Shown: positions 1 through 35,072 of the stretch, in pieces
How the letters are laid out: every line of letters starts with the position of its first letter
Position numbering within the stretch: position 1 is the stretch's first letter
Sequence record: CP103806.1
Reading direction: 5' to 3' (one strand)
Source of the DNA: Clostridioides phage Hain-Saunders-2022a
Length of the DNA stretch: 35,072 bases
The notes under the pieces: model-generated
What the model was told of the DNA's origin: nothing
The model's input: the letters and a program-made list of their open reading frames with translations, nothing else
The model's database searches: none
Made by a program: the position numbers and the translations under genes

Positions 1-615
1 TGCTCCATTAGCCATCATGTTGAACATTTCTTCCGCCGATATTCCTAAATCACTATAGTATACCGAATACTCTGCCAACTGGTCAGCTAAGTCCCCATTT
101 TGATTGAGTCCATTTTGAGCACCTTGCGCCATTAAATTATAGCTTTCCTCTGCTGTCATTCCAAATTGTTTCATCATAGAATTGACTCCAAGCAAGCCTT
201 CGTTTATATCTATATCAAATGTATCACGCATGGCTATTGCGCTTTCTGTTACCTTCTCTATATTAGACGCATCAATGCCATCCAAATTTTGCTTAATGCT
301 AGACATAGCGTTTCCTATGTCCTCAAAATTTTCACCGAAGTTATGTTTATATACATTTTGCATTGCTTCGCCAAATCCATTTACTTTTGCATTTGCTTCT
401 CCTGTAGATGCTTCAAAGCCATTCATTGCCTTAGTATATTCATCTGTAAATTTAACTGCTTTAACTGTTGTTGCTCCTAGTGCTGTACCTATTCCAGCAA
501 CTCCTGCTATTGCTAGCTTCGCCCCCTTTTTCGCTACACCATTGAGTCCACCAAGTCCTTTTTCTATCCCTGCTGTATCTAATAAGGTCTTAAGTATAAT
601 AGACCCATCCGCCAA
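1..615 (-). CDS. tail tape measure protein, N-terminal part (start TTG at 615). The reading frame continues in frame at the window end, 35072 downwards.
   Basis: Minus-strand translation from 615 gives MADGSIILKTLLDTAGIEKGLGG...AEEMFNMMANGA, ending on a full codon at pos 1. The RBS is GAGGGGG, 7 nt upstream of TTG. A tape-measure-like Ala/Gly-rich N-terminus. It is not in the ORF track because it has no stop inside the window. Confidence 0.8.
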   Translation of the reverse strand, partial: MADGSIILKTLLDTAGIEKGLGGLNGVAKKGAKLAIAGVAGIGTALGATTVKAVKFTDEYTKAMNGFEASTGEANAKVNGFGEAMQNVYKHNFGENFEDIGNAMSSIKQNLDGIDASNIEKVTESAIAMRDTFDIDINEGLLGVNSMMKQFGMTAEESYNLMAQGAQNGLNQNGDLADQLAEYSVYYSDLGISAEEMFNMMANGA

Positions 616-705
616 AATCTCACCCCCTCGGAGTAAAATAAAAAAGCAACTACCTAAAAAGGTAATTGCTTTTTATCTATATATTAAATTGTTTTTATAT
701 AAAAA

Positions 706-909
706 TCATTTAGGCTTACGTTTTTTAGTACTAGTTTTTGTATAAGATATACCCGTTCCAGGTATTCCTACTGTTGCCGACTTTCTCCCTTTGCTGTTGA
801 CTGATACTCGAGCACCTTTCGTCCCAGCACTTATACCGACACTCTTTTTGCCGATATTCAACTTTAATCCGCAACCTAAATTTATACTTTTTTTGAAATT
901 AAACCCCAT
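706..909 (-). CDS. small basic Gly/Lys-rich protein, DUF4236-like (MGFNFKKSINLGCGLKLNIGKKSVGISAGTKGARVSV...)
   Basis: ORF 706..924. The likely start is the internal ATG at 909, preceded by GGGGG. The sequence resembles my recollection of the DUF4236 consensus (MGFRFRKS.KLGPGVRLNLSKSG...). It sits between the tail chaperones and the TMP. Confidence 0.5.
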   Translation of the reverse strand: MGFNFKKSINLGCGLKLNIGKKSVGISAGTKGARVSVNSKGRKSATVGIPGTGISYTKTSTKKRKPK

Positions 910-979
910 GAAAATTACCCCCATTCAAGTATAATACATATACTTATTTTATATATATTATACTTGTAGAGTCCTGTTT

Positions 980-1594
980 TTACAATATATCGCTTAAATC
1001 TCCATCACTCAAAAGCGCTTTTTCTATCTCATTTATCTTTTCTTTTTCTGTTTGACTTTTAGGTATCTCATACATTTTTTTCATTTTCTTATAGAAGTCT
1101 TTTTGTTCTTTTGACATATCTTTTGTTATATCTATAGACCTATAACCTATGATTTTTACTATCTGATTATCTTCTTTTAAAGATTTAAATAACGCTCTAA
1201 ACTTCCACCAATGTAAGCATTTAATATCTTGCAAATCAATTCCGTATTGGTCTAAAAATGCACTGTAAATATATTCAGAATCTAATTCATAGTCATAAAT
1301 TCTATTGTTTTTCTTGCTTGAATTTCTAGCCCTAGAATTTTCACCATTAACTTTTCGTTCTTTACCACATCCATAAAACCAAATTATTGCTTCAATCGCT
1401 AAATTCCTATCATGAGGTATTCTAGGATAATATAAATTTAATGCAATATTCGTTTTTTCTTCATTACTTAATTCATCATCATTAATCATCATTTCGAATA
1501 TCATTGAAGTTCTAAAATCTGAATTAATTTTATATACTTTATCATCAATTTTAATGTGCTCTGGCAATACATCAATTAATATATTTGAGTTCAT
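980..1594 (-). CDS. tail assembly protein, Gp15-like (siphovirus)
   Basis: 204-aa ORF located between the tail chaperone and the TMP. By recall it is similar to the Phage_Gp15 family of Lactococcus/Clostridium siphoviruses. Confidence 0.5.
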   Translation of the reverse strand: MNSNILIDVLPEHIKIDDKVYKINSDFRTSMIFEMMINDDELSNEEKTNIALNLYYPRIPHDRNLAIEAIIWFYGCGKERKVNGENSRARNSSKKNNRIYDYELDSEYIYSAFLDQYGIDLQDIKCLHWWKFRALFKSLKEDNQIVKIIGYRSIDITKDMSKEQKDFYKKMKKMYEIPKSQTEKEKINEIEKALLSDGDLSDIL

Positions 1595-1597
1595 ATT

Positions 1598-1984
1598 TTA
1601 CTTTCTTCTTTGCGCTCTGTTAGGTGCATACTTCTCAAATCGCTTTTCTTTATACTTAGAATATTGTGTTACTAAAAAGTCGTAAACCTCTTCATGGAGT
1701 GCCATGCTGTTGTTATCTTTAAATATCCTTTCGCATGCTGTATCATCATTTAAGATTATATTTATTCCTCTTCTTGCTTCTTCTTTTAATTTTTCTAATA
1801 TTTCTGTTGTTGCTCGTTTTATAGTTCCTTCTTCTATATCAAGCCCTTTTTCTATATTGGTCATATTGTCAGATACTTCCGCTAACACTATGGCTATTTC
1901 GTCCCTCGAAAAATCCACCTCAAATTTTTCCCCTAGTATTTCCATGTCCCTTATACTATTTTTTCTTTCAAATTTTATTGACAT
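1598..1984 (-). CDS. tail assembly chaperone
   Basis: 128-aa acidic ORF immediately downstream of the major tail protein gene, the canonical position for the G-like chaperone. Confidence 0.5.
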   Translation of the reverse strand: MSIKFERKNSIRDMEILGEKFEVDFSRDEIAIVLAEVSDNMTNIEKGLDIEEGTIKRATTEILEKLKEEARRGINIILNDDTACERIFKDNNSMALHEEVYDFLVTQYSKYKEKRFEKYAPNRAQRRK

Positions 1985-2762
1985 TTACAATTTCCTCCTT
2001 AACTGTAACCGTTGCAATTCCTGCTTTTAAGACTCTATTTTTTGAATTAACTTCTACAATTAAAATTTTATCGTCTTTAGTTGCTGTAATATCGCTAGTT
2101 CCATCCCAGATAATATATTCAGCTCCACAAACTTCCTCAAATCCTGGCAATGCTAGATTTTGACCTAATTTATACTTATAACTATTACCTTCTGTAACCA
2201 CTGGAGTTACTGTTATCTTTGTATCCCATATATTTTCACCTTCTGCGCTTGTAATATTTAATTCTTGAATTTTAGGAGGATATTCAAAATTACCCTCTAC
2301 AAATTCTTTAGTTTTTGTATTAAATTTACCTGCTACCGGGTCGCCTATTCCTAACAAATTCCCGGATGCTGTCATTTCCCCATCTTCGTCTGAAAAGTCT
2401 GCTACTTCTATCGCTATATTGAATTTCCTTGCTCTGTAATCCCCTTCCGAAACACTCAAAGCCTCGTCTAAATCTACAATAATGTATTCTGTTTCTGCGT
2501 CTGAACCTGTTAGCTGATACTTACCAATATTACAAATATGTTCAATAGCCTTTTCACTTGCAATTATGTCTGTTGTAAATGCTGTTTGCCAGTCATAGCC
2601 CGAAATTCCTTTCGTTGCTGACTTATCATTTACATATCTCTTGCTAGTTGTCTGAGCGCTTGGGGACTCATTTAATTCTGTAAATCCAGCACCCATTAAA
2701 TAAAATGCTTCTTCGATTTTTAAGTAATTTGCTATACTTCTTCTTTGCTTAACTCCTGCCAT
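1968..2762 (-). CDS. major tail protein
   Basis: 264-aa ORF between the neck genes and the chaperones. It has a C-terminal Ig-like extension (..TVTPVVTEGNSYKYKL..), typical of siphovirus tail tube proteins. Confidence 0.65.
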   Translation of the reverse strand: MAGVKQRRSIANYLKIEEAFYLMGAGFTELNESPSAQTTSKRYVNDKSATKGISGYDWQTAFTTDIIASEKAIEHICNIGKYQLTGSDAETEYIIVDLDEALSVSEGDYRARKFNIAIEVADFSDEDGEMTASGNLLGIGDPVAGKFNTKTKEFVEGNFEYPPKIQELNITSAEGENIWDTKITVTPVVTEGNSYKYKLGQNLALPGFEEVCGAEYIIWDGTSDITATKDDKILIVEVNSKNRVLKAGIATVTVKEEIVNVNKI

Positions 2763-3196
2763 TAATCATTTTCTCCTTTTTCAAAATATTTTAATCTTAG
2801 TTGTATCTGATATTGCGCTTTGTCTATATCCGTCTGAAACAAATAACCTGGTGTAGTTACTTCTATTTTTAGAGCCTCTTTTAATCCGTCAAGTTCGGGT
2901 AATTCCCCTAGATTATTTTGCATTTCTATCCATTTAGCAAATTTTTCATAAAAGTCACTATTTTCAATGTTTTGGAGTATATCATTCCCATAACTTTCGA
3001 TACTTGCAAAGATAAATACAAATTGCTTTACACAATCCCCATTTACATATTTTTTTAAAACAGCATCCGCTGGTACTGTTTCTATGGAATAAGAGGTTAC
3101 ATCTTCATTTAAAAACTCTATATTTATACCCTTGGCAAATTCGTCCAAGTATGGGCATTTTCTTATAAAGTTTCTAACACTTTCTATTATTGTCAC
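2762..3196 (-). CDS. head-tail joining / tail completion protein (minor capsid family)
   Basis: 144-aa ORF in the four-gene neck block between capsid and major tail. Start and stop codons overlap the neighbouring genes. Confidence 0.5.
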   Translation of the reverse strand: MTIIESVRNFIRKCPYLDEFAKGINIEFLNEDVTSYSIETVPADAVLKKYVNGDCVKQFVFIFASIESYGNDILQNIENSDFYEKFAKWIEMQNNLGELPELDGLKEALKIEVTTPGYLFQTDIDKAQYQIQLRLKYFEKGEND

Positions 3197-3555
3197 TTAG
3201 CCTCACCCCCTACAAATTTAGCGATTGTTTTAATAATGTTTTTTCCATTATCAGCCCAAGAACGAGGTATCCATTGTTTACCCCTTAGCCCCCCTCTGGA
3301 TGTCCCTTGCTTTCCAAACCCCTTGCTTTTATAGTACTGTACTTTTGCATGTGGGGACTTATATACTATCTCATCAGCCTTTGTAATCACATTATTCTTT
3401 AACATCCCAGTATCAAACGGTACATATTGGTCTGATGTTCTTCTTATTTCATTTGTAAATAACTTTTGTGCATCCCCATTTTTATTTAGATGTCTTTTTA
3501 AGAGAATTTTATCGGGGTTATCAATGTTTATTTTTATTTCAGAACTGTTACTCAT
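3193..3555 (-). CDS. neck protein (HK97 gp10-like / minor capsid)
   Basis: ORF 3193..3576. The likely start is ATG at 3555 (MSNSSEIK..), preceded by GGGGGGA and overlapping the upstream stop as ATGA. Confidence 0.5.
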   Translation of the reverse strand: MSNSSEIKINIDNPDKILLKRHLNKNGDAQKLFTNEIRRTSDQYVPFDTGMLKNNVITKADEIVYKSPHAKVQYYKSKGFGKQGTSRGGLRGKQWIPRSWADNGKNIIKTIAKFVGGEAK

Positions 3556-3998
3556 TAAATCCCCCCTATTTCCCAACTTTTCATATTTACACTACCAAAA
3601 TCATGTAAAATTATAGAGTTTATATTTATAACATCACTATACAGATTTTCAAGCATTTTTATTGTCTTTCCATTCTTGCTATCTATATCAAAATCAATAG
3701 AACCTTTTGCAATCTTATCATTATTATTAAAAGTAAAATACTTTCCTTTTTCAGCAATATCAAGCCTTTCAAATTCCTTAGGCTCGATATATCTCTTACC
3801 TTCTGAGTCAACTAAAAAAGGGATAATTATTTTAACGCTATCAGCGCTTATTATCCCTTTATCTGTTACATTTATATTCTGTTGTCCTTGCCAGTCAACT
3901 CCTGTTAAATATGTCTTAAAGTATTCATTTATCCCAAGTTCTTTATTATAACAAGCATTATATAAAGTTATATTATCTTTAAAGAACATGCTAAACAC
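3555..3998 (-). CDS. head closure / neck protein
   Basis: 147-aa ORF in the neck block. Confidence 0.45.
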   Translation of the reverse strand: MFSMFFKDNITLYNACYNKELGINEYFKTYLTGVDWQGQQNINVTDKGIISADSVKIIIPFLVDSEGKRYIEPKEFERLDIAEKGKYFTFNNNDKIAKGSIDFDIDSKNGKTIKMLENLYSDVININSIILHDFGSVNMKSWEIGGI

Positions 3999-4323
3999 CT
4001 CTATACAATAATTCCGAGTCTAAATACATTTTTAAAATATCATATGCCTTTTGTTCTACAGTCTTGTTATTAGCTGTATAAGTCACGGAATGACTACCAA
4101 CACTTTCCGATTGTATTTCCTTATCACCTTCCAAGCTACTTTTATATATAAGGTCTGCAATTTCACATGTAGTTATTTTTATATCTTCTGTAATTTCTTT
4201 TATCCTGCCAAAAGTATTATAATCTATATATTTAGTTGCTCTTATTGCGTATCTATCAAAAGAACCTTGGGGGATTTTTCCCCCAAAGCCACTATAAAAT
4301 TCATAATCAATATATGTTTTCAT
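3991..4323 (-). CDS. head-tail connector (gp6-like adaptor)
   Basis: 110-aa ORF immediately downstream of the major capsid gene. Confidence 0.5.
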   Translation of the reverse strand: MKTYIDYEFYSGFGGKIPQGSFDRYAIRATKYIDYNTFGRIKEITEDIKITTCEIADLIYKSSLEGDKEIQSESVGSHSVTYTANNKTVEQKAYDILKMYLDSELLYRGV

Positions 4324-4334
4324 TTTGCACCAAC

Positions 4335-5525
4335 TTATTTATTAATCATTAAAGTAATATCTTTAGTTACCGCTGAATTACTAACAACTATATTATCATT
4401 TAAAGTTGAATATCCAGTCTTTTTAATTTTCATAGGATAATTTCCAACTCGTAAGTTATATACAACCTTACCAGCGCTATTAGTTTTCATTCTTGAGCCA
4501 TTTACGTCTACTATAGCATCAGTTACAACAGCTGGCGTATTAGCATTGTCTTTTACTGTAATAGTTACTGTTTGTGTTGTAACTGGTGCAGCCGGTTCTA
4601 AATAAGCAAAAGAACAACCAACTCTGTCCTCATCAAGTCGCGTCGCTGGATTAGGTAAAGCCCAACCCATCCTAAACACAACTCTTAAAGCAATCATGTC
4701 TTGTTGTGCTAAATTGTACACTATTTCTCTTGTGTTAGGGTCTTGAATAACTCCTTCTGTAAGGATTTTAACAGTTATATCTTGTCTAATAGAATATACC
4801 GCCTGGTTAAAATCTCCTACAATTAATTGTGCTATAGAATTATTAAAAGAACCATTATCCGGAAAATGTAAAGGCGCTCCGTCTAATGCGTAATTTGTTG
4901 TTCCTTGCATGCTGGCAGAAAAAATCGGTGTACCATCTGTACTTTTTAACCCTCTTAATTTTGCTCTCATAGACCTAGAAGCTATTGCGCCAGTCGCCAT
5001 ATACCCAAATTCTTCAATTTTATTTAGAACTCCACCCTCTGACATTATAAGGTCGTAATAATCCGGATTTGAGCCAACCGGAACATTATTCCCCGCTTGT
5101 CTAGCGAGTGTAATTATATCATTTTGCCATTCTCTAGGTCTATTTTCTCCAAAGATTACAGCACTATCAACTCTTTGTCCAATAGCTTCTAAAACTCTTG
5201 GAGTAACTTCCCCTATTATATCAAAATCGGCATCATTTATAACTGACTCTGGTATTGGAACAATTACAGCAAGCTCTGATGCATACATATATACATTATC
5301 CCACGCCTGGTTTGTAGTTTGTTTATAGCCTGTGTCGCCTTCGACCCAATAAGCAGTTGGTAATATATCTAAAACCCTCATTTTTGTAACATTCGACGAC
5401 ATGTTAGGCATTTTCTTTGCTAAATTCATAAAAACCGATTGCTTTGGCGCATCCTGTAAAATGTCATTAACTATCTGTTCTCTAATTATTGCCTCAGCAT
5501 TTTCTCTTGATATTATTTTTGTCAT
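4335..5525 (-). CDS. major capsid protein, HK97 fold, with C-terminal Ig-like domain
   Basis: 396-aa ORF after the scaffold gene. It carries capsid-like segments (PTAYWVEGDTGYK, FRMGWALPNPA) and a beta-rich tail (TVTITVKDNANTPAVV..). Confidence 0.8.
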   Translation of the reverse strand: MTKIISRENAEAIIREQIVNDILQDAPKQSVFMNLAKKMPNMSSNVTKMRVLDILPTAYWVEGDTGYKQTTNQAWDNVYMYASELAVIVPIPESVINDADFDIIGEVTPRVLEAIGQRVDSAVIFGENRPREWQNDIITLARQAGNNVPVGSNPDYYDLIMSEGGVLNKIEEFGYMATGAIASRSMRAKLRGLKSTDGTPIFSASMQGTTNYALDGAPLHFPDNGSFNNSIAQLIVGDFNQAVYSIRQDITVKILTEGVIQDPNTREIVYNLAQQDMIALRVVFRMGWALPNPATRLDEDRVGCSFAYLEPAAPVTTQTVTITVKDNANTPAVVTDAIVDVNGSRMKTNSAGKVVYNLRVGNYPMKIKKTGYSTLNDNIVVSNSAVTKDITLMINK

Positions 5526-5530
5526 TTTAA

Positions 5531-6094
5531 TTATTCCCTTCCTATTAGCGCTCTTAACGCCATATTTGCATTTGCATTTTTATTTAAAGTTGAACTATCT
5601 TGTAATCCTTTTGTACTCGATATAACTGTCCCTGGGGCATCACTTAAAAAAGCGCCTGGGTCTTTTTCTTTTAGCTGGTTTAAATATTCATCTGCTCCTA
5701 GCAAAGTTCCATTTTCATTTTTAAACTTTTTTTCTTTTAAATCAGCTAAGACTGCCGTCTTAGAAAGTTCAGAAGAAAATTTATATTTTCCTAAAAGTTC
5801 TTTTAAACTATTTTCATATTCTTTACCTTCTAACTGCTCTTTAAGCGCTTTTGTATCATCATTATACTTAGTTTCCCACTCTAACGCTTTTTTCTGTATA
5901 TCTTCAATGTTCATGTCCTTATAGTCTTTTATTTCCTTATTAGCGTCTTTTAACTGTTGCTCTAACCCCCCTACCTTAATTTCTAAGGATTGATATTTCT
6001 CCTTTTCCTTTATCAAAGCACTAGAATGGCTTTCTAATACCTGGGTTATAATATCATCCTTCAACCCTAAACCACTTAAAAATTCCTTATTCAT
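5531..6094 (-). CDS. capsid scaffolding protein
   Basis: 187-aa coiled-coil K/E-rich ORF between the Mu-F-like and capsid genes. Confidence 0.7.
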   Translation of the reverse strand: MNKEFLSGLGLKDDIITQVLESHSSALIKEKEKYQSLEIKVGGLEQQLKDANKEIKDYKDMNIEDIQKKALEWETKYNDDTKALKEQLEGKEYENSLKELLGKYKFSSELSKTAVLADLKEKKFKNENGTLLGADEYLNQLKEKDPGAFLSDAPGTVISSTKGLQDSSTLNKNANANMALRALIGRE

Positions 6095-6157
6095 ATTTCC
6101 TCCTTATTAGTTTTTAAACATAAAAATAAGCCTTTACCTTAAAGACTTTTGTTTAAC

Positions 6158-7381
6158 TTATTTATTCTTTTTATTAGCCCATACAGATTTTTGGCTTATG
6201 CTCTTATCGAAGTTTTGCACCTGGTGTCTCTCATTCCTTTTCAATAAGCCCGCCACCCTGCTAAAATTCTTATATTCTTGCTTTTGTCTATTTAACTTAA
6301 TGCTAGCACTTGTAAAATCTTCCTCTAATCCAGCGTTTTTATATGCAATAATCTCTCTTTTAGTTTGTCTTATAGCTGTTTCAATTTTTCTTTGCTGTTG
6401 CAATGCTTGGTAATGTGTATATGTCCTGCCCTTGTACCCAAAATCGGCAGGGTCTATATTTTGCAATTGTTCTCTTGTGTACGTTGGCGTAGATGCTCCA
6501 GGAATAACAGCAAAGTATTGATGAGTACAATTCCATCCTCCTAGACCGTCTCCATGTCCAAATCCAGTGGAACGTTTTAAAGATGGATATTCTTTGCTTT
6601 TACCACTTAAAGAATACCATTTACCTTGCCAAGCCTTGTGGTTCTTAATTCCTGTTCCAGTACTCCTAGCGCCACTATGCGCAGTCACCTCAACAATATC
6701 TGTTCCTAAATCATCTATGACCTTATTATTTATTTTCTGCGATACCTGGCTAACGCCTGTAAGCGTCGCCCTCCTAACAGCCACATCTAATCTATTTACC
6801 CAATCGGTGTCATATTTTACAACTTTAATACCCTCTTTACTAATAGTTTTAATAGCCATTTTTATAGCTGTTTTATAATCAACTGCACCACTTGATATTT
6901 GTAGTTGCGCAAGGTCTAACGCCTGCCTATATGCATCTGTTAGCTTTTTATTTCTCCTAATGCCATTTATAGTAGTGCAAAAACCAAGAGAACCAGTTAT
7001 ATTTTTAAATTCACTTTTAGTCTGTTCTTTTACTGCATTAATATAATCTCTTAATTCTTCTGATTGACTTAAGTGTAAAGGTGTTAATTTAGCATACTCA
7101 TACAATGCACTATCAGCACTTATAGACTCTAGCGCAATTTCTTCAAATAGTTTATCGACTTCCTTAAGAGTAATGTTTAAAACGCTCGAAATTTTCTTTT
7201 TCAAAGCCTTCTCACTCATTCCAAACAATTCAGCCCTTATAATTTGCCACTCTGCCATGTCTGTAACAGTCCCAGCCTTACTAACTCGCCTTGAAAAATC
7301 TCCTATAATAAAATCCTCCAGTTGTTCATAAAGAGATATAAAATAATTAGACAGCTCTTGTAATCTTTCAGATTTCAGCAT
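6158..7381 (-). CDS. head morphogenesis protein (Mu F / SPP1 gp7-like minor capsid)
   Basis: 407-aa ORF directly after the portal gene. This position and size match the Phage_Mu_F family. Confidence 0.7.
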   Translation of the reverse strand: MLKSERLQELSNYFISLYEQLEDFIIGDFSRRVSKAGTVTDMAEWQIIRAELFGMSEKALKKKISSVLNITLKEVDKLFEEIALESISADSALYEYAKLTPLHLSQSEELRDYINAVKEQTKSEFKNITGSLGFCTTINGIRRNKKLTDAYRQALDLAQLQISSGAVDYKTAIKMAIKTISKEGIKVVKYDTDWVNRLDVAVRRATLTGVSQVSQKINNKVIDDLGTDIVEVTAHSGARSTGTGIKNHKAWQGKWYSLSGKSKEYPSLKRSTGFGHGDGLGGWNCTHQYFAVIPGASTPTYTREQLQNIDPADFGYKGRTYTHYQALQQQRKIETAIRQTKREIIAYKNAGLEEDFTSASIKLNRQKQEYKNFSRVAGLLKRNERHQVQNFDKSISQKSVWANKKNK

Positions 7382-8758
7382 CTACTCACCTATTAAATCG
7401 TCCGGCATCATTTCACGAGCTTGTTCTTCTGTAACCCCATAGCGCCACATTAAATAGCGTTCCGGCTTCAATATCCCACTTGCTACTTCTTGCAACTTAA
7501 TGCTCTGCTCTGTCTTATTATCCACAATTAAACTATCATCAAAATCAAAACTTTGTTCATATTTTCCAACAGGGGCTAAATTATAAGTAGTTGTTAATGC
7601 ATCCATAGAGTAAACTAAATCCTCCAAGGCGCTCTTAAGTGACTTTTGTACATCCGAGACAAAGGCATAACTTCTTTGCTTACTAGCTTTTATTTCTTCC
7701 GCAGTCTTGTCGACATTATTAGGGTCTGACAATGTCCCATAAGCTAAATTACAATTAAATTCTATTCTTCTTAATTGTTCATTAAGCCCATTGATTAAAG
7801 AAGCATCTCTTATTGTTGGCGAGAATGGTTCGAAAAAGGCTTCTGTAGTTCTTAAACTATCTATCTCCAGTTTACGATATAGCCTTTCCTTGCCCTTTGG
7901 CAAAATAGCATTGCCGTTAATATCTCTAGTAAACAAATCCTCTGATGCATTTATTGCAAGTTCTGAACCTTCAAACTCCCATAAAAGCCTTGAATATTGC
8001 TCATCCGCCTTGCGTATTAAATCTGTTGCCCTAGAATAAACAGAAACTCCAAGTGCCGATTTTGTATCAATAGTATTAGCCAGTGGAACTTTAAAATATC
8101 CAATTAGCAACCTATCACTTTTAATAACTATCTGCTCCTGGATGTCTGCCCATTCTTCCACATCCTGCAAACTTATTTCCCTGCCAAGACTATTATTATT
8201 ATTACTTACATACACTTTATTGCTAATCGAACAACCGTCTTTTACTAAATCGTGAGCCTCTAATCTAGTAAATATTTTATTATCCTTAATTCTTTGGTCT
8301 GCAAAAACAACCCCAGTAATTTTACCCGAACTATCAAAGGATGTGGGGAAAAACGAATCTGAGTGTATATAATCTATTTCTATATTCCCATTTGCAACAT
8401 AAGGCTTAAATATAATACTACCTTTGGCACAAGCATACTCTAGCTGTATCCTTATATTTTTCAGAACCTTTTTAAACTGTTCATTGAGAAAATCAGCCCT
8501 GGCACTTCCAGTTATTTTTGAATCCATTTCTATAGTTGTAAGCCTTGCGATTTCAGATGATATGCTAGATGGCAAATTCAAGCTAAATACATTTTTATTA
8601 TCAATCCAATAAGCATTATCTTTGTACATATTAGACCACAATTCAATGCAGTTAGTCATTTCAGAACTTATCAGCATATCAGAAACGGAGTCATGTCCTG
8701 TCTCAGAAGTCATTTTCTTTAATACTTCCCTTATCCACGTTAAAACTTTTGAAAACAA
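7382..8758 (-). CDS. portal protein (SPP1 gp6-like)
   Basis: 458-aa ORF directly after TerL, with an acidic C-terminus. Typical portal size and placement. Confidence 0.8.
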   Translation of the reverse strand: MFSKVLTWIREVLKKMTSETGHDSVSDMLISSEMTNCIELWSNMYKDNAYWIDNKNVFSLNLPSSISSEIARLTTIEMDSKITGSARADFLNEQFKKVLKNIRIQLEYACAKGSIIFKPYVANGNIEIDYIHSDSFFPTSFDSSGKITGVVFADQRIKDNKIFTRLEAHDLVKDGCSISNKVYVSNNNNSLGREISLQDVEEWADIQEQIVIKSDRLLIGYFKVPLANTIDTKSALGVSVYSRATDLIRKADEQYSRLLWEFEGSELAINASEDLFTRDINGNAILPKGKERLYRKLEIDSLRTTEAFFEPFSPTIRDASLINGLNEQLRRIEFNCNLAYGTLSDPNNVDKTAEEIKASKQRSYAFVSDVQKSLKSALEDLVYSMDALTTTYNLAPVGKYEQSFDFDDSLIVDNKTEQSIKLQEVASGILKPERYLMWRYGVTEEQAREMMPDDLIGE

Positions 8759-8773
8759 TAAAGCACCTCCTTG

Positions 8774-10102
8774 CTATTCATATTTGATAAACTTAGTTAT
8801 ATGTTTTTCTATTGAGTATTCAAAAGCGTCTAATGTATCAATATCACTAGAGCCATCATCAAGTCTTACATTTTTAGTAATCTCTTTAGAATCCCAAACA
8901 GCACTACATAAAGCAATTTCTAAAGTCTTGCAATCATCAGTATATTTAAAACGTCCTTGTGCCATAAGTCTACTTACAAGATTAATCCTATCATTTATTG
9001 CACTTTTATAAGCATTTACTATTTTCAACCAGCCAAGACCATTTTTTTTAGCTGTAGAACGTAATCCACGAATTAGCACTTGCTCGGCACTATCACAATA
9101 GACGCAAGTTATAGAACCATATACATTTACTATTTTCAAACAAAATTCTACAAATAAAAGACCCAACTTATCCGGGTCTATTTCTCCGAAATGTCTTTCA
9201 CTCGAAAGCGCAATAACATCTCTGCAGCCTCTTGTAATCCCTGTAGCCACAAAGGAATGCCCCGAACCAGTTCCCCCAAAGTCTACGCCTATATTTATCT
9301 CCATCAAACCACTAATTTTTTCTTTTATATTAAATTCTTCTCTATTATCTGCAAATAGTCTATATATAAGCCCTTCCGCAACGCAACGCTGACCTAATAT
9401 ATCTCTCTTATACCAAATAGAACCAACATCATATTGAGTTAGAATTTCCCGTTTACGTTCTTCTGTGACGGTTATATTGTCATTTATGGTAAAATGCTGA
9501 TAATTATAACCACCTATCAATTCACCACTTTCGTTTTTCTCTTTATAATTGTCTATATACTCTGTATAAATAAAAGAGTTAGGATTATCGGGGTTTAAAT
9601 CCCAAAATATTTTACGATTGGTTGATGCTATAATTCTATTAAAAGCCTCTTTTATCGTTTTATCATGGTGTAGATTTATTTCTGTTGCTATCCACATTCC
9701 ATACGAGTTACCCCTTATTTTCTTATAACTATCAGCCTTAGCACCTCCAGCAAAAATAACAATTTTTTGCTTATGTTTAGTTGAAATACCTTTTATATAT
9801 AAGCACTCATTACCTTTAAATTTTCCCCAATGACATTGACCACGAAAAATATATTCAAGTCCAAAACCGTTAGCGTCTCCAATATTAAGTTTTGCATTTG
9901 CGCTTGTAGACCCTGTTGCTAGATGTATTTTATCTTTAGATGTCTTTATTTCATGCGCAAAGGCAAATACATTGTCTACTGTCTTACCTGCTCTAACTGC
10001 TCCCTCTGCAATATTATAAGTATTACTAGCACAACACTTAATATATTCTTTATGTTTATCTCCAAATTTAAAAGGTATAGTTTTCTTCTTAGTTACTGTC
10101 AT
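8774..10102 (-). CDS. terminase large subunit (PBSX/XtmB-like, probably headful packaging)
   Basis: 442-aa ORF with an N-terminal ATPase region (GAVRAGKT, Walker-A-like) and a C-terminal nuclease region. It overlaps the TerS stop. Confidence 0.9.
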   Translation of the reverse strand: MTVTKKKTIPFKFGDKHKEYIKCCASNTYNIAEGAVRAGKTVDNVFAFAHEIKTSKDKIHLATGSTSANAKLNIGDANGFGLEYIFRGQCHWGKFKGNECLYIKGISTKHKQKIVIFAGGAKADSYKKIRGNSYGMWIATEINLHHDKTIKEAFNRIIASTNRKIFWDLNPDNPNSFIYTEYIDNYKEKNESGELIGGYNYQHFTINDNITVTEERKREILTQYDVGSIWYKRDILGQRCVAEGLIYRLFADNREEFNIKEKISGLMEINIGVDFGGTGSGHSFVATGITRGCRDVIALSSERHFGEIDPDKLGLLFVEFCLKIVNVYGSITCVYCDSAEQVLIRGLRSTAKKNGLGWLKIVNAYKSAINDRINLVSRLMAQGRFKYTDDCKTLEIALCSAVWDSKEITKNVRLDDGSSDIDTLDAFEYSIEKHITKFIKYE

Positions 10103-10796
10103 AGATTTCCGCCTCTATATCCTCTATATCCTCTATTTCTAAGTCATTTCCAGTCAATTTATTTGTTTTTGCTTTTATCTGCTCTATCCTGCTCTTTTGT
10201 TCTTCTGTTGCTAATTCCCAATTTTTATGAAGTAGTTCCTCATAATCTTTTATCATCTTTGTTAGAGTTTTAAAGGCTGTCGCCTGTGCCTTCATAGCAT
10301 TTGTGACTTTATCCCAAGAATGCTGAACTTGATACTCTTTAAATTTATCCCCACTTTTTACAATGTCAACAGTATGGTCTTTTTTATTTTTAACATGAGT
10401 AGTTTTAAAAGATTTTAATATATTTGCATACTGAATAACTATGCTGTTCCAAAGTATATCCAAGGAATTACAACCATCTTTTTCGATATACTTAACTATT
10501 TTGTAAGTATCAGCAGGTAAGTGCTTAGATAAAAAACCATGTGTGCGTGCATTTTGATTGCCTGCTGGAGCGCCCCCTTCATGCCCTAACGCATTTTGAT
10601 TGCCTGCTGGAGCGCCAACCTTCTTATTTATACCTAGCTTATAATCCCATCTATCAACTTTTTTCCAGCGACTAATGTTGCAACTCTTTTCATCTAGCGT
10701 TTTAGCAATATCAACTAATTTTATTTTCCCATTTTTTTCTTTATAAATCTCAAACGCTTTTCCTCGATTGGAATTTTCTATTGAAATGCAAATCAA
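10089..10796 (-). CDS. terminase small subunit
   Basis: N-terminal HTH (KLVDIAKTLDEKSCNISRWKK) plus a duplicated GAPAGNQNA motif, typical of Firmicute phage TerS. The start is apparently TTG at 10796, because an in-frame TGA lies just upstream. The RBS is GGAG. Confidence 0.75.
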   Translation of the reverse strand: MICISIENSNRGKAFEIYKEKNGKIKLVDIAKTLDEKSCNISRWKKVDRWDYKLGINKKVGAPAGNQNALGHEGGAPAGNQNARTHGFLSKHLPADTYKIVKYIEKDGCNSLDILWNSIVIQYANILKSFKTTHVKNKKDHTVDIVKSGDKFKEYQVQHSWDKVTNAMKAQATAFKTLTKMIKDYEELLHKNWELATEEQKSRIEQIKAKTNKLTGNDLEIEDIEDIEAEIYDSN

Positions 10797-10824
10797 CTCC
10801 TTTCAATAAAAAAAGACCAGTCAA

Positions 10825-11394
10825 CTAGTCTTTTTGTTTTCGCTTTGCTCTTTGCAATGTACTCTTACTAATCCCTGTCATGCTCTCTACTTGCGTATAA
10901 GAATTAGTTTTTAATAACTCTAAAGCATGTTCTATTTGCGTCTTAGTATATTTTTGAGGTCTGCCCTCTCTAAAATTAGGATTTTGTTTCGCTATCTCCT
11001 TACCTGCAAAAGTTCGTTCTAAAATTAAATTTCTTTCCATTTCTGCAACTGCAAGTAAAGTCGTTATAAAAAACTTACCAAGTGTAGTATTTTCTAAAAG
11101 CCCCACATTAATTACATGTACTGAGATATTAGCATTAAATAAACTTTGTATAAGATTAATTCCTTCTGTTGCATTTCTTGCAAGTCTATCTAATTTAGTT
11201 ACAACTAATTTATCTCCCTCTTGCATTTGCTTAACCATTTCATCAAATACAGGTCTATGTGTTGTTGACCCTGTAAATTGTTCTCTAAATATTTTAGCAT
11301 CACTATAATGTTTTCTTATTTCCTGTTCTTGTTGCTCTAAACTATTATTATCAATTTGTACTTTACTGCTTACCCGACAATACCCAAATATCAT
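10825..11394 (-). CDS. small serine recombinase (resolvase/invertase family)
   Basis: ORF 10825..11433. The likely start is ATG at 11394 ([13 protein letters not shown]..), which places the catalytic Ser in YCRVSS. It has the resolvase-fold motifs ([11 protein letters not shown]) and a C-terminal HTH ([14 protein letters not shown]). RBS GGGGGTG. Confidence 0.85.
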
Positions 11395-11879
11395 AAAAAT
11401 ACACCCCCACTTTTGACTACGAGTTATGACCACCTTCTATATGTTCATTTTACTACATAATCAAATCGTAGTCAATACTGTACAGTTTTGAATACGGTGA
11501 ATTTTTTTAAATGAATCAAAAGTACCTATAAGTATTGTTATTACTCTTATAAAAAGGTGTAATTGAATTGTTTCCATGTGAGTTTTGCCTTTTTTGGTGC
11601 ATCAAACTCTTTTTTTTACTTTCCAACCACAATGTTTTATTTTTGTAATCTTAACGCTATAGTTCGTGTTAGCTTCTAAGCTTCACCATAGCCATTTTAA
11701 CGTTAAATAGCTTCTACCCCAGTATTTATAATGGCTAACGCCTATTTTAACGAATATGGGGTTTTCTTAGAGAATCAGACATTCACTTTTTACTTTTCCT
11801 ACTTTATATATAGCGAAAAAAATGTATTGAATGTATAGGTCTTTATTTTTCCAACATTCAAAAAGACAAAATAAAAAAA

Positions 11880-12488
11880 TCACCCTATTAGGTCGTTTAA
11901 AAACATGCTATATTCTTGATATTGTTCTTCATTAAGTCCTAGATACACTTTAGTTTCTTCTATGCTAGAATGTCCAAGCATTTCCTTAACCCTTACAATA
12001 TCGAATCCACTTTCTTCATATATGGTATGAGCGTATGTTTTACGCATACTATGCGCAGTTATATGTTTAAGCCCAAAGTATGCGCCAGCTTCTTTCAATA
12101 TCACTGTTACTCTCTCAACACCTATGTATGGAGTAACTGATTTCTGCCTGGATGGGAACATGTACTCATAATCCTTCTTGTCTCGGATATAGTTTTTGAG
12201 TACTCTTTCTAAGTTAGGAATTATCGGAGCTTTTCTAGGCTTTTTATTTTTCTTTCTTATGTTCTTAGTCTTTTCTTTCTTACTCTCCATTATTAAGAAA
12301 TAACCTTCGTCTAACGCCTTTCTAACATCTCTTACCTGGAGTTTAACCAAATCCCCCGCCCTATATCCTGTTCCTATTCCCAATACAAATAGAACATAAT
12401 TTCTAATATTCTTTTCTTTTAAATATTCTTGTATATTTAAAGCCATATTTTTATCTTTTATGGGGTTTGCTGGTCTTTTTGTACCCAT
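11880..12488 (-). CDS. minimal tyrosine recombinase (catalytic domain only, FimB/Xer-sized)
   Basis: 202 aa. It has the R (GTGYRAGD), H-x-x-R (HSMRKTYA) and H...Y (LGHSSIEETKVYL) catalytic residues. RBS AGAGGGTGG. There is no N-terminal arm-binding domain. Confidence 0.85.
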   Translation of the reverse strand: MGTKRPANPIKDKNMALNIQEYLKEKNIRNYVLFVLGIGTGYRAGDLVKLQVRDVRKALDEGYFLIMESKKEKTKNIRKKNKKPRKAPIIPNLERVLKNYIRDKKDYEYMFPSRQKSVTPYIGVERVTVILKEAGAYFGLKHITAHSMRKTYAHTIYEESGFDIVRVKEMLGHSSIEETKVYLGLNEEQYQEYSMFLNDLIG

Positions 12489-12640
12489 TTATCGCCACCC
12501 TCTTTTTTACTTGCCATATGCCTATTTCTTGCTTTTATATAATTCTTATGCCTTGTGTTTCTTTCACCTTCAAGGTATTCTTCTGATTGCTGTTCATATT
12601 TATTTATTGCCTCGCTGGCATCTATCCAATTTTTACCCAT
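12458..12640 (-). CDS. small highly charged protein; possible recombination directionality or accessory factor
   Basis: 60 aa with a strong RBS (AAAGGAGGAAATA-ATG). It overlaps the tyrosine recombinase start by 31 nt in another frame. Confidence 0.5.
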   Translation of the reverse strand: MGKNWIDASEAINKYEQQSEEYLEGERNTRHKNYIKARNRHMASKKEGGDKWVQKDQQTP

Positions 12641-12654
12641 TATTTCCTCCTTTT

Positions 12655-12692
12655 CAAATAAAAAAGTCTTGTATCTAAAAAATACAAGACTT
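12655..12692 (-). terminator. intrinsic terminator (11-bp perfect stem AGTCTTGTAT/ATACAAGACT, U-tract on the minus strand)
   Basis: Inverted repeat at 12664-12692 flanked by an A-run (plus strand), which gives a U-run in the minus-strand RNA. It lies downstream of the late-regulator gene. Confidence 0.6.
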
Positions 12693-12812
12693 TCAAAAGG
12701 GGACTAACTTTCTATATTTAATTTTCAATGTTCATTTTCTTCCATAATACAATTATAGACCTTTAAAAAAATAAATTGGTGTGTAGCATGTGTTTTTTGT
12801 GTCAACTACTTG

Positions 12813-13262
12813 TTAGTATTTAAAAATTGAAAGCATTTCAGATAATTTTCCTAACGCACTATCAAGTTTTTTATAAACATTCCATCTACAACAATTAACT
12901 TGTGTTGCTATTTTAGTCATTGTCATTTTGTTATTTACATCATAAAAATATTTTAACCTTATAATTTCTCTTTCATCACTTTCTAATTCTTCCATATATG
13001 AGTAAACAATTTTTACCCTTTTCTCTACATATTCAATTTCTGACTCTTTTAATAGAATTTGTTGCTCTGAATTAATAATCATATCATCCAGCCCCTTCGG
13101 GCTTGTCTTTATCTTAAAACCTAATTCATTAAAATTAATCTCGCTATATTTTTCACTTTCTTTCAAAATGGCAATCTCTTTTTTTAATATATTGATTCTT
13201 CGCTTCCTATCTCCCAAATCATTCAAATAGCGACCAGTTTTTTTTATTCTTTCCTTATCCAT
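12813..13262 (-). CDS. late-gene transcriptional activator (sigma-70 region-4-like / ArpU-type)
   Basis: ORF 12813..13274 with a GGAGG RBS before the ATG at 13262. The C-terminal HTH (REIIRLKYFYD..MTMTKIATQVNCCRWNVYKKL) resembles sigma region 4. It lies immediately upstream of the packaging genes. Confidence 0.6.
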   Translation of the reverse strand: MDKERIKKTGRYLNDLGDRKRRINILKKEIAILKESEKYSEINFNELGFKIKTSPKGLDDMIINSEQQILLKESEIEYVEKRVKIVYSYMEELESDEREIIRLKYFYDVNNKMTMTKIATQVNCCRWNVYKKLDSALGKLSEMLSIFKY

Positions 13263-13273
13263 AAAAACCTCCA

Positions 13274-14245
13274 TTACTCACTTTCAAAATTCATATATTT
13301 TAAAACTTTCCCAATACCTAACTCATCCATGCAATATTTGTGCAATGTAGGATGACTTTCTTTTAACATCTGAAAACGATTAGGCGTCGTGTCATAAGAA
13401 AGCCCAAACATGCAATAAATACACCCTGTACGTTTACATAAAGTAGTTCTATACTCTTCCTTAAAATCAAGACTACTATCTTTTACAACTTCCCCATAAA
13501 TTTGTGCAATAGGTAACTTATTGATGTAAATATACTCCAATATATCTTGTTCAGTCCAAAAACTAAGAGGAGCAGAGAGCGGTCTCTTTTCATCAAAGGA
13601 ATTACAACCATTTTTTAAATATTTTCTTTTTCTAATAGAACTTTCTTCCGCTAGAGTTCCAACAATGCCCTTTAGACCTGTTTCTTTTTCAAATTTTTCA
13701 AAAGGTTGTTTTTTCATAATATCACAACATTTATCTGAAATTTTAAAAGGAGCATCAACCAAATAACGCCACTTTTTAGAAATAATAAACTGACTCTTAG
13801 TGCCATCTTTATTAATCCCATATAGGTGCTTATTTATTAAAACTTCACTTTTAGAGTTTCTAACTTTAGATATGTAATGACTTTGTTCTTTGCTGACAAC
13901 TGGATAACCATACTTTTCTATAACATCTTTAAAGGACATTTTAGGTCTTATAACTATTACATTTTCTTTTGTTTTTACAAATCCCTTTAGTTCCGGATAT
14001 TCCAGTCCTGGGTCGCAAAAAACTGCTGGAATTTCTTTATATACTTGTCTAGCAATATCTAAAAGAACAGTACTATCCTTACCGCCACTAAAACTAACAT
14101 AAACATTGCCCTGGTAACGGTCATACCATTCTCTAATTCTTTTTTTAGTTAGTATTATTTTTGCTTCAAGGGGCAATGATTGTTTTTGCTTCAAGTACCC
14201 TTCTTTTAACTTTTTCAATTCTTCCTTGGAATAATTAATCTCCAT
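13274..14245 (-). CDS. PAPS reductase / DndC-like PP-loop ATP pyrophosphatase family protein
   Basis: PP-loop SFSGGKDS motif and a C-terminal Cys cluster (CKRTGCIYC). The likely start is the internal ATG (MEINYSKEEL..), not the far-upstream one. Confidence 0.8.
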   Translation of the reverse strand: MEINYSKEELKKLKEGYLKQKQSLPLEAKIILTKKRIREWYDRYQGNVYVSFSGGKDSTVLLDIARQVYKEIPAVFCDPGLEYPELKGFVKTKENVIVIRPKMSFKDVIEKYGYPVVSKEQSHYISKVRNSKSEVLINKHLYGINKDGTKSQFIISKKWRYLVDAPFKISDKCCDIMKKQPFEKFEKETGLKGIVGTLAEESSIRKRKYLKNGCNSFDEKRPLSAPLSFWTEQDILEYIYINKLPIAQIYGEVVKDSSLDFKEEYRTTLCKRTGCIYCMFGLSYDTTPNRFQMLKESHPTLHKYCMDELGIGKVLKYMNFESE

Positions 14246-14391
14246 GATTCCCTGCTCCTTGCTTCTCTTTTTTGTATTTAGTTTTGCATTTCCTGCAACA
14301 AAAATTTTGCTTTGATTTAAATTCTGTATAAAATAACTTACCACACCATGAACAAATTCGCCTTACTCGCACTATATAAGCACCTTCTTTA

Positions 14392-14568
14392 TATTATCAA
14401 TTTTTCTATAATTGTTTTTTTAATAATCTCAACATTTTCGTATTTTTTCTCTTTTTCTTTTTTAAATGCTCTAGCATCTTTCAAAGTGTCAAAACTTTTT
14501 TTGCTAAATTTTAAAGTCTTTAAATCGAAGTACACAACATTATATTTAGTCTCTTTCATCTTCAACAT
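14392..14568 (-). CDS. small hypothetical protein (~58 aa, K/E-rich)
   Basis: Unlisted minus-strand ORF (MLKMKETKYNVVYFDLKTL..) that overlaps the end of the upstream ORF. No strong RBS. Confidence 0.3.
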
Positions 14569-14908
14569 CCTTTACATACCAACCAGTTCGTGTTGGTCTC
14601 CCTCGCCAAATAACAGGATACAAGTTTTTAACATTCAAAAAATTTTCTGCTTCATCTATAGTCATTTCTTTTATTTCACCTGTTTTTGCATTTATAAGCT
14701 TTACCTTTTTGCGTTCTTTTTTCTGGTGTTCTCTAATTTTCAATGCGCTACACGCCTTAGTGGAACTAGCCAAAACCTTTTTATTTTCACGGATTTTAAC
14801 TGGCTTTATGCAACAATATAGGGCTAAATAATTTCTAAAAGTTGGGTCATCTTCCATAAAATTTGGATTAACTGAACCACTAAAAATTTTTTCTACTTTT
14901 TCAATCAT
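14546..14908 (-). CDS. hypothetical protein
   Basis: 120-aa ORF. No motif I can recognise. Confidence 0.5.
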   Translation of the reverse strand: MIEKVEKIFSGSVNPNFMEDDPTFRNYLALYCCIKPVKIRENKKVLASSTKACSALKIREHQKKERKKVKLINAKTGEIKEMTIDEAENFLNVKNLYPVIWRGRPTRTGWYVKDVEDERD

Positions 14909-14920
14909 TTAATCACCTGC

Positions 14921-15328
14921 TTAAAAAGGTATATCGTCGTCGTCTATAGCCTGGAAGCCTTGTGGGTCTAAGCCTCCCGGCTCAAACTTACATTCTTTTC
15001 CATTATCTTCTTTTTTGTAATCTAAAAATTTCATCCTGTTAGCGTGAACTTTTGTATAAGTTCTTTTCTCGTCGTCTTTTTCATAGTGTTCAACTCTTAT
15101 AGACCCTTGAACCGCTACTAATCTGCCTTTATTTAAATTATTAGCACATATTTCTGCTAATTTTCCCATTACTTCAACAGGAATAAAATCAGTTTCCTTA
15201 GTGCCATCTTTTTTAACATAGTCCCTATCAACTGCAATAGAAAAGGTTGATACAGCTACCCCCGAGCCTGGTATATATTTAAGGTCGGGGTCTCTTGTTA
15301 ATCTGCCAATCAATACGCTATTATTCAT
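14921..15328 (-). CDS. ssb: single-stranded DNA-binding protein
   Basis: OB-fold SSB signature (MNNSVLIGRLTRDPDLKY) and an acidic C-terminal tail (DDDDIPF). The likely start is ATG at 15328, preceded by AAGGAAGG. Confidence 0.9.
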   Translation of the reverse strand: MNNSVLIGRLTRDPDLKYIPGSGVAVSTFSIAVDRDYVKKDGTKETDFIPVEVMGKLAEICANNLNKGRLVAVQGSIRVEHYEKDDEKRTYTKVHANRMKFLDYKKEDNGKECKFEPGGLDPQGFQAIDDDDIPF

Positions 15329-15440
15329 TTTCAAAACCTTCCTTACATTTCTCACATTCCTTTAAATCAATTCTGTATTCATATATACGACCAATAAAAA
15401 ATGCAAATATAATTAGAATTATCATTCCTAAAAAATTCAT
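15321..15440 (-). CDS. small membrane peptide (39 aa)
   Basis: Unlisted ORF MNFLGMIILIIFAFFIGRIYEYRIDLKECEKCKEGFENE. Its ATG overlaps the upstream stop as ATGA. Confidence 0.35.
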   Translation of the reverse strand: MNFLGMIILIIFAFFIGRIYEYRIDLKECEKCKEGFENE

Positions 15441-15610
15441 TATATATCTTCCCTTTCATCCACTATAATGTCAAATCCACATTTACACTTTCTATGAAAT
15501 GTATACTCATCAACGATTAAACTTCCTTCGCCTTCTCCAAGTTCATCACTTCCACACTCTGGACAAAAGCAATACATTGCCAATAGTTTTAAAACATTTT
15601 TCATTTTCAT
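15441..15610 (-). CDS. small zinc-ribbon protein (CPEC...CKCG)
   Basis: Unlisted ORF MKMKNVLKLLAMYCFCPECGSDELGEGEGSLIVDEYTFHRKCKCGFDIIVDEREDI. It has a GGAGGT RBS. Confidence 0.45.
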
Positions 15611-15640
15611 ATTCATATACCTCCATTCGTCATTTAAAAA

Positions 15641-15790
15641 TTATTCCATTTCGCTTAATTCATCTACGCAATTTAAGCAGAAATACAGTGTAAAAACTAA
15701 ACCTAGAGCCTCTTTTTCATACTGTACATAGTTATTTTCTTCTATATTTATTGTTCTTTCACAGCAACAACACTGCACAAATTCACTCAT
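15641..15790 (-). CDS. small Cys-rich protein (CCCC...CLNC)
   Basis: Unlisted ORF MSEFVQCCCCERTINIEENNYVQYEKEALGLVFTLYFCLNCVDELSEME with an AAGGGAG RBS. Confidence 0.45.
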   Translation of the reverse strand: MSEFVQCCCCERTINIEENNYVQYEKEALGLVFTLYFCLNCVDELSEME

Positions 15791-15813
15791 ACTTAAGCTC
15801 CCTTATATTTTTT

Positions 15814-16062
15814 CTAGTTTTTAGAATCCTCAATTTTCTTACAAGTATTTACTAATATATCTCTTTTTCCATGCACATCTTCCGCAAAATCAATTTGCTT
15901 GCAACCAAATTTTTCTATACATCCAGCTAAATCACTCATCAAATTACATTCACTTTCTATACTTTCAGAAATATCAATAGCACTTATTTCGCTAGGAATT
16001 TCAATAATAACTTTATGTTTCAAAGAAATCACTTCATCAATATAAAATTTATATCGTTTCAT
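15814..16062 (-). CDS. hypothetical early protein
   Basis: 82-aa ORF in the early operon. Confidence 0.5.
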   Translation of the reverse strand: MKRYKFYIDEVISLKHKVIIEIPSEISAIDISESIESECNLMSDLAGCIEKFGCKQIDFAEDVHGKRDILVNTCKKIEDSKN

Positions 16063-16106
16063 TTACTAAACCTCTCTTATTTCTACAAGGAAATTATTTA
16101 TTTTAC

Positions 16107-16418
16107 TTAACCCTTTTTTATAGGTATAGAATTAAGACATTTCTGCTTAATTCTAATGCTTTTAGTTCTATTATAGATTGCTATTGCTTTCCTCGTTTCT
16201 TTATTTAAAATACAATCTATAAACAAACTATATACATCTAATTCACTTTTATATTCTTTCAACTGTTCTTCTAAAATTTGAATCAATTCTTCATTGTTGC
16301 TCATAATACGTTCATAAAGCTTTATTTTATCGTCCCTTACTTTGTTTTCTTCTTTCAAGCATTCAATATTTCTATCTACCTGCTCCTGGGAAACGATTAA
16401 GTATTTACCTATTTTCAT
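16107..16418 (-). CDS. hypothetical coiled-coil early protein
   Basis: 103-aa ORF. Confidence 0.5.
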   Translation of the reverse strand: MKIGKYLIVSQEQVDRNIECLKEENKVRDDKIKLYERIMSNNEELIQILEEQLKEYKSELDVYSLFIDCILNKETRKAIAIYNRTKSIRIKQKCLNSIPIKKG

Positions 16419-16581
16419 TGCCCAGCCTCCTGTTCACTTTCCTCTCTTATTTTCTTAAGAGCTAACTCAATTAAATCTATTTTACTAAGATGAGGATTTT
16501 CTTCCCTTAATTCAAGAGCAACATTACCAACGTATTCCCCACGTTCAATTGCTCCCATTTTTGTTATATCTTTATACAAAA
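16414..16581 (-). CDS. small hypothetical protein (~55 aa)
   Basis: Unlisted ORF (..YKDITKMGAIERGEYVGNVALELREENPHLSKIDLIELALKK..). Its stop overlaps the next ATG. The start is probably TTG or GTG, with AAGGAG upstream. Confidence 0.3.
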
Positions 16582-16637
16582 TAAACACTCCTTTTTTTTA
16601 AAAGAGGCTAGTTATTTAACCTAGCCTCTTCAATTTT

Positions 16638-17360
16638 TTATGCTATTATATCTATATTTTCAATACCTTCTAATTTCTTCTCTAAGTACTCTTTTATATT
16701 TTTTATTGCTTCAAGTCTCCATGCTCCACCATCTGCTTCGATTAACTTAAATGTAATACCCTCTTTTACTCTGAAAATAAATTCGCTTTCCGGCTGGTCT
16801 ACTTCTGTAAAAGTTCTGTAAGGCTTCAAACTAACTCTATAAGGCAGGATTACATCCTCTACACTTGCTACACCTGTAGACATTGCAACCACTTGTGATA
16901 CTCCATCATCCTGAACAGTTTTTACGCTAGTTTCTTTTACATTCCCAGCTACTTTTAAAAGCAAATTTTTATCTTCCGTATCTACAAAAGAGGATTGCAG
17001 CATAATATTAAATTCCTCTGAATCAAGCGAGTAATCAAAATTAATATGAGGTAATAACGCTTTGCAATCAACATAAGTATTCCTTTTACCACCTTCAAGT
17101 AGTTCAGAGCATAATCTAACGTTCTTAGGACTTTTGATTTGAACTATAAGTCTATTGCCTTTTGCATCTTTGTCAACCTCTGATTTTATATACTCTATTA
17201 AACCGTTTAACGTATTTAATTCAATTTCCTCAACTGTTTTAGGATGCACTGGAATTAAACGGTCTGTTGTATATGTAACCCCATTAATTTCTCTTGTTTC
17301 TATTTTTCTTGCTCCAACTTCCATCACTCGGTTAAATAAATCTGTTAACATATTAAACAC
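16638..17360 (-). CDS. hypothetical early protein (candidate replication or recombination function)
   Basis: 240-aa ORF with no motif I can assign. Confidence 0.55.
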   Translation of the reverse strand: MFNMLTDLFNRVMEVGARKIETREINGVTYTTDRLIPVHPKTVEEIELNTLNGLIEYIKSEVDKDAKGNRLIVQIKSPKNVRLCSELLEGGKRNTYVDCKALLPHINFDYSLDSEEFNIMLQSSFVDTEDKNLLLKVAGNVKETSVKTVQDDGVSQVVAMSTGVASVEDVILPYRVSLKPYRTFTEVDQPESEFIFRVKEGITFKLIEADGGAWRLEAIKNIKEYLEKKLEGIENIDIIA

Positions 17361-17372
17361 TCCTTTTAGTTT

Positions 17373-17777
17373 TTATAAGTCTTTTAAACTTTTAAATTTA
17401 CGAATATTATCTTCTTCACTTTCTTTTACTTCTGTTTCTTCTGTTACACTTGTTTCTTTACTCTCCAAGTCGCCTAATTTTACTTGCCCCGGCAACTGGT
17501 TTCCATATTCATTTGCATTAACTTCTCCAGTTCTAAAGTCTTTTTCAACTATAATGTCTGTTTCACTAGGTAAGACACTTGCGAGCTTTGGAATAACTTG
17601 AATCTGTGTACCAACATGTGAACGATTTTTGCCTGGCTTAAATGTCACTTTCACAGTTAAAGACCTCATAGTTGTAGCTGGGGTATTAGGGTCTTGTATG
17701 TTTTTAAATATCTCCATGAACCCACTTTCAATTTTTTCTTTTGCTTCTCCATTGCATAGTGTTTCTAAATTAATCAT
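17373..17777 (-). CDS. hypothetical protein with acidic C-terminal tail
   Basis: 134-aa ORF. Confidence 0.5.
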   Translation of the reverse strand: MINLETLCNGEAKEKIESGFMEIFKNIQDPNTPATTMRSLTVKVTFKPGKNRSHVGTQIQVIPKLASVLPSETDIIVEKDFRTGEVNANEYGNQLPGQVKLGDLESKETSVTEETEVKESEEDNIRKFKSLKDL

Positions 17778-17852
17778 TTTTTAAATCCTCCCTTCTTTTT
17801 TATTGACGGCTTACGCTGTTACCTTTTGTTTCTTTTCAACTAAAACAGGGAA

Positions 17853-18272
17853 TTACAGTAAGTCTGTTATTTCTAGCAAACAATCTGGGCATACGTCTAT
17901 ACTTCCTAGTTGGTCAGAAACAGAATGATTGTTGTTATAATTTTCTAAAACTGGCATTGAAGTTAATTCCTCCGAACTGTCTACGATTGCCCCACAATTA
18001 TCACAACGTATCCTCCTTTTTAGTTTTGAACCCTCTTTTATGCCTTGCTCCACACCTTTTGCGATTAGGTCGCCAAAATTGAATGCCGTTTTTTCTGCTT
18101 CTGATGCAATCCTTACTTTGCTATCCCACAAAATTTCTAAAGCTTTTAAAGCATCACTTTCTGAACATTTATCGTTTACATCAATATTCATTAAATAACT
18201 GTCTTTTGCTCCTTTAACTTTTTCATATTCCATATATTCATTGATAGTATCACATGTAATAATTGTTATCAT
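17853..18272 (-). CDS. hypothetical protein with C-terminal zinc ribbon (CDNCG...CPDC)
   Basis: 139-aa ORF. Confidence 0.5.
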   Translation of the reverse strand: MITIITCDTINEYMEYEKVKGAKDSYLMNIDVNDKCSESDALKALEILWDSKVRIASEAEKTAFNFGDLIAKGVEQGIKEGSKLKRRIRCDNCGAIVDSSEELTSMPVLENYNNNHSVSDQLGSIDVCPDCLLEITDLL

Positions 18273-18335
18273 TTTTAAGCCTCCTAATTTTTTATTTTTT
18301 TAATTGGATTTTAGCGTAGCCGTCAAGTACGCTTT

Positions 18336-18518
18336 CTAACAAATCATTTTTTTCATTTCTTCTACTGCTTCATTCAATTTATTTATGTCTAAAATACGTT
18401 CATTAGCGATATTTCCAATGTTATTAGCCTTTATTATGCAGTCAATATCTTTTTGTTTTTTTTCGCTTAAACTTAAATATATCTTTGCACTTTTGTAAAT
18501 CATTTCTTCTCTATTCAT
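18336..18518 (-). CDS. first gene of the early operon (Cro position), small protein
   Basis: 60-aa ORF that starts right at the divergent switch region. Confidence 0.45.
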   Translation of the reverse strand: MNREEMIYKSAKIYLSLSEKKQKDIDCIIKANNIGNIANERILDINKLNEAVEEMKKMIC

Positions 18519-18712
18519 AAAAACACCTCATTTCACTTGAGTTATATAACTCTATATACCACATATTAACACGCATTTATACTCAAGTCAATATATATTT
18601 AGCTTTTTTTTAGGTTAAATTGCTCATTAAGTAGCTAAATTACGCATTAAGAAGTTGACTTTTATAAAAATAAACTGTAAAATTACTTTATGAGAGGAAA
18701 GGAGGGCAGGAA
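18519..18712. promoter_or_regulatory. divergent lysogeny/lytic switch region with a plus-strand promoter (TTGACT at 18655-18660, 17-nt spacer, TAAAAT at 18678-18683) and operator-like repeats
   Basis: Inverted repeat ACTTGAGT (18533-18540) and ACTCAAGT (18576-18583). Two direct CATTAAG repeats about 23 bp apart sit just upstream of the -35. There is a GGAAAGGAGGG RBS before the ATG at 18713. Confidence 0.6.
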
Positions 18713-19075
18713 ATGAAAAAAACATGTACTAGAATAAAGCAGTTAAGAGAATCTGAGGGAATGAGTCAAATACAATTCGGAGAAGCACTCGGAATGACTA
18801 GAGATACGGTATCAAACTTAGAAAATGGAAGAACTAAGATAAAGGAAAGTGATTTGAAATTAATAATTTCTACTTTTAAAGTAAGCGAGAGCTGGTTAAG
18901 GACTGGTGAAGGCGAAATGTTCGATATTTCAAATAAAAACACTATAAAGGCAGAAGCTTTTTGCGCAATAGACGAAAATGAAAAACTAGCCAAGGCTGTA
19001 TTGGAATTTAGCAAATTAACAGACGAGCAACTCGAATCAATTTTGAAAATTTTAGAAGTATTTTCTAAAGAATAA
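18713..19075 (+). CDS. XRE-family HTH repressor (CI-like, no peptidase domain)
   Basis: N-terminal HTH (IKQLRESEGMSQIQFGEALGMTRDTVSNLENGRTKI). It is divergent from the early operon. Confidence 0.85.
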   Translation: MKKTCTRIKQLRESEGMSQIQFGEALGMTRDTVSNLENGRTKIKESDLKLIISTFKVSESWLRTGEGEMFDISNKNTIKAEAFCAIDENEKLAKAVLEFSKLTDEQLESILKILEVFSKE

Positions 19076-19108
19076 AAAGCTATCATCTCAATTTTGATAG
19101 CTTTTTTA
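19076..19108 (+). terminator. intrinsic terminator (AAGCTATCA / TGATAGCTT stem followed by a T6 run)
   Basis: Perfect 9-bp inverted repeat immediately after the repressor stop codon, followed by TTTTTT. Confidence 0.7.
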
Positions 19109-19550
19109 TATGTACACATTTATTTTTTAGTTTTTTTCCTTAAGTATAAATAAATAATTTCTAATAATTCTCTATCCCCAATCGAATCTATCATTTTTTT
19201 TATTTCTTCTTTCAAATCAATCATCCCCCTATATATATTAGTAGAATAATACATTCTTAAATTGTAAAAAAATAACTTACAATTTCAATTATACCCCTTT
19301 TTGTTCGATTGCACAAGAACATATGTACGATTTTTTGTCGTAATTAATTCTTTATACTACAATAATAGTACCTTTTATCGGATTTTGCTAGTGGAAAATA
19401 ATTCCAATTCAAAATACATTGAATTTTCTTGCATTAAAAAATCGTAGGGTCAAATTTTCTAATCTTTTATTTAAGAAGTAATATAGCTAAATAGGCATTT
19501 TAAAGTATTATATCTTAGTTATTTTTTAGTTTAACTGGTTAATTCTTATC

Positions 19551-19614
19551 AAAAAGTCAGTCGAGTAGGAATTTATATATATATATATATTAAATCCTAC
19601 TCGACTGACTTTTT
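19551..19614. terminator. hairpin 1 (20-bp perfect stem AAAAAGTCAGTCGAGTAGGA / TCCTACTCGACTGACTTTTT, (TA)9 loop), bidirectional terminator-like
   Basis: Read directly from the sequence. An A-run precedes it and a T-run follows, so it would terminate transcription from either strand. Confidence 0.6.
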
Positions 19615-19785
19615 GTTCTTAGATGCAAATTTCTAGTTGCTCTATTAATTCAGTTTCTTTTTCAATTTTAAGTTCCTTATCTAGTTCTTTATTTAAGAAA
19701 CAATGTAGTTAAATAGCAACTTTGAAGTATTTTTCAAATATTATATCTTAGTTATTTTTTTGTTTCAACTGGTTAATTATTATCA

Positions 19786-19854
19786 AAAAGTCAACGGGTC
19801 TGACTTTAATATATATATATATATATATACTAAAATCAGACCCGTTGACTTTTT
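19786..19854. terminator. hairpin 2 (19-bp perfect stem AAAAAGTCAACGGGTCTGA / TCAGACCCGTTGACTTTTT, (TA)11 loop)
   Basis: Read directly from the sequence. The stem sequence differs from hairpin 1, but base pairing is fully preserved. Confidence 0.6.
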
Positions 19855-20021
19855 GTTTAGATGCAAATTTCTAGTTGCTCTACTAACTCTATTTCTTTTT
19901 CAATTTTTAAGTTCTTTATCAAATTCAATAGTTAAGAAACAACTTAGTTAAATAGGCACTTTGAGGTATTTTTCAAATATTATATCTTAGTTGTTTTTGT
20001 TTTAACTGGTTAATTGTTATC

Positions 20022-20085
20022 AAAAAGTCACGGGGTTAGGAATTTATATATATATATATATTAAATCCTAACCCCGTGACTTTTT
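20022..20085. terminator. hairpin 3 (20-bp perfect stem AAAAAGTCACGGGGTTAGGA / TCCTAACCCCGTGACTTTTT, (TA)9 loop). This is the terminator of the helicase gene.
   Basis: It starts 3 nt after the helicase stop codon (20088) on the minus strand. The U-tract is UUUUUGAU. Confidence 0.7.
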
Positions 20086-20087
20086 GA

Positions 20088-22325
20088 TTAAATACAGATT
20101 TCTAATTGTTCTGTTGACTCTGCTTCTTTTTCTTTTTCAATTTTAAATCCTATATCAAATTTATTGTTTAAAAATGCTTTTTCAATTTCATCTAATCGGT
20201 TTAACAACTTTTGTTTTCTTGTGCTTATAGCATTTCTTAAACTTAAATCATTTTTTTCCAATTTTAAATCCTTTTCTATATCCTCTATTTTTATATATCT
20301 TTCAATCTTGTTTATTCGCATCCTGTCATTGTCTATAAATTCAATATCGGGCTTATTGTTCTTGTAATATGAATAATTTTCTAACGCTTCAAAGTTTCTG
20401 TGTTGCTTGACTTTCACTACAAATATATTTTTTAAGATAGTTCCTAGTTTAGTGGTTGTTAACTTCCAATCATCTCCTAGAATTATACCTAAATCGTTAC
20501 TTAACTCTTGTAAATTGCATTCTGTATAAGCTGTTCCAACACCAAATAATTTGTCTATGTAGTTATATGCAACAACTTCTATTAAGTTATCATTTAGCAA
20601 ATTTGGATGTTCTTCTTTTAACTCTCTGTAGATGAGATTATTTATTTTATTAAATATATTACCTCTCTTATTGTTGCCCATGTTGGCAAGTTTCCAGGAT
20701 AACCCTAAACTATAGTTATGTTCAAGTACATATTTAGAAAATAGTTCAATTTCGTTGTAACAGTCCGCTTTGTCGATTAAATAATCTATATTATACTTAA
20801 TGTGTGCCTGCTTATAATCGTCCTCTGTTATTTTATTATAATTCATATAGGTCATTAGGTTAAAATCCTTAGAACCCCTTTTAATTTGCTCGTAGCCAAC
20901 TAGATATTTTTTGTTTTCTTCTAAAGTTTTTAATGTAGCTTTCTTAATTTCTTTTAAAACTTCTTTGTATTCTTTTATTTGCTGTGTTGTTTCTTGACTT
21001 TGTTCCTCTATATTTTCTATTTTTACATCTTTGAAATATTCTTCTAAAAGCACTTTTAAGCTTGCGATACTTCTACTATCGTAATATCTCGAGTATGTGT
21101 TACTTATAATGAATAATTTATCTATTTCATAGCATTTATTTTTAATAGAGTAATATACATTAGAGTCAAGGCTGAAAGGCATAAGGTCTATTCCGACTGT
21201 TTCAAATCCCGTTACCCTTTTGCTGTTTAATTCGTTATATAACTCTTTTAATTTGTTTGCTCTTTTAAAATTGATTTTAATTATGTCATTAACTTTGTAG
21301 ACTTTATTGTTTCCTTCTGTTTCTTTGAAATTGTTAAAAATATGCACTCTCACACGTTTCAAATCTCTAAATCTTGCAACATACTGTTTTATTGTCGCAG
21401 GGTCTTTGAACCCAACTATCACAATATCAGTTATGTCTTTATTTTTTATATTGACACCTGCCAGAATTGTTGTTGTATTTAGTAGTACTTCATATTCTTT
21501 CATGTCTGAGTGTTGTATTATTCTTTTGTACAATTCGCTTTTAATCTTAATATCTGCATGAACAATATCACTTTTTTTTGTTGTTAATTCATCTATATAT
21601 TTTAAATCTTTTTTACTGTTATAAAGAACAGCGCTATTTTTAGATTTGTTAAGAATTTCTATTATTTTATCTTTATTTATATTGTCATAAAGCCTTACAT
21701 CATATTTAGTATTTTTTTCTTTTATATACTCTATTATGTAATCATAAATTTCAAATTCCAGCTTAGTTGGTGTTGCTGTTATATCTATTCTGCCTTTACA
21801 TTTATTTACTACATTGTTGAGATTTTTTATTGCTTTTTTCCTATAAGAATCTGTGTAGGTCTGATGTATTTCATCAACAACAATTATGTAATCACTTAAA
21901 TCTATGTTTAATAATTGTTCTGTTTTATCCCATGTCATGACTGCTAGGTTTCCAGTTTTTAATGCTTTTGTCGCAGGAAGTAAGTCATATGCACCTGGTA
22001 CATCATATTCCTTCATAGCCTGTTCTACATTCGCACTGTTTGGCAATATAAATAATGCTTTTGTATTCATTTTTTTAAGCGCATTTATGAAACTATAACT
22101 TTTACCTGTTCCAGTTTCTGCAATTAACAGAACCGTCTCTCCTGCTCCTGCTCTTGCTATTGCGTTATATATTCCACTCTTTTTTTCATCTATATATTTT
22201 TTTATTTTATGCGTTTCTTGTCTTTCAAATTTTGCGTAATTTTCTATCTCTCCTAGCGCTCTTTCTAAGTCGCAATCATTTTCAAATAATTTATCTATAT
22301 TATTTTTCTTAACTTTTTCCATCAT
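20088..22325 (-). CDS. SF2 helicase (DEAD/DEAH-like ATPase core, ~350 aa) fused to a ~400-aa K/N/Y-rich C-terminal domain of unknown function
   Basis: Walker A (AETGTGKS), DEIH box (VVDEIH) and a motif-VI-like QYVARFRD. RBS AAGGGGGA. It stands alone between the repeat array and the accessory island. Confidence 0.85.
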   Translation of the reverse strand: MMEKVKKNNIDKLFENDCDLERALGEIENYAKFERQETHKIKKYIDEKKSGIYNAIARAGAGETVLLIAETGTGKSYSFINALKKMNTKALFILPNSANVEQAMKEYDVPGAYDLLPATKALKTGNLAVMTWDKTEQLLNIDLSDYIIVVDEIHQTYTDSYRKKAIKNLNNVVNKCKGRIDITATPTKLEFEIYDYIIEYIKEKNTKYDVRLYDNINKDKIIEILNKSKNSAVLYNSKKDLKYIDELTTKKSDIVHADIKIKSELYKRIIQHSDMKEYEVLLNTTTILAGVNIKNKDITDIVIVGFKDPATIKQYVARFRDLKRVRVHIFNNFKETEGNNKVYKVNDIIKINFKRANKLKELYNELNSKRVTGFETVGIDLMPFSLDSNVYYSIKNKCYEIDKLFIISNTYSRYYDSRSIASLKVLLEEYFKDVKIENIEEQSQETTQQIKEYKEVLKEIKKATLKTLEENKKYLVGYEQIKRGSKDFNLMTYMNYNKITEDDYKQAHIKYNIDYLIDKADCYNEIELFSKYVLEHNYSLGLSWKLANMGNNKRGNIFNKINNLIYRELKEEHPNLLNDNLIEVVAYNYIDKLFGVGTAYTECNLQELSNDLGIILGDDWKLTTTKLGTILKNIFVVKVKQHRNFEALENYSYYKNNKPDIEFIDNDRMRINKIERYIKIEDIEKDLKLEKNDLSLRNAISTRKQKLLNRLDEIEKAFLNNKFDIGFKIEKEKEAESTEQLEICI

Positions 22326-22410
22326 TAAATCCCCCTTATATTGCAGGGAAAATTAAAACTTATTTTCTGTTTTTTAGTATAATTTTACTATTAAAAATAC
22401 ACTAAAAAAC

Positions 22411-22439
22411 TTGATTTCTATTGCCTTATACTCTATAAT
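22411..22439 (+). promoter_or_regulatory. near-consensus sigma-A promoter TTGATT-N17-TATAAT
   Basis: TTGATT at 22411-22416, an exact 17-nt spacer, TATAAT at 22434-22439. It is divergent from the helicase gene start. Confidence 0.6.
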
Positions 22440-22446
22440 AAGAATA

Positions 22447-22557
22447 TAGGAATAAGAAAATAAGGATATTTGCGTATCCTAAAATAAGGGTCTAATTTCC
22501 CTGGGTTCGAGGAATACTATTGTTTGACGGCAAGTGAGTATTCCTCTTTTATTTTTT
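22447..22557 (+). ncRNA. candidate ~110-nt small RNA with no ORF, two hairpins and an intrinsic terminator
   Basis: It runs from the promoter above to the terminator stem GAGGAATACT (22510-22519) / AGTATTCCTC (22537-22546) followed by TTTTATTTTTTT. There is an internal hairpin AGGATAtttgcgTATCCT. No start codon gives an ORF longer than 8 codons. Confidence 0.35.
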
Positions 22558-22691
22558 TGTATATTTAAAAATCCAATTAAAAACATTCTTTTTTATGATT
22601 ATAATTATAGCACATTTAAATTATAAAAAAATATACTCTTTTTGAAAATAAATTATATTTTAAAAATATATTTTCTAAAAAACTGTATTTT

Positions 22692-22724
22692 AAAAGACTT
22701 AGTACACTTACTAAGTCTTTTTTA
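22692..22724. terminator. bidirectional terminator (AAAAGACTTAGTA cact TACTAAGTCTTTT)
   Basis: Perfect 13-bp stem with A and T runs on both sides. Confidence 0.65.
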
Positions 22725-22839
22725 TATGTAAATATATGTTATAATAATTTTAGCAAGAGAAGCAATCTATATTCAAAAAAGAGTGGAGTCTATACACGAA
22801 AGATTATCCTCCCAACGCTACGAGGGGAGGTGATGTGAT

Positions 22840-22998
22840 ATGGATAATTTTTTACTTAATGTATTAGCTGGTGTTATAGCTAGTTTAATATTCTATCTAA
22901 TTAGTAAATTATTTAGAAACGTAAAAAACCACTCTAAGTGTCCAGCAAAGAGTGGTTGGGAACTTAATCTAAAAATTAAGTTCAAAAAGTCTAGATAA
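22840..22998 (+). CDS. 52-aa membrane peptide, type-I toxin-like (MDNFLLNVLAGVIASLIFYLISKLFRNVKNHSKCPAKSGWELNLKIKFKKSR)
   Basis: Unlisted ORF with a strong RBS (GAGGGGAGGTGA). The RBS is embedded in a hairpin (CCTCCC at 22808-22813 pairs with GGGAGG at 22824-22830). There is an extended -10 TGtTATAAT at about 22740-22748. The protein has an N-terminal TM helix and a Lys-rich tail. Confidence 0.6.
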   Translation: MDNFLLNVLAGVIASLIFYLISKLFRNVKNHSKCPAKSGWELNLKIKFKKSR

Positions 22999-23052
22999 TT
23001 TTTTACTTTAGACGAAAACTACACTCTTATGCCTAGAATATAGTTCTCTTGC
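22925..23052 (-). ncRNA. candidate antisense RNA convergent on the 3' half of the peptide gene (putative antitoxin)
   Basis: Minus-strand extended -10 TGATATAAT (reverse complement of 23059-23067) inside direct repeat A. A minus-strand terminator lies inside the ORF (stem AACCACTCT/AGAGTGGTT at 22928-22960, followed by a U-run). Confidence 0.3.
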
Positions 23053-23056
23053 TTTT

Positions 23057-23103
23057 ATTATATCACAATTTCTTAAAAAAGATACGAATTTATATCATTT
23101 CCA
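23057..23103. repeat. direct repeat A (47 bp, 44/47 identical to repeat B at 23258-23304). It carries the minus-strand extended -10 promoter.
   Basis: TTATTATATCACAATTTCTTAAAAAAGATACGAATTTATATCATTTC compared with TTATTGTATCACAATTCTTTAAAAAAGATACGAATTTATATCATTTC. Confidence 0.8.
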
Positions 23104-23150
23104 GTATCCTGTCTTTTTTATTTTTATCAAAATTTATTTTAAATAATAAA

Positions 23151-23253
23151 GTAAAAAACTACTCAGACGCCAATAAGAGTAGTTCAAAATAATTAATTTT
23201 TAATCTGAATTGGAAATAACTGCTCCTGTATAAAGTAAACCCTTATTTCCTTA
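23151..23253 (-). ncRNA. candidate ~100-nt minus-strand sRNA, running from the repeat-B promoter to the hairpin AACTACTC/GAGTAGTT (23157-23184) plus a U-run
   Basis: Repeat B carries the same TGATATAAT element. A minus-strand terminator lies 100 nt downstream. Confidence 0.25.
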
Positions 23254-23257
23254 TTTT

Positions 23258-23304
23258 TTATTGTATCACAATTCTTTAAAAAAGATACGAATTTATATCA
23301 TTTC
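23258..23304. repeat. direct repeat B (second copy of the promoter-bearing repeat)
   Basis: See repeat A. Confidence 0.8.
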
Positions 23305-23402
23305 AATATACCAAATTTTTCTAAAAAAGTAGGGCAAAACCATTGTTTTTATCGTCACGTTATGCTATAATTATATTATAGAAAGGAGGTGACAAAGAGA
23401 AA

Positions 23403-23531
23403 ATGAGTAGACTAGAAAGAAAGCAAAAAAATAGAGAGAAAAGACTCAGCAAAGTTAAAATCATTCTCTCTATTCTGAGTATTTTAGTAAGCTTGATAGA
23501 TAGACTTATCAAACTACTAAAAGACTTGTAA
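23403..23531 (+). CDS. 42-aa peptide (MSRLERKQKNREKRLSKVKIILSILSILVSLIDRLIKLLKDL) with a basic N-terminus and a hydrophobic or amphipathic C-terminus
   Basis: Unlisted ORF with its own promoter: TTGTTT (23344-23349), a 17-nt spacer, TATAAT (23367-23372). It has a strong RBS (AAAGGAGGTGA) and a downstream hairpin (CTAAGAAGGAA/TTCCTTCTTAG at 23540-23567). Confidence 0.5.
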   Translation: MSRLERKQKNREKRLSKVKIILSILSILVSLIDRLIKLLKDL

Positions 23532-23608
23532 GTTTTAAGCTAAGAAGGAAGTGCAATTCCTTCTTAGTTGACTTCTTTCTTAAATTATAACACATTTTCT
23601 TGAAATGT

Positions 23609-23776
23609 ATGAGTAAAAAAGTATATAAAACATGCGTTGCTGTAATTATTTTTACAATAGTTTTAGACGTAATTCTTTTAGTAAAAGATTTTAGTATAAG
23701 TAATATAGCTGGATTGCTTATAAGTTTTTTACTACTAACATTTTTTTATTGGCAACGTAAAAAAGGTGAGTGGTAG
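23609..23776 (+). CDS. 55-aa two-helix membrane peptide (MSKKVYKTCVAVIIFTIVLDVILLVKDFSISNIAGLLISFLLLTFFYWQRKKGEW)
   Basis: Unlisted ORF that ends at the start of the AbrB-like gene. No clear RBS. Confidence 0.3.
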   Translation: MSKKVYKTCVAVIIFTIVLDVILLVKDFSISNIAGLLISFLLLTFFYWQRKKGEW

Positions 23777-23778
23777 TT

Positions 23779-23958
23779 TTGAAAGAAACAAGGATTTTGA
23801 ATATTAATTTTAACAAAAGCGGTTGTGGCTCTGTAAGTACCAGGCTGAATATACCTATTAAATTTTTACGAGAACTAGGCATAACCGAAAGCGACAGGAG
23901 TGTCGAAGTGACTTTAAATGGCGAGGAAATAATAATTAAAAAGGCTAAGAATAAATAA
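23779..23958 (+). CDS. AbrB/MazE/SpoVT-family swapped-hairpin DNA-binding protein
   Basis: RLNIPIKFLRELGITESDRSVEVTLNGEEIIIKKAK closely parallels the AbrB N-domain (RVVIPIELRRTLGIAEKDALEIYVDDEKIILKKYK). The start is probably TTG at 23779, 9 nt after AGGTGAG. The ORF track begins at the GTG at 23770. Confidence 0.75.
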   Translation: MKETRILNINFNKSGCGSVSTRLNIPIKFLRELGITESDRSVEVTLNGEEIIIKKAKNK

Positions 23959-24004
23959 CTTTTCTCTAAAAAGAGGGTTAATATTTCTTAGCCTTCTTTT
24001 TTAA

Positions 24005-24180
24005 AAAATACGATATTGTAAGCACAATATTTATATATTTTAAATACAATGTATGATGCATGATTAAAATATTGTATTTATATTGTAAAAATATTGTTTA
24101 TAAAATATTTTTACATTTCTATATATAATATTAAAATATTGTTGCAATATTGTAAAAATAATACTACAATAACATTATAA
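24005..24180. promoter_or_regulatory. array of at least 7 ATATTGT / ACAATAT motifs (palindromes ATATTGTaagcACAATAT and AATATTGttgCAATATT) upstream of parA. Candidate parS centromere and par operator.
   Basis: The motif copies are at about 24013, 24024, 24068, 24080, 24090, 24136 and 24146. Confidence 0.55.
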
Positions 24181-24206
24181 TAATATAAAAATGAGGTGTC
24201 TAAAAA

Positions 24207-25016
24207 ATGGCTGATACAAAATTAATTGTATTTTTCAATACAAAAGGCGGGATATATAAGACGACTACAACTATTATGACGGCATACGAACTTGCAAAAG
24301 ATAAAGATAAAAAAATTCTTCTTTGGGACTTAGATCAACAGGCAAATTTAACTCAATATGTTTATAAAACTAATCACGATAAAAAGACTACATTAGATAT
24401 GTTAAAAGACGTTAGGGCTGAGGAAATTATTATTAAATCTTTTAATAAATCTTACCCAAATATAGATTTAATAGCTTCCGACATTTTGATGGCTAAATTT
24501 GAAAGAGAATTATTTTCTTTCCCAGCTCGTGAACAATTTTTGGCTCGCTGGTATATGAATAATTTTGATGTATTAAGTGAATATGATTATATATTTTGCG
24601 ACTTATCTCCTAAATATGATTTGACGGCTATGAATGCTTTATTTTTAGCTGATAGTGTAGTTATTTTAATTAAAGATAAAAATGTTTCTAGCTTAAGAGG
24701 GGCAGATTATTTTAAGCAACTTTGGGATATAGATAGAAGTTATTTTAAAAAAGAGGATAATATAAAAGCAACAGTTTTAGTCGGCTTCGAAAAGAAAAGA
24801 ACGGCGGTTAGCAACACATTTGATTCTTACTTAAAAGAGTTTAATGTTTTAAGGAATATGATGTTAAATACATATATAAGAAAAAATGAGTTTATTGAGC
24901 AAGCATTAATGAAAAAATTATCTTTAACAGATTATACAAAAATAACTAAAGAGCATTTTAGTAGACAAGAGTTTACTAGCATGTTAGAAGAATTAAAAGA
25001 AAGAGGTGTGTTATAG
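24207..25016 (+). CDS. parA: ParA/Soj-family partition ATPase (deviant Walker A)
   Basis: KGGIYKTTTT deviant Walker A near the N-terminus. 269 aa. RBS AATGAGGTG. Confidence 0.9.
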   Translation: MADTKLIVFFNTKGGIYKTTTTIMTAYELAKDKDKKILLWDLDQQANLTQYVYKTNHDKKTTLDMLKDVRAEEIIIKSFNKSYPNIDLIASDILMAKFERELFSFPAREQFLARWYMNNFDVLSEYDYIFCDLSPKYDLTAMNALFLADSVVILIKDKNVSSLRGADYFKQLWDIDRSYFKKEDNIKATVLVGFEKKRTAVSNTFDSYLKEFNVLRNMMLNTYIRKNEFIEQALMKKLSLTDYTKITKEHFSRQEFTSMLEELKERGVL

Positions 25017-25346
25017 ATGCCAGTATTCAACAAAGACCTTTTAGAAGAAAAAGAAAAGCCACTTTTGAAAAGTGGTACAGTTGGGCAGGAAAATATTATT
25101 TCTACGGATAGCGATAAAACATTAAGTATATATAATCTAGTTAATAAGAAAAGTAAAAAAGTAACTATGAGTGCAACACTAGACAAAGAGCTTGTAGACA
25201 AGTTGAAGTCTCTTGCAATAGACTTAGATAGTGATGTAAGTAAAATATTAAGTGATATGTTAACAAAGCTTTTATATGATGTAGATGTAAAAGAAGAAAA
25301 TTTAATCGCTTATAATGAAAGAAGAAAGACAAAGAATAATAAGTGA
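25017..25346 (+). CDS. small ribbon-helix-helix centromere-binding protein (ParG/ParB-like partner of ParA)
   Basis: 109-aa ORF that starts at the parA stop codon. The C-terminal RHH-like segment is KKVTMSATLDKELVDKLKSLAIDLDSDVSKILSDMLTKLL. Confidence 0.65.
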   Translation: MPVFNKDLLEEKEKPLLKSGTVGQENIISTDSDKTLSIYNLVNKKSKKVTMSATLDKELVDKLKSLAIDLDSDVSKILSDMLTKLLYDVDVKEENLIAYNERRKTKNNK

Positions 25347-25445
25347 TACATTGTATATATATTGCTTGAATATTGTATTAATAATATTCAAGCAATATTT
25401 TTATATTATTGCATATACTATTTAAATATTGTAATTATATTGTAT
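25347..25445. repeat. second cluster of ATATTGT-family motifs with a 16-bp inverted repeat ATATTGCTTGAATATT ... AATATTCAAGCAATAT downstream of the par operon
   Basis: 25358-25400 and further copies up to 25445. The motif is the same as in the array upstream of parA. Confidence 0.7.
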
Positions 25446-25670
25446 TTATAATATTTTGCCTCTATTGCAAAATGGGCATTGTTCTATATAATACCCTCCT
25501 GCACTTCCTGGTCTACTTTTTATATCAATCCCTGCTAATCGTAATTGGCGTGCATATTCTTTTACTTGTCGCTCTGATATGTTTAATTTATTAGATATTT
25601 CGCTTGTTTTTAATATTTCATTTTTCTTTAAAAGCATTATAATCTTAAAAGCATTATCTATTTTGCCCAT
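25446..25670 (-). CDS. winged-helix HTH transcriptional regulator (HTH_11/DeoR-N-like) with a C-terminal CxxC
   Basis: LKTSEISNKLNISERQVKEYARQLRLAGIDI is an HTH. 74 aa. Confidence 0.6.
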   Translation of the reverse strand: MGKIDNAFKIIMLLKKNEILKTSEISNKLNISERQVKEYARQLRLAGIDIKSRPGSAGGYYIEQCPFCNRGKIL

Positions 25671-25780
25671 ACAAAATCCCCTTTTTTGATGTATTTATAT
25701 TTTAAGTATATCAGTAGTTGATGAACTATAATTGTCACAAGTCAATTTTTATAAAAAGAATTATTGAAATAGACATAAAA

Positions 25781-25822
25781 AAAGAAGGTAGTAACTAATT
25801 AACTAGTTGCTACCTTTTTTAA
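25781..25822. terminator. bidirectional intrinsic terminator downstream of the endolysin (13-bp stem AAGGTAGTAACTA/TAGTTGCTACCTT with one G-U pair)
   Basis: Flanked by an A7 run and a T6 run. Confidence 0.65.
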
Positions 25823-25824
25823 AT

Positions 25825-26631
25825 CTATTTATTTATAAAATCTAATGCTTTGTAAAGTGTATCAAATCTATCATTCCCCTTTATCATTGTATAATGTTCT
25901 TTAGTTATAGAACCTATCTTCTCACATGCTCCACCACCAACAACATAAAGATTTTCAGTTCTCCCTGGTACATAATCTTTTATATCACATATCAGTATTT
26001 TCCCATCATTATAACCCCAACCAACTACAGTTGCAGTGATTTTGTCAACTGCTCCATCATAAACGATTGTATGTTTGTACATGATTTTTCCCTCACCATT
26101 CTCTTTATTATCTATTGTCTTATTTAAAATACCTTCTGCTATTAATTTAGCAGCTATGTCTTTATGTCTAATATAATAATCTGTATCTGCTTTACTATCT
26201 ACGAAGCACACTTCTATTAATATTGCAGGAGCTTTTGTATGACTAAGCCAGTAAAGACCTCTTACATCCGATTTTGCACCTCTATTTTTAAATATTGTTG
26301 ATAGTTTTTTGTTGACTCTTTCAGCATATACCTTACCATTGTTAGTTTTGTATATTGTCTCTGTACCCATTGGATTTAGGGTTGTACTGTTTGCATTAAA
26401 GTGGATTTGTACTGCTAAGTCTACATCTTGTTTATTAGCTATCTTACATTGTTCTGCTAAGTAGTTATTAGATTTATCTACCTTACCGCTATAAACAGTA
26501 GCACCACCTTTTTTAAGCCACTTGACAACTAAATCCATAAGTATTCTATTTTCTTTTCCTTCATTTATATACCCTGTTGCTCCAGTCCCTTTTCCTGTTA
26601 GCGTATGCCCTGCTGTTACTACAACCTTCAT
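25825..26631 (-). CDS. endolysin: N-acetylmuramoyl-L-alanine amidase (amidase_3-like) with a C-terminal cell-wall-binding domain
   Basis: N-terminus MKVVVTAGHT.. with a 'delta H F N' segment (AVQIHFNA), typical of amidase_3. It follows the holin gene. Confidence 0.8.
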   Translation of the reverse strand: MKVVVTAGHTLTGKGTGATGYINEGKENRILMDLVVKWLKKGGATVYSGKVDKSNNYLAEQCKIANKQDVDLAVQIHFNANSTTLNPMGTETIYKTNNGKVYAERVNKKLSTIFKNRGAKSDVRGLYWLSHTKAPAILIEVCFVDSKADTDYYIRHKDIAAKLIAEGILNKTIDNKENGEGKIMYKHTIVYDGAVDKITATVVGWGYNDGKILICDIKDYVPGRTENLYVVGGGACEKIGSITKEHYTMIKGNDRFDTLYKALDFINK

Positions 26632-26633
26632 AC

Positions 26634-26897
26634 TTAAACACCTTCTTTTTGTAGCATATCTTTTATGTCTATTACATCTTCTTTGATTTCTTCTACGTCT
26701 GTTTTCATTGCTCCCATTTCAACAAGTATATTCTTATTTATCTCTTGTTGCTGTGTAGATAACTCTATAAAATTTTCTACTGTCTTTTTATACATATCTC
26801 TATCCTCTTTTTTCTCCTGCATGGTATTTTTAAATAGTAAAGCACACAATATCCCTACTGCCCCTAATCCACTCAGCTGAGTTATTAATTCCTCCAT
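26634..26897 (-). CDS. holin (BhlA/UviB-like, single N-terminal TM helix plus coiled coil)
   Basis: 87 aa. The TM segment is LSGLGAVGILCALLF. It lies directly upstream of the endolysin gene. Confidence 0.7.
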   Translation of the reverse strand: MEELITQLSGLGAVGILCALLFKNTMQEKKEDRDMYKKTVENFIELSTQQQEINKNILVEMGAMKTDVEEIKEDVIDIKDMLQKEGV

Positions 26898-26918
26898 AAT
26901 ATAAAAACCTCCTATTTT

Positions 26919-28208
26919 TTATCCTTCTAACTGTCCGTTATCGGTTCCTAAGAACACGAGCCTTGATGCAACGTTATTGTAAGTAGTTGTCGAAAGTAAG
27001 TTTATTAAAAAGTTAAATGCCCCATAACTACCTTCACTCATTTTTAAATTACTCATAGCTAAACTATAACCATTCATAAAACTTATATTTGCCCAATCTC
27101 CATAATTAGGTTTGTCGTTTGAACTACTTACGCCTTCTTTAATTATAAAGCCTGTTTCAGTTCCTCCTACGACCTTGCTAGGATATCCTCCTACATTTTT
27201 GGTTAATCCTGTTTCATTTTGCGATATTATTTTATAATTTGTACCTTCGTTGTTAAAGTCTGCATTGTTAGAAATAAGAATATCTTTGTTTGAGTTTGTA
27301 CAGATTCCATCCACCAATATAGAACAATTGCCCCAAAAATCTTCAACTCCTAAAAATTTCACTGGCTCTGTATTGTCTTGACTTCCATAATTAAGTCCTT
27401 TTTCATCTGCTCCACCAGGAGTTTGAGAATACCAAAGACCTTGTCCTAACGCAATTGATGAATCTAAATTTTTATAAGCTACTAAATATAAAATTTGCAA
27501 TAGTAGGTGCGAATAGTAGTTGTACATTTGATAACCTGCTCCTGCGCTTTGCGCACTTTGTCTGAATGTAGACGTATGAGCTTTTTCAACACTATACTTT
27601 CCTGTTACGCTTCTAAGTGTGTAATATCTATAGCCCACATAAGCCCCAATGTATATATTACTTTTTTCAGTTTCTCCTACTGTATGCGCTAAACACTTGT
27701 AGTCCTTATCAATTTTTTTTGCTGAAATCCTAATTTCGTAACCATTTTCTATTTTGGTAAATTTCCAGTAAACTCTAGGTATTTCAATCATTACATCTAC
27801 TGTTTCGTCTACATCTGTTTCATCTATATATTTTTTAAAATTTTCTTTTTTTATTTCTTTATATACAGTTCCATTTTTAAATCCCACAGGTCTTATTTTG
27901 TTGAAAGGATATATATTCAACCAGCCTTTCAAATCGCTTCCGACTGCTTTTTCTATCCCAACCGAATCCTCTATATATGTTACTGCCGTTTCCGGGTCTT
28001 GCTGTGTCTCGTCAATTCTTATGCCATAAACAGGAGGTCTAAAAGATGGTAGCGTCGTAATTGTTTCTATTAATTCATTTAATTTGTAAATATTAGCAAC
28101 TTCTAAATCTTTTGTTGCCAAAACTTCTTTTAGATGATTTCTTTCATTTATTAAGCCTTCTTTCGCTGTTATTAGTTCATTTATAAGACTTTGCATGGTA
28201 TTACTCAT
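26919..28208 (-). CDS. tail fiber / receptor-binding protein candidate (N-terminal coiled coil, C-terminal globular domain)
   Basis: 429-aa ORF between the collagen-like fiber and the holin. Confidence 0.55.
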   Translation of the reverse strand: MSNTMQSLINELITAKEGLINERNHLKEVLATKDLEVANIYKLNELIETITTLPSFRPPVYGIRIDETQQDPETAVTYIEDSVGIEKAVGSDLKGWLNIYPFNKIRPVGFKNGTVYKEIKKENFKKYIDETDVDETVDVMIEIPRVYWKFTKIENGYEIRISAKKIDKDYKCLAHTVGETEKSNIYIGAYVGYRYYTLRSVTGKYSVEKAHTSTFRQSAQSAGAGYQMYNYYSHLLLQILYLVAYKNLDSSIALGQGLWYSQTPGGADEKGLNYGSQDNTEPVKFLGVEDFWGNCSILVDGICTNSNKDILISNNADFNNEGTNYKIISQNETGLTKNVGGYPSKVVGGTETGFIIKEGVSSSNDKPNYGDWANISFMNGYSLAMSNLKMSEGSYGAFNFLINLLSTTTYNNVASRLVFLGTDNGQLEG

Positions 28209-29387
28209 TTATAAAACTCCTTTTATTTCACTTATCGTATTTGATAATATTTCTTTACTTCCTTTTAACTCTGTAAATAAATCGTCTAATGCTTCCTTTA
28301 CATTTGTAACACTTGCAACAGCATCATTTGTATAAGGAACTTGACTTGCACTTTCTATTTGTGTTCCATCTGCGCCAGGCTCTCCAGGGTCACCTTTTTC
28401 TCCTTTAGCGCCAGGTTCTCCAGGTTGCCCAGGCTCTCCAGGGTCACCTTTTTCTCCTTTAGTACCAGGTTCTCCAGGTTGCCCAGGCTCTCCAGGGTCA
28501 CCTTTTTCTCCTTTAGCTCCAGGGTCGCCCTTTTCCCCTTTGACATTTCCTATATTGACCCACTCTGTTCCAAATACATACAAAAAACCATTTATGCTAT
28601 AAGCGTCCCCAACTTCTGCATTTGCTGGTAGTTCATCAGTACTATTTAAGACACCTTTTATTTTTATACTTGCCCCAGCGTCACCCTGGTCACCTTTTTC
28701 GCCTCGGTCGCCCTTATCGCCTTTTTCGCCTTTTTCTCCTTTTATATTCCCAGCATCAACCCAAGTTGTTCCATCCCAAACGTACAGGTCGCCTTGTATA
28801 AGGTAAGCGTCGCCTTCTTCTGCATTTGTTGGGAGTTTGTCAATAGTATCAAAAGACCCTTTTAGAGTTAGCCCTGCGCCCATATCGCCCTTATCACCCT
28901 TGTCGCCTTTATCGCCTTTTAATTCTTCTTTTGTTGGTATTCTTTTAATTGCTTCATCTATTTCTTTAATTTTGCCGTCTATTGTATCCTTTATATTAAT
29001 TACTTCTTTTATAATGTCCCAGTCGGGTGTATTTTTCAATTCTTCATTTCTGTTTATCCCTTCAACAACATTAAAAGTAATTGGATATGTTGCAACAACT
29101 TGCTCGTTTTTATATAGAACAATTTCAGCTGTAGTTTGCCCAGCTGTTTTTAATATGTTATTATCTAATTTTGTTATTATTAAAGAATCTTGTGTAGTGC
29201 AATTTCTTTGATATGTTTTATTTTTTGAGTCTTTAAAAAACGCCTGGACTGTATAACCTGTTAAATCTGCATTTACACCATTTTCAACTAATTTAATCTT
29301 AAAATCTATGTCATTGTCATACTGCTTAAATGTTGCAATCTGATATAAGCTTTTATTAATATCTATAATATAAATTGAATCTCTCAA
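28209..29387 (-). CDS. collagen-like (G-X-Y repeat) tail fiber protein
   Basis: Three blocks of GDKGDKGD / GEKGDPGEPGQPGEPG triplets that alternate with repeated globular segments (DAYLIQGDLYVWDGTTWVDAGN / DAYSINGFLYVFGTEWVNIGN). Confidence 0.8.
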   Translation of the reverse strand: MRDSIYIIDINKSLYQIATFKQYDNDIDFKIKLVENGVNADLTGYTVQAFFKDSKNKTYQRNCTTQDSLIITKLDNNILKTAGQTTAEIVLYKNEQVVATYPITFNVVEGINRNEELKNTPDWDIIKEVINIKDTIDGKIKEIDEAIKRIPTKEELKGDKGDKGDKGDMGAGLTLKGSFDTIDKLPTNAEEGDAYLIQGDLYVWDGTTWVDAGNIKGEKGEKGDKGDRGEKGDQGDAGASIKIKGVLNSTDELPANAEVGDAYSINGFLYVFGTEWVNIGNVKGEKGDPGAKGEKGDPGEPGQPGEPGTKGEKGDPGEPGQPGEPGAKGEKGDPGEPGADGTQIESASQVPYTNDAVASVTNVKEALDDLFTELKGSKEILSNTISEIKGVL

Positions 29388-29399
29388 CTTATCACCTCT

Positions 29400-32282
29400 T
29401 TATTTATTTTCCAAACATTGTAGCCTTTTTTCAAGTTCTTCTATTTTTTTGTTAGTTTCATTTTTATAGTTTTCAAAGTCGTTTAAAGTCTTTTGTAACG
29501 ATAGTTGTAGTACTGCCAAGTGGGAAGTTATATCTTGAGAGTAAACTCCTGCTCCAGCTTCCTCAGATACATCTTTAAAAACATATTGATTTATTGGATT
29601 TTCTAAATTTGACTCTATGTCTAACTGTAATCTATGCTCTATATTATTTTCATTCATGGTTTTTAATCTATAAGGCGTAAATACATTTGACTGTACTGCG
29701 CTATTTTTTACAAAGTCAATACAGTTTTCTACTATGTTATTGTTATCTCTAGTATTTGCCATCCTGTATGACGTATTTGAACTTACAGACCTTGTTAATT
29801 GGTTTAAATTATTACATACTAAATAGTCCCACGCCTTGTTATTAGAGCCACAATTATATGTTCCGGCGTATTGTGGGTTTATATGCTGTGTATTTAGTCC
29901 TGTGTTAATATAACTTTTATCGTTTTTCTTTCCAAATTCAAATACTTCAGTTCCATTTATATAACCTCTAATAGCGTCATTTGAAACATATATATAAGCA
30001 TTATCGTTATATTTAAGTCTTATTGCTTTTCCTATTCCTTCTCCATATTGTGCTGTAGCGTCTATTGCGCATTTTGCGCCGTTTCCTTCAAAAAGCAATA
30101 TAAAGGGGTTGCTTGAACTGGATGTTATCCTATCGCACGCTATTGTTCCTGACTGGATATACGAAGCATTTATATATATTCTTCCGTTTTCTAAGTAAAT
30201 TCCTTGTGTTTGACCATTATTGGTTAATTTATCGAATATATCTCTTTGTGTTTGGGCTTCTACTGCACTTTCTGCTTCTCTCTCTGCAATTGGGGTTGAT
30301 ACATCCGTGGCAATTTCTTCGATTGTTTGACCTTGCAAGCTAAAAGAAACAGCCCTTATAGTAACATTTCCATTACTATCTACCGCAAAAGTAATATTTC
30401 CACTATTGTCTCTAACAGTTAGATTTTTAGCATTTATATATGTCCCTTCAATCGTTCCTGACTTAATATATGAAGCATTTATAAAAAGTTCATTACCAAC
30501 TAAATATATACCTTTTGATTGACCATTATTGGTAAGCTTATTAAATATCTCTAGCTGAGTAATTGCATCTATTTCAGTCCCTATAATATCGTCTAGGGTC
30601 TTACCTTTTAATGTGAAATTAGTCGCTTTTATAGATACATTTCCAAAACTATCTACTAGAAAGGTAATATCTCCATTCCCATCTGTGACAGTCAATTCTC
30701 TTGCATCTATATAAGTCCCTTTAAGCCTTCCAGCTACAACCTTATCTACGTCTAAATCCCTTATTAACGCGTGTCCTATTGCCACTTCCTCAAAGTATTC
30801 TGCTCCATCTGCGATTTTTCTTGTAGATGCTCCGACCTGGTCGGAAAACTCTGTAAATCTCCCGTGAGTATTTCCTGCTCTAACTCTATAGTACCAGGTT
30901 TGAACTGGCTTTACTTCATGTAAAAAGGCGCTTGCTTGACCCGAATATATTCTATTATTAAAAGTAATTGTATCGGGTACAAAGTCTTTTAGCTGAGAAG
31001 CGTACAATTCATAAGTATAGTAGTTTTTATTTTCATAACTCCATTCTAGTTGAACCGTTGCAAATAAACCATTTGCTTTTAGCGTTGATGTTTGAGGAAG
31101 TGTGTCCGGGAACTTCCCATTATCGACCTCGAAATCATCCAGGTCGTCGTGTACTTTTCCTAGTGTATTTTCTATACTATTTAGTCTATCCTTGAAGCCT
31201 GCGAAGTGATTTACCAGATTTCCAATTTCTATAGAATTGTATCTTTTCATAATAGGGTCATAATTAGTTTTTACGACCCTGGCAGTTGCATTTATTTGCA
31301 TCCTCAAATCTCTAACAATTACCTCATCATCCATGTTGACTGTTTCTAATATCTCATAATCTTTGTAATTTTCAGTTTGAGATAAATCTATAAAATCAAC
31401 CTTGTAATTGACACTCGGTAAGTCTTTTTTATTATAAAACCATTTTTGAGCCTTGTTCCTTAGCTGATTTACATTTGTTACATCTTCTCCAGTAAAATCA
31501 ACATATGCAATTTTCCTTGTTGGGTATTTTCTTATGTTTTCACTTTCGATATATTTTTCGGGAAGCGTAATTTTAACACTTTCGGTAGTATCGTCTGATT
31601 GTTGGTCGACCTGGGCATAAGGGTATATCATAGTTACTACATCCTGGATGTCATATTCAGCTTCCAATCCAACTAAATTCTTTTTATATGCTATTAATAC
31701 ATTGTTGCTTTCTCCTATCGAGTCATTTATATATATATTAAAGTTATCTCTTTTAATTTTTGCGCCATTTCCAAAAGTATCCAGAACACTCCCTCGTGTA
31801 CCTTGAATAGCTTCATATGTGTTTACGCACTCTATGCTAAAGCTATATTCTCCTGTTAAATTTGAATGTCCAACAAAACCATTTTGTTCTGTACTACCCC
31901 TAAAAAGGGCATTTAAAGCTTGTTCACAGGTACATTTTTCAAACTCTACTTTTTCAATAAAATTTTCTCTTAAGTCGTATGATATATGTTGCGCTTTTAC
32001 TTTAATAGTTCCCATCAACTCTTTAGATATATAATAAATTCTAAATAACTGACCTCTAAGACCTGGCGAAGCATCAGCCTTGACTATCATTCCATAGTTT
32101 AATTTTTCAAATAAAAAAGAGTCTACATAATAAGTAAACTCTAACTCAAATATTCCGTTTATTTCTTCTGTTACTTGTGCATCTGTAGCATCTTTCAATA
32201 TACCTAGTCCATTATGCCCGAAATCTATTTCATTTCCATCATACAATTTTAGATTACCTTTTATGTTATCTAGTTTACTCAT
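29400..32282 (-). CDS. tail-associated lysin / tail tip protein (Tal; prophage tail endopeptidase-like N-domain, FN3-like region, internal ~100-aa duplications, C-terminal coiled coil)
   Basis: 960 aa, directly downstream of Dit. The internal duplicated segment is IFNKLTNNGQSKGIYL..NASYIKSGTI / IFDKLTNNGQTQGIYL..NASYIQSGTI. Confidence 0.75.
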   Translation of the reverse strand: MSKLDNIKGNLKLYDGNEIDFGHNGLGILKDATDAQVTEEINGIFELEFTYYVDSFLFEKLNYGMIVKADASPGLRGQLFRIYYISKELMGTIKVKAQHISYDLRENFIEKVEFEKCTCEQALNALFRGSTEQNGFVGHSNLTGEYSFSIECVNTYEAIQGTRGSVLDTFGNGAKIKRDNFNIYINDSIGESNNVLIAYKKNLVGLEAEYDIQDVVTMIYPYAQVDQQSDDTTESVKITLPEKYIESENIRKYPTRKIAYVDFTGEDVTNVNQLRNKAQKWFYNKKDLPSVNYKVDFIDLSQTENYKDYEILETVNMDDEVIVRDLRMQINATARVVKTNYDPIMKRYNSIEIGNLVNHFAGFKDRLNSIENTLGKVHDDLDDFEVDNGKFPDTLPQTSTLKANGLFATVQLEWSYENKNYYTYELYASQLKDFVPDTITFNNRIYSGQASAFLHEVKPVQTWYYRVRAGNTHGRFTEFSDQVGASTRKIADGAEYFEEVAIGHALIRDLDVDKVVAGRLKGTYIDARELTVTDGNGDITFLVDSFGNVSIKATNFTLKGKTLDDIIGTEIDAITQLEIFNKLTNNGQSKGIYLVGNELFINASYIKSGTIEGTYINAKNLTVRDNSGNITFAVDSNGNVTIRAVSFSLQGQTIEEIATDVSTPIAEREAESAVEAQTQRDIFDKLTNNGQTQGIYLENGRIYINASYIQSGTIACDRITSSSSNPFILLFEGNGAKCAIDATAQYGEGIGKAIRLKYNDNAYIYVSNDAIRGYINGTEVFEFGKKNDKSYINTGLNTQHINPQYAGTYNCGSNNKAWDYLVCNNLNQLTRSVSSNTSYRMANTRDNNNIVENCIDFVKNSAVQSNVFTPYRLKTMNENNIEHRLQLDIESNLENPINQYVFKDVSEEAGAGVYSQDITSHLAVLQLSLQKTLNDFENYKNETNKKIEELEKRLQCLENK

Positions 32283-32311
32283 TTAATCCCCTTTCTAAAT
32301 ACTTAAATTCC

Positions 32312-33037
32312 TTACAGCATTACCCAATTAGGTTTTATTTCAATAACATTTACCTCACCTTCCCAGGTTATTTTATTTTCGCCATGTGTTAGGGTTGGAA
32401 ATTCACTAAACATTTTACTGTTTTCATTCACCAGCTTTTTAGTTACTGCATCAATTTTATAAGCATTCATCACATCACTATCAATTATAATTCTATCTTT
32501 TACACCTTTTAAAATTAAATCCTGTTCGTTTATTTTTAAGCTTATATCTCCATTTCCAAAAATCTCAATAACTGGATATGATATATCGTAACTATTGAAA
32601 ACAGAAAATTTATCTATATCTTTAGTGTCTATTGATATATCACTATAATTAACTATGCGCTTAAATGGCTTACAATCGAACTCTATAACAAATTCGCCAA
32701 AATTTTTATACATTCTTTCTATTTCGAGGGTATTGGAGCAATAAGCCTCATAATAGTAATTCCTATTTTCTATATATAATTTTTCATATACAAAATCTTT
32801 TTGTAGCCAATTTGTTAACTCCATTGCCATATTTTCTATATCAACATCTTTTGAATCTAAATCGCATTCTATAGATAATATGAAGTTTTCATAGTTACCA
32901 GCGTCAATTACAAGGTCGCCATTTCTGCCTGGCACACTCTTTTTTTCTATAGACCTTTTAGGGGTGCTTAAATCATTTATTTTTTTAATCTTTATTCCAA
33001 ATTCTTTGCTATTTCTATTTTTATATATAAAAAACAA
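32312..33037 (-). CDS. distal tail protein (Dit)
   Basis: 241-aa ORF immediately after the TMP gene, the canonical siphovirus order. Confidence 0.7.
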   Translation of the reverse strand: MFFIYKNRNSKEFGIKIKKINDLSTPKRSIEKKSVPGRNGDLVIDAGNYENFILSIECDLDSKDVDIENMAMELTNWLQKDFVYEKLYIENRNYYYEAYCSNTLEIERMYKNFGEFVIEFDCKPFKRIVNYSDISIDTKDIDKFSVFNSYDISYPVIEIFGNGDISLKINEQDLILKGVKDRIIIDSDVMNAYKIDAVTKKLVNENSKMFSEFPTLTHGENKITWEGEVNVIEIKPNWVML

Positions 33038-33050
33038 TTTAAATGCCCCC

Positions 33051-35072
33051 CTACACTAAGATACCATGGCGCTTTAAATATAAAGATGCTTTTCGCATTA
33101 AGTCGTCCATGTCCTGTTCTCTGTTATTATTGAAGTTTTCTATATTTAAATTAAAACCTCCTAAGATACTATTTGTATCTTCATTTACATTATTATTTTT
33201 CTTTTGTGTCTCTTTTTCTGCTGTATAATTTGTTGCAACTGCAATACTTTGCGTTGCTTTTGTAGACTCTAAATCGACTGTAGCTTTTAACCTATTTGCC
33301 AAACTAGATAAATTATTATCCATATCTTTCTCAAGACTTGGAGTTTCTACATCTATACCAACGCCAACACCTCTAACTATATTAGCCCCTATGATGTCTC
33401 TAAAAACTCTAGACGGCGAATGTATTCCAAGCACTGATTTAGCTTTCTTTAAAATACTATTTGCAAATCCACCAACTTTCCCCGTTAGCCATTTTATATT
33501 GCCCGATATTCCTTTCCATAGTCCAGTAACTATGTTTTTCCCAATGCTTATAAATTTTTCTGGGAGGGTCTTAACTGTATTAATAAAAGCATTTACTAAA
33601 GACGTTGCCGACTTTTTTGCTGAACTTGCTAAGCTACTTCCCCAGCTAGCAATTTTTGTTACAACTTGTTTTAAACAATTCCAAATTTTTGCAGGAAGTT
33701 GAGAAAAAAACTTAACTATATTATTTAAAAAGTTTGTTCCAATTTCGACAGCCTTATTTTTAATAGTAGTTCCCCATTCGCTAATTTTAGTTACTACTAT
33801 TACAAGCCCATTCCAAATTTTCCCTGGAAGTTCAGTAAAAAATTTTACTATAGTATTAACAAAGTTTGTTCCAACTTCAACAGCTTTATTTTTTAAATTA
33901 GTACCCCATTCCCCAATCTTAGTTACTACAGCCGAAAGACCTTCCCAAATCTTGCCAGGAAGTTCAGCGAACCATCCAACAATAGACTCTATGAGTGTTG
34001 GAATAGTTTCAGTAAAAAAAGCTACAATAGAGTTCCAGCCATTTACAAATCCATCTCTTAAGCCTGCCATTATATTCCCAGCTATATCTGCAAGACCCGA
34101 GAAAGCACTCCCCAAGAATCCAACAAAAGAGGTAAATGCGTTTGGAATAATTTCAGTAAAAAACTTACATATACCACCGAATACAGTCATAGCAACTTCT
34201 TTAATATTATTCCACGCTGTTATAACTGCATTTCTAAAGCCTTCATTTGTATTCCAAAGATGTACAAGTCCAGCTACTAATAATCCAATCGCAACCAAGG
34301 CTATAGTAAAAGGGTTCATTGACATAACTAGTGCTAAAGCTTTTTGTGCTACACTTACAGCTTGCGTTATAGCTTTAAATTGCTTAAATGCTTCGACCAT
34401 TTTCTGAACTTTATCAACTGCTTTAAACACTGCAAAAGCCCCACCAAGTAAGCCGAGCGCTGGAATAATTATATTAATATTTCTTACAAAAGCCGTCAAT
34501 AAAACTGATAGCACTTTAAATGCAACCTTAAAAGTTGTTGCTATTGCTGGTATCTTATCTTTTATGGATGCTGAAAACTTTTCTATCTGAGGAACTCCCT
34601 CCTTAGCGAACCAGTTCGCAAATTCGTTTAAAAGAGGTAAGACGGCTTCACCAAGAGGTAATAATACACCAACTTCTAGTTGTCTTTTTATGCCTTCTAT
34701 GGCTTCGCCAAAACTATTATATTTTATCTCATTTATCTTATCTAGTGCGTCAACGCTTCCAGATATTTTCCCATCCATATCAGTAAGTGCCTTAACTGCG
34801 TCCTCGCCCAAATCTTCCCATTTTGTCCCAAAAAGCTGGACACCAAGTTGGTTTCTCTTAACATCATCTTCGACATTTCCAAGCGCTGTTGTAACTTCCA
34901 TAAAAGCCTCTTTTGCATCTTTACCACCTTTTGCAAACTTAGCTGTTAATTCATCTGCATTAAGCCCTAAATCTGCAAAAGCTTGCTTTGTACCAGCTGA
35001 ACCGTCTTTAGTTCGTATTCCAAATTCTTTGACTGCATCATTTAAATAATCTAGCTGATATACTCCATTTTC
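33051..35072 (-). CDS. tail tape measure protein, C-terminal 673 aa. The gene begins beyond the window end and is completed by 1..615.
   Basis: The reading frame is open from 35072 down to the stop at 33051 (674 codons). Translation gives ENGVYQLDYLNDAVKEFGIRTKDGS.. then Ala/Gly/hydrophobic helical repeats and ..GIHSPSRVFRDIIG.., which are typical tape-measure segments. Confidence 0.85.
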   Translation of the reverse strand, partial: ENGVYQLDYLNDAVKEFGIRTKDGSAGTKQAFADLGLNADELTAKFAKGGKDAKEAFMEVTTALGNVEDDVKRNQLGVQLFGTKWEDLGEDAVKALTDMDGKISGSVDALDKINEIKYNSFGEAIEGIKRQLEVGVLLPLGEAVLPLLNEFANWFAKEGVPQIEKFSASIKDKIPAIATTFKVAFKVLSVLLTAFVRNINIIIPALGLLGGAFAVFKAVDKVQKMVEAFKQFKAITQAVSVAQKALALVMSMNPFTIALVAIGLLVAGLVHLWNTNEGFRNAVITAWNNIKEVAMTVFGGICKFFTEIIPNAFTSFVGFLGSAFSGLADIAGNIMAGLRDGFVNGWNSIVAFFTETIPTLIESIVGWFAELPGKIWEGLSAVVTKIGEWGTNLKNKAVEVGTNFVNTIVKFFTELPGKIWNGLVIVVTKISEWGTTIKNKAVEIGTNFLNNIVKFFSQLPAKIWNCLKQVVTKIASWGSSLASSAKKSATSLVNAFINTVKTLPEKFISIGKNIVTGLWKGISGNIKWLTGKVGGFANSILKKAKSVLGIHSPSRVFRDIIGANIVRGVGVGIDVETPSLEKDMDNNLSSLANRLKATVDLESTKATQSIAVATNYTAEKETQKKNNNVNEDTNSILGGFNLNIENFNNNREQDMDDLMRKASLYLKRHGILV

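Follow-up and report, generated by a model that had tools for sequence, protein, structure and literature searches.

Two small recombinases and their candidate cis sites around one spacer of a phiCD38-2-like Clostridioides phage

Introduction

What do two small site-specific recombinases do side by side in the late region of one phage? The question is raised by Clostridioides phage Hain-Saunders-2022a (CP103806.1), of which we analyzed one stretch of 35,072 nucleotides, hereafter the window. It is a phiCD38-2-like Leicestervirus, that is, a known plasmid prophage type, and some members of the phiCD38-2 group change the expression of toxin and CwpV and are maintained as plasmids. Both genes had been annotated in phiCD38-2 before and are tabulated in Table 1 of PMC8026635; our literature search found no functional study of phiCD38-2 gp53 or gp55. 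Authors working on Bacillus, Streptococcus, and Clostridium phages have remarked, without explaining it, on a "second small integrase" behind the late activator, and one paper speculates, on the grounds of its expression, that the phage is prone to integration. In the literature on the second integrase, on ArpU with a tyrosine recombinase, on YoeC, and on Leicestervirus, we found no described function. What is new in this analysis is the modular structure of the spacer between the two genes. The reading we favor, and consider reasonably probable, is that the locus comprises two independent portable recombination cassettes, set back to back around what would be the packaging start and a late-promoter region.

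Results and discussion

The recombinase pair is a fixed feature of a plasmid prophage

The original prediction placed a serine recombinase, a tyrosine recombinase, and a 60-aa ORF next to one another, between a late regulator and the terminase genes of a plasmid prophage. We find each of the three ORFs, all on the minus strand, and Pfam agrees with both flanks (Table 1). The plasmid-prophage assignment is borne out by a ParA gene at 24207–25016 of the window, by a comparison of ten early-region ORFs with Pfam that found no further integrase, and by the episomal state of phiCD38-2 (PMC6127314). The serine recombinase gene has terS directly downstream.

Table 1. Features of the recombinase locus (window coordinates); binding sites, promoters, and the packaging region are candidates
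Feature	Position	Strand	Description
terS, small terminase	10089..10796	-	Pfam Phage_terminase 7.5e-09; same order in relatives
Serine recombinase (resolvase), 189 aa	10825..11394	-	Pfam Resolvase 2.8e-32; C-terminal helix-turn-helix
Putative res site II	11407..11434		Two tandem direct half-sites abutting the ribosome-binding site
Predicted serine recombinase promoter	11447..11475	-	-35 TTGACT 11475-11470; -10 TAAAAT 11452-11447
Putative res site I	11467..11496		30-bp dyad, CGTAGTCAATACTGT and ACAGTTTTGAATACG, centre TA; proposed crossover site
Conserved island	11598..11626		Mid-spacer is variable elsewhere; possible location of pac cleavage
Repeat-rich stretch	11650..11750		CGTTAAAAT-type repeats, palindrome TTTAACGTTAAA, GAAGCTT
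Site 2	11751..11785		35-bp lox-sized palindromic element, TGAATGTCTGATTCTCTAAGAAAACCCCATATTCG on minus strand
Promoter-like element between sites	11786..11827	-	A-run, TATATA, AGTAGG; conserved in related loci
Site 1	11828..11860		33-bp palindromic element, TGAATGT-N19-ACATTCA
Small tyrosine recombinase, 202 aa	11880..12488	-	Catalytic domain only; Pfam Phage_integrase 4.7e-20; phrog_216
60-aa ORF	12458..12640	-	Overlaps recombinase start; AAGGAGG ribosome-binding site; coding status uncertain
Intrinsic-terminator-like hairpin	12662..12694	-	After late-regulator gene
Sigma-like late transcriptional regulator	12813..13274	-	Weak Sigma70_r4; phrog_36 1e-19; TIGR02937 1e-09

The two recombinase genes are separated by a spacer of 485 bp. 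They occur in identical order in all Leicesterviruses and in diverged viral contigs, which argues against a chance co-occurrence. The pair, its order, and its spacing are the same in phiCD38-2 (gp53/gp55), phiCD111, CDSH1, slur17, and AR1075-1, at 87 to 91% identity. The window differs from this group in its late regulator (49% identical) and in the extra 60-aa ORF, the homology breakpoint being the start of the tyrosine recombinase gene. An Rfam scan of 10700–12900 returned one sub-threshold chance match only, so the spacer holds no known RNA family.

The serine recombinase resembles a plasmid resolvase with its own res

With a GTG start the serine recombinase ORF would extend over 10825–11433 (202 aa); translation almost certainly begins instead at the ATG of 11394, which has GGGGGTG ahead of it and yields the 189 aa of phiCD38-2 gp55. 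The protein had been described as a recombinase of about 190 aa with the motif YCRVSS and a C-terminal helix-turn-helix, and both Pfam and the Tn3 alignment agree: the Resolvase match covers residues 15 to 151 of the 202-aa ORF, the serine of YCRVSS is in register with Ser10 of Tn3 resolvase, and the protein aligns full length to Gin and Tn3 resolvase. It thus shows the organization of the small serine recombinases (PF00239), a catalytic domain with Y-x-R-V-S followed by a C-terminal helix-turn-helix.

Directly upstream of the gene lie 90 bp (11407–11496) laid out like a Sin-type res. Site I is an inverted repeat, site II consists of two direct half-sites, TCATAACT at 11429–11422 and TCAAAAGT at 11416–11409, that are 13 bp apart, and about 32 bp of AT-rich sequence separate the two sites. 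The predicted promoter is the top sigma-70 match of the region (10 of 12 positions); its –35 box falls inside site I, and TTGAC is found in the right half-site of all homologues. Among the 16 homologues examined (49–66% identical), 15 keep the order of site I (inverted repeat), –35, –10, site II (tandem), ribosome-binding site, and ATG upstream of the gene, and the half-sites change together across the homologues. This conservation of sequence suggests the assignment of sites I and II as the res of the serine recombinase. The beta recombinase and six of pSM19035 are of the same kind as Sin and resH of Staphylococcus aureus plasmids, and the upstream element here conforms to the Sin/beta type, in which a res of roughly 86 to 90 bp precedes the gene. 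In Sin, the res measures 86 bp, contains a bending-protein site besides site I and a direct-repeat site II, precedes the resolvase gene itself as the 90 bp do here, and serves plasmid dimer resolution (PMC2428073). Unlike Sin, the cassette studied here is in a phage, by terS and the putative pac, and its sequence is nearer Gin and Tn3 resolvase.

The site I dyad is the sole full dyad in the 35-kb window, and phiCD38-2 (complete genome, 41 kb) likewise has just one; weaker matches are at the level of shuffled sequence. Since there is a single res copy per genome, we read the serine recombinase as a multimer resolvase rather than an invertase. It could instead be a Gin/Hin-type invertase that flips a segment elsewhere, such as the tail-fibre genes, for phase or host-range variation. 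Its matches among solved structures are headed by Gin (6.8e-22), followed by Tn3 resolvase (2.8e-18) and Sin (4.4e-13), PHROG and RefSeq both label it "DNA invertase", and the half-site core TCAAAAC resembles the hix/gix half-sites. We nevertheless give this alternative little credence: the Gin, Hin, and Cin systems have two inverted crossover sites around a segment, whereas the window and phiCD38-2 contain only the one full dyad each, and we found no long inverted repeats flanking any coding segment. Moreover, a tandem-repeat accessory site beside the dyad is a resolvase feature, and homologues are common on small plasmids, with 1546 plasmid records including small non-phage plasmids on which they are annotated as resolvase. 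Of the initial suggestion of multimer resolution and/or inversion, resolution is the better reading of the serine enzyme, by its res layout and plasmid homologues, and the single dyad speaks against inversion. That the enzyme is closer in sequence to Gin than to Sin runs counter to the resolvase reading.

Sin/beta-type systems act on direct repeats of res in supercoiled DNA and are aided by a host bending protein. By analogy with Sin, dimers of the enzyme bound at sites I and II would, together with a host bending protein, synapse two directly repeated copies of res. In a plasmid-prophage dimer, the synapsed copies would be resolved to monomers, which would aid ParA-driven segregation. Binding at res may also repress the enzyme's own promoter. 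The serine recombinase adjoins the tyrosine recombinase only on plasmid-sized contigs.

The tyrosine recombinase is a catalytic domain shared by temperate Firmicute phages

The Phage_integrase match spans residues 19 to 187, leaving only about 18 residues ahead of the catalytic domain and no arm-binding or core-binding domain. R43, K70/71, H146, R149, H173, and Y182 are invariant among 121 family members and constitute the R-K-H-R-H/W-Y set of tyrosine recombinases (PF00589) within a catalytic-domain fold; the AlphaFold model (pLDDT 85) matches XerA, the Brujita integrase, and Cre, and there is a further structural match to MrpR. The Pfam span and the predicted structure are thus in accord with the earlier description of a minimal enzyme lacking an arm-binding domain. 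Both a profile match (2e-62) and its location, past the late activator but ahead of the packaging genes, put it in phrog_216, labelled YoeC-like in the JD032 paper.

The gene is carried by 190 phage records. In Clostridium, Bacillus, and Streptococcus phages it immediately follows the late activator, with the packaging genes behind it, so its location, initially regarded as unusual, is the customary one. The family includes p22 of phIS3501 (its "second integrase"), phi105, BtCS33, Streptococcus 315.1, and ORF003 ("YoeC") of JD032; identity is 34 to 38% to the Bacillus and Streptococcus phages and about 61% to JD032. In phIS3501-type phages the gene also follows the late activator, and phIS3501 has two palindromes downstream, but the site arms have other sequences and no serine recombinase is adjacent. 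The authors of the phIS3501 study considered the role of the second integrase unclear (PMC3335513). In JD032, the homologue belongs to the middle genes, and its expression accompanies that of the terminase (PMC7205517).

A lambda-type integrase has N-terminal domains and an attP by its gene, where the prophage is split. Here the N-terminal domains are absent, and integrated prophages have the gene and its sites still joined to terS/terL. Two loci rule out a role as integrase: in L049 the cassette is uninterrupted within a 352-kb contig, and the integrated prophage L096 has a separate, canonical 385-aa integrase besides the small enzyme. The claim that neither recombinase is a classical integrase is accordingly upheld for the tyrosine enzyme by its single domain and its coexistence with the L096 integrase. 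A small tyrosine recombinase gene is, as a caution, a poor marker of integration ability.

Two lox-sized palindromes bracket a promoter-like element

Downstream of the tyrosine recombinase gene are two palindromes, site 1, which begins 19 nt past the stop codon, and site 2, each unique in the window and in phiCD38-2. Their centers are 76 bp apart here and 76 to 83 bp apart in 37 loci, which leaves a gap of only 42 to 49 bp between them. Site 2, for which 0.18 matches would be expected by chance, recurs, with distance and orientation unchanged, in 49 of 50 related loci. The site arms co-vary with diverged tyrosine enzymes: the arm motif is AAAATGC in phiCD146 (0.01 matches expected by chance) and AATTACCCA in phIS3501. 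On this pattern of conservation, we assign both palindromes as candidate sites of the tyrosine recombinase. They have the form of Cre/Xer-type core sites, 28 to 35 bp with inverted arms around an asymmetric center; the N-terminal core-binding domain of Cre/Xer-type enzymes is absent from the tyrosine recombinase. The central regions of sites 1 and 2 differ, and the center of site 2 is conserved across genera, which recombination alone does not need and which is a hint that site 2 serves as part of a promoter or in regulation. A –35-like hexamer shares bases with site 1, and a –10-like TATATA stands just upstream of site 2; the element between the sites may function as a promoter. When site 2 was compared as an RNA hairpin and as a DNA palindrome, the arm mismatches were not skewed toward G-U pairs on the sense strand (10 versus 7), which spoke for neither form.

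An enzyme of this size with two sites around a promoter-like element recalls FimB/FimE and RecV, which are about 200 aa and essentially catalytic domain only, and the original prediction had allowed for an invertase of this kind; flipping the promoter segment would switch the serine recombinase and the late operon ON and OFF. We regard this as very improbable. Whereas a FimB/FimE segment is found in both orientations, comparison of assembled sequences from many species shows a single orientation at 49 of 50 loci, with no invertible segment or orientation polymorphism among the loci compared. The differing centers mean that strand exchange between the two sites is not expected, and the sites are only 42 to 49 bp apart. 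Nor is there a family-level match, the FimB-family model NCBIfam NF007370 scoring 21.8 bits (E 1.1e-4) against a cutoff of 221 bits. Because the orientation is fixed in these loci, including integrated prophages that have an integrase, we conclude that the tyrosine recombinase is neither an integrase nor a FimB-like switch. Flipping of the host cwpV switch by the phage recombinases was likewise discarded, as phiCD38-2 does not flip it in a recV mutant (PMC5386303).

A second possibility is that the tyrosine enzyme constitutes another multimer-resolution system, Cre/lox- or Xer/dif-like, so that the phage would carry two redundant resolvases, as had also been suggested at first. A lox-sized site lies by the gene, each site is present in one copy per genome, and other plasmid prophages have a Cre-like enzyme, in D6 together with a small serine recombinase (PMC8026635). 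The ParA-bearing Sherbrookeviruses such as phiCD506 have the tyrosine enzyme only; as the sole recombinase it could itself be a dimer resolvase, which would weaken a division of labor between the two enzymes. We consider a second resolution system unlikely, however. The cassette also occurs in chromosomally integrated prophages with a canonical integrase and is therefore not confined to plasmid prophages, expression in JD032 puts the homologue among the middle lytic genes alongside the terminase, and the Leicesterviruses add a dedicated resolvase with a res of its own.

P1 and D6 are headful-packaging plasmid prophages that combine a tyrosine with a small serine recombinase, as here (PMC8026635 for D6 and for Cre of P1). 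In P1 a recombination site lies near pac, as would be the case here, but Cre has the core-binding domain that the tyrosine recombinase of the window is without. The serine enzyme of P1, Cin, is a tail-fibre invertase and the one described here is resolvase-like. In a further contrast, integrated prophages too carry the tyrosine cassette described here.

Alternatively, the tyrosine-recombinase-fold protein may mainly regulate the late/packaging promoter by binding DNA. The SPbeta master repressor MrpR (YopR) has this fold and acts at palindromic sites near promoters (PMC10516654). The structural match to MrpR, the position of sites 1 and 2 on the –35-like hexamer and just past the –10-like TATATA, the center of site 2 kept across genera, and the constant place of the gene after the late activator are all consistent with such a role. 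Yet MrpR is not known to be an active recombinase, whereas the catalytic residues here, including the tyrosine nucleophile, are invariant across the 121 sequences, which is unexpected for a pure binder, and the promoter is itself only predicted. We find this alternative rather doubtful.

Returning to the two-cassette reading, the tyrosine cassette would consist of a catalytic-domain-only enzyme and two lox-sized sites 76 bp apart around the promoter-like element. It is standard in temperate Firmicute phages, whether integrated or episomal, and its place is always past the late activator and ahead of the packaging genes. The enzyme most likely acts in lytic growth, when it would bind and probably recombine its sites on replicating phage DNA. 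Its action could interconvert monomers and multimers in the manner of Cre/lox, control the adjacent promoter, or both. The sequences directly show the sites, how they are conserved, how many copies there are, and how they co-vary with the enzymes; the recombination reactions, the promoters, and pac are inferred from these, and we saw neither recombination products nor inversions or deletions. Tentatively, the cassette could be an undescribed lytic-cycle module of many temperate Firmicute phages, made up of a recombinase, in many loci a translationally coupled partner, and twin lox-sized sites at fixed spacing that clamp the packaging operon's first promoter. Such a module would tie the onset of late transcription and packaging to a DNA transaction on replicating genomes, either monomer-multimer interconversion or site-specific nicking-closing.

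For the phiCD38-2 group, both recombinases now have concrete candidate cis sites. Efforts to cure or stabilize prophages of this group have an obvious target in the resolvase and its res, and the conserved twin sites, the presence of a real integrase alongside, and the co-expression of a homologue with the terminase open the function of the second small integrase to designed experiment.

The two cassettes meet inside a repeat-rich stretch that may adjoin pac

The modular structure is apparent from a related locus, L004, in which the 60-aa ORF, the tyrosine recombinase, and the adjoining 175 bp of spacer (as far as 11705) match the window before an unrelated serine recombinase follows. The spacer at 11705–11879 is 95 to 97% identical to relatives, versus 87 to 91% for the coding sequences, and 11600–11704 is only about 55% identical to phiCD38-2. 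The junction of the two cassettes is thus near 11700, inside the repeat-rich stretch.

PhageTerm located the pac terminus of phiCD146 at 40603 (PMC5557969), which falls between both recombinase genes and aligns, weakly, with the conserved island of the mid-spacer. This sequence correspondence suggests that pac may lie between the two cassettes in this phage as well. A 17-nt inverted repeat (11491–11507 and 11873–11889) raised the possibility of an invertible spacer, which was rejected: the repeat is degraded in phiCD38-2, and no relative has an inverted spacer.

The 60-aa ORF is confined to a few lineages

The 60-aa ORF overlaps the start of the tyrosine recombinase by 31 nt and had been presented as a strongly translated partner; strong translation would be judged from its ribosome-binding site only. 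The role of partner is not sustained, as the ORF is lineage-specific, occurring in a few lineages only, and shows no sign of purifying selection, with 15 nonsynonymous codon changes versus 1 synonymous relative to its closest relative, L004. Profile searches gave no family match. A programmed frameshift fusing it to the recombinase was rejected; the recombinase frame has a TAA just before its ATG, and the overlap is without a slippery heptamer.

In many loci, a tiny ORF upstream of the tyrosine recombinase often encodes a zinc ribbon ending in YKRxxGAIRQVR. An HMM of this tail scored the 60-aa ORF no better than shuffled sequences, and its membership in the common partner family was dropped. 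We speculate that the small upstream ORF could supply the core-binding domain in trans. In phiCD146 it is fused to the enzyme, and the N-terminal extension of that recombinase and the N-terminus of the 60-aa ORF share 48% identity.

Recombinase pair and plasmid lifestyle

By megablast, the recombinase region matched the phiCD38-2/phiCD111/CDSH1/slur17/AR1075-1 group of C. difficile siphophages (genus Leicestervirus) and three C. difficile plasmids of 41-42 kb. A comparative paper lists the Leicestervirus record 'Hain-Saunders-2022a' (CP103806.1) at 35,072 bp (PMC12671070), and the window is probably the whole circular genome, ~6 kb shorter than its relatives. phiCD38-2 was the first C. difficile prophage demonstrated as an extrachromosomal plasmid (PMC6127314). 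The window encodes a ParA-type ATPase with a small partner and a CI-like repressor, and a Pfam scan found an integrase in none of ten early-region ORFs. The original prediction described the recombinase pair accurately: ORF, Pfam and alignment data recovered both domains and the gene coordinates. The pair is already annotated in all relatives, and phiCD38-2 has been tabulated with 'one Xer-like tyrosine recombinase; small serine recombinase' (PMC8026635). The serine recombinase ORF as listed from a GTG extends to 11433; the 189-aa ATG form agrees with the phiCD38-2 annotation.

Features of the window
Feature	Position	Strand	Remarks
terL	8774-10102	minus	
terS	10089-10796	minus	
Serine recombinase	10825-11394	minus	ATG at 11394; ribosome-binding site GGGGGTG; 189 aa
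Non-coding spacer	11395-11879		
Site 2	11751-11785		family consensus TGAATGTgTGATTCnCTAwrwAAATnnnACATTCA
Site 1	11828-11860		TGAATGT-N19-ACATTCA palindrome just beyond tyrosine recombinase stop codon
Tyrosine recombinase	11880-12488	minus	
60-aa ORF	12458-12640	minus	
Terminator-like hairpin	12662-12694		
Sigma-like late regulator	12813-13274	minus	
ParA-type ATPase and small partner	24207-25346		

Elsewhere, three large near-perfect palindromes with (AT)n centres (CAAAAAGTCA...TGACTTTTTG) form an array (19548-20088) directly upstream of a 745-aa helicase gene (20088-22325); the array may serve as an origin of replication or in partition. A 356-aa PAPS-reductase-domain gene (13274-14344) lies upstream of the late regulator, and phiCD146 (L003 2415-2628) retains short fragments of it; because residues 1-45 and 331-354 alone survive, these are a deletion remnant.

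The serine recombinase and its res

The serine enzyme has a Resolvase domain and an HTH (Pfam) and aligns over its full length with Tn3 resolvase and with Gin, its best PDB match. In the gene-proximal spacer lie a 30-bp dyad, CGTAGTCAATACTGT/ACAGTTTTGAATACG (site I, 11467-11496), and two further tandem half-sites, 13 bp apart (site II, 11434-11407), that run up to the ribosome-binding site. The sequence in this region that most resembles a sigma-70 promoter places a -35 (TTGACT) within the dyad and a -10 at 11452-11447. Inverted-repeat site, internal -35, -10, tandem pair, ribosome-binding site and ATG are kept upstream of 15 of the 16 homologues compared (49-66% identical, from viral contigs), and the half-site sequences of the two sites vary together. 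The architecture is that of the Sin res, where 86 bp take in site I, a site for a bending protein and a site II made of direct repeats (PMC2428073); here it occupies 90 bp. Despite Gin being the best PDB match, we consider an invertase role unlikely because the full dyad occurs once in the window and once in the complete phiCD38-2 genome, and no long inverted repeats were found around coding segments in the window. A total of 1546 plasmid records, many for small plasmids of non-phage type, contained homologues. Across ~56 loci with the tyrosine enzyme, a serine recombinase stood beside it only on plasmid-sized contigs (22-42 kb), never on contigs >100 kb. Together, the Sin-like res, the single dyad and the plasmid distribution argue, as had been proposed, for multimer resolution: the serine enzyme, a resolvase of the ordinary plasmid type whose res can be recognised, is predicted to be the autoregulated multimer resolvase of the plasmid-prophage.

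A widespread family of small tyrosine recombinases

The tyrosine enzyme comprises a catalytic domain only. Of its 202 residues, 19-187 fall within the Pfam match; an archaeal Xer recombinase aligns to it through residues 118-269, and its AlphaFold model (pLDDT 85) forms one domain that matches XerA, the Brujita integrase and Cre. It belongs to phrog_216 and to a family of 573 proteins (E < 1e-5), nearly all of 198-208 aa with PF00589 only. All catalytic residues are invariant in 121 members of the family. The gene stands immediately behind the late activator or replication genes, and ahead of (HNH)-terS-terL, in ~55 loci from many Clostridia and in 190 phage records, among them those of Sherbrookeviruses, Bacillus phi105, phIS3501 and Streptococcus 315.1. 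In a 2.69-Mb Clostridium chromosome, a prophage ends in a canonical integrase of 385 aa and has the small enzyme ahead of its packaging genes. Because the two coexist there, we rule out the small enzyme as the integrase, and its cassette is not specific to a plasmid lifestyle; the original interpretation of the pair holds in part. The JD032 homologue is a middle gene expressed together with HNH and terminase, which its authors took as a tendency to integrate (PMC7205517), a reading not supported by the present data. The role of the 'second integrase' of phIS3501 was called unclear (PMC3335513), and we found no functional study in the literature. We conclude that the enzyme belongs to a widespread uncharacterised phage family; the leading candidates for its function are promoter control and Cre-like activity on DNA during replication.

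The Sherbrookevirus myophages, such as phiCD506 (L094, NC_028838; 22071-22880, 31987-32547), have a ParA-like gene and, as sole 'integrase', the small recombinase with its catalytic domain only; these phages may likewise be plasmid prophages, or may integrate by other means.

Predicted sites of the tyrosine recombinase

Sites 1 and 2 are the sole elements of their type in the window and in phiCD38-2. Site 2 lies at equal distance and orientation in 49 of 50 loci. The centres of sites 1 and 2 are 76-83 bp apart. Between the sites are a conserved A-run, then TATATA, then AGTAG, and a -35-like hexamer of this element overlaps the right arm of site 1. In phiCD146, whose enzyme is 31% identical, AAAATGC-N19/20-GCATTTT occurs twice (0.01 matches expected by chance); phIS3501 has the same geometry with AATTACCCA as arms, and two further loci (L087 and L089) show matching changes in both arms. 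Since the arm sequences co-vary with diverged enzymes at the same geometry, we mark them as predicted binding sites of the enzyme. A FimB/RecV-like phase-variable switch had also been envisaged. We reject such a promoter switch because the two sites are unlike at their centres and none of the loci compared has the segment inverted; when tested, the enzyme also fell outside the FimB family. The conserved sites are newly defined here, and a tyrosine family with defined sites is a useful lead, although nothing is categorically new overall.

A modular spacer and a candidate pac

The C. difficile CD160 element (L004, identical to L050) has the 60-aa ORF and the tyrosine recombinase in common with the window, along with the 175 bp of spacer next to the latter; its homology runs from 13400 down to 11705, ending mid-spacer, beyond which lies an unrelated 203-aa serine recombinase. 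Homology to the phiCD38-2 group runs from 12503 down to 10002, and the late regulator differs. Identity to relatives is 95-97% at 11705-11879 (100% to the phiCD38-2 group at 11722-11796), 87-91% in both recombinase coding sequences and ~55% at 11600-11704. These homology limits and this identity profile therefore indicate, as judged by alignment, that each recombinase moves with its own piece of non-coding DNA. A mosaic breakpoint, where phiCD38-2-type homology ends, lies at the tyrosine recombinase gene start (12493-12736 region), and phiCD146-type homology (92%) picks up again at 12736.

The fixed pac terminus of phiCD146 is at 40603 of NC_028958 (PhageTerm; PMC5557969). This position falls between its tyrosine (39725-40369) and serine (40887-41507) recombinases, 90 bp beyond its site 2, and aligns to a small island (window 11598-11626) kept in all four aligned Leicestervirus sequences. 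If the phiCD146 position is transferable, this island, between the cassettes, is the candidate pac of the window. The spacer would then run, in the direction of transcription, from the tyrosine sites and promoter through pac and res to the serine recombinase and terS. On the same assumption, res would lie 100-200 bp inside the pac end, and first-headful DNA would carry a second copy of it in the terminal redundancy, a duplication that might, speculatively, be compared with P1 lox.

At the cassette junction (11650-11760), a CGTTAAAAT(A/G)G-like motif is repeated and TAGCTTCTA occurs twice; the stretch also contains a perfect palindrome of 12 bp, TTTAACGTTAAA, and a GAAGCTT kept in all Leicesterviruses. 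These motifs may be terS/pac recognition elements. The 35-aa 'hypothetical protein' gp54 annotated in phiCD38-2 (L001 719-826) is probably not a gene, because it lies in the middle of the spacer, where conservation is poor, and the window lacks an equivalent.

Small ORFs upstream of the tyrosine recombinase

The 60-aa ORF has a strong ribosome-binding site, and profile searches including Pfam and PHROG returned no family match for it. Only a few lineages have it: besides the window, these are CD160, Romboutsia loci of a similar type and phiCD146, in which it extends the N-terminus of the recombinase in frame (48% identity over 25 aa). Relative to its closest relative it has 1 synonymous and 15 nonsynonymous codon changes, against 41 and 10 for the tyrosine recombinase in the same comparison. 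A small ORF abuts the recombinase start in at least 25 of 54 loci; 18 of these ORFs share the motif ...ECMxHxxYKRxxGAIRQVR at the C-terminus, often preceded by a CxxC...CxxC zinc ribbon; the 60-aa ORF of the window lacks a match to this motif. The few lineages, the codon changes and the lack of the tail motif do not support the 60-aa ORF as the proposed recombinase partner; at best it is a positional analogue of the small upstream proteins, of uncertain coding status. Small upstream proteins of this family, often with the zinc ribbon and the conserved tail and with a stop codon that abuts the recombinase start, are encoded at L014 3754-3999, L095 9775-9996, L016, L072-L077 and other loci.

Follow-up and report, generated by a model that had tools for sequence, protein, structure and literature searches.

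Immediately downstream of the helicase gene of Clostridioides phage Hain-Saunders-2022a (CP103806.1), a new phiCD38-2-like C. difficile phage-plasmid, there are three tandem palindromes that probably act as unusually long-stemmed bidirectional intrinsic terminators; the third would end the helicase transcription unit, and the array as a whole would be a product of recombination. We base this on the anatomy of the palindromes, conservation of the locus, covariation of the stems, variation in copy number and the repeat junctions, and from these we infer termination, an insulating role and the mechanism that keeps the arms symmetrical. Coordinates refer to the 35,072-nucleotide stretch that was analysed (the window), in which the surroundings of the array are as follows.

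18713–19075, plus strand: cI-like repressor gene
19074–19106, both strands: bidirectional terminator of conventional build, with a 12-bp stem, a 9-nt loop and A5/T6 flanks, separating the repressor gene from a 34-aa ORF
19120–19224: the 34-aa ORF, which matches PHROG 19640
19200–19450, minus strand: conserved non-coding region C, which contains inverted repeats and a TATAAT; in the helicase sense it comes straight after the array and precedes the 34-aa ORF
19455–20170, minus strand: the whole array of three head-to-tail units of about 236 bp, read in the helicase sense (Tandem Repeats Finder, repeat families, alignment)
20088–22325, minus strand: gene for a 745-aa SF2 (ResIII/DEAD) helicase (Pfam ResIII and DEAD; PHROG 5173 over the full length)

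The locus is thus bounded on one side by the 3' end of the helicase gene (or of gp36 in some relatives) and on the other by a conserved regulatory region near the cI-like repressor. Region C is 82–91% identical across Leicestervirus and Sherbrookevirus phages, compared with differences of 41–59% at fourfold-degenerate helicase sites. Because the repressor gene has its own conventional terminator at 19074–19106, its transcripts need not reach the array. No relative of the helicase with a solved structure was found; the sole other contig with an identical helicase ends 47 nt past the gene.

Three lines of analysis agree that the triple tandem repeat of about 236 bp described in the first-pass annotation is real: Tandem Repeats Finder (19498–20061, period 239, 2.4 copies, 83% matches, score 746), a repeat search that yields three-copy families at 231–239 bp spacing, and an alignment of the three units with a mean column identity of 83%. 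In every unit a pseudo-copy of the helicase 3' end (..EQLEICI*) is joined by a near-perfect palindrome and by segment B, a short AT-rich piece that carries a TATAAT. The unit limits below are from the three-unit alignment.

19455–19690, minus strand: unit 1
19691–19929, minus strand: unit 2
19930–20165, minus strand: unit 3
19550–19615, both strands: hairpin 1, stem TCAGTCGAGTAGGAAT with a (TA)8.5 tip; 21-bp perfect contiguous Watson–Crick stem
19784–19855, both strands: hairpin 2, stem TCAACGGGTCTGAC with an (AT)10.5 tip; 20-bp Watson–Crick stem, then two non-Watson–Crick positions
20021–20086, both strands: hairpin 3, CAAAAAG-TCACGGGGTTAGGAAT-(TA)8.5-..-CTTTTTG; 23-bp perfect stem

All three palindromes share the layout CAAAAAG-stem-(TA)8.5–10.5-stem-CTTTTTG, so that on either strand a GC-rich lower stem is preceded by an A5 tract and followed by a T5 tract. 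Hairpin 3 begins 2 nt past the helicase stop codon, at the 3' end of the transcription unit, and hairpin 1 is the final hairpin ahead of region C in the helicase sense. The predicted RNA structures are stable on both strands, with energies of −39 to −49 kcal/mol (z = −10 to −13; none of 200 shuffles as stable): about −39 for hairpin 1 on either strand, −49.0 (minus) and −40.8 (plus) for hairpin 2, whose two non-Watson–Crick positions are C.A/A.C on the plus strand and G.U on the minus strand, and −43.6 (minus) and −42.6 (plus) for hairpin 3 (z about −10 to −11). This anatomy agrees with the earlier proposal of bidirectional terminators in which unit 3 is the real one and units 1 and 2 are copies with no gene attached, and we take bidirectional use as an assumption. 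The three stem sequences had been quoted correctly, and every difference between them is compensated; the loops are pure TA microsatellites as stated, and slightly shorter, at (TA)8.5, (AT)10.5 and (TA)8.5, than the (TA)9–11 given.

The likeness to bidirectional intrinsic (Rho-independent) terminators extends from the GC-rich stem and the A- and T-tract flanks to the position directly after a stop codon and the combination of free sequence with constrained pairing. The geometry, however, is not the typical one of a stem of about 5–14 bp and a loop of 3–8 nt: the stems are 21–23 bp when only the perfect part is counted and up to 34 bp with the self-pairing (UA)n, whereas other terminator-like hairpins in the window have 10–13-bp stems and 4–9-nt loops. 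A terminator consensus scan caught hairpin 2 only, on the minus strand, counting part of the (TA)n as stem. Ordinary terminators have stems of about 7–11 bp; also unlike them, the nominal loop here is a (TA)n microsatellite able to pair with itself, and up to four copies stand in tandem, each with a dead gene 3' end. Stems of 21–34 bp far exceed ordinary need and the repressor already has a terminator, and both points count against the terminator reading. A precedent for the length is TerR of the plasmid pLS20, a single functional copy with a 15-bp stem and a 7-nt loop in which stem length matters and sequence does not; stems of at least 14–15 bp were shown by experiment to make intrinsic terminators resist processive antitermination in this Gram-positive plasmid (PMC10325885). 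The array resembles TerR in its place at the end of a transcription unit, its residence on a Gram-positive mobile element and stems far above average (21–23 bp or more), and dependence on length and not sequence would fit stems that vary freely. Unlike the TerR setting, no antiterminator was recognised among the phage ORFs in a non-exhaustive scan.

Perfect RNA duplexes of 21–34 bp are long enough for RNase III, and the hairpins stand immediately 3' of the gene; they might therefore be processing sites that tune helicase mRNA stability from its 3' end, as in lambda sib/tI-like retroregulation, with copy number tuning helicase dosage and plasmid copy number. We give this the slimmest chance of all the explanations considered: nothing specific indicates processing, and a terminated helicase mRNA would bear the first hairpin only, leaving the extra copies idle unless there is read-through.

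Comparison with other phages shows how the stems have evolved. Among 14 distinct stem alleles 97.2% of cells are paired, compared with 32–53% in slid controls; 10 of 21 pairs have changed on both sides and none on one side only, a score reached by none of 500 shuffles. The claim that structure and not sequence is under selection is upheld to this extent. There are hardly any G.U pairs, and where the stem length has changed by 2 nt (GTCACC.. versus GCC..) the opposite arm has changed to match. Between units of the window array, divergence is 31–69% in the variable stem parts and just 10–28% in the tail and B segments, so that simple in-place duplication followed by drift is insufficient to explain the array. 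The terminator kind would in itself be ordinary; related phages show the stem arms changing together.

The hairpin family is confined to this locus, with the 3' end of the helicase gene or gp36 on one side and region C on the other. It was found in about 25 records of phages and plasmids and in about 12 contigs of IMG/VR, with 1–4 copies in each; phages and plasmids of both Leicestervirus and Sherbrookevirus carry it, and in relatives it lies 2–61 nt after the helicase or gp36. Hits from a metagenome scan and the second genome-collection hit were unrelated sequences. There is a single copy in phiCD111, JD033, phiMMP04, CD2301 and others. JD032 lacks a (TA)n hairpin and has only a short one of the GTAGGGT..ACCCTAC kind, and phiCDHM13 and L009 have this short hairpin in addition, just ahead of region C and with a T-tract behind it in the helicase sense; from these short hairpins a stop of helicase-sense transcription at this place looks like a conserved requirement. 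Almost all hairpins have the 24-nt block GARCAAYTAGAAATTTGYRTYTAR directly on their 5' side, including some where the block is outside an ORF (phiMMP04 and phiCD38-2 hairpin 2); it is missing from two of the four L009 hairpins, and its variation falls at third codon positions.

The arrays themselves are not of one type. The units of the window and phiCD38-2 are about 236–260 bp, the four L009 hairpins are separated by 25–65-nt spacers of helicase-tail fragments only and joined at AAAAAG, and L056 has yet another junction type; to judge from these structures the arrays arose independently in the window/phiCD38-2, L009 and L056. Junctions lie at short (C/G)AAAAAG microhomologies, the length of the (TA)n varies between near-identical phages, and imperfect or chimeric hairpins are seen (L009 hairpin 2, CD2301, L173). 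The refutation suggested in the earlier note, a recent neutral duplication without conserved pairing, is not borne out, for pairing is conserved in all relatives; the extra copies do, however, look like recombination by-products.

Several of these features are also expected if the palindromes are DNA phenomena and the extra copies functionless scars, with at most one copy a terminator. A long (TA)n-centred palindrome would stall replication or be cleaved, repair through template switching and recombination would produce local duplications and deletions at microhomologies, and quasipalindrome correction would copy a change from arm to arm, so that the covariation would reflect mutation mechanics and not selection. 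Template-switch mutation at quasipalindromes is an established mechanism (PMC7202029), and such hotspots share with the array complementary arms, an AT-rich centre and local duplications and deletions. The near absence of G.U and of one-sided pairs, the mirrored 2-nt indel, complementarity that runs through the (TA)n tip into the flanks, the differing (TA)n lengths and the (C/G)AAAAAG junctions all speak for it, as does the paired change of 31–69%, which is close to the fourfold-degenerate level of 41–59% and would be difficult to attain if each pair needed two separate mutations. We nonetheless consider this explanation unlikely, if worth serious attention. The hairpin is kept at one locus with its A and T tracts in terminator register across two phage genera, whereas quasipalindromes are described as mutational hotspots; here the tracts and the position after a gene point to functional constraint. 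Since imperfect and chimeric hairpins exist, arm correction is not instantaneous. The explanation is moreover compatible with a terminator for at least one copy and largely complementary to the reading that we prefer. Symmetry at the DNA level would account for the near absence of G.U and for the mirrored change no less well than selection at the RNA level would, and the arms may be kept symmetrical by two-strand selection, by DNA-level templated correction, or by both. A stronger form, in which the (TA)n palindromes are self-correcting DNA elements that serve as a recombination or replication hotspot for swapping helicase alleles among C. difficile phage-plasmids, or have a role in plasmid replication or copy number, with the terminator look secondary, seems to us distinctly unlikely; if true, it would provide a natural conserved case evolving at an approximately neutral rate.

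The remaining parts of each unit record the origin of the array and bear on two further explanations.

19616–19700, minus strand: pseudo-copy 1 of the helicase 3' end (..LNKELDKELKIEKETELIEQLEICI*), from translations and blastn against the helicase tail
19619–19642, minus strand: tail block TTAGATGCAAATTTCTAGTTGCTC in pseudo-copy 1 (motif coordinates)
19856–19940, minus strand: pseudo-copy 2 of the helicase 3' end (..KIEKEIELVEQLEICI*), from translations
19857–19880, minus strand: tail block in pseudo-copy 2 (motif coordinates)
19941–20020, minus strand: segment B of unit 3, with TTAACCAGTTAA and TATAAT (three-unit alignment, motif coordinates)
19701–19783 and 19455–19549, minus strand: the other copies of segment B, each after its hairpin in the helicase sense
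19507–19512, 19740–19745 and 19979–19984, minus strand: TATAAT (−10), one per unit
19740–19768, minus strand: best promoter-like site, TTGAAA-17-TATAAT in unit 2 (11 of 12 consensus matches)

The minus-strand translations ..ELKIEKETELIEQLEICI*, ..EKEIELVEQLEICI* and ..KIEKEKEAESTEQLEICI* had been read correctly, and each unit does have a helicase-tail copy; the homology is longer than the 15 or so codons reported, at about 86 nt or more, and the template is the last 30 or so helicase codons. Pseudo-copy 1 has neither an upstream ORF nor a ribosome-binding site. The pseudo-copies differ from the real tail almost solely at third codon positions and match genuine helicase tails from other phages, tail 1 being similar to that of CD2301 and tail 3 to that of L009, with similar hairpin alleles in both pairs too; the final 50 or so nt of pseudo-copy 2 are identical to those of phiCD38-2 gp37. 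PHROG 28159, a 36-aa family, matches helicase residues 710–745.

A TATAAT-like element on the minus strand is present in every unit, as had been noted, and transcription from the unit 2 site would run for about 190 nt, as far as hairpin 1. Listeria LhrC1-4 are tandem sibling sRNA genes, which the array resembles in its head-to-tail units, each with a possible promoter and terminator; a promoter in segment B might drive a trans-acting RNA of about 190 nt that is like the helicase 3' end and stops at the next hairpin, and the 24-nt block 5' of nearly every hairpin recalls a seed-plus-terminator layout. The idea of such a mimic, raised by the first-pass annotation, appears weak, and we think it very unlikely. 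Only unit 2 has a good −35, those of units 1 and 3 being poor, and the region has no excess of promoter-like sites (11, where 13.3 would be expected). Unlike in the LhrC type, the promoter segment is not conserved in related arrays: L009 and L056, with their 25–65-nt or helicase-tail spacers, lack segment B and have no room for it, strict blastn of segment B among the fetched loci matches only within the window, and its exact pattern is absent from IMG/VR, with a looser alignment placing it collinear with the post-hairpin and helicase-derived segment of phiCD38-2. The variation of the 24-nt block is codon-like, which coding ancestry would predict more readily than an RNA seed, and the block is absent from two L009 hairpins. 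Across the whole window Rfam 15 gave no match at the gathering score, sub-threshold matches being to generic long-hairpin (miRNA-precursor) models.

A replication origin or other DNA cis-site (cruciform, unwinding element or iterons) for the adjacent helicase, used in plasmid-prophage replication, has also been suggested. Like iteron-type plasmid and phage origins, the array is non-coding, repetitive and AT-rich, contains palindromes and adjoins a replication gene; its neighbour is the sole helicase gene of a phage-plasmid that encodes ParA. The AT-rich centres should extrude easily (DNA hairpin energies of −26 to −28.5 kcal/mol, hairpin 3 having −28.5), and all relatives conserve the nucleotide sequence of the flanks and the 24-nt block. 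Against this, the units are 236 bp and mostly pseudo-coding, with no short (about 17–22 bp) phased or conserved direct repeats; the one short motif put forward, TTAACNNGTTAA, has 6 occurrences against 4.5 expected and is missing from the phiCD38-2 homologue. Of the three sites reported for the palindrome TTAACTGGTTAA, 19531 and the last one, correctly placed at 20002 and not 20003, match it fully, and the one at 19765 has a single mismatch (TCAACTGGTTAA). The window as a whole shows no enrichment of it, with 6 matches where 4.5 would be expected, and the homologous segment of phiCD38-2 lacks it. The array is not conserved among relatives, many of which have a single hairpin, and JD032 has no (TA)n hairpin. 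A sequence-specific initiator would have to read the stem, and it is the stem sequence that varies; the tip also varies in length, which is unsuited to protein sites of fixed geometry. Likely centromere repeats lie elsewhere, beside parA. An origin is therefore highly improbable.

On the terminator reading, which we prefer, hairpin 3 would terminate the helicase transcription unit and hairpins 2 and 1 would be back-up stops, the stack shielding the promoter/leader region C and the adjacent immunity genes from helicase-sense transcription; the hairpins could also block plus-strand transcripts from entering the helicase gene antisense. The array would not be purpose-built. The helicase 3' end, its terminator and a short downstream piece would have been duplicated as a block through microhomology or unequal recombination, and this block repeatedly and independently duplicated, partly deleted and exchanged between phages, leaving dead helicase tails behind; the extra hairpin copies may be functionless. 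Stem sequence would be free and pairing fixed, with only Watson–Crick pairs tolerated because the terminator must work on both strands, and intrastrand templated copying within the palindrome may shift both arms together.

On this view phiCD38-2 gp37 (PHROG 28159) and other small annotated ORFs of this sort in related phages would be dead helicase tails. Since the paired changes have built up about as far as neutral change would, and G.U or one-sided intermediates are almost lacking, the locus also suggests that templated symmetry at the DNA level can mimic RNA covariation, a caveat for covariation-based structure inference in palindromic terminators. If our main reading is correct, this locus offers a clean natural example of terminator evolution, with 14 stem alleles, complete compensation and 1–4 copies at one place; it could serve as a test set for covariation methods and as a source of orthogonal, non-repetitive strong terminators for AT-rich Firmicutes.

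Sequence comparison (Megablast) places the window among the Clostridioides difficile siphophages as a relative, not sequenced before, of the phiCD38-2 group (Leicestervirus); about half of its first 25 kb is ~83% identical to slur17, AR1075-1, CDSH1, phiCD38-2, phiCD111 and phiCD146. The array region matches both phiCD38-2-group phages and the phiMMP04/CD2301 group (Sherbrookevirus) at 73–84%. The relevant features are as follows, with units and hairpins numbered by rising coordinate and the minus strand referred to as helicase sense.

18713–19075, plus strand: cI-like HTH repressor
19074–19106: conventional bidirectional terminator, between the repressor and the 34-aa ORF
19120–19224, minus strand: conserved 34-aa ORF, MIDLKEEIKKMIDSIGDRELLEIIYLYLRKKTKK, convergent with the cI-like repressor; PHROG 19640, a function-unknown family
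~19200–19450: region C, conserved and non-coding
19455–20170: array of three head-to-tail units
19550–19615: hairpin 1, CAAAAAG-stem-(TA)n-stem-CTTTTTG, perfect stem of 21 bp
19784–19855: hairpin 2, same architecture, stem of 20 bp followed by two positions whose pairing, as G.U, is confined to the minus strand
20021–20086: hairpin 3, same architecture, perfect stem of 23 bp
20088–22325, minus strand: SF2 helicase gene
24207–25016: ParA ATPase gene
25017–25346: ribbon-helix-helix (RHH) partner gene of ParA

The ParA and RHH pair places the window in the plasmid-prophage lifestyle that is on record for phiCD38-2 (PMC7699646). Degenerate repeat arrays with an 11-bp period lie on either side of the pair (24207–25346), at 24066–24160 and 25350–25457, and a perfect palindrome with a 16-bp stem is located 3' of the RHH gene (25359–25398); these are likely candidates for the partition (centromere) sites of a phage-plasmid. 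GC skew in the window gives no origin signal and tracks gene orientation only. Elsewhere, the minus-strand ORF 28209–29387 contains 9-, 18- and 54-bp tandem repeats (CCAGGTTCT..) at 28375–28523 and 28688–28916 that translate on the minus strand to Gly-X-Y-like triplets, and it looks like a probable tail or fibre protein with a collagen-like repeat. A 616-aa minus-strand ORF (33051–34901) holds about two copies of a 132-bp tandem repeat, 79–83% identical (33678–33967), and the minus-strand ORF 13274–14344 matches phosphoadenosine-phosphosulfate reductase phage families (PHROG 424 and 2302).

The tandem array described in the first-pass annotation is real: Tandem Repeats Finder reports a period of 239 bp, 2.4 copies and 83% matches (score 746), gap-free repeat families are spaced 231–239 bp apart, and the three-unit alignment has a mean identity of 83%. 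Each unit consists of a copy of the helicase 3' end (a tail, of which tail 3 is the real end of the gene), a hairpin, and segment B, an AT-rich piece that follows the hairpin in helicase sense and carries a TATAAT and a TTAACTGGTTAA-type palindrome. The stem sequences and peptide readings given earlier are correct, but the 15-codon extent of the helicase copy was too short, with the helicase-derived part being at least ~86 nt per unit. The loops are TA runs as described but of 8.5–10.5 repeats, and the TTAACTGGTTAA motif does occur three times, although the third copy starts at 20002 and the second is not perfect, having a mismatch. RNA folds of the hairpins on either strand have energies of -39 to -49 kcal/mol (z -10 to -13, with 0 of 200 shuffles equally stable) and DNA folds of -26 to -28.5 kcal/mol; there is no specific Rfam match at either gathering or permissive thresholds.

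We favour, with moderate confidence, the interpretation that the array is a stack of terminators. With a GC-rich lower stem between an A5 and a T5 tract, the hairpins have the anatomy of factor-independent terminators on both strands, and hairpin 3 starts 2 bases past the helicase stop codon. Several relatives have an extra short hairpin and a helicase-sense T-tract just before region C, and JD032 has a short conventional hairpin alone at this locus; from these, the conserved need appears to be the halting of helicase-sense transcription before region C. The array hairpins are exceptional, since the other terminator-like hairpins in the window have stems of 10–13 bp and loops of 4–9 nt. Experiments on plasmid pLS20 show that a stem of at least ~14–15 bp, and not its sequence, gives an intrinsic terminator resistance to processive antitermination (PMC10325885), which provides a rationale for very long, sequence-free stems ending a Gram-positive mobile-element transcription unit, although no antitermination system was recognised among the scanned ORFs of the window.

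Region C, which these hairpins adjoin, is 82–91% identical over ~250 bp across two phage genera (window 19200–19450; phiCD38-2 [L001] 3001–3237; relative loci L004 3001–3250 and L009 2591–2753, and others). At fourfold-degenerate sites the window's helicase differs by 41–44% from its closest relatives, and by 48–59% from the alleles of phiCD38-2, phiMMP04 and JD032; with a difference of only 9–18%, region C is therefore under strong constraint. It contains several short inverted repeats (AATTCA..TGAATT, TACTA..TAGTA, TACGA..TCGTA and TGTTC..GAACA), a TATAAT (plus-strand ATTATA, 19289–19294) upstream of the 34-aa ORF, and the leader of that small conserved ORF beside the repressor, and probably serves the immunity module as its regulated promoter and leader.

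A broad IMG/VR pattern (AAAAAGTCA..TGACTTTTT) returned mainly chance matches; the tighter CAAAAAG-N-(TA)7-N-CTTTTTG, with its (TA)n core, is specific and matches only 11 IMG/VR contigs. In nine oriented contigs, and in phage and plasmid records, the hairpin is at one shared locus, between region C and the 3' end of either the helicase or a gp36-like gene that has been inserted behind it; the other two contigs have a known allele or a tail block at the contig end. With the tighter pattern, the hairpin family was not found in metagenomes, which returned solely unrelated (TA)n palindromes, and the genome collection yielded a single contig, from C. difficile, in which this locus is present; the plasmid collection gave nothing new beyond the phiMMP04 allele and one single-mismatch variant. 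Hairpin copy number varies as follows.

1 copy: phiCD111, JD033, phiMMP04, CD2301, phiCDHM13 and several plasmids
2 copies: the phiCD38-2, phiCD146, CDSH1, slur17 and AR1075-1 group; relative locus L056
3 copies: the window
4 copies: L009

The sole public contig with exactly the window's helicase (Logan contig SRR16474718_274, 2827 bp; L170) stops 47 nt past the helicase stop codon, at the first hairpin. Such (TA)n palindromes evidently interrupt assembly from short reads, and the arrays will therefore be under-represented in assemblies. Metagenome contigs from unrelated organisms (L138 5883–5950, L140 697–752, L148 3010–3065 and L150 622–693) also have perfect palindromes that are centred on (TA)n and flanked by A5/T5, and bidirectional terminator-like hairpins with (TA)n tips may be more widespread.

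The earlier proposal that the stems covary is strongly confirmed on far more data. There are 14 distinct lower-stem alleles following the constant CAAAAAG, including TCAGTCGAG-TAGGA, TCAACGGGT-CTGA, TCACGGGGT-TAGGA, TCACGCAAG-TAGGA, TCAGTCGAC-CTGGA, TCACCGGAG-TAGGA, TCAGCAACC-CTGG, CCGGGAG-TAGGA and CCGGGGT-CTGA. When these are aligned (alignment A1) and scored as a 21-pair helix, 97.2% of cells are paired; ten pairs change on both sides (52 cells), none varies on one side only, and just 4 cells are G.U. Neither the observed pairing nor the covariation score was reached in any of 500 column shuffles, sliding the partner by 1–3 columns reduces pairing to 32–53%, and a 2-nt length difference (GTCACC.. 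versus GCC..) is mirrored on the opposite arm. Function on both strands would account for the use of Watson-Crick pairs only, because any G.U formed by one strand corresponds to an A.C mismatch on the opposite strand. A hand tally of mismatches by strand (G.U versus A.C), intended to separate RNA from DNA constraint and to find the transcribed strand, gave about 6 in minus sense and 4 in plus sense. We infer bidirectional use of the hairpins; the repressor has its own terminator (19074–19106), and no plus-strand transcript needing to be stopped at the array is known. Imperfect family members are present at L009 2887–2950 and at relative loci L002 (3362–3428) and L173 (about 1500–1570). The cores of L009 hairpin 2 differ between arms (GTAGGT versus ACGGGT), as if the arms had recombined within (TA)n; the CD2301 hairpin has two arm differences; and in L173 one G has become A, giving a G.U pair on the helicase-sense strand.

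When units 1–3 are compared with one another, the variable stem parts are 31–69% different, the tails and B segments 10–28%, and the A/T-tract flanks 0–10%. Stem change is thus two to four times that in the rest of its own repeat unit and approximates that of neutral sites between phage lineages, always on both arms. Duplication in place followed by drift fails to explain this gap between stem and unit rates. Whole tail-plus-hairpin blocks could have been imported from other phages, an option supported by tail-hairpin linkage: tail 1 is similar to the genuine end of the CD2301 helicase gene, and its hairpin core GTCGAG is near the CD2301 GTCGAC, while tail 3, whose core is CGGGGT-TAGGA, matches the L009 hairpin that is attached to the helicase. 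Alternatively, the non-stem parts may have been homogenised, or a mutational process may alter both arms at once.

The units have a traceable ancestry. Directly 5' of every hairpin in helicase sense, bar two in L009, is a 24-nt block, GARCAAYTAGAAATTTGYRTYTAR, coding for EQLEIC(I/V)*. It is kept outside any ORF in phiCD38-2 hairpin 2 and phiCD111, and in phiMMP04 it overlaps, out of frame, the end of a different gene; its variation at third codon positions points to a past within real helicase genes. Tail 2 is identical across ~50 nt to phiCD38-2 gp37, annotated as a 36-aa protein there (L001 3373–3483) and in phiCD146 (PHROG 28159). The gp37 fragment shares homology with the C-terminal end of the window-type helicase, and the identity with tail 2 indicates a dead helicase tail, so that gp37 is most likely a pseudogene remnant and not a gene. 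Units 1 and 2 are collinear with the two-unit array of phiCD38-2 (73.6% over 765 nt), and this type of array is therefore older than the split of those lineages. Segment B has clear homology to further-upstream helicase coding sequence in phiCD38-2, and no significant homology to it in the window. The spacers between the four L009 hairpins (32, 65 and 25 nt) are helicase-tail fragments only, with junctions at which tail GAAAAAG meets hairpin CAAAAAG; L056 has yet another junction, and in phiCD38-2 a hairpin lost by deletion between these short repeats ((G/C)AAAAAG) has left its trace. The block of helicase 3' end plus hairpin has therefore been amplified and has decayed repeatedly and independently at microhomologies. 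A purely DNA-level account, in which palindromes self-correct by template switching and extra copies are scars, is consistent with the mirrored indel, the absence of intermediates and the junctions at microhomologies, but because the element is held at one locus and in terminator register across two genera, we regard this as a likely contributor and not a full alternative.

The evidence is against the earlier suggestion of a replication origin or iterons. Short phased repeats are lacking from the array, the TTAACTGGTTAA motif is no commoner than expected by chance and has no conserved counterpart in phiCD38-2, and relatives have single copies; moreover, the variable part of the stem is exactly what a sequence-specific protein would read, and the likely centromere repeats sit beside parA. 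A small-RNA role for the units, with a promoter in segment B, is unlikely but may apply to this phage: unit 2 alone has a good promoter match, promoter-like matches are not enriched in the region, and the L009 and L056 arrays lack the promoter-bearing segment. The exact promoter-plus-palindrome segment pattern is absent from IMG/VR. A type I toxin-antitoxin system was rejected: the small ORFs of the array (23–31 aa, both strands) have no ribosome-binding sites and are not hydrophobic toxins, and the known toxin of phiCD38-2-type phages, gp33, is on the other side of the helicase (PMC7699646). A likeness between the CRISPR repeat of C. difficile and one of the units was dropped, being a 10-nt match only and unconserved in the remaining two.

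The array thus stands as a genuine feature, well above chance and of a known kind, probably intrinsic terminators that recombination has left in tandem. What is unusual is its form, with very long stems, microsatellite tips, one to four copies, and a fully compensated turnover of the stems at an approximately neutral level.

Follow-up and report, generated by a model that had tools for sequence, protein, structure and literature searches.

The window, by which we mean the whole 35,072-nt stretch of Clostridioides phage Hain-Saunders-2022a DNA (CP103806.1) analysed here, comes from a C. difficile phage-plasmid of the phiCD38-2 / phiMMP04 / phiCD506 group. Its minus strand carries the gene for an SF2 helicase, with start codons at 22325 and 22322, and upstream of this gene the plus strand carries a predicted non-coding RNA gene (Table 1). 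The helicase is about 50% identical to CDP07, the helicase of pCD630, and experiments have shown the helicase module of the pCD630/pCD-WTSI family to function as a replicon (bioRxiv 10.1101/2022.07.10.499461). By analogy with that family, the helicase may act as the replication initiator of the phage-plasmid.

Table 1. Features of the helicase gene and its upstream region (positions in the window)
Feature	Position	Strand	Description and basis
SF2 DEAD/ResIII helicase, 745 aa; putative replication protein and proposed regulatory target	20088..22325	-	Pfam ResIII, DEAD; phrog_5173
Helicase translation-initiation hairpin	22330..22370	-	anti-SD segment 22343-22370 (ACAGAAAAUAAGUUUUAAUUUUCCCUGC) pairs with SD AAGGGGGA (22337->22330); predicted fold
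Inferred helicase mRNA leader, ~270 nt	22326..22597	-	promoter positions; antisense through the whole small RNA gene
Predicted non-coding RNA gene, promoter to U-run	22411-22558	+	TTGATT-17-TATAAT, three hairpins, terminator, no ORF
Putative small RNA promoter	22411-22416 (-35), 22434-22439 (-10)	+	TTGATT, 17-nt spacer, TATAAT; promoter scan
Predicted ~110-nt non-coding RNA	22447..22558	+	A-rich 5' tail, hairpins 1 to 3, U-run; fold, covariance model, no ORF
Hairpin 1	22463-22480	+	AGGATA-TTTGCG-TATCCT; read from sequence
Proposed pre-emptor (activator) element	22477..22504	-	CCAGGGAAAUUAGACCCUUAUUUUAGGA; antisense of hairpin 2, complementary to anti-SD segment
Hairpin 2	22487-22502	+	AGGG-TCTAATTT-CCCT
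Hairpin 3, intrinsic terminator	22509..22558	+	10-bp stem, arms GAGGAATACT (22509-22518) and AGTATTCCTC (22537-22546); 18-nt loop; U-run TTTTATTTTTTT (22547-22558)
Loop motif of hairpin 3	22520..22532	+	TTGTTTGACGGCA; same in 15 of 15 distinct copies; contains YUNR-type UUUG/UUGA
Putative helicase promoter	22598..22627	-	extended -10 TGTGCTATAAT (22614->22604), overlaps TTTATA-18-TATAAT (22627->22598)

A predicted RNA gene and the putative promoter of the helicase gene

An earlier note on this DNA had described a compact promoter-to-terminator unit for an RNA of about 110 nt without an ORF, and its elements were all found again: the near-consensus promoter, the internal hairpin (hairpin 1 in Table 1), and the canonical terminator with its 10-bp stem and U-run. 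Transcription is predicted to start at about 22446-22447, and the predicted transcript contains no AUG and no plus-strand ORF of at least 25 aa. Folding of a 115-nt RNA gave -32.9 kcal/mol, compared with -21.4 +/- 3.1 kcal/mol for shuffled sequences (z = -3.7), and none of 200 shuffles was as good. Hairpin 2, which that note did not list, is nearly a copy of the anti-SD segment of the helicase mRNA itself. The consensus terminator scan overlooked hairpin 3, because its 18-nt loop exceeds the limit of 8 in that scan. Since no U-run follows the stem on the minus strand, hairpin 3 should terminate transcription on the plus strand only. The minus-strand complement of hairpin 1 is followed by a U-rich run (UAUUUUCUUAUU), and one may speculate that the two form a weak attenuator in the helicase leader. 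A GGTTCGA-like stretch occurs at 22504-22510; a tRNA, tmRNA, or attachment-site reading of GGGTTCGAGG was rejected, with ARAGORN finding no genes in the window.

The putative promoter of the helicase gene was located directly beyond the RNA terminator, where the extended -10 element is a perfect match. The predicted start site lies at about 22590-22597. Every homologous region checked has the corresponding plus-strand motif ATTATA[G/T]CACA, which reads TGTG[C/A]TATAAT on the strand of the helicase, and scans recovered the helicase-strand promoter in the window, phiCD38-2, and phiMMP04. In phiCD08011, the plus-strand TATAAT is degraded and the minus-strand TATAAT is retained. In AT-rich DNA, an extended -10 that lacks a -35 amounts to no more than a match to the consensus. 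Scans of the window, phiCD38-2, and phiMMP04 found neither a sigma-70-like minus-strand promoter nor a terminator in the interval from the RNA gene to the helicase ATG. Transcription of the helicase gene most likely begins from the extended -10 at 22604-22614 on the minus strand. Because this is the only conserved sigma-A-type helicase promoter, lying past the RNA terminator with none in between, the helicase mRNA probably has a leader of about 270 nt, read through into the helicase gene and antisense across the entire RNA gene. The unit had been taken as an independent one, divergent from the helicase gene; this description has to be revised, as the two promoters are most likely convergent. 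We rejected a 35-aa minus-strand ORF across the terminator (22479-22586), whose start lies in an indel-rich spacer and whose frame and start are lost in phiCD38-2, and no conserved leader peptide was found in this locus.

Conservation of the RNA gene in phage-plasmids and plasmids

One copy of the RNA adjoins the helicase gene in each phiCD38-2/phiMMP04/phiCD506-like C. difficile phage-plasmid examined, with a single covariance-model match of 98-134 bits per element. The TTG and TATAAT of the small RNA promoter are unchanged in 11 homologues, and the -35 of the phiCD38-2 type is a weaker TTGTGT or TTGTAT. In a structure-aware alignment of 15 distinct copies, itself fitted to the structure model, 98% of cells were paired and 6 pairs (22 cells) had changed on both sides; this was equalled by none of 500 shuffles, and slid controls reached at most 5 cells. 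Plain MAFFT alignment likewise showed the terminator stem to be 100% paired, with 4 compensatory pairs. Hairpin 2 has two such pairs (AGGG..CCCU versus GAGG..CCUC). Elements of the phiCD38-2 type and of the phiMMP04 type differ in hairpin 2 and in the stem of hairpin 3. The core of hairpin 1 (GGATA/TATCC) and the A-run upstream of it are invariant, and a 3-nt indel in its loop distinguishes the types. Indels are frequent in the neighbouring spacer (about 22560-22597), whereas the RNA unit is kept. Beyond the spacer, 3' of the RNA unit on the same strand, an AT-rich block (22598-22690) with long imperfect inverted repeats is extremely conserved. A search of species-representative genomes matched C. 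difficile only, and all close homologues belong to this one host species.

No Rfam family reached its gathering score in the window. The match to RF00242 (ctRNA_pT181) is at chance level (23.7 bits, E = 1, gathering threshold 56), which does not place the RNA in that family, and it does not recur in the homologous regions of phiCD38-2 or pCD630. Other weak matches to known families, such as the psbA 3'UTR, were rejected along with it, having E values of at least 0.6 and being missing from homologues. We found no description of a small RNA on phiCD38-2-like phages or pCD630 in the literature, and none in the tables that supplement the 2013 C. difficile sRNA survey. Given a promoter, a terminator, and a structure that are conserved and show covariation, and with the RNA falling into no Rfam family, this is very probably a genuine ORF-less small RNA gene, as the earlier note had proposed, and we are highly confident that the RNA is real and expressed.

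More distant relatives were found in pCD630 and in the metagenomic loci L167-L170, whose helicases are only 44-50% identical, with the same architecture upstream of the helicase gene. On the helicase strand, TGATATAAT or TGATACAAT occupies the place equivalent to the putative helicase promoter, and just inside it lies a convergent promoter-to-terminator unit of about 105 nt (about 103 nt in L169). In pCD630, an upstream ORF on the same strand terminates just before the helicase-strand promoter. There (NC_008226.2), the predicted RNA of about 105 nt lies at about 3296-3400 on the plus strand, and TGATATAAT at 3418-3410 on the helicase strand. The stem in pCD630, read from the sequence, tolerates a U.G pair on the small RNA strand only. 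An SD-sequestering hairpin is predicted in all five relatives, and the loop motif of hairpin 3 recurs in them as well. This 12-14-mer is inverted there, lying on the helicase strand in pCD630, L167, L168, and L170 and appearing as TTGTTTGGCGAC in L169. YUNR loops of antisense pairs are found in either partner (PMC4485353). The invariance of the loop sequence itself is unexplained by cis-antisense pairing. When IMG/VR was searched for the pattern of the loop motif, the matches beyond true homologues were mostly unrelated coding DNA. Several of these matches correspond to an LFDG(I)GG segment, which we take to be a C5-cytosine-methyltransferase motif.

A possible antisense switch in the helicase leader

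On the basis of the promoter positions, the RNA is likely to be cis-antisense to the helicase leader. We see about an even chance that, lying there, it also throttles helicase production in the manner of plasmid copy-number RNAs. A specific switch that acts by sequestering the SD is a more tentative idea, to which we give somewhat less than even odds.

The hairpin that would sequester the SD is kept with covariation, reading UUCCCU..AGGGGG here, CCUCCA..UGGAGG in the phiCD38-2 type, and GCCCCU..GGGGG in pCD630. Because most variants of this hairpin have no U-run after it, translational control is likelier than transcription attenuation. The anti-SD segment has a second potential partner in the pre-emptor. 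The duplex between the two was calculated at -19.1 kcal/mol, against a background of -10.8 +/- 3.0 kcal/mol, and none of 298 background windows was as good. The same pairing is available in five other elements, where 0-3% of background windows were as good, and the six elements span -19 to -28 kcal/mol. In pCD630 and L169 the duplex is not above background, as 20% and 12.5% of background windows, respectively, did as well. An inverted repeat of 23 nt (22344-22366 with 22481-22503, 78% complementary) supports the pairing in the window. Hairpin 2 and the SD hairpin switch type together, from GGG/CCC to GAGG/CCUCC; essentially two lineages plus pCD630 lie behind this co-change.

Folding of the free leaders pointed in the same direction for about half of them. 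In unconstrained minimum-free-energy (MFE) structures, the anti-SD segment pairs with the region antisense to the small RNA in 8 of 15 leaders, pCD630 included. When the antisense region was blocked, the SD became enclosed in the local hairpin in all 15, and the probability of its being unpaired dropped, for example to 0.01 in both the window (from 0.26) and phiCD38-2 (from 0.48). In the leader of the window itself, the conformer with the pre-emptor paired to the anti-SD segment lies 7.4 kcal/mol above the MFE.

These predictions can be assembled into the following scheme. The leader would be fully complementary to the small RNA, which would make the latter a countertranscript (ctRNA). In the free leader, the pre-emptor (22504->22477) would pair with the anti-SD segment (22370->22343), so that the helicase SD stays available. 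Binding of the small RNA in vivo, probably beginning at the conserved hairpin-3 loop with its YUNR-type motif, would occupy the pre-emptor; the anti-SD segment would then fold back on the SD, and helicase translation would drop. RNA dosage would increase with the copy number of the element and exert negative feedback on replication, and the small RNA would probably also be an incompatibility determinant.

An RNA that stands alone and acts in trans, with the invariant loop or the C-rich arm of hairpin 2 pairing to host or phage mRNAs, would make the adjacency of the helicase gene incidental, unless the helicase SD itself were a target in trans. Invariance of a 13-nt loop on top of a co-varying stem does suggest a seed that matches something besides its own antisense. 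The 5' tail, rich in A (AGGAAUAAGAAAAUAAGG), looks similar to Hfq-type ARN/AG repeats, and a pairing of about 9 bp is possible between the 3' arm of hairpin 2 (AAUUUCCCU) and the SD region (AGGGGGAUU). However, we found no complement of the loop within 3 mismatches elsewhere in the whole 35-kb window, and in a duplex scan of both strands the only outlier was the RNA's own antisense (top non-self duplex -39.6 against a mean of -20.2 and sd of 5.6, 4670 windows). Direct pairing of the small RNA with the helicase translation-initiation region does not stand out from the background, of which 17-46% of windows were as good. The suggestion of the earlier note that the helicase 5' UTR is the target is thus probably right by way of cis-antisense pairing, but direct pairing at the RBS region stays at the genomic background. 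Moreover, a fixed trans seed would not tolerate the move of the loop motif to the opposite strand in pCD630-type relatives, and we regard action in trans as unlikely. That same presence in both orientations, beside helicases that have diverged so far, is what would be expected of a double-stranded DNA site. The inverted repeat of hairpin 3 with its loop could then be a protein-binding or cruciform site (an origin, a site of helicase/primase loading, or an operator), and the promoter and terminator would look secondary or coincidental. It sits in the replicon control region next to the conserved AT-rich block with inverted repeats, and nearby cis elements must be needed for replication, since a pCD630-family fragment with the helicase gene alone did not replicate (bioRxiv 10.1101/2022.07.10.499461). 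A DNA site leaves unexplained why TTG-17-TATAAT is conserved at a fixed distance of about 110 nt from a U-run terminator, and it accounts neither for the covariation of hairpin 2 nor for the U.G pair tolerated only on the small RNA strand of the pCD630 stem. Unlike usual iterons or operators, the loop motif is not repeated. Repeated operator or iteron copies of two other conserved motifs (22607-22626 and 22383-22396) were sought and were absent or at chance level. A DNA element in place of an RNA has a slim chance of being correct, and as an additional role it could coexist with the RNA explanation.

A promoter followed by about 110 structured nucleotides and a terminator is also the classic layout of a riboswitch or attenuator, and a second conserved block comes next on the same strand. 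The RNA could accordingly be a plus-strand cis leader controlling read-through to the next gene, which here is a type I toxin (22840-22998, plus strand; 82% identical to its homologue gp33 of phiCD38-2) starting 280 nt downstream of the RNA, and in phiMMP04-type elements is a 3'-5' exonuclease. Yet the downstream gene varies between toxin, exonuclease, and none while the unit remains on the helicase side; the toxin gene is set apart from the unit by a second strong terminator (22692-22721) and by a promoter block of its own; and we found no alternative antiterminator overlapping the terminator stem. The Rfam search, in which the earlier note had seen a way to expose a riboswitch or leader, yielded no family claiming the RNA as either, and a cis leader appears very improbable. 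Scarcely credible is the notion that the unit has no function, its promoter-like site and hairpins having arisen by chance in AT-rich intergenic DNA and been conserved only through close kinship. Promoter-like hexamers are indeed common in this AT-rich DNA (40 found in 4 kb, 26.5 +/- 5.7 expected), so that hexamer matches by themselves are uninformative as evidence for a promoter here, and the close homologues all come from one host species. Against it stand the compensatory changes in two helices, the retention of the unit next to an indel-rich spacer, and an architecture preserved in pCD630-type elements despite diverged primary sequence. The reading that we prefer is an RNA that is cis-antisense to the helicase leader.

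Implications and relation to known antisense RNAs

Plasmids and plasmid-prophages of the phiCD38-2, phiMMP04, and pCD630 families are common in C. difficile, and phiCD38-2 alters toxin and surface-protein expression. Very little is known of how their replication is controlled, and the authors who defined the pCD630 family identified no candidate gene for incompatibility or copy control there. If the helicase leader does harbour a conserved antisense RNA, this would be that missing regulator and could help to explain which elements can coexist. It would also offer a handle for curing or stabilising such elements and for the design of new vectors for C. difficile, and would give Rfam-type resources an unannotated family. 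As the mechanism is of a well-known class, it would come as a moderate conceptual surprise. A bolder proposal, which we think rather improbable, is that the RNA and its antisense leader make up the missing copy-number and incompatibility determinant of a helicase replicon common to pCD630-type plasmids and phiCD38-2/phiMMP04-type phage-plasmids, with the loop doubling as a site read by a protein (helicase/primase or host factor) or as a DNA origin hairpin. In that case, one short locus would couple replication initiation, control of Rep translation, and phage-plasmid incompatibility (superinfection exclusion between related phages).

As judged from its sequence, the RNA is an unannotated, putative member of the plasmid ctRNA class. 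It has the predicted character of an untranslated RNA with its own promoter and intrinsic terminator, and its stem-loops include a YUNR-type recognition loop, in the sense that the motif is present. The C. difficile type I antitoxin RNAs of prophages (RCd family) are likewise small RNAs on C. difficile mobile elements, and they are convergent with the toxin mRNA and overlap it (PMC7699646). An antitoxin role toward the adjacent toxin was rejected, as the RNA lies upstream on the strand of the toxin with two terminators between them, and the RNA unit stays with the helicase in elements without the toxin.

The loop here, which reads UUUGACGG, may resemble the recognition loops with a YUNR-type U-turn in the Inc RNA/RNAI of IncI-alpha/IncB plasmids and CopA of R1. 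The hexanucleotide UUGGCG is conserved in Inc RNA and CopA-type loops, and the relative L169 contains it. In those systems, rep translation depends on a long-range activating interaction that the antisense RNA prevents, as the predicted folds would suggest for the helicase leader. They differ in belonging to Gram-negative plasmids, with leader-peptide coupling and a pseudoknot activator, and a conserved leader peptide is absent here. The scheme proposed for the present locus would share with the pT181 ctRNA (RF00242) and pIP501 RNAIII systems a countertranscript against the rep leader, a pre-emptor logic, and convergent rep and antisense promoters. In pT181, an upstream leader segment competes as pre-emptor for the 5' arm of the RBS-containing hairpin (PMC5703833). 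Both of these systems work by attenuation, which is less likely than translational control at the locus here, where the SD hairpin is mostly devoid of a U-run.

RNAI of pSK41-type staphylococcal RepA_N plasmids has no sequence or Rfam relationship to the RNA described here. It is about 83 nt long with two hairpins, compared with about 110 nt and three hairpins here, and its target is a RepA_N protein rather than an SF2 helicase-type replication protein; the host element here is a phage-plasmid. It is a small countertranscribed RNA with stem-loops and a 5' tail, as is predicted for the RNA here. Binding of pSK41 RNAI has been proposed to induce an RBS-sequestering stem-loop rather than transcription termination (PMC5703833), and the RBS sequestration predicted for the helicase leader would be alike.

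The predicted small RNA gene and its conservation

The earlier note had proposed, from the sequence alone, a promoter, an internal hairpin and a terminator enclosing a ~110-nt RNA free of ORFs, divergent from the helicase gene. All three elements were found in the window, together with a further hairpin (hairpin 2). The predicted transcript has no AUG and contains no same-strand ORF of at least 25 aa, and its fold (-32.9 kcal/mol; z = -3.7) was equalled by 0 of 200 shuffles. Because promoter-like hexamers alone mean little here (40 observed against 26.5 expected per 4 kb), the case for the small RNA rests on comparative evidence. The Rfam search suggested in the note returned no family at gathering score in the window; membership of ctRNA_pT181, the highest-scoring family below that threshold, was excluded by score (23.7 bits, E = 1, chance level), and this match was absent in the homologues. 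ARAGORN found no tRNA in the window.

Features of the small RNA gene, the candidate helicase promoter and the neighbouring genes (window positions)
Feature	Position	Strand	Remarks
sRNA promoter	22411-22439	+	TTGATT (22411-22416), 17-nt spacer, TATAAT (22434-22439)
Hairpin 1	22463-22480	+	AGGATA/TATCCT
Hairpin 2	22487-22502	+	AGGG-TCTAATTT-CCCT
Terminator stem and U-run	22509-22558	+	GAGGAATACT (22509-22518) with AGTATTCCTC (22537-22546), then TTTTATTTTTTT (22547-22558)
Extended -10 TGTGCTATAAT	22614->22604	-	just past sRNA terminator
TTTATA-18-TATAAT	22627->22598	-	overlaps extended -10
SF2 helicase	20088-22325	-	ResIII and DEAD domains; phrog_5173 match
CI-like repressor	18713-19075	+	
ParA and ribbon-helix-helix partition pair	24207-25346		
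Endolysin			near the RNA gene
Type I toxin homologue, 52-aa ORF	22840-22998	+	82% identity to phiCD38-2 gp33
Small-ORF cluster	23403-23958	+	3' of toxin
42-aa and 58-aa membrane-type peptides	within 23403-23958	+	phrog_11497
62-aa AbrB/MazE-like protein	within 23403-23958	+	PF04014, weak
Strong terminator	23538-23569		inside small-ORF cluster region

BLAST with 22330-22840 matched 39 phage and 42 plasmid records, all from Clostridium/Clostridioides difficile, including phiCD38-2, phiCD111, phiCD146, phiMMP04, phiCD506, phiCD481-1, phiCDHM11/13/14 and JD032. These, like the window, belong to the extrachromosomal "phage-plasmids" of C. difficile, with siphoviruses (Leicestervirus) and small myoviruses (Sherbrookevirus) among them. 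Eleven homologous intergenic regions aligned well, and a covariance model trained on 13 distinct copies of the sRNA found exactly one copy per element, always adjoining the helicase gene, at 98-134 bits. The copies fall into two main sequence types: hairpin 2 reads AGGG..CCCU in the type of the window and GAGG..CCUC in that of phiCD38-2. Most copies have the terminator stem GAGGAAUACU, phiCD38-2 has AAGGAACAUG/CAUGUUCCUU and two others have GAGGAAUACA/UGUAUUCCUC; the stem was 100% paired in a MAFFT alignment, with both sides changed in 4 pairs. In the model-fitted alignment, which leans towards structure, 98% of cells were paired and 6 pairs (22 cells) were compensatory, a result matched by 0 of 500 shuffles, with slid controls giving at most 5 cells. 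The hairpin-3 loop TTGTTTGACGGCA (22520-22532) is invariant while the stem below it varies.

The nearby 52-aa ORF has a hydrophobic N-terminus and a lysine-rich tail, and its homologue phiCD38-2 gp33 is described as a type I toxin (PMC7699646). A role of the small RNA as its antitoxin was rejected: C. difficile type I antitoxins are convergent with their toxins (PMC7699646), unlike the small RNA here, and the RNA stays with the helicase in phiMMP04-type elements, where a gene for a DnaQ-like 3'-5' exonuclease takes the toxin's place after the control region. A convergent antitoxin RNA for this ORF would be expected on the minus strand. The block with the toxin promoter and 5' UTR (about 22724-22835) recurs in a separate set of C. 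difficile elements, both plasmids and phages, such as phiCD6356, phiCDHM19 and 45-kb plasmids. The small ORFs at 23403-23958 may be further toxin-antitoxin or maintenance genes.

Candidate helicase promoter and probable antisense leader

A scan of the helicase strand from the sRNA gene to the ATG (22326-22410) found no sigma-70-like site in the window, phiCD38-2 or phiMMP04. Past the sRNA terminator lies a candidate extended -10 promoter; TRTGnTATAAT is the textbook Gram-positive form. Every homologous region checked carries its plus-strand counterpart ATTATA[G/T]CACA, and in phiCD08011 the plus-strand TATAAT of the palindrome is degraded while the minus-strand TATAAT is retained. An indel-rich spacer of ~40 nt separates this promoter from the sRNA terminator. 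Read on the minus strand, the sRNA terminator has no U-run, and no minus-strand terminator was detected ahead of the helicase gene. On the simplest reading, the helicase mRNA would start near 22590-22597, and its ~270-nt leader would be exactly antisense to the small RNA. The earlier note had called the unit divergent from the helicase gene; the sole conserved candidate helicase promoter was found past the sRNA terminator, so the two promoters would be convergent. From sequence, conservation and predicted pairing we infer the two transcription starts, the read-through, in vivo pairing and an effect on helicase level or copy number.

Two further sequence blocks flank these elements. The AT-rich block 22598-22721, in which AATTATAGCACATTTAAATTATAAAAAAATATACT is nearly invariant, is more strictly conserved than the sRNA gene; within it lie the palindrome TATAATTATA and an imperfect inverted repeat of 27 nt (22628-22654 with 22665-22691), and it ends in a 13-bp bidirectional terminator (22692-22721). 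It could contain an upstream or operator region of the helicase promoter, or the replication origin; no further copies of the block were found in the rest of the window. Between the sRNA -35 and the helicase anti-SD segment lies I3, a 19-nt, 89% inverted repeat (22369-22410) with the invariant core AATTTTACTATTAAAA, which could fold into a long AU hairpin within the leader or serve as a DNA operator; its matches elsewhere in the window were at chance level.

Predicted pairing at the helicase ribosome-binding site

Folding places the SD of the helicase (AAGGGGGA, 22337->22330) inside a hairpin with an anti-SD, UUUUCCCUG, upstream. This hairpin is maintained with covariation: elements of the phiCD38-2 type have CCUCCA..UGGAGG, pCD630 has GCCCCU..GGGGG. 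A repeat finder detected I2, a 23-nt, 78% inverted repeat joining 22344-22366 with 22481-22503. In the mRNA, the anti-SD segment AAAAUAAGUUUUAAUUUUCCCUG nearly repeats the sRNA hairpin-2 segment, AAAAUAAGGGUCUAAUUUCCCUG, and therefore the antisense of hairpin 2, found in the long leader only, is complementary to the anti-SD segment. For the duplex of these two leader segments RNAduplex calculated -19.1 kcal/mol (window) and values of -19.4 to -28.3 (five other elements); the same two segments were used in all six, and only 0-3% of 298 same-genome background windows equalled it. Direct pairing of the sRNA with the helicase TIR, one form of the helicase 5' UTR check suggested in the earlier note, stayed at background level (17-46% of windows as good).

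The unconstrained MFE structure pairs the anti-SD with the antisense-of-sRNA region in 8 of 15 leaders, phiCD38-2 and pCD630 included, with the SD outside the local hairpin. When the sRNA-complementary region was blocked, mimicking bound RNA, the SD lay in the local hairpin in all 15. Mean SD unpaired probabilities of 0.26 (window), 0.48 (phiCD38-2) and 0.71 (phiCD08011) all dropped to 0.01 under this constraint. The "open" conformer of the window leader lies 7.4 kcal/mol above the MFE, so that an SD switch is only a possibility for this variant. In the proposed mechanism, the antisense of hairpin 2 would pair with the anti-SD segment in the free leader and keep the SD outside the local hairpin, and binding of the sRNA would close the SD within it. 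Because the SD hairpin of most variants has no trailing U-run, we favour translational control over attenuation.

Distant relatives, the conserved loop and known systems

Helicase relatives were found at 44-59% identity, among them those of the metagenomic loci L167-L170 and of L048, a locus that is 100% identical to plasmid pCD630 of strain 630 (NC_008226.2). CDP07, the pCD630 helicase, has at its N-terminus an additional CHC2 primase zinc finger; the phage-plasmid helicases are without this ~130-aa region (window 20088-22325, minus strand, versus L048 1778-4387) and have in common with CDP07, at about 50% identity, an SF2 core and a long C-terminal domain of unknown function. Upstream of these five helicase genes the primary sequence has diverged and the architecture is retained: an extended -10, TGATATAAT or TGATACAAT, on the helicase strand directly outside a convergent promoter-to-terminator unit (~105 nt in pCD630, ~103 nt in L169), and an SD-sequestering hairpin. 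The unit promoters are TTTACA-17-TATAAT, but TTGCCT-17-TATAGT in L169. In pCD630, leader UUUAAGGGUUAAUCAU has 15-nt near-perfect complementarity with anti-SD segment UUGAUUAGCCCCUAAU, at a duplex energy not above background (20% as good). A helicase-strand ORF ends just ahead of the pCD630 extended -10 promoter, so read-through towards the helicase is likely there as well.

The predicted ~105-nt RNA, antisense to the CDP07 leader at about 3296-3400 (plus strand) of pCD630, is missing from the PLSDB feature table, where RNA genes are not listed, and no mention of it was found in the papers examined. The leader/sRNA regions of L167 and L170 (about 1900-2000) and L168 (about 1930-2010) contain 4-5 tandem TAGGRGYTAATCAC-like units of ~13-15 nt. 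On the helicase strand these resemble an SD (AGGAG or AGGGG), on the sRNA strand an anti-SD (CUCCU or CCCCU); a further, inverted copy is the anti-SD segment of the helicase, UUGAUUAGCCCCUAAC. These units could be multiple pre-emptors, which compete for the anti-SD, or iterons.

The terminator-hairpin loop contains the same TTGTTTGACGGC in pCD630, L167, L168 and L170, and TTGTTTGGCGAC in L169. The orientation in these relatives is opposite to that in the window group, with the motif on the strand of the helicase; the loop has apparently flipped between the stem arms. IMG/VR matches to the loop outside the family (L012, L013, L017, L026, L036 and others) were attributed to chance, the 13-14-mer TTGTTTGACGGCA lying mostly inside coding DNA. 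Such coding matches, translated as ..LFDGIGG.., which we take to be motif I of C5-cytosine methyltransferases, contaminate loop pattern searches. Since cis-antisense partners are complementary whatever their sequence, the invariance of the loop needs another cause. Its YUNR tetranucleotides (UUUG and UUGA; UUGG in L169) suggest a recognition loop, a role that would tolerate inversion, YUNR being a U-turn motif found in either partner of antisense pairs (PMC4485353). Alternatively, the loop may be a site for a protein or a double-stranded DNA (origin) site. No complement of the loop was found elsewhere in the window, and a duplex scan of the window gave no outlier trans target of the sRNA.

No prior description of the small RNA was found in the literature on phiCD38-2-like phages, JD032 transcriptomics, C. 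difficile type I TA systems or pCD630-like plasmids, or in the 2013 sRNA survey. In the pCD630 family the helicase module is a functional replicon and the helicase gene alone is not (bioRxiv 10.1101/2022.07.10.499461); no incompatibility candidate is apparent in the pCD630 papers. The logic proposed here matches the countertranscript copy-control RNAs of Gram-positive plasmids, notably pSK41 RNAI (~83 nt), whose target in the leader lies ~100 nt before the TIR and which is proposed to induce an RBS-sequestering hairpin, and the "pre-emptor" of pT181, which competes for the 5' arm of the ribosome-binding-site hairpin (PMC5703833). The small RNA is thus best called a previously unannotated, putative member of a kind already known, the plasmid countertranscript RNA.

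Follow-up and report, generated by a model that had tools for sequence, protein, structure and literature searches.

What is encoded by the DNA that separates the helicase gene from the parA partition genes in Clostridioides phage Hain-Saunders-2022a? The window that we analyzed, 35,072 bp in length, is the entire contig of this phiCD38-2/phiCD111-like phage-plasmid. The locus lies in its plasmid-maintenance region, with genes for ParA and an Arc-like partition protein downstream and small membrane-protein genes without an assigned role on its flanks. A sequence-only reading had proposed a type I toxin–antitoxin (TA) module at this position. We consider it very probable that this locus is such a module, and that it belongs to the CD_typeI_toxin/RCd family. 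It is a real but ordinary addition to a type I TA family already described in C. difficile phages. The toxin side of the module comprises the following elements.

22692–22726, plus strand: intrinsic terminator with a 13-bp stem and a T-run, directly 5' of the toxin promoter (terminator scan).
22737–22745, plus strand: toxin promoter with extended −10 element TGTTATAAT and no good −35 element (pattern search); predicted transcription start site (TSS) at ~22752.
22752–23053, plus strand: predicted toxin mRNA of ~300 nt, consisting of an 88-nt 5'UTR, the ORF and a ~55-nt 3'UTR that ends at the antitoxin start.
22788–22846, plus strand: hairpin sequestering the Shine–Dalgarno sequence (SD) and the start codon; its outer stem is formed by GUCUAUACAC and the AUG region.
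22840–22998, plus strand: toxin ORF of 52 amino acids, with an N-terminal transmembrane (TM) helix (residues 4–22) and a Lys-rich tail.

The encoded peptide has the architecture that the sequence-only reading described. Its top 19-residue Kyte–Doolittle window covers residues 4–22 with a mean of 2.28, and the 30-residue tail contains 10 Lys or Arg residues versus 1 Asp or Glu. The peptide has the build of the family: between 30 and 56 residues, a conserved hydrophobic N-terminal part, and a C-terminus that is rich in Lys and positively charged. Searched against type I toxin families, as had been suggested, it passed the NCBIfam model NF047374 ("CD_typeI_toxin") with 88.5 bits (cut-off 60, E = 2.8e-25), and residues 1–52 aligned with profile positions 1–51 of 51. 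A curated equivalog, NF047374 represents the type I toxin of C. difficile. The peptide also matches phrog_738, and its homologues carry the name "type I toxin-antitoxin system toxin". A Pfam search of the peptide returned nothing above threshold and only a sub-threshold match to FeoB_associated. The ORF had been taken to be unannotated, but the source record lists it as the hypothetical protein NYR90_20220.

Both promoters of the module were located by way of their extended −10 pattern, and the TSS positions assume a start 7 nt past the −10 element. A sigma-70 promoter scan picked up neither of them, because neither has a recognizable −35 element. At the toxin promoter, the motif TGnTATAAT recurs at equal distance in all 19 family loci. 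The terminator immediately upstream likely insulates the toxin gene against read-through, and its stem is also found in aligned Leicestervirus relatives. The transcript ends that we deduce from the promoter position and from homology would delimit a highly structured mRNA (MFE −91.2 kcal/mol, z = −7.0; no shuffle equalled it). The SD GGAGGTGA occupies positions 22826–22833, with the end of GGAGG 9 nt 5' of the ATG. The proposal that this strong SD is locked in a hairpin stood up to closer analysis: the anti-SD CCTCCC (22808–22813) pairs with GGGAGG (22825–22830) across an 11-nt loop, and ensemble calculations on the toxin mRNA gave pairing probabilities of 1.00 for the SD and 0.99 for the AUG. 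Both elements are as completely sequestered in the free mRNA as in an mRNA in which the antitoxin-bound region is blocked. An anti-SD is present in every family member, differing in sequence and loop. The predicted transcript thus combines the features expected of a toxin mRNA in this family, namely a length of ~300 nt, a 5'UTR of 83–88 nt and a sequestered ribosome-binding site.

The same reading had placed an antisense RNA of ~125 nt across the 3' end of the toxin mRNA. Our analysis predicts the same overlap and a somewhat larger size of ~130 nt, based on the following elements.

22921–23050, minus strand: predicted antitoxin RNA of ~130 nt with SL1, SL2, SL3 and a terminator (covariance model).
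22923–22957, minus strand: intrinsic terminator of the antitoxin inside the toxin ORF, with a 9-bp stem (22927–22935/22949–22957), a 13-nt loop and a U6 run.
22960–22983, both RNAs: SL3 palindrome GAACTTAATCTAAAAATTAAGTTC in the ORF, at codons ELNLKIKF.
23057–23065, minus strand: antitoxin promoter with extended −10 element TGATATAAT, in copy 1 of repeat A (23053–23101); predicted TSS at ~23050.

A covariance model built on nine relatives, with the window excluded, matched positions 22921–23050 of the minus strand over its full length (117.5 bits, E = 4.5e-21). A weak match of this model at 612–741 proved to be merely a bidirectional terminator. The predicted RNA is fully complementary to toxin codons 28–52 and the 3'UTR. 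It folds with a z-score of −5.3, which no shuffle equalled, and SL1 is stable on the minus strand only (−15.6 vs −4.4 kcal/mol). The terminator hairpin, formed by the arms AACCACTCT (22927–22935) and AGAGTGGTT (22949–22957), was overlooked by our terminator scan because the loop limit was set to 8 nt. The A6 tract at 22923–22928 of the plus strand provides the U-run on the minus strand, and no T-run follows the stem on the plus strand. Stem and U-run, already recognized in the sequence-only reading, are kept in 19 of 19 loci; RNAalifold detected compensatory changes in two of the nine pairs as well as U·G pairs that can form on the minus strand only. The U-run ends 81 nt into the ORF, which equals the derived offset of the RCd10 3' end in CD0956.2.

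Toxin homologues occur in 63 phage records, and in-frame indels are found only in the hairpin loop. The linker KCPA of the window toxin, which is two residues longer than in the closest relatives, also falls in this loop; another 52-residue variant, P0003, is known. The invariant family motifs MDNFL...KIKFKK are present, and the synonymous and non-synonymous counts against close relatives are too few at this divergence to demonstrate purifying selection. SL3, a candidate kissing loop, differs from its phiCD111 equivalent (GAATTTGAT...ATCAAATTC) by two compensatory double changes in the alignment. Repeat A does carry the minus-strand extended −10 element assigned to it (TGATATAAT, read from 23065 to 23057), but its two copies (23053–23101 and 23256–23304, 94% identical) are 49 nt long rather than 47. 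In 18 of 19 loci, this −10 element either is unchanged or keeps the TGn (TGCTATAAT, TGGTATAAT). The motif TGNTATAAT is more frequent than chance would have it, with 10 copies in the window vs 4.6 expected, and 5 of the 10 fall within 22604–23592. Facing TGnTATAAT promoters, the SD/AUG hairpin, the hairpin inside the ORF and the U-run that follows it on the minus strand are all retained across the 19 family loci. In silico, the locus contains a convergent antisense gene with its own sigma-A promoter, a Rho-independent terminator and an overlap of ~130 nt.

The locus is a member of the family by sequence, and conservation or covariation extends to every RNA element. NF047374, homology to gp33 of phiCD38-2 and the conserved, covarying antisense elements thus bear out the reading as a type I TA module. 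Rfam contains no family that reaches the gathering score anywhere in the window, and none with E ≤ 1 in 22300–24250; three weak Rfam matches outside this interval are chance matches.

Could the ORF instead code for a small phage membrane protein of a common sort, resembling holins or superinfection-exclusion proteins, with no antisense RNA and with a minus-strand hairpin and −10 element that are incidental or part of mRNA structure? AT-rich DNA is rich in extended −10 motifs, of which 4.6 would be expected in a window of this kind, and in the window clade the stability of the in-ORF hairpin is near-equal on both strands (−12.2 vs −13.6 kcal/mol). Nevertheless, we find this explanation barely credible, since the U-run and SL1 folding are specific to the minus strand, as are the G·U pairs in the terminators of relatives, since the spacing of the antitoxin −10 element is constant in 18 of the 19 loci, and since equivalent antisense RNAs have been mapped in relatives and shown to rescue. 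A decaying or silenced copy, in which recent ancestry preserves the motifs around a non-functional toxin or antitoxin, is also quite improbable. Decay does occur in this region, as a plainly truncated second module demonstrates, the 90% cluster of the toxin holds one contig only, and the linker insertion is unusual. On the other hand, the ORF is intact and its SD is strong, the two promoters are exact matches to the consensus, and none of the four antitoxin stems is disrupted. Where the locus differs from relatives, the changes in SL3 are compensatory and those in the terminator loop are in-frame, and a dead antitoxin beside an intact toxin would be lethal.

A real module might also serve mainly another purpose, such as abortive infection, exclusion of competing phages, or growth control linked to stress or biofilm formation, roles that have been considered for chromosomal copies beside CRISPR arrays. 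Family members adjoin CRISPR arrays, with SigB and biofilm signals regulating both together (PMC5961336), TA systems may persist as selfish elements without benefit to the host (PMC7699646), and small membrane-protein genes without assigned function are neighbors of the module. We judge this alternative unlikely, given that a location beside parA, on a phage-plasmid outside the chromosome, is what maintenance would lead one to expect, that four family modules have been demonstrated experimentally to stabilize plasmids and prophages (PMC7699646), and that no PADLOC defence model matches the peptide. Such roles could replace maintenance or supplement it.

How would a maintenance module of type I work at this locus? 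We infer the transcript ends, the toxicity, the rescue by the antitoxin and the maintenance role. In family experiments, the toxin localizes to the membrane fraction, and its overexpression causes growth arrest from which the cognate antitoxin rescues (PMC5961336, PMC7699646). Antitoxin half-lives are ~8 min as compared with ~89 min for the mRNA, and family modules raise plasmid retention from 1% to 22–64%. At the window locus, transcription from a sigma-A promoter of the extended −10 type (22737–22745) would yield a ~300-nt mRNA, in which a local hairpin would hide the SD and the AUG. With its first ~40 nt paired with the 3'UTR, this mRNA would be closed, and therefore probably long-lived and poorly translated. 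The facing extended −10 promoter (23065 to 23057) would produce a ~130-nt RNA that stops at the terminator inside the toxin ORF. Perfectly complementary to the final ~130 nt of the mRNA, this RNA would not be able to reach the ribosome-binding site. Most likely, in the manner demonstrated for its relatives, it would pair through loop–loop contacts that extend to a full duplex, which RNase III, known to cut the toxin–antitoxin duplex in this family (PMC5961336), and other RNases would destroy. Upon loss of the phage-plasmid, the short-lived antitoxin would vanish first, the stable mRNA would be translated, and the membrane peptide would arrest or kill the cell (post-segregational killing).

The predicted closure of the mRNA involves two arms.

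22752–22789, plus strand: 5' arm of the panhandle, with H1 AGCAAGAGAA (22752–22761), H2 CTATATTC (22767–22774) and H3 AGAGTGGAGT (22780–22789) (MFE structure).
23022–23053, plus strand: 3' panhandle arm, within the 3'UTR, with CACTCTT (23022–23028), GAATATAG (23036–23043) and TTCTCTTGCT (23044–23053).

The duplex between the 5' 45 nt and the 3'UTR has a predicted energy of −31 kcal/mol (z −6.3). Since MAFFT alignments of complete mRNAs and of the full set of antitoxins left the terminal boxes and the distant clade out of register, we assessed this pairing by per-sequence RNAduplex, a matrix of cognate versus non-cognate arms, and anchored pair tables, leaving out of the count the columns past the H1 core, where homology is unreliable. 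With these methods, the duplex was found in 19 of 19 family loci at energies between −31 and −45 kcal/mol, the arms of each clade pairing with their own cognates, and the pair tables provide support from compensatory changes and G·U pairs. Strand asymmetry is clear in two distant clades and absent in the window clade (−31.1 vs −32.7 kcal/mol), where the panhandle may therefore reflect a DNA-level or antisense-strand feature. Throughout the family, the first ~40 nt (boxes AGCAAGAGAA / CUAUAUUC / AGAGUGGAGU) may pair with the 3'UTR of the same mRNA. Because the antitoxin begins with a 5' domain that nearly duplicates the toxin leader, antitoxin and leader would compete for the 3'UTR. If true, this covarying 5'–3' closure could account for the stability of toxin mRNA, including its very long half-life, and for blunt, mirror-image RACE ends. 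It would be a hok-like fold-back, unusual in that the antitoxin attacks the 3' arm. A covarying 5'UTR–3'UTR panhandle that closes a toxin mRNA is not described in the literature that we searched.

An orphan antitoxin-like RNA gene (23151–23268) adjoins the module; the literature searched contains no description of it. Phage-plasmids of this kind carry one intact module together with a complete orphan antitoxin of the other toxin type (short or long), in a reciprocal fashion. Short-type modules, with a 35-residue toxin, occur in phiCD146 and on plasmid NZ_CP037845.1; among the intact ones searched, none reached 90% identity to the orphan antitoxin (best 84%). The reciprocal pattern could serve as an anti-addiction device that counters rival elements, and orphan antitoxins alongside intact modules could bear on phage-plasmid competition. 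Taken together, a closed panhandle mRNA throughout the C. difficile type I family and anti-addiction orphan antitoxins form a tentative proposal that we hold to be rather doubtful as a whole. Nearby, a second, unrelated TA-like unit (23363–23592) surrounds a 42-residue ORF in the same convergent-antisense layout. The literature searched does not describe this unit either, and the ORF could represent an undescribed toxin family.

Since the family, its role in retaining prophages and plasmids of C. difficile, and the phiCD38-2 counterpart are already published, our finding is mainly a correction of the annotation: the label of NYR90_20220 ought to be changed to "type I toxin", and the record needs a new entry for the antitoxin RNA gene, which it does not annotate. 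It also shows that a type I TA module was recognized correctly from raw sequence.

The closest known systems are phiCD38-2 gp33, phiCD111 PHICD111_20033, phiCD6356_34 and phiMMP04 gp31, direct counterparts with ~81–83% amino acid and ~83–88% DNA identity. All four likewise lie between a helicase gene and parA, and the same orphan RNA gene comes next. The protein gp33, to which the window toxin is ~82% identical, has been named a homologue of type I TA toxins in the 1.9-kb parA region (Peltier et al. 2020, PMC7699646), an assignment that was itself made in silico. The window toxin has 52 residues as opposed to 50 in these counterparts, and its terminator loop has 13 nt instead of 7. Given the two compensatory double substitutions in SL3, the antitoxins may not cross-react.

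Established C. difficile type I modules include CD0956.2/RCd10, CD2907.1/RCd9 and CD2517.1/RCd8 (Maikova et al. 2018) as well as CD0977.1/RCd11 and others (Peltier et al. 2020). RACE mapping of CD0956.2 and CD2517.1 gave leaders of 83 and 88 nt, mRNAs of 298 and 306 nt, and antitoxins of 134 and 140 nt (PMC5961336), the latter being the size range of RCd8–10; the 3' end of the CD0956.2 mRNA coincides with the RCd10 TSS. In strain 630, CD0956.2/RCd10 occupies coordinates 1124042–1124339. The geometry predicted here (88-nt leader, ~300-nt mRNA, ~130-nt antitoxin) matches both CD2517.1/RCd8 and CD0956.2/RCd10. The RCd modules share with the window copy the toxin family, the 50–53-residue TM and Lys-rich build, the convergent layout, the sizes, the sequestered ribosome-binding site, an antitoxin terminator ~81 nt into the ORF, and phage or prophage carriers. 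Unlike them, the window copy resides on an extrachromosomal phage-plasmid beside parA rather than beside a CRISPR array, is longer in its hairpin loop and linker (KCPA), and shares only 58% identity with the strain-630 family protein Q18BT8, whose locus (1.65 Mb in LN614756) is not among the three RACE-mapped ones.

The txpA/RatA and bsrG/SR4 systems of Bacillus subtilis feature RNase III-dependent decay, a sequestered SD and a convergent antisense RNA. Like the window module, they pair a small prophage membrane toxin with a 3'-overlapping antisense RNA. The likeness drawn in the sequence-only reading holds for this 3'-end overlap and does not extend to membership: Pfam and Rfam gave no match to TxpA, BsrG, RatA or SR4, and a sequence relationship is absent. 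The resemblance is an analogy. This comparison also draws on a review (PMC6563280).

Compared with hok/Sok of plasmid R1 and aapA1/IsoA1 of Helicobacter pylori, the window module has an unrelated toxin (Pfam returned no Hok match) and an antitoxin that covers the 3' end of the mRNA. In hok/Sok and aapA1/IsoA1, the antitoxin targets the 5' leader, and 3' trimming activates the mRNA. More than 80 nt separate the AUG from the window antitoxin, which lies on its 3' side, away from any 5' leader or mok-like target. Long-distance 5'–3' closure keeps the hok and aapA1 mRNAs stable and untranslated. The folding of AapA1 mRNA is covered in PMC6563280. The panhandle predicted here would close the toxin mRNA by 5'–3' pairing in a similar way, a resemblance to hok/Sok that is mechanistic only.

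The 52-aa peptide reported in the sequence-only reading is indeed encoded by an ORF at 22840-22998 (+), with hydrophobic residues 4-22 as the proposed transmembrane helix and a Lys-rich tail containing 10 K/R against 1 D/E. The ORF had been described as unannotated, but the source record does list 22840-22998, merely as a hypothetical protein. A search against type I toxin families gave a full-length match of the peptide to NF047374 "CD_typeI_toxin", a curated NCBIfam equivalog, scoring 88.5 bits (cut-off 60). Its database neighbours bear the name "type I toxin-antitoxin system toxin". By tblastn, 63 C. difficile phage records hold relatives of this toxin; identity is ~81-83% to phiCD111 PHICD111_20033, phiCD38-2 gp33, phiCD6356_34 and phiMMP04 gp31, and 58% to the strain-630 protein Q18BT8. 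For the clade of the window's toxin, the type I assignment is in silico only. Since Peltier et al. 2020 reported that all functional C. difficile phages have toxin homologues and, for phiCD38-2, that its 1.9-kb parA region "also carried a TA (gp33)" (PMC7699646), the family and a direct counterpart of this gene are already published. The module belongs to this known family, which supports its earlier interpretation as a type I toxin-antitoxin system.

The window spans the full 35,072-bp contig of the phage. Its region 22300-23600 matches solely C. difficile phages and phage-like plasmids (78-90% identity), with phiCD111 and phiCD38-2 (genus Leicestervirus) as the top matches. The phage-plasmid is extrachromosomal, and the module occupies its maintenance region, set among the following features:
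20088-22325, minus strand, DNase/helicase-like gene (745 aa), bordering the module on one side
22692-22721, terminator just upstream of the toxin gene, which it would protect against read-through
24207-25346, ParA and Arc-like partition pair, bordering the module on the other side

For comparison, the module was taken from 19 family loci representing three clades. A TGnTATAAT box lies 81-94 nt 5' of the toxin ATG in all 19, and a facing box 49-65 nt past the toxin stop codon in 18. In the window, the facing box is the extended -10 TGATATAAT (minus strand, 23065->23057) that had been placed in repeat A, whose first copy bears the predicted antitoxin promoter. This repeat is present as claimed (23053-23101 and 23256-23304, 94% identical), but it measures 49 rather than 47 nt. 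The sequence of the proposed minus-strand terminator within the ORF is also present: AACCACTCT (22927-35) pairs with AGAGTGGTT (22949-57) across a 13-nt loop, and the A6 that precedes the hairpin on the plus strand provides a U-run on the minus strand only. Among family loci the hairpin is maintained through compensatory changes (AACCGCTC/GAGCGGTT in pCD5401_3, at the price of a His-to-Arg change; AGCCACTC/GAGTGGCT in HGP05 and others), while its loop measures 13, 7 or 4 nt owing to in-frame indels. Some of the hairpin's pairs in distant relatives are U·G when read as minus-strand RNA; on the plus strand, A·C mismatches would result. SL1, the first stem-loop of the predicted antitoxin, contains three G·U pairs and is stable on the minus strand alone (-15.6 vs -4.4 kcal/mol in the window). 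SL3 is a palindrome within the codons for ELNLKIKF, with two compensatory double substitutions relative to phiCD111. The predicted antisense RNA folds with -40.3 kcal/mol (z -5.3 vs shuffled controls), and a covariance model made from nine relatives, excluding the window, matched 22921-23050 (minus) over its full length with 117.5 bits (E 4.5e-21).

The predicted toxin mRNA (22752-23062) likewise folds far more stably than shuffled controls (-91.2 kcal/mol, z -7.0). The very strong Shine-Dalgarno sequence GGAGGTGA was found at 22826-33, together with the proposed lock between CCTCCC (22808-13) and GGGAGG (22825-30), 11 nt apart. In the free mRNA the predicted pairing probability of this sequence and the AUG is ~1.0, and both are still predicted to be paired when the 130 nt covered by the antitoxin are blocked. 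In the MFE structure, three boxes of the leader pair with three boxes of the 3'UTR, so closing the mRNA into a panhandle:
H1, AGCAAGAGAA (22752-61) with TTCTCTTGCT (23044-53)
H2, CTATATTC (22767-74) with GAATATAG (23036-43)
H3, AGAGTG (22780-85, within the AGAGTGGAGT box 22780-89) with CACTCT (23022-27)

Closure is predicted in 19/19 loci (-31 to -45 kcal/mol, z -6 to -12). A matrix of 5' segments against 3'UTRs shows that pairing is specific block by block: clade C 5' segments reach about -41 to -45 kcal/mol with their own 3'UTRs and about -20 with those of clade A. The H1 boxes covary (AGCAAGAGAA/TTCTCTTGCT, AGCAAGAAGA/TCTTCTTGCT, AGCAAGGAA/TTCCTTGCT), and H3 extends to 14-15 bp in other clades, where the toxin strand has numerous G·U pairs in it. 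For the clade to which the window belongs, the predicted panhandle pairing is just as good on the opposite strand. A consequence of the panhandle is that the convergent transcription units open with near-identical sequences, so that the 5' domain of the predicted antitoxin mimics the toxin leader. Family papers describe toxin mRNAs as "highly structured" with a sequestered ribosome-binding site, given as data not shown; the searched literature makes no mention of a 5'-3' interaction, though figures or supplements might hold one.

The predicted antitoxin begins >80 nt downstream of the toxin AUG and would therefore be unable to act at the ribosome-binding site. By analogy with the family, for which duplex formation followed by RNase III cleavage is described (PMC5961336), antitoxin and toxin mRNA would form a duplex, probably started by loop-loop contacts, that RNase III would then cleave. 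The module very probably mediates post-segregational killing and so stabilises the phage-plasmid, because its relatives combine a labile antitoxin (~8 min) with a very stable toxin mRNA (~89 min), locate the toxin in the membrane fraction and raise plasmid retention from 1% to 22-64%. The main alternative is a role in defence or stress.

Copy 2 of repeat A (23256-23304) is associated with an orphan antitoxin-like RNA gene (23151-23268, minus). Its extended -10 TGATACAAT (23268->23260) lies inside the repeat, and its terminator consists of AACTACTC (23157-64) paired to GAGTAGTT (23177-84) and a U-run behind the stem; phiCD111 and phiCD38-2 have AACCACTC/GAGTGGTT, a compensatory C-G/T-A change. 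The covariance model matches this gene (E 0.004), opposite which lies nothing but a toxin C-terminal remnant (..KVKNYSDANKSSSK). The unit shares ~80% identity with the antitoxin side of short-variant modules that are intact in phiCD146 (L006, 1560-2110), AR1074-1 (L008) and plasmid pZ1322PCD0028-3 (L011) and encode a 35-aa toxin MVINFLLSILAGVISAFIYDKIKNHSNANKSGLRK; no intact partner module was found at >=90% identity. In these three, the short module is followed by a long-toxin remnant that begins exactly at the antitoxin terminator and retains the whole antitoxin gene, reciprocal to the window. This arrangement suggests recombination via repeat A, and it is possible that orphan antitoxins are retained.

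Further small elements surround the module. The window has ten TGNTATAAT extended -10 boxes, and five of them fall within 1 kb (22604-23592) and alternate in strand (22604 (-), 22737 (+), 23057 (-), 23363 (+), 23584 (-)), a pattern suggesting that small convergent transcription units are densely packed here. One such unit (23363-23592) contains a 42-aa ORF (23403-23531, MSRLERKQKNREKRLSKVKIILSILSILVSLIDRLIKLLKDL; phiCD38-2 gp32 homologue, phrog_5134) in the same convergent-antisense layout as the toxin module. Its plus promoter TGCTATAAT (23363-71) faces the minus promoter TGTTATAAT (23592->23584), a minus-strand terminator lies in the ORF (23431-40 with 23464-73, plus U7), and the predicted ~154-nt antisense RNA folds with z -6.0. 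Pairing is possible between its Shine-Dalgarno sequence and the 3' segment ACTTCTTTCT, and the minus promoter block is unchanged in relatives with considerably diverged protein sequence. The peptide has no family annotation, and the unit may be a second, unrelated and undescribed type I-like module. Upstream of the toxin module, a candidate small RNA gene (22411-22560, +), faced by box 22604-12 (-), has a TTGATT-17-TATAAT promoter (22411-39) and a structured transcript (~22446-22560) with a long terminator stem (22509-47) and T-run. It is without an Rfam match; RNAalifold on four sequences (the window and three relatives) gave 37 pairs, 6 of them compensatory. It shares the motif AAATAAGGG with the orphan RNA, as inverted repeats on the module's flanks. 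Just upstream of parA (23600-23958) are two genes with a 7-nt overlap: one encodes a protein of 58 aa with two TM helices (phrog_11497 "membrane protein"), the other an AbrB/MazE-like protein of 62 aa (PF04014 sub-threshold, E 0.0011; phrog_2329). The covariance model also gave a weak match at 612-741 (19.4 bits, E 0.17), but the sequence there (AAAAAGCAATTACC...GGTAGTTGCTTTTTT) is just a terminator that works in both directions and no toxin-antitoxin remnant.

Only three items might add to published knowledge: the predicted panhandle, the gp32-type unit and the orphan antitoxin genes. The module itself can be compared with relatives whose transcript ends were mapped by RACE (Maikova et al. 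2018, PMC5961336).

Transcripts of the window module and of RACE-mapped relatives
CD2517.1 / RCd8: toxin mRNA 306 nt, 5'UTR 88 nt, antitoxin 140 nt (RACE, PMC5961336)
CD0956.2 / RCd10: toxin mRNA 298 nt, 5'UTR 83 nt, antitoxin 134 nt (RACE, PMC5961336)
Window module: toxin mRNA ~300 nt, 5'UTR 88 nt, antitoxin ~130 nt (predicted from promoter positions)

RCd10 starts at the exact 3' end of the CD0956.2 mRNA (1124339; PMC5961336), and RCd10 itself ends at a distance of 164 nt from the toxin transcription start, which is 81 nt into the CD0956.2 ORF. In the window, the minus-strand U-run (22921) likewise ends 81 nt into the toxin ORF.
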